DNA of 35,448 nucleotides. Source: Chryseobacterium gleum. GTDB taxonomy: Bacteria > Bacteroidota > Bacteroidia > Flavobacteriales_D > Sanyastnellaceae. Position numbers and translations under genes: made by a program. Shown piece by piece: positions 1 to 35,448 of this stretch; position 1 is the stretch's first letter; each line of letters begins with the position of its first letter. The stretch lies in contig CALQJP020000001.1 in the NCBI GenBank assembly GCA_943330925.2, positions 1 to 35,448 of the forward strand, given 5' to 3'. The notes beneath the pieces are model-generated. The model was given only the letters and a program-made list of their open reading frames with translations, did no database searches and had not been told where the DNA came from.

Positions 1-329
1 AAACCGAAGAGTCTGCAGATAAGTCCGCGGTTGGGGTATGCATTGCACATGCCACCGAAATTGGTGATGTGCGGACGAAACACGTAGCAGAGACTATGAC
101 TGTTGGTCTGCAGTTCTTCCCATGCTTGTTCGGCTCTTCCTTCATCGAAAAGCTCTAGAGCCAGCGGCAGAAACTCGAGCGGAGTGCACTCGATATCGGG
201 TTTTTTGCAACACTCACCGCATCCCGAAAGGCAATGCAATCCCGAGGATTGCTGCATCGAGGCAATCTCTTTGTCGAGTCGGGCATACACCCGTTTTACA
301 GCAGTTACTTTTTCAGGAAGCGATTTCAT
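1..329 (-). CDS. YkgJ-family (UPF0153) Cys-cluster zinc/iron-chelating protein, partial; the C-terminus runs off the window start
   Basis: Absent from the ORF track because it is open at the window edge. Manual reverse-strand translation from the ATG (complement of 327-329) gives MKSLPEKVTAVKRVYARLDKEIASMQQSSGLHCLSGCGECCKKPDIECTPLEFLPLALELFDEGRAEQAWEEL..., which has the CxxCxxCC cluster. No stop occurs before position 1. Confidence 0.6.
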   Translation of the reverse strand, partial: MKSLPEKVTAVKRVYARLDKEIASMQQSSGLHCLSGCGECCKKPDIECTPLEFLPLALELFDEGRAEQAWEELQTNSHSLCYVFRPHITNFGGMCNAYPNRGLICRLFG

Positions 330-384
330 GGTGTGAAATTACCACGGATGTTCTGTTTTCTTCAGCACATTTCTAATAGGCTTA

Positions 385-437
385 TCTCTGTGACCTCTGT
401 GTTCTATGCGGTAAATTAACCACAGAGGGCACAGAGG
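385..437. repeat. Imperfect 17-bp inverted repeat built from CTCTGTG-type words; possible terminator of the SRPBCC gene
   Basis: TCTCTGTGACCTCTGTG (385-401) pairs with CACAGAGGGCACAGAGG (421-437) at about 15 of 17 positions, with a 19-nt loop. It lies between two minus-strand genes. Confidence 0.5.
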
Positions 438-468
438 ACACGGGGATGAATAGTTAGATCACGATGGA

Positions 469-930
469 TTAACTCGGGAAAATGCGGTTGATGACGGTGG
501 TGCGATAATCGAAGATGCCTTGTAATTTATTCTTAACCCAAAGCGCGTGCACGATGCGCCCTAAAGGGCCAAAGGGCATCGCATAATTGACGATGTCGGT
601 CATGAGCACATGGTCGCCTTTGTCTTCGAAGATGTGCTGATGATGCCAAAAGGCATACGGGCCAAAGCGTTGTTCATCCACAAAGAAATGCTTGTCTTCG
701 CTCTGCGAAATTTCGGTTGTCCAGCCGAATGACATGAACGGTGCAGGTTGTATTTTGTAATTGATAATCATACCTGCATGCATCTTCTTTCCGGAAACAT
801 TGGTCAGTATTTTAAACCTCATGTCATCGGGTGTGATTTCATCCAGGTTCTCCGGACGCGAGAAATAATCCCATGCTTTTTCAAGAGTGGTGTTCAGAAT
901 GGTTTTTCTTTCGAGCGTGTACACTTTCAT
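469..930 (-). CDS. SRPBCC-superfamily (START/Bet v1-like, polyketide-cyclase-like) protein
   Basis: ORF 469..960. I prefer the internal Met (MKVYTLERKTILNTTLEKAWDYFSRPENLDEITP...) because family members typically begin this way. Size and composition fit a small ligand-binding SRPBCC fold. Confidence 0.6.
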   Translation of the reverse strand: MKVYTLERKTILNTTLEKAWDYFSRPENLDEITPDDMRFKILTNVSGKKMHAGMIINYKIQPAPFMSFGWTTEISQSEDKHFFVDEQRFGPYAFWHHQHIFEDKGDHVLMTDIVNYAMPFGPLGRIVHALWVKNKLQGIFDYRTTVINRIFPS

Positions 931-991
931 TTTCTTACGGTTTGCTTCAAAAACCGACAAGAAGGTTGAATGTTCGACCGGGAGACATGAA

Positions 992-2110
992 TCAGTATTT
1001 CTTTAGCAGTTCGAGCGCTTCTTCCAGCTCTTCCGGGGTGTTTACATTTTCGAGCTTTTCGGGCTTGCTTGCTATTATCACCTTTGCTTCCGTTTGAATG
1101 AGCACTTTGCGCGGGCATGAATAACCCAGGCCGATGAACGACATGATCATGGGCATGGATTTCGGCTCCCAGATGGCAATGAGAGGCTCCGGAAATTGAT
1201 CGAACGGACTCTGAAATGACGTTGCGGTGTGAACGGTGGATCGATGGGCGAGGAGCTCCTCTAAAATTTCTCGGTCGAGAAAGGGAACGTCGCTGGCCAG
1301 CACGAGCCAAGCTGTGTCGGGTTCTGTCATGAATGCCGAAGCTATGCCACCGAGTGGACCAAGGTCGAGCATCCGGTCGGCGATGGTGCGAAACCCTTGC
1401 TCCTGGTAATATGCACTTTGCTCCTGACGGCAGGAAAGGGCGGGTTCCAATCCCATTTCCTCACACAAAGCATAGAGGTGCGCGAACTGAGGTTTGCCGT
1501 GATACGCAATGTGTGTTTTGTCTTTCCCCATGCGCACGCTTTTGCCACCCGACATGATGAGGGCTTTCACACGTGCAGGGGCCATAATTTGTTGACGCAA
1601 CAGAGGCAACAGGTCAACTATGTTTTGTTCGTTGAGTACAGGCACTTCTGCCCAGTGAGGCACAACTTCTTTCACGAATTCGGGAACTTGAAGGCAACGT
1701 TGTGTAGTAATGATGGCTATTACATGCGTTAGTTGTGATGCCCTTTTGCGAAGAGAAGCTTCTTTGTCGGGGTCGCACAAAATGATTTGATGCGCTGCTT
1801 CAAAGTGATTGCCGTTCACAACGACTAAATCTGCTTGTGAGAGTGCTATGTGCCGACTTACCATTTCCGGTGTTGCGCGCAGGTGGGTTGAAATGGACGA
1901 CTGATTGTCGGTCCATCGTTGAATCGAATCGGATGTTGTTTCAGGATGATGATTCGCATCGGCATACACCACAGAAGCCGGCATTAGCGCCTTGCAAAGG
2001 AGGTTGGCCCATTGACCAATGATGTCGCAATTCGTGCCGAGCAGGGCAAGCTCATTGCGAGCAAAATTCCCCAAGGAAGGCCTTTTCAGGTCGGCGTGTT
2101 TTTTATGCAT
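992..2110 (-). CDS. MobA-like NTP transferase (molybdenum cofactor guanylyl/cytidylyltransferase-like) with an N-terminal extension of about 165 aa that resembles MobB but lacks a P-loop
   Basis: The C-terminal half has MobA signatures LIMSGGKSVRMGKDK and LVLASDVPFLD. I trimmed the start to MHKKHADLK (ATG at complement of 2108-2110) because the track's longer ORF would run through moaC. It overlaps the moaC stop by 8 nt. Confidence 0.65.
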   Translation of the reverse strand: MHKKHADLKRPSLGNFARNELALLGTNCDIIGQWANLLCKALMPASVVYADANHHPETTSDSIQRWTDNQSSISTHLRATPEMVSRHIALSQADLVVVNGNHFEAAHQIILCDPDKEASLRKRASQLTHVIAIITTQRCLQVPEFVKEVVPHWAEVPVLNEQNIVDLLPLLRQQIMAPARVKALIMSGGKSVRMGKDKTHIAYHGKPQFAHLYALCEEMGLEPALSCRQEQSAYYQEQGFRTIADRMLDLGPLGGIASAFMTEPDTAWLVLASDVPFLDREILEELLAHRSTVHTATSFQSPFDQFPEPLIAIWEPKSMPMIMSFIGLGYSCPRKVLIQTEAKVIIASKPEKLENVNTPEELEEALELLKKY

Positions 2111-2582
2111 TGCGTTGGTAGTCGTTTTTGCCGCCCGATTTTTCCAGCAGTTGAATGGAGCTAATCGTAATGTCATGCGATAGAGCCTTGCACATGTCGT
2201 AGATGGTGAGCGCAGCAACAGAAACAGCCGTGAGGGCTTCCATTTCTACACCCGTTTTGCCGAAGGTGCGCACTTCGCTTTCAATTACTGCAGTGTGGTT
2301 GTCCAATTCAATCTTGATTTGAACCTTGTCGATCGGCAGGGCGTGACAAAGCGGAATGAGATCAGCTGTTTTTTTAGCGCCCATGATGCCCGCGAGAATG
2401 GCAGTTTGAAACACCGGACCTTTTGGGAGGTGCAATTCACGATCGACCAATCTGCTTGCGATGTCCTCACCGAGAAGCACGTGCGCCCGAGCTTTCGCAG
2501 TGCGCTGCGATGCAGTTTTTGAAGAAACATCCACCATGTTCGCTTGGTTGTCGGGGGAGAGGTGAGAGAATTCCGATTTCAT
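2103..2582 (-). CDS. moaC: Cyclic pyranopterin monophosphate synthase MoaC
   Basis: 159 aa with a family-typical sequence: ...VDVSSKTASQRTAKA..., LIPLCHALPIDKV, GKTGVEMEALTAVSVAALTIYDMCKA. Confidence 0.9.
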   Translation of the reverse strand: MKSEFSHLSPDNQANMVDVSSKTASQRTAKARAHVLLGEDIASRLVDRELHLPKGPVFQTAILAGIMGAKKTADLIPLCHALPIDKVQIKIELDNHTAVIESEVRTFGKTGVEMEALTAVSVAALTIYDMCKALSHDITISSIQLLEKSGGKNDYQRNA

Positions 2583-2597
2583 ACAGCGAAGTTAGGG

Positions 2598-2655
2598 TAA
2601 AGGTGCGAGGGACGAGGTGCGAGGTGCGAAGGACGAGGAGTGAGAAGAGAGCAGG
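2598..2655. repeat. G/A-rich short-unit direct repeats (GGTGCGAGG / GACGAGG words) in the moaC-OMP divergent spacer
   Basis: The sequence reads aggtgcgagggacgaggtgcgaggtgcgaaggacgaggagtgagaagagag. GGTGCGA occurs three times and GGACGAGG twice, with strong strand asymmetry. Confidence 0.6.
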
Positions 2656-2747
2656 GGTTACTAACAGCGGGAGTTGGAAATTCGGATGGATAGTGGTCGC
2701 TATCGGCGACGTTTTGAGTTCAAATTTGTACTGATAAATTGAAAACA

Positions 2748-3263
2748 ATGAAGACAATTCGTTTCGCCGCTATGGCACTAATGGCTTTTGCTTTTACACA
2801 AGCACACTCACAATACGCTTTGCAAACCGGTAAGATGCAGTTTAATGGAGGCATTGGACTTTCCTCGTGGGGTTTGCCAATCTATGCCGGCATCGATTAT
2901 GGGTTTGATAAGAATATTTCCTTTGGAGGCGAATTGTCGTTTCGGTCTTTCAATGAGCGCATAGCAGGAGAGCGTTACAGCTCAAGCATCATCGGCATTT
3001 CCGGAAATGGAAATTACCATTTTGGTGAGATGCTCGGCATCGATGATTTATTCGATGTGTATGCCGGATTGAATCTTGGTTTTTATATCTGGAACACGTC
3101 GAGTAATTATCTTGGGTCTGGATCTACCGGATTGGGTATAGGAGCCCAGATTGGCGGCCGCTATTATTTCAAGAAGAACATGGCTGTCAACGTCGAGCTT
3201 GGAGGTGGCAACGCCTTCTCAGGCGGTAAGGTAGGTCTGAGTATCCTTCTTAATAAGAACTAG
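2748..3263 (+). CDS. Small outer-membrane beta-barrel protein (OmpW/porin-like family)
   Basis: Signal peptide MKTIRFAAMALMAFAFTQAHSQ, Gly/aromatic-rich alternating strands, and a C-terminal ...GGKVGLSILL. I chose the ATG at 2748 over the track's TTG at 2739. Confidence 0.7.
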   Translation: MKTIRFAAMALMAFAFTQAHSQYALQTGKMQFNGGIGLSSWGLPIYAGIDYGFDKNISFGGELSFRSFNERIAGERYSSSIIGISGNGNYHFGEMLGIDDLFDVYAGLNLGFYIWNTSSNYLGSGSTGLGIGAQIGGRYYFKKNMAVNVELGGGNAFSGGKVGLSILLNKN

Positions 3264-3269
3264 GCGCTG

Positions 3270-3478
3270 GCGCTCTGCTAGTAGCCGCGGTCGTGGACGC
3301 GCTGCTGCGCGTCCTTATAGTCCCTCTTGCCAAGTGAGTGCTCTGCTTTAAGCTGCTGTCGTGGACGCGCTGCTGCGCGTCCTTACGCTCTCTCTTGCCA
3401 TGCGTGCCCTCTGCTAGAGGCTGCAGTCGTGGACGCACTGCAGTGCGTCCTTACCCTCCTTTCTGCCAAGCTCACGCC
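3270..3478. repeat. REP-like cluster: three direct repeats of about 68-70 bp, each carrying a hairpin with an 8-bp stem and 4-nt loop
   Basis: Hairpins are GGACGCGC-TGCT-GCGCGTCC at 3295-3314 and 3363-3382, and GGACGCAC-TGCA-GTGCGTCC at 3431-3450. Each is preceded by GTCGT and followed by TTA. The units also share the flanks CTCTGCT and CTCTTGCCA. Confidence 0.85.
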
Positions 3479-3608
3479 TATAGATGTTAGATGATCTTGG
3501 CATATCTTATATGCCTCGGGGCATGTTTATGCCGCTTATGCCTTTCATACAGTTTCTCTCGTTTTCCTGCTAGCTATTGTTGCAGCCTGAACTAAAAAAG
3601 GAGATCGT

Positions 3609-4163
3609 ATGAGCAAACAAAAGAAACTGTACAGCAATCATTCGAGCCGCTTGCAAACATGGGACTACAGCAGATCAGGCTACTACTTTGTGACGATGAT
3701 AGTGCGAGGCAGAGAGCGTTGGTTTGGAGAGATTCGTAATGGCGTTATGCACAAGACGCCTCTTGGAGAGTTCGCTGAAATGTCATGGAAAAAGACTCTT
3801 GAACTTCGTCCATCCATGAACCTTTGGCTCGGCGAATTTGTCGTTATGCCGGATCATTTTCACGCTGTTTTGTTCATCGGTGAAAATGAGCATAATTCAG
3901 CACTTCCTTGTCTGGCTAAGCCGGAAACAACCGAGCAGGTTCTTCATACATTGAACAACCCGAAGAATGGGTTTCGCGCGCAGTCAAACAATCTTGCTTC
4001 TATTGTCAGAGGTTTCAAAGCTTCCGTAACGACTGAAGCAAGACGTCAGGGTATTCCTTTTAATTGGGTTTCCAGATATCATGACAGCATTGTGCGGAAT
4101 GCTGGGGATTTGAATTTTGTCCGCTCATATATTCAGAAGAATGTAGAAAGATGGAAGGAATGA
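3609..4163 (+). CDS. REP-associated tyrosine transposase (RAYT), IS200/Y1 HUH-transposase-like
   Basis: 184 aa with the HUH motif in MPDHFHAVLF and the C-terminal block SRYHDSIVRN...VRSYIQKNVERW typical of Y1_Tnp/COG1943 proteins. It lies immediately downstream of the REP cluster and is preceded by AAGGAG (3598-3603). Confidence 0.8.
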   Translation: MSKQKKLYSNHSSRLQTWDYSRSGYYFVTMIVRGRERWFGEIRNGVMHKTPLGEFAEMSWKKTLELRPSMNLWLGEFVVMPDHFHAVLFIGENEHNSALPCLAKPETTEQVLHTLNNPKNGFRAQSNNLASIVRGFKASVTTEARRQGIPFNWVSRYHDSIVRNAGDLNFVRSYIQKNVERWKE

Positions 4164-4273
4164 ACAGGATTTTACGGGTTATTGGCTTACATGAAGGCAA
4201 TTTGATTTGAAGTAGAACCTGTTTTGCGTTTTCCGCCTCCTCTTCCGTATTTTCGGCACACCAAACCAATTCT

Positions 4274-6475
4274 ATGAAATTCAAGTTTTCAGCCTTCGTG
4301 CTGGCTCTTTTTATATCGGTGCAATGGTGCGCACAGCAAAATCTGACCAATAATCTTATTTGGAGCGGTGGTGAGTTTTCCGGTGAGTTCGTGGGTGGAC
4401 TCAACAGCATGAACGATGGCCTTCACTACACGGCCACGGAGCCAAGCGATGCCTTCGGTGAGCGCATTGTGAAATATAGCTATGCCACAGGCACCGAAGT
4501 GGGTGTGGTGGCTACGGCTCGCGATATTTTCGGTGATGCTACCAAGTCATTTGATGGTTATGAGTTCAACAGCGATGAGCAATACCTGCTCATTCAAACA
4601 GAGTCTGAGCCTGTTTACCGCTATAGCTTTTACGCCAATTACTTCCTCTACCATATTCCAACCAAGAAGACTATTCCCCTCACCGATTTTGCCAAGGGAA
4701 AGCAAATGCTCGCGGAAGTGTCGCCCGATGGAAAGCACGTGGCCTTCGTGCGCGCAAACAATTTGTTTGTGGTGGAGATAGCCAGCATGCTGGAAACTCA
4801 AGTAACACGCGATGGCGTGATGAACAAGATTATCAATGGTGCAACCGATTGGGTGTATGAAGAAGAGTTTGCATTGGTGAAGGGCTTTGAATGGAGTCCG
4901 GCGGGGAATCGCATTGCTTACTTGCGTTTCGATGAGTCGAATGTTCGCGAGTTTTCGATGGACATCTTCGGTGAGCTCTATCCGGAGCAACAGCGTTTTA
5001 AATATCCGAAAGCAGGCGAGGCGAACAGCGTGGTGAGTCTTTTCGTTTACGACCTTTCGCTCGGGCAAAGTCGCAGGGTAGACATGGGGTCGAACACCGA
5101 TCAATACATACCGCGCATTGAGTGGTCCAAAAATAACGATCAGCTCTGTGCCATGCGCATGAACAGACATCAAAACAAGCTGGAGTTCCTGCTAACCGAT
5201 TTGATGGCGAAAAGCCTCAATACGGTTCCAACGAAAGTGATATACACGGAGCAAGCTGATACCTACATCGATGTTTCGGATGCTCTTACATTCTTGGCCG
5301 ACGGTAGCTTCATTTGGCTGAGCGAGCGCGACGGATACAATCATCTTTATCTCTTTGATGCGGCGGGTGCTGTTAAAAAGCAAATCACCAAGGGAGCTTG
5401 GGACGTCATTGACTTTTACGGCATCGATGAAAAATCGCAAACAGCCTATTTCACTTCGAGTATGGTAAGTGCCATGGAACAGCACGTGTATTCAGTGGGT
5501 TTCAAAAAGCAGCCTGCTGCACCGGTGCGCATGAGTTTGCAGAAGGGAAATAACAGCGCTGAATTCAGCAAAGGCTTCAAGTATTACATCCTCATGCACA
5601 GTGACGCCAATGCACCGACGGATTTCAGTTTGTATGACGCAAAGGGAAAGCTCATTCGTATGCTGAAGGACAATGCATTGTTGAAAGAACGCATGGCAAA
5701 GTATAACCTCACCAAGAAGGAGTTTTTCACTTTTAAGAACAATGCAGGGATCGATTTGAATTGCTGGATGATGAAGCCAACCAACTTTGATCCATCCAAA
5801 AAATATCCTGTGCTGGTTGCTATCTATGGCGGGCCGGGCAGCAATACGGTGAGCGACGCTTGGGGAGGCAGAGGTTATTTGTGGCATCAGTTGCTTTGCC
5901 AGCAGGGATACATCGTTGTGAGCTGCGACCCGCGTGGCACGCAATACAGAGGTCGTCAGTTCAAGCACAGCACCTACATGAATTTGGGTAAACTGGAAAC
6001 AGAAGACTTTATCGATTTTGCCAAGTATCTCGGAGGGCAATCGTATGTCGATGCTGCGCGCATTGGTATTCAGGGTTGGAGTTTTGGTGGGTATATGACT
6101 TCTTTGTGTATGACCAAGGGCGCAGATAATTACAAGGCAGGAATTGCAGTAGCGCCTGTAACGAACTGGAAGTATTACGACAGTATTTACACCGAGCGAT
6201 TCATGCGCACTCCTCAAGAGAACAGTGGTGGTTATGAAAACAACTCGCCCATCAATTTTGTAAAATCACTCAAGGGTAAATTCTTGTTGGTTCACGGCAG
6301 CGCCGATGACAATGTGCATTACCAGAACAGCATGGACATGATAACGGCGTTAGTTGCCGCCAACAAGCAGTTTGACATGTTCATTTATCCCAACAAGAAT
6401 CACGGTATATCGGGCGGCAATACGCGCCTGCATTTGTATACCCGCATGACTCAGTTTTTAACCGACAACCTTTAA
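4274..6475 (+). CDS. Dipeptidyl-peptidase IV (S9B family serine peptidase)
   Basis: 733 aa with signal peptide MKFKFSAFVLALFISVQWCAQ, a DPP-IV N-terminal propeller region, and the catalytic triad contexts GWSFGGY (Ser), GSADDNVH (Asp) and NKNHGI (His). Confidence 0.9.
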   Translation: MKFKFSAFVLALFISVQWCAQQNLTNNLIWSGGEFSGEFVGGLNSMNDGLHYTATEPSDAFGERIVKYSYATGTEVGVVATARDIFGDATKSFDGYEFNSDEQYLLIQTESEPVYRYSFYANYFLYHIPTKKTIPLTDFAKGKQMLAEVSPDGKHVAFVRANNLFVVEIASMLETQVTRDGVMNKIINGATDWVYEEEFALVKGFEWSPAGNRIAYLRFDESNVREFSMDIFGELYPEQQRFKYPKAGEANSVVSLFVYDLSLGQSRRVDMGSNTDQYIPRIEWSKNNDQLCAMRMNRHQNKLEFLLTDLMAKSLNTVPTKVIYTEQADTYIDVSDALTFLADGSFIWLSERDGYNHLYLFDAAGAVKKQITKGAWDVIDFYGIDEKSQTAYFTSSMVSAMEQHVYSVGFKKQPAAPVRMSLQKGNNSAEFSKGFKYYILMHSDANAPTDFSLYDAKGKLIRMLKDNALLKERMAKYNLTKKEFFTFKNNAGIDLNCWMMKPTNFDPSKKYPVLVAIYGGPGSNTVSDAWGGRGYLWHQLLCQQGYIVVSCDPRGTQYRGRQFKHSTYMNLGKLETEDFIDFAKYLGGQSYVDAARIGIQGWSFGGYMTSLCMTKGADNYKAGIAVAPVTNWKYYDSIYTERFMRTPQENSGGYENNSPINFVKSLKGKFLLVHGSADDNVHYQNSMDMITALVAANKQFDMFIYPNKNHGISGGNTRLHLYTRMTQFLTDNL

Positions 6476-6499
6476 CCGACCTAACACTCTTTGGCCATT

Positions 6500-8788
6500 A
6501 TGAGATTCCGTTTCTTGGCAGTGACAGCGCTTTTTGTATTTGCGTTAAATCAAGACGATGTTCATGCGCAATCGCCTGCGCAATTTGAAAAGTTTGGTGA
6601 TAAAGCCGTTGCGGACCGCAATGCATGGGACGAAGCATTCGGGTATTATAAACAGGCATATGCGCTTGATAGTAGTTCACTCACGCTTCGAAGAAAATTG
6701 GCCGATGCAGCGCGTGAAGTCAAATACTATCCGCTGGCGTATAGGCTCTACACTCAGAATTACCAGATTGATGAAGGCGTGTCGGACCCCAATGCACTCT
6801 TCTACATGGCTTCGCTTGAAAAGACGATGGGCCGTTATGAGGATGCGCAGCGCAATTATAAAAAGTTTATCAAGAAATATAAAGCAACGGCAGAGCGACA
6901 ATTGGTGGAGACCGCTTCACACGAGGTGAAGGCATCGCAATGGGCGTTGAATAATCAGGACAAGCAAGAGAAGCCCGATAGCTTATTGAAGGTAATGCTC
7001 GGACCTGATTGTTTCGATGTGAAATGGAAGAAATCGAAATTGCCGGAAAACATTGTTGGCAGCACCAGTGAGCTGGCACCATTACAAGTGCAAACGAGTT
7101 TCTACTTTTCAGACTACGTAGATAATAAATGGCGCATTCGCACGGCAGAAGTGTTGTATGATAGTGTGCGCACGGAGGCGAATGCTCCTACATTCCAAAA
7201 CATACGCGAGGTGCGCGGATTGCCTGTTGCAGAAGGCTCACAAGCCAATTTTTCGCAGGTGGGCGACCGCGTGTATTTCAGTCAGGTGAATGGTTATTTC
7301 ACCCAGTTGATGACAGGAAGCTGGGACCAAGATTATATTGTAACAGCGTATGTGATGGATGCACTGAACGATGAGGGAACGATCAATACCATGCCTCATG
7401 TTGCTATGATAGATGGTGTGGAGCATTTGTTCTTTGTTTCAAATCGTGTGGGTGGTGAAGGCGGGTTGGATATTTGGTATTCGATTAATGAAAACGGGTG
7501 GCAGAAACCAAAGAATGCAGGTAAACGCTTGAACAGTGAGGGCGATGAATTGACTCCATTCTATCGCGACGGGCGGTTGTTTTTTGCAAGCGATTGGCAT
7601 AACGGATACGGAGGTTTCGATTTGTTCTATGCCAACAGGAAGGGCGAATCGTTTGACAAGCCCGTGAACATGGGGAAAACGTACAACTCCACATTCAATG
7701 AGCTTTCGCCGTCGGTTGCCGTGTCGAAGCCGGATGGCCGATGCAATGTCTATTTTGCTTCCAACAAGCCCGATAGCCTGGAGTATGAGTCGGCGTGTTG
7801 CAATGATTTGTATGTGGTGAGTGCAGTGATGGAACTTGGCGAGAATAAAATCGACAGCACCTCATCGGTTCTGAATAGATTGATGAGTGAATTGCCTGTT
7901 GTACTGTATTTCCACAACGATGAGCCCAATCCGAAATCGCTCGATACAGCAACTGCGCTTTCTTATCTTGATGCTTATAACTCTTACATCGCTCTGAAGG
8001 ATGAATACATCCGTGAAAACGGGAAAGGACTCGAGGGTGAAATGAAGGAAGACAAGGAGCAGATAACAAATGATTTCTTTGAACTGAAGGTAGACAAAGG
8101 GGCGAATGACTTACGTCGTTTTTCGCATGCTTTGTTGGATGAACTAAATGCCGGCAGAAGTTTCCGTTTGTATGTGAGAGGCTTTGCCAGTCCTCGAGCC
8201 AAGTCCGATTATAATTTGAATTTGACAAAGCGACGCACTGCCAGTTTGGTGAACTTCCTTAAGGCAGATAGCGGCGGAGTATTCCTTCCTTATCTGAATG
8301 ACCAGGCAGTCAATGGCGCTAAGTTGGAAGTGGTGTTGTTGCCTTTTGGTGAGTTGAAGGCCAATCAAACCGTGAGCGATAATCTGGGCGATGAGCGCAA
8401 TTCAATTTACAACAGAGCCGCATGCATGGAGCGAAGAATCGAAATTGAAGAGGTGATTTCAATTGTTCCTACCGAGCGCAAAGCGGTGTTGGAGCTTAGT
8501 GAGCCGGGCGTCGATTTCGGTATCATTCCCCGCACGGGTGGGGTTGAACATGAGTTCTTGTTGTGCAATAGCGGCAACATTCCGATGGTAATTGACAGTG
8601 TTACTGCGGAATGTGGTTGTACTACGCCCACGCTGGATAAGAACATTGTATTGCCCGGAGAGTTTGCCACCCTGGTGGTTGGGTTTAATCCGCTATCACG
8701 TCAGGGCAAAGACATCAAGGAAGTGTATGTGCACATAGCAGGGGAGAAGCCGCGAGTTATCGTACTCGAGGCAGAGAGAAGGAAGTAG
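6500..8788 (+). CDS. Multidomain envelope protein: signal peptide, TPR-like, PD40/TolB-like repeats, OmpA-like region and C-terminal DUF1573
   Basis: ATG at 6500 (MRFRFLAVTALFVFAL). PD40-like GDELTPFY and NELSPSV repeats. OmpA-like GFASPRAKSDYNLNLTKRRTASLVNFL. DUF1573-like FLLCNSGNIPMVIDSVTAECGCTTP...GEFATLVVGFNP. Confidence 0.7.
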   Translation: MRFRFLAVTALFVFALNQDDVHAQSPAQFEKFGDKAVADRNAWDEAFGYYKQAYALDSSSLTLRRKLADAAREVKYYPLAYRLYTQNYQIDEGVSDPNALFYMASLEKTMGRYEDAQRNYKKFIKKYKATAERQLVETASHEVKASQWALNNQDKQEKPDSLLKVMLGPDCFDVKWKKSKLPENIVGSTSELAPLQVQTSFYFSDYVDNKWRIRTAEVLYDSVRTEANAPTFQNIREVRGLPVAEGSQANFSQVGDRVYFSQVNGYFTQLMTGSWDQDYIVTAYVMDALNDEGTINTMPHVAMIDGVEHLFFVSNRVGGEGGLDIWYSINENGWQKPKNAGKRLNSEGDELTPFYRDGRLFFASDWHNGYGGFDLFYANRKGESFDKPVNMGKTYNSTFNELSPSVAVSKPDGRCNVYFASNKPDSLEYESACCNDLYVVSAVMELGENKIDSTSSVLNRLMSELPVVLYFHNDEPNPKSLDTATALSYLDAYNSYIALKDEYIRENGKGLEGEMKEDKEQITNDFFELKVDKGANDLRRFSHALLDELNAGRSFRLYVRGFASPRAKSDYNLNLTKRRTASLVNFLKADSGGVFLPYLNDQAVNGAKLEVVLLPFGELKANQTVSDNLGDERNSIYNRAACMERRIEIEEVISIVPTERKAVLELSEPGVDFGIIPRTGGVEHEFLLCNSGNIPMVIDSVTAECGCTTPTLDKNIVLPGEFATLVVGFNPLSRQGKDIKEVYVHIAGEKPRVIVLEAERRK

Positions 8789-8976
8789 GGACGCACTGCC
8801 GTGCGTCCACCATTCGCACTGCCGTGCGTCCACCATTCGCACTGCCGTGCGTCCACCATTCGCACTGCCGTGCGTCCACCATTCGCACTGCCGTGCGTCC
8901 ACCATTCGCACTGCTGTGCGTCCACCATTCGCACTGCTGTGCAGTCCAACATTCGCACTGCCGTGCGTCCACCATT
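8789..8976. repeat. Spacer-less tandem array of eight 23-bp units (CGCACTGCCGTGCGTCCACCATT) seeded by a REP hairpin
   Basis: Unit boundaries are 8792, 8815, 8838, 8861, 8884, 8907, 8930 and 8954. Units 1-5 and 8 are identical, unit 6 has one C>T change, and unit 7 has that same C>T plus one further substitution and a 1-nt insertion. The full hairpin GGACGCAC-TGCC-GTGCGTCC is at 8789-8808. Confidence 0.9.
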
Positions 8977-9082
8977 AGCTCTGCAATGTCCAATATGAAC
9001 GCGCAACGAACTAGGTTGGTAAAATCCAAAGTGAATTGAAGGTGCGATTTTCTTTTATCGTCGAGATGAACATTTCGCGATA

Positions 9083-9679
9083 CTATTCCCCACCTTCCCG
9101 CTTATTAATCTCGTCGCGCAGCTGGGAGGCCTTTTCGTATTCTTCGTTTGTCAGTGCAGCGTCGAGCTGGCGTTTCAGATCGTCGATACTCGTATTTACG
9201 TCGGGAGTAGCCTCTACTTGATCGATGTCCATCTCGGGGTCATCGAGTTGCATACCCGTATCTTCTTCACCACTCACGCCGGCCGTTTCGATGATAAACT
9301 CGTAACAGTAAATAGGGCAGTTGAAGCGAACGGCAATGGCCACAGCATCGCTGGTGCGGGCATCGATTTCGGCGGTTTTCCCATTCATACTGGCAATTAA
9401 CTTGGCGAAGAAAATACCTTCCACGAGGTTGTATATGAGTACTTCCTCAACTTCGATGTTGAAGGAATGCGACAGGCTTCTGAAAAGATCGTGGGTGAGC
9501 GGGCGGCTCGGTGTCATTTTCTCGAGCTCAATGGCAATGGCCTGAGCTTCCACACCGCCAATGACAATGGGAAGACGGCGTATACCCTCTGTTTCCGCGA
9601 GCACCATGGTGTAAGCACCACTGGTACTTCCACTGGGCTGGATATTGGCTATTTGAAGTTCGATTTTGTTCTTGTTCAT
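9083..9679 (-). CDS. Bifunctional nuclease family protein (DUF151) with a C-terminal UVR motif
   Basis: The N-terminal sequence ...YTMVLAETEGIRRLPIVIGGVEAQAIAIELEKMTPSRPLTHDLF is typical of BFN proteins. The tail LKRQLDAALTNEEYEKASQLRDEI resembles the UvrB/UvrC interaction motif. Confidence 0.8.
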   Translation of the reverse strand: MNKNKIELQIANIQPSGSTSGAYTMVLAETEGIRRLPIVIGGVEAQAIAIELEKMTPSRPLTHDLFRSLSHSFNIEVEEVLIYNLVEGIFFAKLIASMNGKTAEIDARTSDAVAIAVRFNCPIYCYEFIIETAGVSGEEDTGMQLDDPEMDIDQVEATPDVNTSIDDLKRQLDAALTNEEYEKASQLRDEINKREGGE

Positions 9680-9731
9680 AGAACAGAAATTCTGCAGGTG
9701 GTCTTGGTTACGCTTTCTATCAGCGAATATA

Positions 9732-9755
9732 GTTGCAAGCCCTTGGGTTTACAAC
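9732..9755 (-). terminator. Weak hairpin downstream of etfA
   Basis: GTTGCAAGCCCTTGGGTTTACAAC forms an imperfect stem of about 10 bp, 12 nt after the etfA stop. No clear U-tract follows. Confidence 0.25.
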
Positions 9756-9767
9756 TGATGTTTTGCA

Positions 9768-10721
9768 TTAGTGAGAAGCTTTGAATGCCTTGGCAGCTTC
9801 AATGATCTTGGGAAGTATTTCAAATGCATCACCCACAATTCCATAATCGGCGGCCTTGAAGAAAGGAGCTTCCGGATCTTTGTTGATGACTACAATTGTT
9901 TTGCTGCCGTTCACACCGGCCAAATGTTGTATCGCTCCGCTGATACCTACAGCGATGTACAAGTTCGGACGAATGGTAACGCCTGTCTGTCCCACGTGTT
10001 CGTGGTGAGGGCGCCATCCGATGTCGGATACAGGACGTGAGCACGCAGTGGTAGCCCCGAGTACTTTAGCCAGTTCTTCAATTGGTCCCCAATGCTCAGG
10101 GCCTTTCATGCCGCGGCCGGCACTTACTACGAGTTCTGCTTCCGGCAATGGGATTTCACCGTCTTTGTTCTCGCTTTTCACTTCTTTCACGGTGATGCGT
10201 GATGCTCCTGCGTCGAACGCAAAGGCTTCAACTGCAGCGGTTGCACCTGTGTTTTTAACACCCAATGAATTGGGCAGCACTGTAATGACTTTATTGGAAG
10301 TATTGATAGCTACTTCGGCAATGGCTTTTCCACTGAATACGTTTTTGCGAACCACGAAGTCGGAGTTTGGCAATGCTGTTGCACCGGGTACAAGACCGGC
10401 GTCGAGGCGAGCTGCAACGCGTGGCGCAATCATCTTTCCGCCTATGTCGTGTGAGAAGATGATTACATGGGCACCCGTCTGAGCTGCAGCTGAAAGCACG
10501 AGCTTGCTCATGATTTGCGAGTCGCTCGAAGGAGCATTAGCAACCAATACTTTTGAAGCACCGGCATTTCCCAATCCACCGTCGCCGTTGATGGTTCCGC
10601 AGGTAATGGCAATGGCATCGGTGCCGAGCATAGCCGCTACTTCTGCGCCATAACCAACTGCTTCCAGGGCGCTTTTCGGGAATTTTCCGTTGTGGTTTTC
10701 TGCGTATATAAGAACTGACAT
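9768..10721 (-). CDS. etfA: Electron transfer flavoprotein subunit alpha
   Basis: 317 aa. The C-terminal FAD-binding block ...RPVSDIGWRPHHEHVGQTGVTIRPNLYIAVGISGAIQHLAG... is diagnostic. Confidence 0.9.
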   Translation of the reverse strand: MSVLIYAENHNGKFPKSALEAVGYGAEVAAMLGTDAIAITCGTINGDGGLGNAGASKVLVANAPSSDSQIMSKLVLSAAAQTGAHVIIFSHDIGGKMIAPRVAARLDAGLVPGATALPNSDFVVRKNVFSGKAIAEVAINTSNKVITVLPNSLGVKNTGATAAVEAFAFDAGASRITVKEVKSENKDGEIPLPEAELVVSAGRGMKGPEHWGPIEELAKVLGATTACSRPVSDIGWRPHHEHVGQTGVTIRPNLYIAVGISGAIQHLAGVNGSKTIVVINKDPEAPFFKAADYGIVGDAFEILPKIIEAAKAFKASH

Positions 10722-10745
10722 AATCTTGAATTCTGTGCGTTGAAC

Positions 10746-11486
10746 TTAGATGGCTTTGGCTTCTTCGTGAAGCAACTGAATAAGGCTTCCTGCATTTTCG
10801 GCATCGATGTATTTGCAACCGCTCTTAGCCGGAGGCAGCGCGTAGCTCTTCACCGATGTCGCAACTTCTGCCGCTGCCGCGGGAACAACTTCCAGCGGCT
10901 TTGTGCGGGCAGCCATGATACCGCGCATGTTCGGAATGCGTTGTTCGGCCATGCCTTTTGCAGCACTTACCACAAACGGAGTATTTACTTCGATTACTTC
11001 TTCGCCACCTGCAACTTCGCGCTCAATGGTGGCCACATTGCCATTCATGTTGAGCTTCATAGCCAGGCTTACAAAAGGCAAATCGAGCAGTTCGGCAACC
11101 ATGCCGGGTACTACAGATCCATTGTAGTTGATGGTTTCCTTGCCACAGAAGATGATGTCGAACCCTTTGCCGTTGGCATAGGCCGCTATCTGCTTGGCTA
11201 CATACAATGAATCGCTTTCAGCTGCATCAATGCGCACGGCTTCGTCGGCACCAATGGCCAACGCCTTGCGAATGATGGGCTCATAGTCGGCGCCGCCTAC
11301 CGAGAGAATCGTGACGCTTCCGCCACCGGTCTCTTTCAACTCAAGGGCACGCACCAGGGCATACCATTCGTCGTAGGGGTTAACAATGAATTGGACACCG
11401 TTCTCATCGAACTTGCTTCCACCGTCGGTAAAAGCAATTTTGGAAGTAGTGTCGGGGGCTTTGCTTATGCAGACAAGAATCTTCAT
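10746..11486 (-). CDS. etfB: Electron transfer flavoprotein subunit beta
   Basis: 246 aa, beginning MKILVCISKAPDTTSKI...NPYDEWYALVRALELKE. It lies directly upstream of etfA. Confidence 0.9.
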   Translation of the reverse strand: MKILVCISKAPDTTSKIAFTDGGSKFDENGVQFIVNPYDEWYALVRALELKETGGGSVTILSVGGADYEPIIRKALAIGADEAVRIDAAESDSLYVAKQIAAYANGKGFDIIFCGKETINYNGSVVPGMVAELLDLPFVSLAMKLNMNGNVATIEREVAGGEEVIEVNTPFVVSAAKGMAEQRIPNMRGIMAARTKPLEVVPAAAAEVATSVKSYALPPAKSGCKYIDAENAGSLIQLLHEEAKAI

Positions 11487-11541
11487 GACTTGTGTAAAAA
11501 TTCGGGACGCGAAAATAGGGCGTAGCCGTCATATTTGCGTC

Positions 11542-12330
11542 ATGGATAGAAAGACTCTTGTAAACCATATTCGCCAGCGCAAGTCTTGTTTGTGCGTTGG
11601 CCTGGATACCGACCCATCGAAAATCCCTGCGGGCATGGATGTTTTAAGCTTCAACAAGGCCATAATCGATGCCACACGCGACTATTGCGTGGCCTACAAG
11701 CCCAACCTGGCTTTTTACGAAGTGCTCGGGGCAAAAGGGTGGGATATTCTAGCCGAAACGGTTGAATACATCGGAAAGGAGCATTTTACGATTGCCGACG
11801 CCAAGCGCGGCGACATTGGCAATACATCGGGCTATTATGCTAAGACGTTTTTCGATACCTATGGCTTTGATAGCGTGACGGTGGCACCCTACATGGGCCG
11901 CGACTCCGTCGAGCCTTTCCTTGCTCACAGAGATAAATGGGCCATTGTGCTTGCCCTGACGTCCAATGCGGGAGCGTTCGATTTCGAGACGCTTTCAGCG
12001 GAAGGCAAGCCGGTGTACACGCACGTTTTGGAGAAATGTTCGCAGTGGGGTACACCGGAAAACACCATGTATGTAGTAGGAGCAACACGTGCCGAGTTGC
12101 TTGCTGAAATACGCAAGGTGGTGCCCAGTCATTTTCTTTTGGTGCCCGGCGTTGGCGCACAGGGCGGAAGTTTGGAAGAGGTGATGCAGCACGGTATGAA
12201 CGAAGATATTGGCTTACTCATCAATGCATCGCGCAGCATCCTGTATGCCTCATCAGGGCCTGATTTTGCCGAGGCAGCAGCAGCGGAGGCTAGCTCCATG
12301 CAGCAGGGCATGGCGCACTTTATCGTTTAG
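11542..12330 (+). CDS. pyrF: Orotidine-5'-phosphate decarboxylase (long, type 2 form)
   Basis: MDRKTLVNHIRQRKSCLCVGLDTDPSKIP..., AYKPNLAFYE, ADAKRGDIGNTS, PGVGAQGG. I trimmed the start because the track's ORF 11386.. overlaps etfB. Confidence 0.85.
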   Translation: MDRKTLVNHIRQRKSCLCVGLDTDPSKIPAGMDVLSFNKAIIDATRDYCVAYKPNLAFYEVLGAKGWDILAETVEYIGKEHFTIADAKRGDIGNTSGYYAKTFFDTYGFDSVTVAPYMGRDSVEPFLAHRDKWAIVLALTSNAGAFDFETLSAEGKPVYTHVLEKCSQWGTPENTMYVVGATRAELLAEIRKVVPSHFLLVPGVGAQGGSLEEVMQHGMNEDIGLLINASRSILYASSGPDFAEAAAAEASSMQQGMAHFIV

Positions 12331-12340
12331 GATTTTTTCT

Positions 12341-12510
12341 CCCACGATTAAAATCGTGGGCTGTCGATTAAAATCGTGGGCTGTCGATTGAAAACGTGGG
12401 CTATCTAGTCGCGCATCCAATTCATATCGTCGATTAGCGGCCTGCAACAGCCCACCGCTTCAGCGGTGGGATTCAATAGAGGTGTGCTGATCAACGATTG
12501 AAATCGTGGG
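12341..12510. repeat. Second hairpin-repeat family: 20-bp units around CGATTRAAAWCGTGGG
   Basis: Three tandem copies lie at 12341-12360 (perfect palindrome CCCACGATT-AA-AATCGTGGG), 12361-12380 and 12381-12400. A fourth copy, TCAACGATTGAAATCGTGGG, is at 12491-12510. Confidence 0.8.
12451..12470 (-). terminator. Perfect 9-bp hairpin downstream of the acyltransferase gene
   Basis: CCCACCGCT-TC-AGCGGTGGG lies 20 nt past the stop of the minus-strand gene. No U-tract follows, so intrinsic-terminator function is uncertain. Confidence 0.3.
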
Positions 12511-13558
12511 CCGTTCGTTCGCGCTGAAGTTTCCCCTTCAACCATTTGCTAGCCTTCACCTCAGCCACGTAGTGAATTGCAGCCGCAAGAGCGATACTTG
12601 CAGGAAGAGCGATAAGTAATGAAGCCTGCCAAAGCGACATTTCATATTTCCACATAAAGTATGGAATGATGAGGTTGATGCTGAGGTATTGATGGGTGAG
12701 ATAAAGTGGATAGGATATTTTCCCGAAGAACAGCGTTACAGGATTGGCAATTCGCTCGAGTTTTCCGGAGACGAATAGAAAAAAGACACTGAAAAAAAGA
12801 GCCAGTACAACAAGGTATTCGGCCTGACTCATGTGTTTGCATGCCCTCCACGTATGCGGGAAAAGAGCCATTTGCGCAACGAATGCTATCGCGATTCCGG
12901 CGAAGAAAATTCTATTGTCGAGCGTACGTGTGTATTTGCCATAGAACACTATGCCGGCAAAGAATAAGGGGAAGTGGTAGAGCAAAGGGACTTTCATGAA
13001 AATCTCTTTTACCCAGTGAGTAGTGTCGACTGTAAATGCTGCTGCGGTCAGGGCAATGCAAATTGTGGCTCCGATGGCATGGATACGGCCCAGTTGACGG
13101 AAGAAGAAAAGGCATCCCATAAACACATAGAAAATCATCTCTACGATCATCGTCCAGTAAGGTCCTTCCAAATCAGGGATTCTCAGATAATACTGAAACA
13201 TAGTGAGGTTACCCAGCAATGCAACGGCCGGCCTTTCGATGGGGTATTTCTGTGTGTAGTGGAAATGGATGCTGATGATGGCAAACGAGAACAAGACCCC
13301 CATCCAGTAGGCGGGGTAGAGGCGCGTGAATCGATTGACAATGAATGTTCGCAGGCTATCGGCCTTCTGAAGACTCATGAAGATGACGAAGCCACTTATG
13401 ATGAAAAATAAATCGACGCCGGTTGTGCCGAAGCGAAAAACCTTATCATAGCCATCATGGTGCAGTGTAAAGTGAAAGAACACCACCGCCATTGCGGCAA
13501 TACCGCGAAGGGCATCGAGTGGCCGAAGCCGCGAGGTTGAGGTGTTGGATGCTGTCAT
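12491..13558 (-). CDS. Acyltransferase family 3 (OafA/YrhL-like membrane O-acyltransferase)
   Basis: MTASNTSTSRLRPLDALRGIAAMAVVFFHF... followed by about 10 hydrophobic segments. I chose the internal Met at 13558. The final codons TAHDFNR and the stop lie inside a repeat copy. Confidence 0.8.
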   Translation of the reverse strand: MTASNTSTSRLRPLDALRGIAAMAVVFFHFTLHHDGYDKVFRFGTTGVDLFFIISGFVIFMSLQKADSLRTFIVNRFTRLYPAYWMGVLFSFAIISIHFHYTQKYPIERPAVALLGNLTMFQYYLRIPDLEGPYWTMIVEMIFYVFMGCLFFFRQLGRIHAIGATICIALTAAAFTVDTTHWVKEIFMKVPLLYHFPLFFAGIVFYGKYTRTLDNRIFFAGIAIAFVAQMALFPHTWRACKHMSQAEYLVVLALFFSVFFLFVSGKLERIANPVTLFFGKISYPLYLTHQYLSINLIIPYFMWKYEMSLWQASLLIALPASIALAAAIHYVAEVKASKWLKGKLQRERTAHDFNR

Positions 13559-13573
13559 TGATTCGAAGACTTG

Positions 13574-13581
13574 CAAAACTA
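13574..13581 (-). promoter_or_regulatory. Candidate Bacteroidota -7 box (TAGTTTTG) for the acyltransferase gene
   Basis: Exact TAnnTTTG match on the minus strand, 15 nt upstream of the ATG at 13558. Confidence 0.4.
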
Positions 13582-13601
13582 CATCTTTGATTGCGTGCAA
13601 T

Positions 13602-13609
13602 TACCTTTG
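13602..13609 (+). promoter_or_regulatory. Candidate Bacteroidota -7 box (TACCTTTG) for the GT-C-like gene
   Basis: Exact TAnnTTTG match with only 4 nt between the motif and the ATG at 13614. Confidence 0.4.
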
Positions 13610-13613
13610 CCGC

Positions 13614-15044
13614 ATGAAAGCAATTTGGAGTCGACAGGCGCTGGCCGTTTTTCTTACCGCTGCGGTTTTTTACATGATCAATTTCGCAGTGAGCGAAGGG
13701 TTTAATGGCGGTGCAGATAGCATTACGCACTACCAAATTTCAAAGTATTCATGGGAGCATGATTATTTGTTGATCGACCAATGGGGCAAACCTGTATTTA
13801 CCATTCTGTTTTCTCCCATCGCACAACTGGGATTTAAAGCAGTGGTACTGGCCAACATTGCCCTTGTATTCTTGGGTGCGTTTTGGGCAATGGGCATTGC
13901 TGCGGATCTGCGAATGAAACGCCCCTGGCTGGTTGCGCTAGTCGTGTTGTGGTTGCCCGTAGTGGCGGGCAATAGCATTGCCGCACTCACCGAAATGATT
14001 TGCTCCCTGTTTTTGATTTATTACCTGCGCATGGCGCTGAAGGAGCGCTTCATACTGGGTGGCATTGTGTTGGGCTTTATGCCTTTCGCGCGCAGCGAGG
14101 GGTTTGTAATACTTGCGCTCGTTTTGCTCTTCTACGCTTTCACAGCGCGCTGGCGATACATGCCTTGGTTGCTGGTGGGTAGTTTGGTTTTCAATACGCT
14201 GGGGTATTTCATTACGGATAAGGCGCTCTGGATTTTCCAATCGAACCCCTACGTGAACACCACATTCGACATGTATGGCCACGGCACGTTTTACCATTTC
14301 TTCCAGTACGCTGTGCCGCTATTCGGAATTGCATATGTGCTCTGGCTGCTGCAGACGGTGCGCGAAGTTCCAATGGCTTTGCAGATTTGGAAAAGTCGCG
14401 ATTGGTCGTTGCACGACCAGGTGTGGGTTTGGTTGATAGCCGGCTCGGCCTGGGGCTATTTCCTGGCGCATACGGTATTGTGGTGGCAGGGCATGTGGGC
14501 ATCGCTGGGCTTGGGACGTGTCATGTTTGTGATTGCCGTGCCCATCGCGCTCATGTCGGTGAAGGGGTTGGAATGGTTGCTCGAACGGTTAACGGGTATG
14601 ATGCAGCGCGCTGTCCTTGCTACTGTAATAGTGCTTGTTATCGCAGGCCCCTTCGTAGTTCGGATGTTTTCATTCCAAGAGATTATGATATTTCCTGCTC
14701 TAGGTGAGGAGGAAAAGCAGAATGCACGCGCGGCAGAATACCTGCAAGCCAATTGCAACCCTGAAGAAACAAAGTTCTTTACGGCTCATCCCTATTTGAA
14801 TTTGTTGCTCGATGTGGATCCTTTTGATACAGGTAAAATCGAGAATCTGGATAGAGTTGGCAATGCAGTTCCTGGCGATGTTATTGTGTGGGACGGCCAC
14901 TTTGGTCCAAACGAGATGAAACTGCCTAAGGAGCAGCTGGAGGCCGATAGCTCATTGAAACTGCTCCAAGTAATACAGCCTGAGACGCTCTTCTATACCC
15001 TGAATAACTACCTCTACGAAATACGCATTTACCAAAAGCAGTAG
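13614..15044 (+). CDS. Polytopic membrane protein, GT-C-fold (ArnT/PMT-like) glycosyltransferase candidate
   Basis: 476 aa from [24 protein letters not shown], with about 11 hydrophobic segments and a soluble C-terminal domain of about 120 aa. It is adjacent to a polyprenyl-P-sugar-synthase-like GT2. The family assignment rests on architecture only. Confidence 0.5.
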
Positions 15045-15074
15045 CACAAGCAAAGGCTATTGCGCTGAACCTAT

Positions 15075-15082
15075 TACATTTG
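15075..15082 (+). promoter_or_regulatory. Candidate -7 box (TACATTTG) upstream of the small GT2 gene
   Basis: Exact TAnnTTTG match, 21 nt upstream of the ATG at 15104. Confidence 0.35.
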
Positions 15083-15103
15083 CCGCCCCAAAACCTCACC
15101 CCG

Positions 15104-15820
15104 ATGAAAACGCTCTCTATTGTCATTCCTGCCTACAACGAAGGAAGAACCATCCACTTTATCCTGGATAAGGTGAAGGCCGTTAAGTTGATTGGCGGTC
15201 TGGAGAAGGAAGTCATTATTGTGAATGACTGCTCGAAAGACGACACAGAGGAGGCCATTAAGCGCTATCAGGTGGCCAATCCGGAAATGCCTATTCAGTA
15301 TTTCAAGCACGAGGTGAACCAAGGCAAGGGCGCTGCTCTTCACACCGGAATTCGCATTGCAACGGGTGATATGGTGATTATTCAAGATGCCGACCTGGAG
15401 TATGATCCGGAGGAATACAACATACTTGTGAAACCCATCCTGGATGGCTTTGCAGATGTCGTATACGGCAGCCGATTTATGGGCGGACGTCCGCACCGCA
15501 TTCTGTTTTTCTGGCATACCATCGGAAACAAGTTCCTCACGTTTTTGAGCAATGCCATGACCAATCTGAACCTCACCGACATGGAAACCTGCTACAAGGT
15601 TTTCAAGCGTGAGACCATTCAAAGTTTGCCACTGCGCGAGAAGCGTTTCGGTTTCGAGCCGGAGGTCACAGCGCGCATATCACGCATTTCCAAAATTCGC
15701 ATTTACGAGGTGGGTATTTCTTATTACGGCCGCACCTACGAAGAAGGTAAGAAGATCGGATGGAAAGATGGTTTCCGTGCGATTTACTGCATTGTGAAAT
15801 ACAATGTTTTTAGTAAATAG
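15104..15820 (+). CDS. Family-2 glycosyltransferase, polyprenyl-phosphate sugar synthase-like (DPM1/ArnC/GtrB type)
   Basis: [17 protein letters not shown]..., [11 protein letters not shown], the DxD motif in [11 protein letters not shown], and a size of about 238 aa. Confidence 0.8.
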
Positions 15821-15899
15821 TGAAGGAGTGAAAGGGTGAAATAGTGAAACTGTTTCACTACTTCACCCTTTCACCCTTTCACCCTTTCACCCTTTCACC
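15820..15899. terminator. Near-perfect hairpin of about 30 bp plus CCTTTCAC 8-mer tandem repeats between convergent genes
   Basis: GTGAAGGAGTGAAAGGGTGAAATAGTGAAAC (15820-15850) pairs with GTTTCACTACTTCACCCTTTCACCCTTTCAC (15852-), with about 3 mismatches. CCTTTCAC recurs four times up to 15899. Confidence 0.55.
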
Positions 15900-15902
15900 G
15901 AC

Positions 15903-18041
15903 TTACGATCGCGCGTGCTTCAAGGAATAGAACGTCACGAACGCATAGCCCAGCGCCAGCATGATGTGAAATGGAAGCAGTCCGAAATCGCGTGCACGCG
16001 GAGCCGCACCTCCATAACAGCCGTAACTTTTTTCGAGCGATGTGCCTTCTGCATTGCGAATCGTAGTGCCCGCAAGGCTTTGGTCATCCTTGGCTAAAAT
16101 ATTGTGAATGTCGCCTTTATTCATGAGCACAGTGTAGGGCTGATTAGCCGGTGATCCATTGAACAGTTCGGTGGTAGGCGTAACCGTTACAACAGTGCTG
16201 TCGGCAGTGGCCAGCAACGACACTTCGGTAATGGATTCGCTCTTGCTGAATCCGGTCGGAACCGAATAGGCAGTTTCAAACGCCACAGCCGGACGAATCA
16301 TTTGAGCTTCATCGACCGCTTTCGCATCCTTCAGCAACTCAAGTTTAACAGGCTCATTGCTCACCCAATGCATCGTGCCGACGAAGAAAGCGTTGTCGCT
16401 TGGAGTGGCAACCGAGTCAACCGGTAAATTGAGTGTGATAGGTTCGTTTGCTTTCCAGTTGACAGTTTTTTTCCAGCCCGTAAGCTTGGATTCTATGATG
16501 CCGCTTCCGGAGGTAGCGGAGGTAATACGCAATGCGTGACCGGGCTTACCCGGCTTGTCGTCGCCGCTGAAGTAGGTGAACCAAAACTCTTCGCCTGAAG
16601 TGGCTGAGCTGGCTGCCGACAGTTGTGTCAACGGTTGTTCACGTCGGCCTGTCATGGTGAATGCGTAGTAAATACCGAAACTGAAGTAAAGGAACAAGGT
16701 GAACTCCAACAGGGTGAGGGGCGATACTTTGATAGCCCTGTATTTCTTGTCTTTCCATGTGCCCGATGTTTTGCCGCTGATGGCGAATTTCGGCGTGCGA
16801 ACAAAGGAAGATTTTTTACCCGTGAATCCTTCGATTACTGCAACGGCATTGTGCAGTGAAAGCCCCATGCTCACCGATAAAAACGTCGGATATTCCCAAA
16901 GGAAGCTGACCATCTTTTTGAAGAAGTTTTTTTCGGGGCGTGAAATCCAGTAGAAAAAGCCAAGGAAAAAGAAGCTGACCATGAATACCGTTGCGATTTT
17001 GAAGAGGATTTCCAAATCGCCGTATGTGTTTTTGATAATCAGCATGGGTACACTCAGCAGGGAGGTTCCCAGAATACAGAGGAACACCACCGAGTTCATC
17101 AAGTGAAATGCTCCGTGCACCTTTTGACCGAAGGTGAGGTGTTTGGCATTCAAAACCTTCTTGAGGTTTTTCACCGTGCATTCTGCGGCGCCTTTGGTCC
17201 ATCGGAATTGTTGCGCTTTCAGGGCGTTCATCTCGGCGGGCAATTCGGATGGTGCGCCTATCATGGGCAAATAGACGAATTCCCATCCACGCAGTTGGGC
17301 GCGGTAGCTTAGGTCGAGATCTTCGGTGATGGTATCGCTTTCCCAACCGCCTGCATCGTAAATGGTGGCTTTGCGCCATACGCCCGCTGTACCATTGAAG
17401 TTGATGAAGTGAGCACCGTTGTTGCGGCCTACTTGCTCCACCGTGAAGTGTGCATCGAGTCCAAATGCTTGCAAGCGTGTGAGCAACGAATACTCTTCGT
17501 TTAAGTGTTCCCATTTAGTTTGCACTACACCGATTTTATCGCTGTGAAAGAAATGCGGAATGGTTTGCAATAGGAAGTCTTTGCGCGGAATAAAGTCGGC
17601 GTCGAAAATGGCCACAAATTCGCCTCGGCAGATGTCGAGACCGTATGCCAGAGCGCCTGCTTTGTATCCTTCGCGCTTAGGGCGTTTTACGTGTTTGATG
17701 TCGATACCCAGCTTTTGCATTTCTGCAATTTTTTTCGCAGCAACATCGAAACTTTCATCGGTGCTGTCATCGAGTACTTGTATCTCCAGTTTACCGGCAG
17801 GGTATTCAAACTGGCAAATGGCTTCTATCAGGCGCTCAACCACATAGAGTTCGTTGAAAACAGGCAGTTGCACGGTAACCACAGGCCACTGATCGTCGGC
17901 AAGCTGTGGTTTACGCTTCTGAAATTGTCTGAATTTGGTGTATTTGATAGCCAAATTGAGTTGCACCAAGCTGTAGATGAAAAGGAACATCAGGAAACAG
18001 CCGTATAGGAAGATGGCAACGATGGAAAGATGGTATAACAA
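15903..18041 (-). CDS. Processive family-2 glycosyltransferase (CslA/cellulose-synthase-like) with a soluble domain of about 220 aa inserted before the last TM helix
   Basis: Carries the D, DxD, TED and QxxRW motifs (LDDSTD, FDADF, ITEDLDLS, QQFRWTKG) and several TM helices. The insert spans roughly residues 465-684. The start appears to be TTG at the complement of 18039-18041, with no upstream in-frame ATG. Confidence 0.8.
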   Translation of the reverse strand: MLYHLSIVAIFLYGCFLMFLFIYSLVQLNLAIKYTKFRQFQKRKPQLADDQWPVVTVQLPVFNELYVVERLIEAICQFEYPAGKLEIQVLDDSTDESFDVAAKKIAEMQKLGIDIKHVKRPKREGYKAGALAYGLDICRGEFVAIFDADFIPRKDFLLQTIPHFFHSDKIGVVQTKWEHLNEEYSLLTRLQAFGLDAHFTVEQVGRNNGAHFINFNGTAGVWRKATIYDAGGWESDTITEDLDLSYRAQLRGWEFVYLPMIGAPSELPAEMNALKAQQFRWTKGAAECTVKNLKKVLNAKHLTFGQKVHGAFHLMNSVVFLCILGTSLLSVPMLIIKNTYGDLEILFKIATVFMVSFFFLGFFYWISRPEKNFFKKMVSFLWEYPTFLSVSMGLSLHNAVAVIEGFTGKKSSFVRTPKFAISGKTSGTWKDKKYRAIKVSPLTLLEFTLFLYFSFGIYYAFTMTGRREQPLTQLSAASSATSGEEFWFTYFSGDDKPGKPGHALRITSATSGSGIIESKLTGWKKTVNWKANEPITLNLPVDSVATPSDNAFFVGTMHWVSNEPVKLELLKDAKAVDEAQMIRPAVAFETAYSVPTGFSKSESITEVSLLATADSTVVTVTPTTELFNGSPANQPYTVLMNKGDIHNILAKDDQSLAGTTIRNAEGTSLEKSYGCYGGAAPRARDFGLLPFHIMLALGYAFVTFYSLKHARS

Positions 18042-18181
18042 AGCGCGTGGTTTTGGTGATTTACAAGGCTGTAAAAATAGTGCGTTGGGGGTATGAAGGC
18101 ATCATGTGAATTCAGAGATTTTCATCGTGCTTTGAACAAGTTGCAGCCATTACAAGATGCCCTTTGAGTCCATGAACCGAT

Positions 18182-18189
18182 TAATTTTG
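18182..18189 (+). promoter_or_regulatory. Candidate -7 box (TAATTTTG) upstream of the LptF/G-like gene
   Basis: Exact TAnnTTTG match, 4 nt upstream of the GTG at 18194. An in-frame TAA at 18182-18184 excludes a longer ORF. Confidence 0.3.
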
Positions 18190-18193
18190 TGAG

Positions 18194-19627
18194 GTGAATA
18201 AATTGTCGGTTCTCCTGCTGCGCAGCTACATAGGTCCGTTCATAGTTACCTTCACGGTGGCTATGTTCATCTTTGAGATGCAGTTCATTTGGGTGTATCT
18301 CGACGAGCTATTGGGTAAAGGATTGGGCGGTTGGGTGATATTCAAATTGCTCATTTTCGCTTCGGCTCGTCTGGTAAACATGGCCTTGCCGCTTGCCATT
18401 CTGATGAGTTCTATTATGACAATGGGCGCATTGGCCGAGAACAATGAGATGACGGCCATGAAAAGTTCAGGCGTCTCTTTGTTGCGTATGATGCGACCGC
18501 TCATTTTCTTCAGTATCGGCCTTTCAATGCTCGCTTTTGTTTTTGCCAATAATCTGTGGCCGGTCGCCAATCTGAAGTTCCGGACCATGTTGTTCAGCAT
18601 ATTGAAACAAAAGCCTGCACTCAACCTCACCGACGGAGTTTTCTACAACGGCATCGAAGGCGTGAGCATTCGCGCAGGTCGCAACAACACGGATACAGGC
18701 GAGCTTACTGACGTGCTCATATATGATCATCGGGGCGGTGAAAAGGCCAATCGTACCGTAATCAGAGCCAAGAGCGGCAAAATGGAGCAAACGCCCGATA
18801 AGCGATACCTGGTGCTATCGCTTTTTGACGGACATAGCTATGATGAACAGCGCGATAAGAAGGTGCGTGAGCCTAAACACGCACTCATTGAAGGGCAGTT
18901 TGAGCGGATGGAATTGCGCATGGACTTGAGTTCGCTCGCATTCAGTGCCGACAATGAGGAGGTGATGAAGAATCCTGCCGAGATGATGAGTGTGAATCAG
19001 CTCGAACAGGCCATCGATAGCCTCAACACAATAATCGATACCGTGCAGTATCAATATGCACAAAACACGTTGCGATTGACGAAAAAACGCTTGGAAGCAA
19101 CCGAGACCAGTGCATCGGTTCCGGAGACAGGGCTTTTCGATTCGCTCGATGCCGGTGATAGAAATAAAGCGCTTTTATGGGCGAAAGAGAATACGCGCAA
19201 GTCGAAAGATTTGCTGCAACGTCAGATAGATGAGTTAAAGGCGCGACAAAAGAATTTGAACCGACATAAAATTGAATGGCACCGCAAGTTTTTTTTAGCG
19301 GTGGTGTGCATTGTCCTTTTCTTTATTGGAGCTCCGCTGGGGGCCATCATTCGAAAGGGAGGCTTGGGAATTCCAACCCTTATTGCGCTCGGGTTGTTTG
19401 TTGTCTATCAATTGCTCACGATGGCGGGCGAGCGAATGGCGAAGAATCAATTTATCGAACCCTGGTTGGGCATGTGGATAAGCACTGTGGTGTTGTTGCC
19501 TATGAGCATCTGGATAACACGCAAGGCCATGAATGAATCTGCCTTGCTCGAAAAATCGCCTATATCGCGATGGTTCACTAAAATTGCACGTTTTTACAGA
19601 ATGAAAACGAAGGAGTTCACTGCATGA
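18194..19627 (+). CDS. LptF/LptG-family (YjgP/YjgQ) permease
   Basis: The N-terminus (M)NKLSVLLLRSYIGPFIVTF matches the family. It has three N-terminal TM helices, a periplasmic domain, and C-terminal TM helices after KIEWHRKFFLAVVCIVLFFIGAPLG. Confidence 0.75.
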   Translation: MNKLSVLLLRSYIGPFIVTFTVAMFIFEMQFIWVYLDELLGKGLGGWVIFKLLIFASARLVNMALPLAILMSSIMTMGALAENNEMTAMKSSGVSLLRMMRPLIFFSIGLSMLAFVFANNLWPVANLKFRTMLFSILKQKPALNLTDGVFYNGIEGVSIRAGRNNTDTGELTDVLIYDHRGGEKANRTVIRAKSGKMEQTPDKRYLVLSLFDGHSYDEQRDKKVREPKHALIEGQFERMELRMDLSSLAFSADNEEVMKNPAEMMSVNQLEQAIDSLNTIIDTVQYQYAQNTLRLTKKRLEATETSASVPETGLFDSLDAGDRNKALLWAKENTRKSKDLLQRQIDELKARQKNLNRHKIEWHRKFFLAVVCIVLFFIGAPLGAIIRKGGLGIPTLIALGLFVVYQLLTMAGERMAKNQFIEPWLGMWISTVVLLPMSIWITRKAMNESALLEKSPISRWFTKIARFYRMKTKEFTA

Positions 19628-20826
19628 AGATTTTGCAATTGTGTTTGAAGCCCCCGCTACCCGCCCGCGACGGTGGATGCATTGCCATGAATAATGTGAC
19701 ACAAGGATTGCTGCAGGCCGGTCATAAGGTGAAGGTGCTCACCATTTTCACTCACAAACACGATTTGAATCCGGAGCTAATGCCCGACGAGTATGTTGAG
19801 CAAACCGGTATTGAAGGCGTTTTTATCGATACGCGAGTGAATGCGGTTGAGGCGCTTGCCAGTTTTCTCACATCCGACTCGTATAATATTTCCAGGTTTT
19901 TCAGTACCGATTTTGATATACGACTTAGCAAGTTGCTGCGTAAAGAGGATTTCGATGTTATTCACCTCGAGAGTCTTTTCATGACGCCTTATGTGGGAAC
20001 CATTCGCCGATTGAGTACATCACCTATTGTGCTTCGATCGCACAATCTGGAATTCGTTATCTGGGAAAAAATTGCTGCAGGTACTTCCAGTTTTTTGAAG
20101 GGTACGTATTTAAAGTACTTGACCCGTAAGTTGAAGTCTTACGAGTTGAGTATGCTCAATGAAGTGAGCGGCATTGCTGCTATCAGCGAAGAGGATAAGA
20201 ACAGGATGCTGGCTTTGGGTATTAAGAAACGCATTCGGACCATACCCTTTGGTGTCGATTTGAATCAGTATCCTTACAATCCCGAAGCTCCCTCAGAGGT
20301 TGCCTTATTTCATTTGGGAGCCATGGATTGGGGGCCAAATCTGGAGGGTGTTTTGTGGTTCTTGAAATCGATTTGGCCATCGGTTCATGAGCGCTTCCCT
20401 CAGTTGAAATTCTATTTGGCCGGCAGAAATATGTCGGATGAAATAGCGCGATTGAATTTAGTCAACGTGGAGGTAGTAGGTGAGGTGGAGAGTGCCGTTT
20501 CATTCATGCAGTCGAAGGCAATCATGATTGTGCCACTGCTCAGTGCAGGGGGTGTTCGCGTGAAGATTATCGAAGGTCTCGCAATGGGCCGCGCCGTTAT
20601 TTCTACCTCACTCGGAGCGGAAGGACTGGATTGCGAGCACGGCAAACAATTGTTGCTTGCCGACCGCAGAGAAGATTGGCTGGAAGCGATAGAAACACTG
20701 GTGCACGATGAGGTGGCTCGCAAGTCGATGGCCTTGGAAGGACGAAATCATGTTGCAGCCCATTTCGATATAGCTGCCGTAACCAATCAGTTGGTCAACT
20801 TTTACAAGGAAATACGCAAGGGATGA
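19624..20826 (+). CDS. Family-4 (GT-B fold) glycosyltransferase
   Basis: 400 aa beginning MKILQLCLKPPLPARDGGCIAMNN. The C-terminal half has the EX7E-like region ...GGVRVKIIEGLAMGRAVIST. Its ATG overlaps the upstream stop as ATGA at 19624-19627. Confidence 0.8.
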   Translation: MKILQLCLKPPLPARDGGCIAMNNVTQGLLQAGHKVKVLTIFTHKHDLNPELMPDEYVEQTGIEGVFIDTRVNAVEALASFLTSDSYNISRFFSTDFDIRLSKLLRKEDFDVIHLESLFMTPYVGTIRRLSTSPIVLRSHNLEFVIWEKIAAGTSSFLKGTYLKYLTRKLKSYELSMLNEVSGIAAISEEDKNRMLALGIKKRIRTIPFGVDLNQYPYNPEAPSEVALFHLGAMDWGPNLEGVLWFLKSIWPSVHERFPQLKFYLAGRNMSDEIARLNLVNVEVVGEVESAVSFMQSKAIMIVPLLSAGGVRVKIIEGLAMGRAVISTSLGAEGLDCEHGKQLLLADRREDWLEAIETLVHDEVARKSMALEGRNHVAAHFDIAAVTNQLVNFYKEIRKG

Positions 20827-22001
20827 AAATCTGCATGATTGTAAGTCGCGTGCCTTGGCCCTTGGAAAAGGGCGATAAGCTCCGGGCTTACCATCAGTTG
20901 AAGCATTTGTCGAAGCATCATGAAGTGCATTTGATTTGCCTGTCGGATGGTCGGGTTGATGCCAACGCCATCCAACAATTGCAAACGCTCACACCACACA
21001 TAACGGTGTTCCAATTGAGCCGTTGGAAAATGGTCTTTCGTATTGTTATGGCTTTCTTTTCGAGCAAACCATTTCAGGTGCATTACTTCTATGACAGGGT
21101 AATATCCAAAAAGGTGAAGCACTTGATAGATGATATGGTACCCGATGCCATTTATTGCCAACTCATCCGCTGCAGCGAGTATGTGAAACATCTGCATGAC
21201 TATGTCAAAACGCTTGATTACATGGATGCACTCAGTGCCGGTCAGCATCGAAGGGCTGTGCGAGCCCCTTGGTATCTCGCGCCATTCGTAAAGGAGGAAG
21301 CCAGACGTCTTACTGCATACGAGCATTTGATTTTTGATTACTTCGAACATCATACGATTATCAGCGAACAAGATCGAAAGCTCATTTACCATTCGCAATG
21401 CGAACGCATTGAGGTAGTGCCCAACGGCATCGATGCGGAGTATTTTAAGCAAGACATAAAGCCATCGAAAACCTATGACATCGTTTTTACCGGCAACATG
21501 AGTTATCCGCCGAATGTAGAGGGAGCTCGCCGATTGGTTCATTCCATTTTACCGCTGGTTCGCAAGCATCTTCCCGGTGTGAAATTGTTGCTGGCGGGAG
21601 CTAATCCTTCTGCAGCTGTTCGCGCGTTGGAGGGCAATGGTGTTGTGGTGAGTGGTTGGCTCGATGATATACGCACCGCCTACAACGATGCCCGTGTATT
21701 TGTGGCGCCCATGCAATCGGGTAGTGGTATGCAAAACAAACTGCTGGAAGCTATGTGCATGGAGCTGCCCTGTGTCACTACGTCGCTTGCAGCAGCGCCG
21801 CTGGGTGTGACACATGCCATAGAGTGCTGCATCGGTCAAACCGATGAGGAATTGGCGAATCATGTGGTGAGCCTGTTAGAGAATCCGCTTCTTGCCCGTC
21901 AAATGGGTGAAACAGGACGTCGCTATGTACAGAAAAAATTTGACTGGTCGGCTGCCGTTCGAATACTCGAAAGCCGTTGTTTTGAGTCGAAGAATTCTTA
22001 A
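20823..22001 (+). CDS. Family-4 (GT-B fold) glycosyltransferase
   Basis: 392 aa beginning MKICMIVSRVPWPLEKGDKLRAYHQLKHL, with ...GSGMQNKLLEAMCMELPCVTT. It shares an ATGA overlap with the upstream GT4 at 20823-20826. Confidence 0.8.
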   Translation: MKICMIVSRVPWPLEKGDKLRAYHQLKHLSKHHEVHLICLSDGRVDANAIQQLQTLTPHITVFQLSRWKMVFRIVMAFFSSKPFQVHYFYDRVISKKVKHLIDDMVPDAIYCQLIRCSEYVKHLHDYVKTLDYMDALSAGQHRRAVRAPWYLAPFVKEEARRLTAYEHLIFDYFEHHTIISEQDRKLIYHSQCERIEVVPNGIDAEYFKQDIKPSKTYDIVFTGNMSYPPNVEGARRLVHSILPLVRKHLPGVKLLLAGANPSAAVRALEGNGVVVSGWLDDIRTAYNDARVFVAPMQSGSGMQNKLLEAMCMELPCVTTSLAAAPLGVTHAIECCIGQTDEELANHVVSLLENPLLARQMGETGRRYVQKKFDWSAAVRILESRCFESKNS

Positions 22002-22048
22002 TGTTTTAGGGCGGAATTCGTATTTTTCGGGAAACAATTGCCGTCTCT

Positions 22049-24499
22049 ATGAATCGCCTGCTTGCAATCTCAGCTTTAATCTTTTTATGTGGAAAAGCAT
22101 ATGCTCAACCTGCGCAGCGTGCATTCCATGGGTGCCATCATGCGCACAACAAAAGCCGCCGTGTGGAGCCTTTGTCGGAGCGGGAATTGCAGGTCATGAA
22201 TGAGAGCATTGCCCGCAGCGATACGTTCGATATCTTGAATTACACCATCAACCTGGATGTTTCCAATTACGCATCGTACAGCATTGCTGCAGCGACCACC
22301 ATTCATTTCGCTGCATTGATGGACGGACTTCAATCCATTCGCTTCGATTTATACGATTTAACAGTCGACTCGGTGTATTGGGCGGAAGCCCCTGCATCGT
22401 TTTCATACGATGGAAATATTCTAACCGTGCAAGCACCCGTCGAAATGAATACTGCAGACAGTGCGTCGGTTGTCGTTTATTACCGCGGTCAGCCTTATCA
22501 AGATCCGGTTTGGGGAGGTTTTTATTTTCAGGCCAGTTATATCTACAACCTCGGAATTGGATTAAGCACCATTCCGCCGAATTTCGGCAGAGTATGGTAT
22601 CCGTGCTTCGATTCATTCGTGGAGCGAGCTACCTACGAATACCATGTGAAGAGCGCCGGTGGTCTTCGTGCCCACTGTCAGGGCACTTTCTTGGGTGAAA
22701 CGGTAGTGGCAGGCGACACGATTATTCGATCATTTGCTTTCAACCAACCCATACCAACTCACTTGAGCGCCATTGCCGTTGCTGCATACCAGGATGTGGA
22801 TTATGTGCACGCCGGTGCGTTTGGGGATGTACCTGTTCGCCTAACGGCCAAAGCTTCGAATATCGGTGCAATGCAAAATGTGATGGTCAATGTGGGTGCT
22901 GCAATCGATGCATTGCAATACTGGTATGGACCTTATATCTGGGAGCGCGTCGGTTATGTGCTCACAACGGATGGAGCACTCGAAATTCCAACCAACATAG
23001 CTTACCCTCAGTTTATGGTCAACGAGTCGGTCATCAGCAATAACAACTTGCTGGCACACGAGCTGGGGCACCATTGGTGGGGTGATGTGGTAACGCCGCA
23101 CATCCACAACGACATGTGGCTGAAGGAAGGCCCTGCGGAATATAGCTCGCATCTATTGACCGAGTGGCTCTCCGGTGAAGCAGATTTTGTGGATCAGGTG
23201 AAGACCAATCACCTCGACGTCTTGCGCAACGCACACATCGACGACAATGGCTTTCAACCGATGTCGCCAATGCCCGATCCTGTTATCTATGGCACCCACA
23301 CCTATTACAAGGGAGCATCAGTTATGCATAATTTAAGAGCGTATCTGGGTGATGAGCTTTTCCGGGCGGCAATGACAGAGGTGCAGGCCAACCATGTTTT
23401 TGTAGATGTAACACCGGAGCAGTTTCGTGATTTCCTGGAGCAGGAATCGGGAGTTGATTTAGATGATTTTTTTGATGATCAGATTTTTCAGCCCGGGTTC
23501 AGCGTCTTCGTTGTCGACTCATTTTCTGTTGTGCCCGAAGGAAATCAATTTTTGGTGAGTGTGCACCTTCAGCAAAAGCTGCGTGAATGCCCGCAGTTCT
23601 ATCAGCACGTACCCATCGATGTAACGTTTATCTCTGCCGACAACCAGCGAGAGGAAGTGCAAATCGATGCAAGTGGGCAGTTTACGAACGTTCAGTTGCC
23701 TTGCGGTTTTCAGCCGGCGATGGTGGTGTTGAATGGCCACAACCACTTGAACCAGGCGCGCATGGATCATGAGTTTATGGTATACAGCGATCAGTCGCTC
23801 TACCCGGTATTGCCGTATGTAGATTTTCGTTTTTCACGCGAGAATGTGGTTGACTCTTCGTTGGTGCGAATTGAGCATATTTGGGCAGCACCCGATCAGC
23901 AGCCGCTGGGCAACGGCGTGTTTGAAATTTCGAATACACACTATTACTTGGTGGATGGTTTGTGGGATGCAAACGATTTATACAGCGGACGCATCTATTA
24001 CAACGGTTCGCAGGAAACGGATTTAGATTATACACTCTACAGCAGCGGCGAACAGCAAGCCATTTTGCTTTATCGCAGTTCTTCAGCTGATGCATGGGAG
24101 ATTTATCCTGACTTCACATTGGGCACTGGTTCATTGGCGAACGGCGATGGTCATTTTGTGATTGATACATTGCGCCGCGGGCAGTATGCCTTTGCCAACG
24201 GAGATATTTTCGCTGGCCTGGAGGCTCCGCAGTATCAAGATGCTATTGCATTGAATTGCTATCCGACACCGGCCAATCAACAGATGGATGTAGCGGGTTT
24301 TGCTGAAGGCGAAGGAGTCGCTTTGTTTGATGTGTATGCAATGAACGGACGACTCGTGCAGCGATCGTCGGCCCGATTGAACGGTGCTTTCACGAAGCGT
24401 ATCGATACCTCTTCGTTGGGTTCAGGAAACTACATTTTGCAAGTAACACGTGCGAGTGGCGATGTGCTCGGCGTGAAGCAATTTGCAGTTGCTCGTTGA
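22049..24499 (+). CDS. M1-family zinc metallopeptidase (aminopeptidase N-like) with a T9SS type A C-terminal sorting domain
   Basis: Signal peptide MNRLLAISALIFLCGKAYAQ, the HEXXH motif in HELGHHWWGD, and the downstream Zn ligand in WLKEGPAEY. The C-terminal ~80 aa (NCYPTPANQQMDV...GNYILQVT...) fits the Por secretion tail. Confidence 0.85.
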   Translation: MNRLLAISALIFLCGKAYAQPAQRAFHGCHHAHNKSRRVEPLSERELQVMNESIARSDTFDILNYTINLDVSNYASYSIAAATTIHFAALMDGLQSIRFDLYDLTVDSVYWAEAPASFSYDGNILTVQAPVEMNTADSASVVVYYRGQPYQDPVWGGFYFQASYIYNLGIGLSTIPPNFGRVWYPCFDSFVERATYEYHVKSAGGLRAHCQGTFLGETVVAGDTIIRSFAFNQPIPTHLSAIAVAAYQDVDYVHAGAFGDVPVRLTAKASNIGAMQNVMVNVGAAIDALQYWYGPYIWERVGYVLTTDGALEIPTNIAYPQFMVNESVISNNNLLAHELGHHWWGDVVTPHIHNDMWLKEGPAEYSSHLLTEWLSGEADFVDQVKTNHLDVLRNAHIDDNGFQPMSPMPDPVIYGTHTYYKGASVMHNLRAYLGDELFRAAMTEVQANHVFVDVTPEQFRDFLEQESGVDLDDFFDDQIFQPGFSVFVVDSFSVVPEGNQFLVSVHLQQKLRECPQFYQHVPIDVTFISADNQREEVQIDASGQFTNVQLPCGFQPAMVVLNGHNHLNQARMDHEFMVYSDQSLYPVLPYVDFRFSRENVVDSSLVRIEHIWAAPDQQPLGNGVFEISNTHYYLVDGLWDANDLYSGRIYYNGSQETDLDYTLYSSGEQQAILLYRSSSADAWEIYPDFTLGTGSLANGDGHFVIDTLRRGQYAFANGDIFAGLEAPQYQDAIALNCYPTPANQQMDVAGFAEGEGVALFDVYAMNGRLVQRSSARLNGAFTKRIDTSSLGSGNYILQVTRASGDVLGVKQFAVAR

Positions 24500-26191
24500 T
24501 TAGCGAATAACCTGGAAGTGCCCGGCACGCGTGCCCTCTTGCACTCCGCCGCATTCGATGCGGTAGTAAATTTCGTAGTAGTAAACACCGTCGGCAAAAC
24601 CATCGACGTTCCAATAGCGGCCGCTGCCTGTGCTGCTGTCGAATGCCAGCGCACCCCAACGATTGAAAATCTTCAGCTCATAAGTGTCCATTACGGAAGG
24701 CAAAACCAACGAGCGGTTGCTGTTCAAGTAGGGCATCCAAACATCGTTGTCGGAGTCGCCATTGGGAGTAATGATGTTTGGAAAGAGAATGTCAGATAAG
24801 TCGATGTAGCCGGCCTCGGCGTCATCTATAAAGATCTCCGTGCTTGCGCTGCAGCCCGACGTTTCGTCGGTTGCAATAACTCGATACGTTCCTGCAGCAA
24901 TTACGGTCGGGTCCAAGGAGGTGTAGGAGAGGGGCTCCCAGTTGCCGTTGGATGCGAAATACTCCCAGCTGACTAGACTGTTTTGTTGCGGAGTGACTTC
25001 TACGCCGACGATTTCTACATTCGGGTTCGAACATGAAATGGAGTCTTGCAAGGGAATCGACAAGAATGCGATGTCGTGATTGGGTATTTCTATGGTTGTC
25101 TGAACGCCGCAATTTTCCTGGTCGTCTACCATGAGTTGATGAATGCCTGGCGTAAGGCCTGCAGCTGTATAGCCGGGAAGGGGCGTTGCATCCAAAATGA
25201 CAGAATAGGGTTGCGATCCGCCTGTGATATTGATTATCTCTATGGCGCCATCGATTCCGTTACAAGCGTATGCAATGGATGTGTTGTAGCTAATAGGCTC
25301 GTTGAAAATCAAATCGAAAGTTGCAGCAAGGGCGGTATTACCGCAGGGGTCTTCCACGTTACCACTTACATCTTGAATGGAAAGCGTATAGATGCCGGCT
25401 TGCAGCACCGATTCACTGAGGTTGAGGAGAAAGAGGTCTTCATACGTCGCATTCGGATTTTCGGCCACTACCGTGGCAACGGTAAATACTCCGCCCGGTC
25501 CGCTGAGATTGAAATCAGATGCTTCAACCGTGCTGTTGACGATGAGTTCTGAGAATATAATTTCAATCTGGTTGTTGGTGCATGCCGTTACCGCGGCAGA
25601 TATTTCAGGTTGCTGATCATCAAACAATGTTGCGGTGCTTTCATTGAAATCGATGGAATATCCATCCGGGCTATTCGACCAGTTCATTACAACCAGCGCG
25701 AACGTTTGTCCCACTTGTGCATTGAGGTTAGCATTGAAGGCAGGTCCGTTGAGGTCACCGGGGCCATTGCTGTTGCCCGTGCCTCCGTTGCTTGAAGAGA
25801 TACCGGTTGGTCCGTTGGTAGCGAAGCTTCCATAGGAGTTGCAACTAACCTCCGGCGAAGAGCCATCTTGTGCATTGATGCCGTCGCATCCTCCATTGGT
25901 TATTTCGAAAAGGCCCCAGTCATAATCGTCGAGTTCATTGTTGGGAGTTAAAACGAAGCCAAGCTCACCTGCTTGCTGCACCGTGAAGGTGTACCACAAG
26001 CTCATGGTCTCAGTACCGTTGTTGCATGCACCGGTATATTCCAATACATTTCCGGTGCCGGGCGGTGAGGTTTCTTCGCTGTAAATGCCACCGCAAAGGG
26101 GAATTGCGCCGTCGCAATCACCTGTGCTGTCTTGTGCAATGAGTAAATGCGATAGACACAGGATGCATGCAATAAGTACAGGAGTTTTCAT
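24500..26191 (-). CDS. Gliding-motility-associated / T9SS type B C-terminal domain protein (putative cell-surface adhesin)
   Basis: Signal peptide MKTPVLIACILCLSHLLIAQ, a Cys-rich N-terminal domain (CDGAIPLCGG...DDYDWGLFEI), Ig-like repeats, and the C-terminal FPNIITPNGDSDNDVW...KIFNRWGALAF...DGVYYYEIYY. Confidence 0.85.
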   Translation of the reverse strand: MKTPVLIACILCLSHLLIAQDSTGDCDGAIPLCGGIYSEETSPPGTGNVLEYTGACNNGTETMSLWYTFTVQQAGELGFVLTPNNELDDYDWGLFEITNGGCDGINAQDGSSPEVSCNSYGSFATNGPTGISSSNGGTGNSNGPGDLNGPAFNANLNAQVGQTFALVVMNWSNSPDGYSIDFNESTATLFDDQQPEISAAVTACTNNQIEIIFSELIVNSTVEASDFNLSGPGGVFTVATVVAENPNATYEDLFLLNLSESVLQAGIYTLSIQDVSGNVEDPCGNTALAATFDLIFNEPISYNTSIAYACNGIDGAIEIINITGGSQPYSVILDATPLPGYTAAGLTPGIHQLMVDDQENCGVQTTIEIPNHDIAFLSIPLQDSISCSNPNVEIVGVEVTPQQNSLVSWEYFASNGNWEPLSYTSLDPTVIAAGTYRVIATDETSGCSASTEIFIDDAEAGYIDLSDILFPNIITPNGDSDNDVWMPYLNSNRSLVLPSVMDTYELKIFNRWGALAFDSSTGSGRYWNVDGFADGVYYYEIYYRIECGGVQEGTRAGHFQVIR

Positions 26192-26244
26192 GAGGTCGTG
26201 GTTTAATACGAATGTACGTTTTTTTCATATTCGAATGAAAACCA

Positions 26245-26272
26245 AAAAGCCCCACTCGCTAGCAGGGCTTTT
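26245..26272 (-). terminator. Rho-independent terminator candidate downstream of the DjlA-like gene
   Basis: On the minus strand it reads AAAAGCCCTGCTAGCGAGTGGGGCTTTTTGGTTTT, a GC stem followed by a T-run. A second small hairpin, TGTAAGT-TGTTC-ACTTACA, lies at 26303-26321. Confidence 0.55.
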
Positions 26273-26377
26273 AGGCTTAAACTGAAAAACTAAAAACTAT
26301 TTTGTAAGTTGTTCACTTACATGACAAAAATAAAACGCATTGAAAGAAGGAAGTGAAATGTGTTTTCAACAAGTTAC

Positions 26378-27130
26378 TCACTTCATATTGCGGTCTTTTT
26401 TTATTTGCTCGTAGGCATCTTGCACCTTGATGAATTTTTCGTTGGCCGATTTTTCATGCTGTTCGCCCAGGCCGCGCACCTTGTCGGGATGGTACTTCAT
26501 GGCCATTCTACGGTAAGCCTTTTTCACTTCATCGTCGGAAGCAGCAGTATCAATTTCTAAAATTTTGTATGCACTTTCGGTGTCTTTGTAGTGCATGGCT
26601 TTAAGCGATTCGTAGTCTTTGCTGTTGAGTCCCAGATACTGCGCAATGGTTTCAATCATGTGCATTTCGGACTTGTCGACGTTGCCGTCGGCCTTTGCAA
26701 TCCCGAATAGATAATACATGAGTTGCAGTCGCATGGGATGTTCCATGTAGTAGCGAATCTGCTCGCACACTTCACGCAAGGGAATGTCTTTTTGCAAGAG
26801 TTCTTTCAGCACGCCCATGTGTTGCGCAGCGGCAGCACTCCCGAATTGTTTTGTGTAGAAGTCGCGAATGAAATCGAGTTCCGATTTAAGCAATCGATTG
26901 TCGGCCTTCATTACCGCTGCCGATAAAACCAGCAGGGCAGAAGCAAAATCGCCCGATTGTGTTTGATGGCGGTACTGCTTGTAGTTCGATTGGGTTTGTG
27001 CGGTGCCTTGGCGAACACCATTAAACGATTTATCGTCGGCCATTGCGCCAATCGCAAACCCTATCATGCCTCCGATGGGGCCACCCATAGCCCAACCCAA
27101 CGCACCGCCAATCCATTTTCCGAAACTCAT
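26378..27130 (-). CDS. DjlA-like co-chaperone: glycine-zipper TM segment, TerB-like domain and C-terminal J domain
   Basis: [23 protein letters not shown]; TerB-like [27 protein letters not shown]; J domain [30 protein letters not shown] with the HPD motif. Confidence 0.8.
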
Positions 27131-27192
27131 TGTTTTTTTTTAAATAGCATTCATGTCATTCTATTGCTTTCGCGTTGCGGCGCAAAGGTGAA

Positions 27193-28035
27193 TTACCAGC
27201 TGCCGCCGGCTCCACCGCCGCCAAAACCTCCGCCACCGAATCCACCGAATCCGCCTCCACCACCGCCTCCGCCAAAACCTCCGAAGCCACCTCTGCCGCT
27301 ACTGAAATTGTTGTAGTAGCCGTGATGAGAGCGTGAGGCTGCATTGAGCAATGCCCATGCAGCCCAAAATCCGATTTGATTGGTTTGTGCGTAGCGTTTT
27401 GTTTGAGCTGCTTTAGCAATGAATACGAATGCAAATATCAAAAGGGCTAGAAGTGCGATGCCGAGTCCTCCTTTTTTTTTACGCTTGGTATGCTTCGAAG
27501 CATACGCATCGGAGTCGTATTCGCCGCGCGCCAACTGCATTAACACCGCTGCCCCTGCTTGAATACCTTCGTAATACGCCTCGTTTTTAAAGGAGGGAAT
27601 ACATTCGTTATCGATGATTTGTTTGGTGGTAATGTCGGGAATGGCGCCTTCCAGCCCGCGACCCACCGCTATGAATATCTCACCTTTCGACTCAGTTGTT
27701 TTAGGTTTCACCAACATCACAATGCCGTTGTCTTCCTTCGCTTGACCAACGCCCCATGCCTCTCCCAATTCAATCGCGAATTGGCCTTTTTCCATGCCGC
27801 ATAAATCGGGCACGATTACCACCGTTATTTGATTGCTCGTGCTATCTGCAAACGACACCAGCATCGACTCAAGCATGGATTCTTCTCCCTCGTTAAGGAG
27901 GTCAGCAACATCGTAAACCAGCTTGTTTTCTTTTTTCGGAAAACATTCTTGACCGGCTAACTGAGCTTGACCCATAGCTGCCAGCAGCAGCCAAAGAACA
28001 ACTAGCGGTAATCGATACTGTATGTTGCGCATCAT
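27193..28035 (-). CDS. TPM-domain (YgcG-like) protein with a TM segment and a glycine-rich tail
   Basis: Signal peptide, TPM-like VYDVADLLNEGEESMLESMLVSFADSTSNQITVVIVPDL, the TM segment LGIALLALLIFAFVFIA, and the tail GGFGGFGGGGGGGGFGGFGGGGFGGGGAGGSW. Confidence 0.8.
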   Translation of the reverse strand: MMRNIQYRLPLVVLWLLLAAMGQAQLAGQECFPKKENKLVYDVADLLNEGEESMLESMLVSFADSTSNQITVVIVPDLCGMEKGQFAIELGEAWGVGQAKEDNGIVMLVKPKTTESKGEIFIAVGRGLEGAIPDITTKQIIDNECIPSFKNEAYYEGIQAGAAVLMQLARGEYDSDAYASKHTKRKKKGGLGIALLALLIFAFVFIAKAAQTKRYAQTNQIGFWAAWALLNAASRSHHGYYNNFSSGRGGFGGFGGGGGGGGFGGFGGGGFGGGGAGGSW

Positions 28036-28469
28036 TATTTAAAGGGGTTGGTTGATACGCTGTTGGAAAGCTCGTTGCGATCGTCGCGATGGTAAGGGAA
28101 GAAGTTTTTTAGATGTTCTCCAACCGAGGCAACGGCAGTGCAAAGACCGGCTGCATAGTTACCGGTTGAAAAATCTGCCGTCATTTGGTTTTTGATGCTT
28201 TCCCATGTTTCAGGGGCTACATGCATGTGTATACCGACGTCGCCCAGGATGGCGAGTTTTCTATCGCTAAATGCCACATAAATCAGCACACCGTTGCGTG
28301 CCGCTGTTTTATGCATTTCCAGTTTTTCGAAAATATAACTTGCTCTGTCGAGCGGGTCTTCGCTGCATTTTTCTTCCAAATGCACACGAAGCTCCGCTGA
28401 GGTATTGCGCTCAGTCGCTTCGATGGCAGCTTCCACTTGTTGGTGGAGTTCGAGTGTGTTGATGCTCAT
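28035..28469 (-). CDS. TPM-domain protein (short cytoplasmic form)
   Basis: From MSINTLELHQQVEAAIEATERNTSAELRVHLEE...NGVLIYVAFSDRKLAILGDVGIH. I trimmed the track's ORF, which overlaps LemA. The stop overlaps the next gene's ATG by 1 nt (TAATG). Confidence 0.75.
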   Translation of the reverse strand: MSINTLELHQQVEAAIEATERNTSAELRVHLEEKCSEDPLDRASYIFEKLEMHKTAARNGVLIYVAFSDRKLAILGDVGIHMHVAPETWESIKNQMTADFSTGNYAAGLCTAVASVGEHLKNFFPYHRDDRNELSNSVSTNPFK

Positions 28470-28476
28470 ACGGTCT

Positions 28477-29124
28477 TTAAAACTTGACCTTTGGCGCTTC
28501 GTCCGCTCCTTCTTTCGCTTCAAACATTTCGCGCACCTTGAAGTTATCGTCTTCAGATGCAACAAGGCTCAAACCCATTTTCTTGAACGTGCCGCGGATG
28601 TGCGCGTTGTAGGTTTTAACCGATTCGTTGTAGCGATTGCGTTCTGTGTTGATTCGGTTTTCGGTTCCTTCCAGTTGCGCTTGCAGATTTGCGAAGTTTT
28701 GGGTCGATTGCACGGTAGGGTAGTTTTCGGTCATAAATCCACGAAAACCGCGATACGTGTTCATCAATACCATGTCGCTTTGCTGCAGTTCAGCCGGTGA
28801 AGTTGCGCTTTTCACCTTGGCGCTTTGTTCGGCCACAAGATTGCCAACGCTGTCGGTGTAGTGGCGAATACCACCGCGTGCTTCGGTTACGCCAACGAGT
28901 ATTTCACGCTCGTTTTCTGCAGCCGCTCGCACGGTCTCCACGAGGTTGCCTATGAGGTCGGCTCTGCGTTGATAGGCGCTCTGCACATTGCCCCAAGCTT
29001 CATTAACGGTTTCTTGATTTTTTACGGCGCTGTCGCGAACGCCTGCTGCATAGAAGTAGAAGGATACGAATCCGATTACGATGCTCCCAACCAAAATGAG
29101 AGCTGCGATGGTGATTTTGTTCAT
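28477..29124 (-). CDS. LemA family protein
   Basis: MNKITIAALILVGSIVIGFVSFYFY TM anchor, then ...VNEAWGNVQSAYQRRADLIGNLVETV...LEGTENRINTERNRYNESVKTYN, typical of LemA. It is first in a LemA-TPM-TPM operon. Confidence 0.85.
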   Translation of the reverse strand: MNKITIAALILVGSIVIGFVSFYFYAAGVRDSAVKNQETVNEAWGNVQSAYQRRADLIGNLVETVRAAAENEREILVGVTEARGGIRHYTDSVGNLVAEQSAKVKSATSPAELQQSDMVLMNTYRGFRGFMTENYPTVQSTQNFANLQAQLEGTENRINTERNRYNESVKTYNAHIRGTFKKMGLSLVASEDDNFKVREMFEAKEGADEAPKVKF

Positions 29125-29254
29125 GGATGAAATTGAAATACGAATATAAATAAGTTGGTCGCCGCTTGTCAATTGAAGTGCCATCCAACGCCGGCTGTCA
29201 TTGTGGCACTAACACCCGCATAAAGTTACCAAAAAAGGCCTTTGTTCGGAATGG

Positions 29255-30622
29255 ATGTCCGAATTTGCGCCACCAATGCGCTTTGCAATTACTGATATCG
29301 AAACAACGGGCAGTCATGCTTCGGGCAACAGCATCATCGAAATTGGTGTTGTGTTGTTTGATGGTGAACGCATTGTAGAAGAGTTCAGCAGTTTGATAAA
29401 TCCCGGGGTGCACTTGCCGGTATTCATTACAGGGCTTACCGGCATTACAGGTGAAATGCTTCGTGGTGCTCCAAGTTTTGCAGAGATAGCCGATCGATTG
29501 GAGGAGCTTTTTGACGGCGCTATTTTCGTTGCGCACAACGTGAATTTCGATCACTCTTTTATTCGCGCTGAGTTTGCGGCAATAGGCCGCAACTGGAATC
29601 CACCTCGAATCTGCACAATGCGCATGGCGCGCAAAGCATTTCCGGGTGAAAAGTCGTATGGGCTCAATGCCATTTGCTACTGGATGGGCTTGGTGAATGA
29701 AAACGCGCACAGGGCGCTGAGTGACGCACGTGTAGCTACGGAAATTTTAACGAGGACGTTGCCACACATAGAACCAACCGAGTTTAAGCGAATGGTGGCA
29801 AAGCACAGCGGTGTAGTATTTCTTCCACCCAATTTGCCGGAGGAAGTATTTCAGCGATTACCCGAAGCGCCCGGAGTGTATTACATGTACGATGAAAAAG
29901 GAAAGCCGCTCTATATAGGCAAAGCCAACAACATCAAGAAGCGGGTTCGTCAGCATTTTACAACGCAGGGAGAAAGTGCGAGAGTGCAATCGTTCATGCG
30001 TGATGTGCGAGATATAGGATTTGAGCTTACCGGTAATGAGTTGGTAGCCTTGCTGCTGGAGGACGCTGAAATAAGAAAGTATTGGCCGCCATTCAATAGC
30101 GCCCAGAAGCGCAAAACACGTCGGGCTCATGTGATTCGATATGCCGATCAAAACGGATATACACGCCTGGCAGCTACGGCAGCAGGTAAGGTGTCCGGTT
30201 CGGTTCGTTCGTTTGCATCGCTCGCAGAGGCGAGCCGCTGGCTGTATGCGCTCGCATCCGAGTTCTCAATTGATCAGCGTTTTCTGGGATTGACCATGTT
30301 CGACGCTTCCTTGGAAATGGTGGAGGCTCATGTGCACAATTTAGTTTTGGATCAATCGCTGCAGACGATGCTCACGCGCGATCCTTCCTACATAGTTGAA
30401 TGTGCAGGCCGACAATCGGGAGAGCTCGCATATGTGCTTGTAGAGCGCGGCATGCTCAAGGGATATGCTTTTTTGTCGAGCGAGGAGCGCGACTTCGATA
30501 CCATTCAATTTCATTTGAAGACATTGCCTCACAGCGAGAACACAGGGTCCATTCTCGATTCGTTTTCAGCAGCCCATTGGGGATACAAGCGAAGGGATGC
30601 TGAGACCGGGCATGCCGTCTAA
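29255..30622 (+). CDS. DnaQ-like DEDDh 3'-5' exonuclease fused to a GIY-YIG nuclease domain (Cho/UvrC-N-like), plus an unassigned C-terminus of about 170 aa
   Basis: Exo motifs FAITDIETTG, FVAHNVNFD and HRALSDA. GIY-YIG region PGVYYMYDEKGKPLYIGKANNIKKRVRQHF...LLLEDAEIRKYWPPFN. Confidence 0.8.
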   Translation: MSEFAPPMRFAITDIETTGSHASGNSIIEIGVVLFDGERIVEEFSSLINPGVHLPVFITGLTGITGEMLRGAPSFAEIADRLEELFDGAIFVAHNVNFDHSFIRAEFAAIGRNWNPPRICTMRMARKAFPGEKSYGLNAICYWMGLVNENAHRALSDARVATEILTRTLPHIEPTEFKRMVAKHSGVVFLPPNLPEEVFQRLPEAPGVYYMYDEKGKPLYIGKANNIKKRVRQHFTTQGESARVQSFMRDVRDIGFELTGNELVALLLEDAEIRKYWPPFNSAQKRKTRRAHVIRYADQNGYTRLAATAAGKVSGSVRSFASLAEASRWLYALASEFSIDQRFLGLTMFDASLEMVEAHVHNLVLDQSLQTMLTRDPSYIVECAGRQSGELAYVLVERGMLKGYAFLSSEERDFDTIQFHLKTLPHSENTGSILDSFSAAHWGYKRRDAETGHAV

Positions 30623-32250
30623 GGCTGCGGGATTATAGGTTTTACCACTTCGCCGGTAGAGTAAATATGAATTTTCTCCAGGCTGTTTTTGGGGTTTAAC
30701 GAATGCAGCAATTCATCGAACCATCCCGATTCGATGGTGGTTCGGTAGGTGAGCGTAGGGTAGTACTTTTTCATGGTTGCCACCCGTGTGTCAAGTTCCT
30801 TATCGTCGTAGAACAAAATGTAATTGGGCAGCGGACGTGGCATTACATCATGCTCTGTTTCCATGGCGATGTTCGATGCAAAACTCAATGTGCCTTCAAC
30901 CGGATCACCTTTTTTGAAATAGTAGTAATTCGTCCAGATGTTGCTGTAGAACTGCGGCATCATGGCACCCTGATCGGAATGTGTGAACTCCAGAATGAAG
31001 TTGTTGCAATCGCCTGCATCGCACAAATAGTTCATCGCTTCAACACGACTTTGCTTGGAGTAGGTGAAGCACAGGGTGAGCATTGCGACGGTGTTGAGCG
31101 CCCAAAAGAGCTGCCAGCTTACCCTGTGCCATCGCGCTTCTTTCCATTTTTCCGATAGCTTGCTCCATCCGATAACCCCCGCGATTACAAAGAAGGGCAG
31201 GGCCGGTAGTATGAATCGCTCCTGCTTGTTGGGGTAGAGGATGTGAAAAAGCAGAAAGCCTAACGTGGGAAGCACAACGATACTGATTTTTCGCCATGAA
31301 GCGAAAAAACCTGTGGTGAGAAAAATGCTAACGGGAGGTAAAATGAAAATCCCGATGAAGCTTACATAGGCCCATGGAGAACCAGGGTAGTTCAGCGCGT
31401 TTTTCTTGTTGTATTCGAAGTAGCCGCGCAAGTGCTGAAACGGCTCACCACCCCAGAGCAGCACATCGTCTATTTGAGTGATGAAAAAAGCGACAAATGA
31501 AACGACACCGAACAAAACGAACGCGCGGAAGTTTCTTTGGAGACCAAGCACCACGCCTGTCAGCGCCACGAAGAGTCCCGTTTGAAATCGGAAGCCAACC
31601 GCAAGGCCCATCAGAAACGCTGAGGCAATCACATAGTTCCAATTCACCTGTTGGCCCGCGGAAACCACAGGAGCTTCAAGCTTTATTTTACCAATTGCAA
31701 CGGATTGAAGAGGCACGTGTTTCAGCAATAGCCACATACCTGCCAGCAGGGGAGGCATGCACACCAGCTCGACCAGGTTGCGAACGGAAAAATTGGGCAG
31801 AATGGCGATGAAACACAACAGCAAACCGACGGTAATCGCATTTTTTCGATTGCTCAGCAGCTCAGTAATTCGATAAGCGAAATACACAGTGAGCAATGAA
31901 TATACTGCGTGAATGATGCGCAGCAACAGCATTTGTATTTCGGGCTGATCGATGCCCAGCGACTGGAACAGCAGGAAGAATACGTAAAGAAAGCCCAGGT
32001 AAAAAAAACTGATGGGTTCAGGATGTGCGTTGTTGTTGCCAATGCCCGGAAGCCAGTTGTTGAAGTTTTTTCCATCGGCCCAACTGCCTGCCGGCTCAAT
32101 GGTCAGGAAATGATCGTCGTGCATCATATAGCCCGGTGCAAAGAAGGCTGCGAGCAAACGAACGGATAATGCAAGCAACAAGATTACGCGCAACGGATGA
32201 GCGTTGAAATAGAGGAAGAATCGTTGCTTGCTAAGTTGAATCATGCGCAT
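30619..32250 (-). CDS. GT-C-fold membrane glycosyltransferase, GT22/Alg9-PigB-like mannosyltransferase candidate
   Basis: 543 aa with about 11 TM segments. The first loop has MHDDHFLTIEP, which resembles the HPDExFQ motif of GT22 enzymes. A soluble C-terminal domain follows. Confidence 0.55.
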   Translation of the reverse strand: MRMIQLSKQRFFLYFNAHPLRVILLLALSVRLLAAFFAPGYMMHDDHFLTIEPAGSWADGKNFNNWLPGIGNNNAHPEPISFFYLGFLYVFFLLFQSLGIDQPEIQMLLLRIIHAVYSLLTVYFAYRITELLSNRKNAITVGLLLCFIAILPNFSVRNLVELVCMPPLLAGMWLLLKHVPLQSVAIGKIKLEAPVVSAGQQVNWNYVIASAFLMGLAVGFRFQTGLFVALTGVVLGLQRNFRAFVLFGVVSFVAFFITQIDDVLLWGGEPFQHLRGYFEYNKKNALNYPGSPWAYVSFIGIFILPPVSIFLTTGFFASWRKISIVVLPTLGFLLFHILYPNKQERFILPALPFFVIAGVIGWSKLSEKWKEARWHRVSWQLFWALNTVAMLTLCFTYSKQSRVEAMNYLCDAGDCNNFILEFTHSDQGAMMPQFYSNIWTNYYYFKKGDPVEGTLSFASNIAMETEHDVMPRPLPNYILFYDDKELDTRVATMKKYYPTLTYRTTIESGWFDELLHSLNPKNSLEKIHIYSTGEVVKPIIPQP

Positions 32251-32309
32251 GAATTAGCGGCTGCAAATGTCGCAAAGGCAAGCAACAAAAACGAAGAAGA
32301 AATGGTAAA

Positions 32310-32834
32310 TCAGTCTTTCGAGCGCGCCGGTCTGCGAAAGATGTGTCTGTTGCGCACGATGTAGTTCGGACCAAACTCTGCAGTTCTTACCTCTTCCGTA
32401 ATGTAAAAGGAAACGGCAGTGACAGTGATGGTGCGGCGCAAATCGGTAGGGCGACGTTTTTCCTTGCCTTTCGTTTCTATGACAATGTCGGTAGTGTCGC
32501 CATGCTCTTCGACGGATGTAATGTCCCAGATAACGCCGTCGTAATTCATCTTGGTGCCGTCATCGTTTACGGTGCATTCGCCTTTGCCGCCGGTAATATC
32601 GCCGCGTCCGTGGTCGTATTGAACGGCATATTCCCACTTGGTTCCGTTGAATTCCGATTGGCATTTGGCAGGAAGACTGAACTTGGTTGTGTTGTCGCTT
32701 TCGTCGGTATACTCCATGAAGCCTTCCCACGATCCGGAAATTTTATTGAATTGCTCGTAGATGAATTCTCTGTCGCCCTGAGCAAAAGAATGGAGCGATA
32801 TCACCAAAAAGGAAAGCAAGCACGCTGTTTTCAT
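32310..32834 (-). CDS. Small secreted protein of unknown function (lipocalin-like by composition)
   Basis: MKTACLLSFLVISLHSFAQ signal peptide followed by a beta-rich sequence of about 155 aa. I prefer it over the antisense ORF 32343..32864, which has odd composition. Confidence 0.55.
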   Translation of the reverse strand: MKTACLLSFLVISLHSFAQGDREFIYEQFNKISGSWEGFMEYTDESDNTTKFSLPAKCQSEFNGTKWEYAVQYDHGRGDITGGKGECTVNDDGTKMNYDGVIWDITSVEEHGDTTDIVIETKGKEKRRPTDLRRTITVTAVSFYITEEVRTAEFGPNYIVRNRHIFRRPARSKD

Positions 32835-32855
32835 AAAATGAAAAAGTTTATCAAA

Positions 32856-32863
32856 CAAATATA
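32856..32863 (-). promoter_or_regulatory. Candidate -7 box (TATATTTG) for the small secreted protein gene
   Basis: Exact TAnnTTTG match on the minus strand, 21 nt upstream of the ATG at 32834. The track's TTG start lies inside this motif. Confidence 0.4.
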
Positions 32864-32969
32864 AACGAAACGGCTCTCATCAGGATGCTTGCTCAGAGTC
32901 ATTGCAAAGGATGAGGTGCCTCACGGGTTTTATTGGAATCTCGATAGAATTTTATTCAAAACATGTAAT

Positions 32970-33131
32970 ATGAAAACGAGTAAGGGTAACAACACCCAGC
33001 AAAGCAAACAGCAGCGCCAATCGCACAAAACCAGGCCTGAAATTCGCGACGATATGGACAGCAGGAAGAATCGGGAGTCAGGTTTCAACCGAAGCATCAG
33101 CAAGAAGGGAGACCGAAAGAAAAGCTCTTGA
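32970..33131 (+). CDS. Hypothetical small, very basic hydrophilic protein (53 aa)
   Basis: MKTSKGNNTQQSKQQRQSHKTRPEIRDDMDSRKNRESGFNRSISKKGDRKKSS. It sits in an otherwise empty 366-nt spacer. Nothing beyond an open frame and an ATG supports it. Confidence 0.25.
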   Translation: MKTSKGNNTQQSKQQRQSHKTRPEIRDDMDSRKNRESGFNRSISKKGDRKKSS

Positions 33132-33224
33132 TTTTTTATGGTAATTGTTGGTAAACAACAGTCTTAAAAGTCGTTTCCGAGTGCATTTGTGCTGCAAATT
33201 CGCAGGCAAACTCAAGGAAGCAAA

Positions 33225-35273
33225 ATGAAGCGTATTGAAAATTATGTGATGGGCAATTGGGCATTTGGCTCAGGCAATGAAAAGCAGTTAACGAATGCAA
33301 TTACAGGTGAAGTTGTTGGTGTGGCAACCGCGCAAGGACTTCATTTTGGCGATGTCCTCCAATACGGAAGAACCATAGGTGGCTCAGTGTTGCGCAAAAT
33401 GACTTTTCATGAGCGCGGCCGCATGCTCAAGGCATTGGCCATGTTTCTCAACGAGCGCAAGGCGGCTTATTACGAATTGAGTTATGCTACCGGTGCAACC
33501 AAAATTGACAGTTGGATTGACATCGATGGCGGGATAGGAAACTTGTTTGCATACGCTTCATTGCGCAGGCAGTTTCCGAATGAACGCTATTATGTAGATG
33601 GCGATACGGCAAAGTTGTCGAAGCAAGGCACTTTCCTGGGGCATCACATCATGGTGCCGCGCGAGGGGGTTGCTATTCACATCAACGCATTTAATTTCCC
33701 GATTTGGGGAATGCTCGAGAAGATAGCGGTGAATTTATTGGCAGGAATGCCGGCTGTTGTTAAGCCCGCAACCATTACGTCTTATTTGACGGAGATAGTA
33801 GTTCGCGACATCATTGCTTCGGGTATTCTTCCCGAAGGAGCATTGCAGCTTATCTGCGGAAATGCCGAAGGTCTGTTGGACCATGTGATGTCGCAAGATG
33901 TAGTGACCTTCACCGGAAGTGCTTCTACCGGACGCAAACTGAAATCGCATCCGCGGATTATAGAAGAGTCGGTGCATTTCAATATGGAGGCCGATTCGCT
34001 CAATGCGGCCGTATTGGGAAAAGATGCCGCACCGGGAACGGAAGAGTTCGACTTGTTTATCAAGGAGGTTCGCAAGGAGGTAACTGTAAAATGCGGCCAG
34101 AAGTGCACAGCCATTCGCAGAGTGATTGTGCCCGAATCCTATTTGGAAGACGTGCAAATTGCTTTGGGAAAAGCGTTCGCCAAAACAGTTGTAGGAAATC
34201 CGCGCAACGAGGCTGTGCGCATGGGATCGCTTGCCGCGCAATCGCAACGTGCCGATGTGCTTGAAAAGTTGGCATTGTTACGCGAAGATTCTGAATTGGT
34301 ATATGGCGATCCCTCGAAGATTGACGTAATAGATGCCAACTACGAGCAGGGCGCATTTCTATCGCCCATGTTGCTCGTCAACAATGATCCATTCCACAAA
34401 ACCGCTACGCATGAAGTAGAAGCATTCGGCCCGATTACGACGCTGATGCCCTACGATACACTCGAAGATGCAGTGGCATTGACGAAAATGGGTAAGGGTT
34501 CACTGGTATGCAGTATAACCACTCACGACAATCGCATAGCGCGCGATTTTGTATTGGACAGCGCATCGCATCACGGACGCATTTTGGTGTTGAATCGCGA
34601 GAGTGCTCCGGAGAGTACCGGTCACGGCTCGCCCATGCCTTTGCTGGTGCATGGCGGACCAGGCCGAGCGGGCGGTGGTGAAGAGATGGGTGGCAAGCGC
34701 GGCGTGATGCACTATTTGCAGCGCACCGCTATTCAAGGGTCGCCCACAACGTTGACGGCCATCACACACGTCTATCAATACGGAGCTCACCAGCCCGAAG
34801 CAGAACCACATTTGTTCAGACAGCATTTTGAAGACCTGCAAATTGGTCACACGGTCTTTACTCACAAGCATACCGTAACGGAAGCCGATATCGTGAATTT
34901 TGCCAACGTGAGTGGCGACAATTTCTATGCTCACATGGATGCTACTTCACTCGAAGGAACCATCTTCGAGCGCAGAGTGGCTCACGGCTACTTCGTATTG
35001 TCGAAGGCCGCTGGGTTGTTCGTTGACCCTAAAAAAGGACCGGTGTTATTGAACTACGGATTGGATGAAGCACGCTTCACCAAGCCGGTCTATCCCGGAA
35101 TGACCTTGGGGGTTCGCTTCACGGTGAAAGAAAAGGTGGATCAGGAAAAGCGCACGCCCGAAGATATAGCAAAGGGCATTGTGAAGTTTCTGGTTGATGT
35201 TTATGATGAAACAGGGGAAACAGTAGCATTGGCCACCATTCTAACCATGGTTAAGAAACGGAATCAAGAATAA
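33225..35273 (+). CDS. paaZ: Bifunctional aldehyde dehydrogenase / MaoC-type hydratase PaaZ (oxepin-CoA hydrolase / 3-oxo-5,6-dehydrosuberyl-CoA semialdehyde dehydrogenase)
   Basis: MKRIENYVMGNW... The ALDH catalytic region is FNMEADSLNAAVLG...KCGQKCTAIRRVIVP. The C-terminal hot-dog motif is TEADIVNFANVSGDNFYAHMD. Confidence 0.85.
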   Translation: MKRIENYVMGNWAFGSGNEKQLTNAITGEVVGVATAQGLHFGDVLQYGRTIGGSVLRKMTFHERGRMLKALAMFLNERKAAYYELSYATGATKIDSWIDIDGGIGNLFAYASLRRQFPNERYYVDGDTAKLSKQGTFLGHHIMVPREGVAIHINAFNFPIWGMLEKIAVNLLAGMPAVVKPATITSYLTEIVVRDIIASGILPEGALQLICGNAEGLLDHVMSQDVVTFTGSASTGRKLKSHPRIIEESVHFNMEADSLNAAVLGKDAAPGTEEFDLFIKEVRKEVTVKCGQKCTAIRRVIVPESYLEDVQIALGKAFAKTVVGNPRNEAVRMGSLAAQSQRADVLEKLALLREDSELVYGDPSKIDVIDANYEQGAFLSPMLLVNNDPFHKTATHEVEAFGPITTLMPYDTLEDAVALTKMGKGSLVCSITTHDNRIARDFVLDSASHHGRILVLNRESAPESTGHGSPMPLLVHGGPGRAGGGEEMGGKRGVMHYLQRTAIQGSPTTLTAITHVYQYGAHQPEAEPHLFRQHFEDLQIGHTVFTHKHTVTEADIVNFANVSGDNFYAHMDATSLEGTIFERRVAHGYFVLSKAAGLFVDPKKGPVLLNYGLDEARFTKPVYPGMTLGVRFTVKEKVDQEKRTPEDIAKGIVKFLVDVYDETGETVALATILTMVKKRNQE

Positions 35274-35448
35274 ATGCGCAAGATACTTGGCGTCATAGTA
35301 GGGGTTCTGTTGGCGGCAACGGGAGCAGCGCAGATGCGATTGGATTCGCTTTTTTACAGAAGTGATCTCATAGCCGATTTGGAAAGCCTCAAGCAGGAAT
35401 TGCTCAAGAGTCACCCCAATCCATTTGAGTTTTGCGATGAGAAGTACT
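35274..35448 (+). CDS. Secreted protein, partial (possibly the N-terminus of an S41-family peptidase)
   Basis: Manual translation gives MRKILGVIVGVLLAATGAAQMRLDSLFYRSDLIADLESLKQELLKSHPNPFEFCDEKY. It has a signal peptide, the ATG directly follows the paaZ stop, and the frame is open to the window end. The product guess is weak. Confidence 0.45.
   Translation, partial: MRKILGVIVGVLLAATGAAQMRLDSLFYRSDLIADLESLKQELLKSHPNPFEFCDEKY

Follow-up and report, generated by a model that had tools for sequence, protein, structure and literature searches.

The window, that is, the whole stretch of 35,448 nucleotides that was analysed, carries on its reverse strand a complete, stop-free gene for a 712-aa protein (15903..18041), in which a GT2 synthase is combined with an inserted, probably periplasmic domain. 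An earlier note had described the product as a processive family-2 synthase with D, DxD, TED and QQFRW motifs, and this description holds, as the motifs lie where they had been placed and the best matches are of the BcsA/HAS kind. On the reverse strand, DDS is found at residues 90-95 (nt 17757-17774), DAD at residues 146-150 (nt 17592-17606), TED at residues 239-243 (nt 17313-17327) and QQFRW at residues 277-281 (nt 17199..17213), and all of them are unchanged across 17 aligned relatives. Pfam GT2 models cover residues 55-364 of the synthase (E 4e-21 to 2e-15). A PDB sequence search leads to BcsA, with E 1e-24 for the protein as query and 2.6e-31 for a family profile, and Foldseek with an AF2 model of the full-length synthase (mean pLDDT 87) returns BcsA (E 1.6e-22), PcManGT (1.3e-15), HAS (3e-14) and CesA (2e-10). 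That the ORF encodes a membrane-embedded GT2 synthase of the BcsA/HAS type, and of the processive kind, is well supported. The protein would both synthesize and translocate a polysaccharide, its putative product polymer. No characterised member of the family was found; CelA and PgaC rank best among the NCBIfam models, both under cut-off, and the NCBIfam equivalog matches all fall far under theirs.

The synthase core has its best match, in sequence as well as in fold, in the BcsA-BcsB system (PDB 4HG6/4P00; E. coli 9B8V), with which it shares a TM bundle and a GT2 domain that bears the D, DxD, TED and QxxRW motifs. It differs from BcsA in its N-terminal part, where a single TM helix is found as against four, and in the absence of PilZ; searches with Pfam and NCBIfam detected no other regulatory domain in it.

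At lower coordinates lie genes for an Acyl_transf_3 (AT3) membrane acyltransferase (12491..13600, reverse strand; Pfam E 5.8e-32), for a 500-aa multi-pass membrane protein that Pfam and NCBIfam leave without an assigned family (13542-15044, forward strand), and for a 246-aa GT2 that resembles polyprenol-phosphate sugar synthases in Pfam and NCBIfam searches (15080-15820, forward strand), its best NCBIfam models, AglJ, PgfS, PpgS and ArnC, all remaining under cut-off. The synthase gene is convergent with its window neighbors, and they share no operon. The pair formed by the 500-aa and 246-aa genes (13542..15820) is kept in the loci of the other insert-bearing synthases, hereafter called carriers. 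The operons of insert-less relatives encode an MptA_B-family protein. The 500-aa protein was considered as a GT-C enzyme and this was rejected, given that it has no Pfam match and just one, sub-threshold, NCBIfam match, and that BLAST shows it to be unlike the MptA_B-family protein. A carrier-specific cassette of small GT2 and membrane protein was likewise rejected, because small GT2 and GT-C genes flank insert-less relatives too. A gene for a T9SS (CHU_C) protein is located at 24500-26191, 6.5 kb from the synthase. A scan of the window for promoters and terminators gave counts at or under shuffle expectation.

Architecture and topology of the inserted domain

The insert comprises residues 465-684, corresponding exactly to nt 15990-16649 (reverse strand, as are all its parts), and its borders are defined by a loop of 0-8 residues at the same place in insert-less relatives. 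It begins with a linker (residues 465-481, 16599..16649) that carries a conserved GR-E-PL-Q motif; an alignment of synthase inserts shows no variation at its G, R, E and L and hardly any at its P and Q. This motif is synthase-specific and not conserved in adhesin heads. Module A follows (residues 482-578, 16308..16598), a homolog of the initial ~100 residues of adhesin heads, and then module B (residues 579-679, 16005..16307), which equals the start of the Pfam domain IgGFc_binding. The Pfam match itself covers residues 579-663 (nt 16053-16307) within module B. The landmark motifs that had been quoted for this segment were all recovered, with GEEFWFTYF at residues 483-491, ALRITSATSGSG at 503-514, VSNEPV at 560-565, SLLATADSTVVTVTP at 608-622, PYTVLMNKGDIHNI at 635-648 and LAGTTI at 656-661. 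An invariant, unpaired Cys675 is peculiar to the synthase version of the domain.

In the full-length model, pLDDT is about 74-93 over the insert, and modeled alone the insert reaches a pLDDT of 87.7 and a pTM of 0.85; its fold is confidently predicted to be all-beta. A PDB search with the insert profile gave chance antibody matches only, and a Foldseek comparison of the insert with the PDB had a best E of 6.5e-4 at a TM under 0.3, with bicupins and an SGBP as its weak matches. Nothing convincing emerged from BFVD. Since these searches found no solved structure like the insert, the fold lends glycan binding no support.

Alignment and AF2 model agree that the insert lies between the penultimate and the final TM helix, as had been proposed. 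The penultimate helix, PLTLLEFTLFLYFSFGIYYAFTM (residues 441-463, 16653..16721, reverse strand; model helix 441-462), is predicted from the model and the charges to run from inside to outside, and the last one, FGLLPFHIMLALGYAFVTFYSL (residues 686-707, 15921..15986, reverse strand; model helix 689-708), from outside to inside. By position, the two helices correspond to TM7 and TM8 of BcsA. In the loops on either side of the cytoplasmic GT domain and in loop 408-440 there are 6, 5, 4 and 10 K+R residues, and the cytoplasmic C-terminal tail that follows the last helix, KHARS, is basic as well. Because of these basic loops and tail, and of the parity of the TM crossings, the insert is placed in the periplasm. 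The structure and topology prediction that the earlier note had recommended thus yielded an all-beta insert and a charge distribution that points to the periplasmic side. On topological grounds, the insert would sit beside the channel exit on the periplasmic face. Taken jointly, the statements on identity and topology are close to certain.

The strongly basic cytoplasmic loop 408-440, which has low pLDDT in the model and directly precedes the penultimate TM helix, harbors the invariant motif FVRTPKF (16785..16805, reverse strand), of which F413, R415, T416, P417, K418 and F419 are unchanged in 73 sequences. In BcsA and CesA, the gating loop carries an FxVTxK motif. The FVRTPKF region is outside the reach of the BcsA alignments, and the order of the elements together with the motif, which is similar, not identical, to FxVTxK, suggests that the loop is akin to this gating loop.

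The insert directly follows the TM helix that comes after this loop, an arrangement in keeping with a role as a periplasmic sensor or regulator. The signal of an envelope or environmental ligand would then be relayed by the TM helix before the insert to the gating-like loop and turn synthesis on or off, with the insert as a periplasmic stand-in for the cytoplasmic PilZ of BcsA, and the lack of any regulatory domain in the synthase would fit. The insert is under purifying selection and evolves faster than the core (dN/dS 0.04-0.09 and 0.006-0.02, respectively); ligand-binding domains often evolve fast yet constrained. Such a function is nevertheless unlikely, as the insert matches no sensor-type fold or family, its homologs are structural adhesin heads rather than receptors, and insert-less relatives apparently do without this type of control.

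Distribution and origin of the architecture

The same in-frame architecture is present in 16 full-length protein clusters (ENA, NCBI, JGI, Logan), and insert-bearing loci occur in 12 GTDB species-representative MAGs. Among the carriers, the insert measures 218-222 aa, and both TM helices that flank it are conserved in the alignment. The carriers are known from metagenome-derived assemblies so far, and beyond this provenance no support was found for the idea that the protein is an artefact or a decaying remnant, be it an assembly chimera, a frameshift fusion or a non-functional insertion. The probability of such an origin is negligible considering the independent occurrences in four data sources, the narrow range of insert lengths, the conserved flanking helices and the confident fold; in particular, the architecture shared by independent assemblies and the purifying selection on the insert exclude the chimera or frameshift that the earlier note had advised checking for.

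Relatives without the insert had been given in the earlier note as proteins of about 480-500 aa, and indeed members of ~490-500 aa, at most 85% identical, have a loop of 0-8 residues at the insert position. Those of Flavobacteriales annotated as 'cellulose synthase family protein' (~490 aa; e.g., P0017, P0018 and P0024) share a core that is 80-85% identical to that of the window protein, from which they differ by having those 0-8 residues where the latter has 220. In the tree, the carriers group together in a single clade that lies among insert-less sequences and has P0017, itself insert-less, as its sister; the bootstrap for strict monophyly of the carriers is 50/100. This topology fits, not decisively, a single acquisition of the insert by a lineage of uncultured freshwater Flavobacteriales. 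The literature search found no paper that deals with this architecture or with a synthase of this family from Flavobacteriales. The combination of a synthase with an adhesin head is real, conserved and apparently undescribed.

Relationship to T9SS adhesin heads

A search of residues 465-684 alone, as advised in the earlier note, matches PF17517 (IgGFc_binding) with 37.7 bits (E 1.9e-9), for a gathering cut-off of 25.6 bits; the full protein scores 35.0 bits. The match is partial, covering profile positions 2-89 of 297 and module B only. A profile built from 13 insert sequences was used for an exhaustive search of representative proteins, which retrieved 1,979 of them at E<=1e-3 and 466 at E<=1e-10. 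Among the best 150 of the 1,979 matches, nearly all align insert positions ~10-215 to residues ~20-235, i.e., N-terminally, and the adhesin-type proteins among these 150 range from 500 to 7000 aa. The matched proteins that were checked are large T9SS adhesins in which PF17517 is combined with PKD and with CHU_C or Por_Secre_tail. In an hhalign comparison, insert columns 6-216 align with the N-half of the adhesin heads over 208 columns (99.95% probability, E 3e-38). The signature residues G-x-x-F-W, G-W, P76 and H94 are common to both, at an identity of ~25-29%. In contrast with the exhaustive profile search, by which the adhesins were reached, a single-sequence word-indexed search with the insert returned fragments of the same synthase only.

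Module B repeats internally in the C-half of the adhesin heads (hhalign probability 96.9, E 1.7e-10), and the insert therefore ends at a module boundary. It consists of modules A and B only, the first half of a head (~200 of ~400 aa). The homology to an IgGFc_binding-type adhesin head that had been suspected by eye is thereby borne out by the Pfam threshold, the profile search and hhalign, and at the same time narrowed to a half-head, of which Pfam reaches module B only. In the adhesins, the domain comes right after the signal peptide (median start residue 19), and it is followed by the B-like repeat of ~200 further residues, by PKD/Ig repeats and by a T9SS C-terminal domain, whereas in the window synthase modules A and B alone are flanked by TM helices and have their own linkers, GR-E-PL-Q and CY-G-AP, and the invariant Cys. 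Among the best 150 representative matches, a TM helix following the domain is seen in the synthase family only. Pfam detects no T9SS C-terminal domain in the synthase, whose head modules sit between TM helices. The synthase has a domain in common with adhesins, but it is not an adhesin.

A profile of the C-half of the head matched neither the synthase nor any ORF of the window or of the synthase loci, and the insert HMM, run on the ORFs of the window and of part of the related loci, found the synthases and two unrelated adhesins only. On the basis of these two scans, complementation of a split domain by a neighboring gene and recent capture from such a gene were both rejected. A close donor lineage was rejected as well, the best non-synthase match to the insert, P0134, being just 25-29% identical.

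Apart from the synthases, the domain family is confined almost wholly to the tips of T9SS adhesins among the matches listed, which argues for a role in anchoring or localization. By contacting a protein or an envelope component (for example adhesin heads, peptidoglycan or an outer-membrane partner), the half-head would keep the synthase in place, or its product attached, where the surface is assembled, where the T9SS secretes or where gliding occurs. The synthase-specific Cys675 might be in line with this, and so might the L011 carrier, which has two CHU_C genes downstream, the start of the first overlapping the synthase stop. On the other hand, neither a head domain nor a C-half was found in the L011 CHU_C proteins, in the window ORFs or in the related loci. 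As for the T9SS adhesin gene to which the earlier note had drawn attention, its distance to the synthase was correct, but its product, the CHU_C protein of the window, is devoid of a head domain according to the insert HMM. Furthermore, on one side the locus of the insert-less P0017 has the same synteny as the window, with LptF/G, GT4, GT4, M1 peptidase and CHU_C genes, and those of OMP decarboxylase and ETF are on the side opposite CHU_C. The proximity of T9SS genes is therefore nothing special, and anchoring has a low probability.

Acyltransferase neighbors and a possible role at the channel exit

An acyltransferase gene adjoins the synthase in 10 of the 11 carrier loci whose downstream flank could be read, which represent few independent lineages, perhaps 3-4, and in 0 of the 8 insert-less loci examined. 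It is of the AT3 type in the window, L002, L003, L004 and L006-L009, and of the MBOAT+AlgX type in L010 and L016. The AT3 genes of L002, L003 and L006-L009 are orthologous to that of the window, L004 has a different AT3, and L007 additionally has a GDSL protein. In L011, queries with AT3, MBOAT and AlgX matched nothing within the stretch read. Two unrelated acyltransferase types fill the same spot in different subclades. The link between AT3 and the insert, which comes from gene neighborhood, is contextual.

The MBOAT and AlgX families work on polysaccharides in the periplasm, in the O-acetylation of alginate and cellulose. In the O-acylation systems AlgI/AlgJ/AlgX, Wss and OpgC, which serve alginate, acetylated cellulose and periplasmic glucans, respectively, an MBOAT+AlgX or AT3 gene is similarly found beside a synthase-type GT2. 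Their glycan-binding module resides on the acetyltransferase or on a separate protein, and none of these systems is known to have such a module within its synthase.

The insert most likely binds or guides the polymer at the channel exit, or docks partner enzymes. Of the interpretation in the earlier note, all elements that could be checked hold, and the function that it proposed, glycan or surface binding by which synthesis would be coupled to handover or attachment, is plausible and conflicts with none of the results. The catalytic domain would polymerize sugar at the cytoplasmic side, and the growing chain would be threaded through the TM bundle. At the periplasmic exit, the insert may act as a built-in accessory, in a role like that of the carbohydrate-binding domains of BcsB, which are beta-rich and lie in the periplasm over the channel exit. 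It could take hold of the chain as it emerges, or guide it, and bring it to modifying enzymes that act in the periplasm, the clearest candidate partners being the O-acyltransferases (AT3, or MBOAT+AlgX, sometimes with an SGNH protein) encoded beside carrier synthases and not beside insert-less ones. However, BcsB forms a subunit of its own, in some cases fused C-terminally, which brings its own TM anchor and has folds unrelated to the insert, whereas the periplasmic domain of the window synthase derives from an adhesin head and is spliced between the last two TM helices. PDB sequence searches and Foldseek found no similarity of the insert to BcsB, the likeness being one of proposed role.

As the best explanation overall, a synthase with an acquired adhesin half-head that serves at the channel exit is given slightly less than an even chance, an estimate weighted to the mechanism. 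The mechanism itself, a periplasmic accessory that handles the emerging chain, is put forward tentatively, the balance leaning somewhat against it. A more specific version, in which the two captured modules would constitute a self-contained handover device that grips the nascent glycan and feeds it to O-acyltransferases or other modifiers, is possible, if rather doubtful. If so, the protein would be a one-polypeptide functional analog of BcsA and BcsB.

Synthase-dependent polysaccharide systems normally hand the chain over to separate periplasmic partners, such as BcsB, Alg44/AlgX or PgaB/D. An exit-side module within the synthase would therefore be a compact natural experiment on the coupling of synthesis to downstream handling. 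The IgGFc_binding/FCGBP-N1 family heads thousands of Bacteroidota adhesins and includes the N1 domain of the human mucus protein FCGBP. The human domain shows no binding to IgG and its function is called unclear, and no ligand is known for any domain of the family (PMC8267560, PMC11796319). Handover of the chain by the insert would thus assign a function, glycan binding, to the family for the first time. The fixation of the domain beside a defined glycan source makes the ligand hypothesis directly testable. As the clade is narrow and uncultured, its ecological reach is limited.

Handover presupposes an exported polymer. The synthase might instead be an integral-membrane GT2 whose acceptor is a lipid or is linked to one, as with MgdA or GT21 enzymes, with the insert handling an outer-leaflet glycolipid. 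It resembles the cyanobacterial MgdA in size and in its TM layout, in which the cytoplasmic GT domain lies between TM helices at the N- and the C-terminus (PMC3916417). Glyco_transf_21 is among the precomputed Pfam assignments, the locus shows no evident gene for an outer-membrane exporter, and the operon of the insert-less relatives includes a GT2 like polyprenol-phosphate sugar synthases and a GT-C. Such a function is nonetheless quite improbable, since in both sequence and fold the synthase matches best with BcsA, HAS and CesA, which form channels, the QQFRW and FVRTPKF motifs are invariant, and the MBOAT+AlgX neighbors belong to families that act on polysaccharides.

The synthase and the domain in its last loop

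The synthase is encoded by an uninterrupted open reading frame of 712 codons on the reverse strand (15903..18041), whose translation contains all the landmarks quoted in the earlier note. The catalytic motifs DDS (residues 90-95), DAD (146-150), TED (239-243) and QQFRW (277-281) are present, and between the penultimate helix PLTLLEFTLFLYFSFGIYYAFTM (residues 441-463) and the final helix FGLLPFHIMLALGYAFVTFYSL (residues 686-707) lies the insert, residues 465-684, which matches nucleotides 15990-16649 exactly. GT2 families of Pfam cover residues 55-364, and the top NCBIfam matches, cellulose synthase CelA and PNAG synthase PgaC, both fall far under their equivalog cut-offs, so that no orthologue can be named. 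BcsA was matched among solved structures with the protein (E 1e-24) and with the family profile (E 2.6e-31). It also ranked first when an AlphaFold2 model of the full-length protein, built from 73 sequences (mean pLDDT 87, pTM 0.75), was searched with Foldseek (E 1.6e-22), followed by archaeal PcManGT, hyaluronan synthases, chitin synthases and plant CesA. By motif and fold, the enzyme thus belongs to the membrane-embedded GT2 synthases of the processive type. The motif FVRTPKF, unchanged across the 73 relatives, sits in a very basic, poorly ordered loop right before the penultimate helix; judging by motif likeness, in a region outside the alignments, it might be equivalent to the FxVTxK gating-loop motif of cellulose synthases.

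The earlier note had recognized an IgGFc_binding-type domain in the insert by eye, correctly so, since PF17517 matches residues 579-663 at 35.0 bits in the full protein and 37.7 bits (E 1.9e-9) with the insert alone, above its curated cut-off of 25.6 bits. Among representative proteins, a profile made from 13 inserts found 1,979 matches at E<=1e-3, 466 of them at E<=1e-10. In nearly all of the best 150 of the 1,979, insert positions ~10-215 align with residues ~20-235 of proteins of 500-7000 aa. The domain starts at a median residue of 19, directly behind the signal peptide, and the proteins checked carry PF17517 at ~125-430, PKD/Ig repeats and a T9SS sorting domain (CHU_C or Por_Secre_tail); two loci recovered from genomes encode classic gliding-type adhesins. 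When the insert family was compared with 147 N-terminal adhesin halves by hhalign, the match extended over 208 columns (99.95% probability, E 3e-38). Inserts and adhesin heads have in common the signature G-x-[DE]-F-W, G-W, P76, H94, P120, Y128, E142, A-x-x-D-x-T, P158, N-x-G and G194, and because their pairwise identity is just 25-29%, no recent donor can be named. No solved structure resembling the insert was found by sequence or by fold. The N1 domain of human FCGBP is reported not to bind IgG, and its role is described as unclear (PMC8267560, PMC11796319). Among the viral models of BFVD, only Q6XLX4 (FirrV-1-C4, Feldmannia irregularis virus a) superposes sizeably on the insert (Foldseek prob 1.00, TMq 0.45, rmsd 6.1 over 216 columns, E 5e-3); a related module may be present in this protein of a brown-alga virus.

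Adhesin heads span ~400 residues, and the Pfam model begins ~110 residues into them. The insert therefore consists of a module A that Pfam does not cover (residues 482-578) and a module B (579-679) that matches positions 2-89 of the 297 of PF17517. The ~110-aa N-terminal module left out of the Pfam model is conserved in the heads P0134-P0281 and those of the adhesin loci L013 (9923-13051) and L014 (9890-12709). Module B repeats within the C-terminal half of adhesin heads (profile-profile, prob 96.9%, E 1.7e-10), which indicates that the head is modular and that the insert ends where the next repeat would start. Completion of a split domain by the product of an adjacent gene was also considered; the profile of the missing C-terminal half, which matches two control adhesins strongly, gives no match within the window or any of the synthase loci, and there is thus no sign of such an arrangement. 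The C-terminal half of one adhesin, P0138, has a sub-threshold DPBB_1 match. The linkers of the synthase version are conserved (GR-E-PL-Q on the N-terminal side, CY-G-AP-x-x-D on the C-terminal side). Cys675 (16017-16019, reverse strand), in the last β-strand (GCYGG), is the sole cysteine of the insert and is invariant in 26 of 26 insert sequences; in adhesin heads, Val predominates in the aligned column. The cysteine might be engaged in a disulfide with another molecule, or it might just be buried.

Distribution and constraint

A homology search yielded 16 clusters of 695-759 aa, 69-97% identical, all with PF17517 and originating from ENA, NCBI, JGI and Logan assemblies. The next-ranked relatives, of ~490-515 aa and with core identity of up to 85%, do not carry it, as the earlier note had stated for relatives of about 480-500 aa. 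The spacer between ...YAFxFTG and DFGLLPFH measures 0-8 residues in insert-less synthases and 218-222 in carriers, which are otherwise collinear in the alignment. Scanning one genome per GTDB species revealed 12 carrier loci, all in freshwater Flavobacteriales MAGs (Lake Mendota and similar), and when 1.84 billion representative proteins were searched, the architecture was represented, among the matches listed, only by the full-length cluster P0007 and two short fragments. In a neighbour-joining tree of the core only, insert-less sequences surround a single clade of carriers, to which the insert-less P0017 is sister; carriers are strictly monophyletic in 50 of 100 bootstraps. The simplest reading is that the insert was gained once, gain followed by loss being a possible alternative. 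Three MAG records with this Flavobacteriales-type locus (L001, L008 and L011) bear doubtful names, two 'Chryseobacterium gleum' and one 'uncultured Comamonadaceae', which suggests mislabelling or mis-binning. The 426-aa fragment P0029 has an insert of 194 rather than 220 aa, lacking 26 residues across the end of module A, and otherwise equals P0130; the gap reflects a natural deletion or else an error of assembly.

The concern that a chimera or a frameshift had joined two genes is countered by the independent assemblies and by selection on the insert. Nei-Gojobori estimates from codon alignments that comprised the window and ten loci gave, for unsaturated comparisons, dN/dS of 0.04-0.09 in the insert and 0.006-0.02 in the core; the insert tolerates several-fold more amino-acid change than the core, yet is clearly constrained. 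Its fold is confidently predicted in the full-length model as well as alone (pLDDT 87.7, pTM 0.85), with 17 strands and essentially no helix. An artefact is excluded, and the insert is functional: a conserved and selected two-module adhesin-head domain lies inside the last extracytoplasmic loop of a BcsA-like synthase, in one clade only.

Topology and gene neighbourhood

The GT domain must be cytoplasmic. Lysines and arginines number 6 after TM1 (33-54), 5 before TM2 (288-308), 1 in the TM2-TM3 loop (337-343), 4 after TM3 (367-376), 10 in the 408-440 loop and 2 in the five-residue C-terminal tail. Because loop 367-376 is strongly basic, and so is loop 408-440, the amphipathic segment 377-407 between them leaves the parity of crossings unchanged, so that helix 441-463 runs outward, helix 686-707 inward, and the insert is predicted to face the periplasm. 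The positive-inside rule and the homologous architecture thus place it on the loop that corresponds by position to BcsA TM7-TM8. From this position on the exit side, it would act either on the chain as it emerges or on partners. A rival reading makes it a periplasmic regulatory sensor working via the adjacent helix and the gating-like loop.

One flank is common to the window and the insert-less sister P0017: an LptF/G-family permease, two GT4 genes, a T9SS M1 peptidase and a CHU_C protein. The T9SS adhesin gene noted 6.5 kb from the synthase does exist as a CHU_C gene, but its product has no head domain and, the flank being conserved without the insert, it is not linked to the latter. A role of the insert in anchoring or localisation is a further rival. 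In the window, the M1-family peptidase with Por_Secre_tail (22049-24499, forward) and the 563-aa CHU_C protein (24500-26191, reverse), both T9SS cargo, abut without a gap, and their synteny is kept in the insert-less relative L015.

The opposite flank of carriers, between the synthase and OMP decarboxylase/ETF genes, harbors a variable cassette. Type A (window, L002, L003, L006-L009) comprises a small GT2 like polyprenol-phosphate sugar synthases, a 500-aa multi-pass protein of no assigned family and an AT3 acyltransferase; L004 is a variant with a different AT3, and L001 shows the first two genes up to the contig end. Type B (L016, L010) comprises a 504-aa membrane protein, whose gene overlaps the stop of the synthase gene, with AlgX-family and MBOAT proteins. 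Two unrelated acyltransferase systems thus occupy the same position, and of the 11 carrier loci whose flank is readable, 10 have an acyltransferase next to the synthase, versus none of the 8 insert-less loci, in a sample of few independent lineages. In the window, synthase and cassette genes are convergent rather than co-transcribed. L011 represents the most divergent lineage of carriers. There, the stop of the synthase gene and the start of a gene for a 771-aa CHU_C (T9SS) protein overlap, and the gene for a 1709-aa CHU_C protein comes next (10728-18214, forward); neither CHU_C protein has a head domain, and tblastn found no acyltransferase within the stretch read.

A small GT2 also lies directly upstream of the synthase in three of the eight insert-less loci, in tight same-strand order (L019 6286-8488, L020 6194-9814, L024 5301-8841), so that this association belongs to the whole family and not to carriers. 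These GT2 proteins have 227-231 aa and are 29% identical to the 246-aa one of the window; the synthases of L020 and L024 are each directly followed by an MptA_B/GT87-family GT-C. This gene content hints that the family's product might be decorated in the periplasm from a polyprenol-phosphate sugar. A third rival reading is that the enzyme might glycosylate a lipid instead of exporting a polymer.

Possible roles of the insert

Given where the insert lies, its analogy to BcsB and the pattern of neighbouring genes, we favour a built-in module that would bind the chain and present it for periplasmic modification, O-acylation above all. No paper on a synthase with this architecture was found in the literature; what is new is the topologically unusual way in which a known enzyme class and a known domain family are combined. 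An adhesin-derived domain at the exit side of a synthase should surprise specialists, and it offers a tractable route to testing what the large, functionally blank family of IgGFc_binding heads binds. The carrier clade is narrow and uncultured, which limits its interest, and the mechanism is at the level of a proposal.

Two further features of the cassettes were observed. In L007, an additional gene (1041-2630, reverse) between the carrier synthase and the small GT2 encodes a secreted 529-aa GDSL/SGNH protein (Pfam Lipase_GDSL_2, E 4.5e-10), which adds one more acyl-handling gene to this hotspot. In the window, the mechanical GTG start at 13542 makes the gene of the 500-aa protein overlap by 59 nt with the 5' end of AT3 (12491-13600), which is divergent to it; the in-frame ATG at 13614, 24 codons further downstream and beyond the stretch 13542-13613, is more likely the start.
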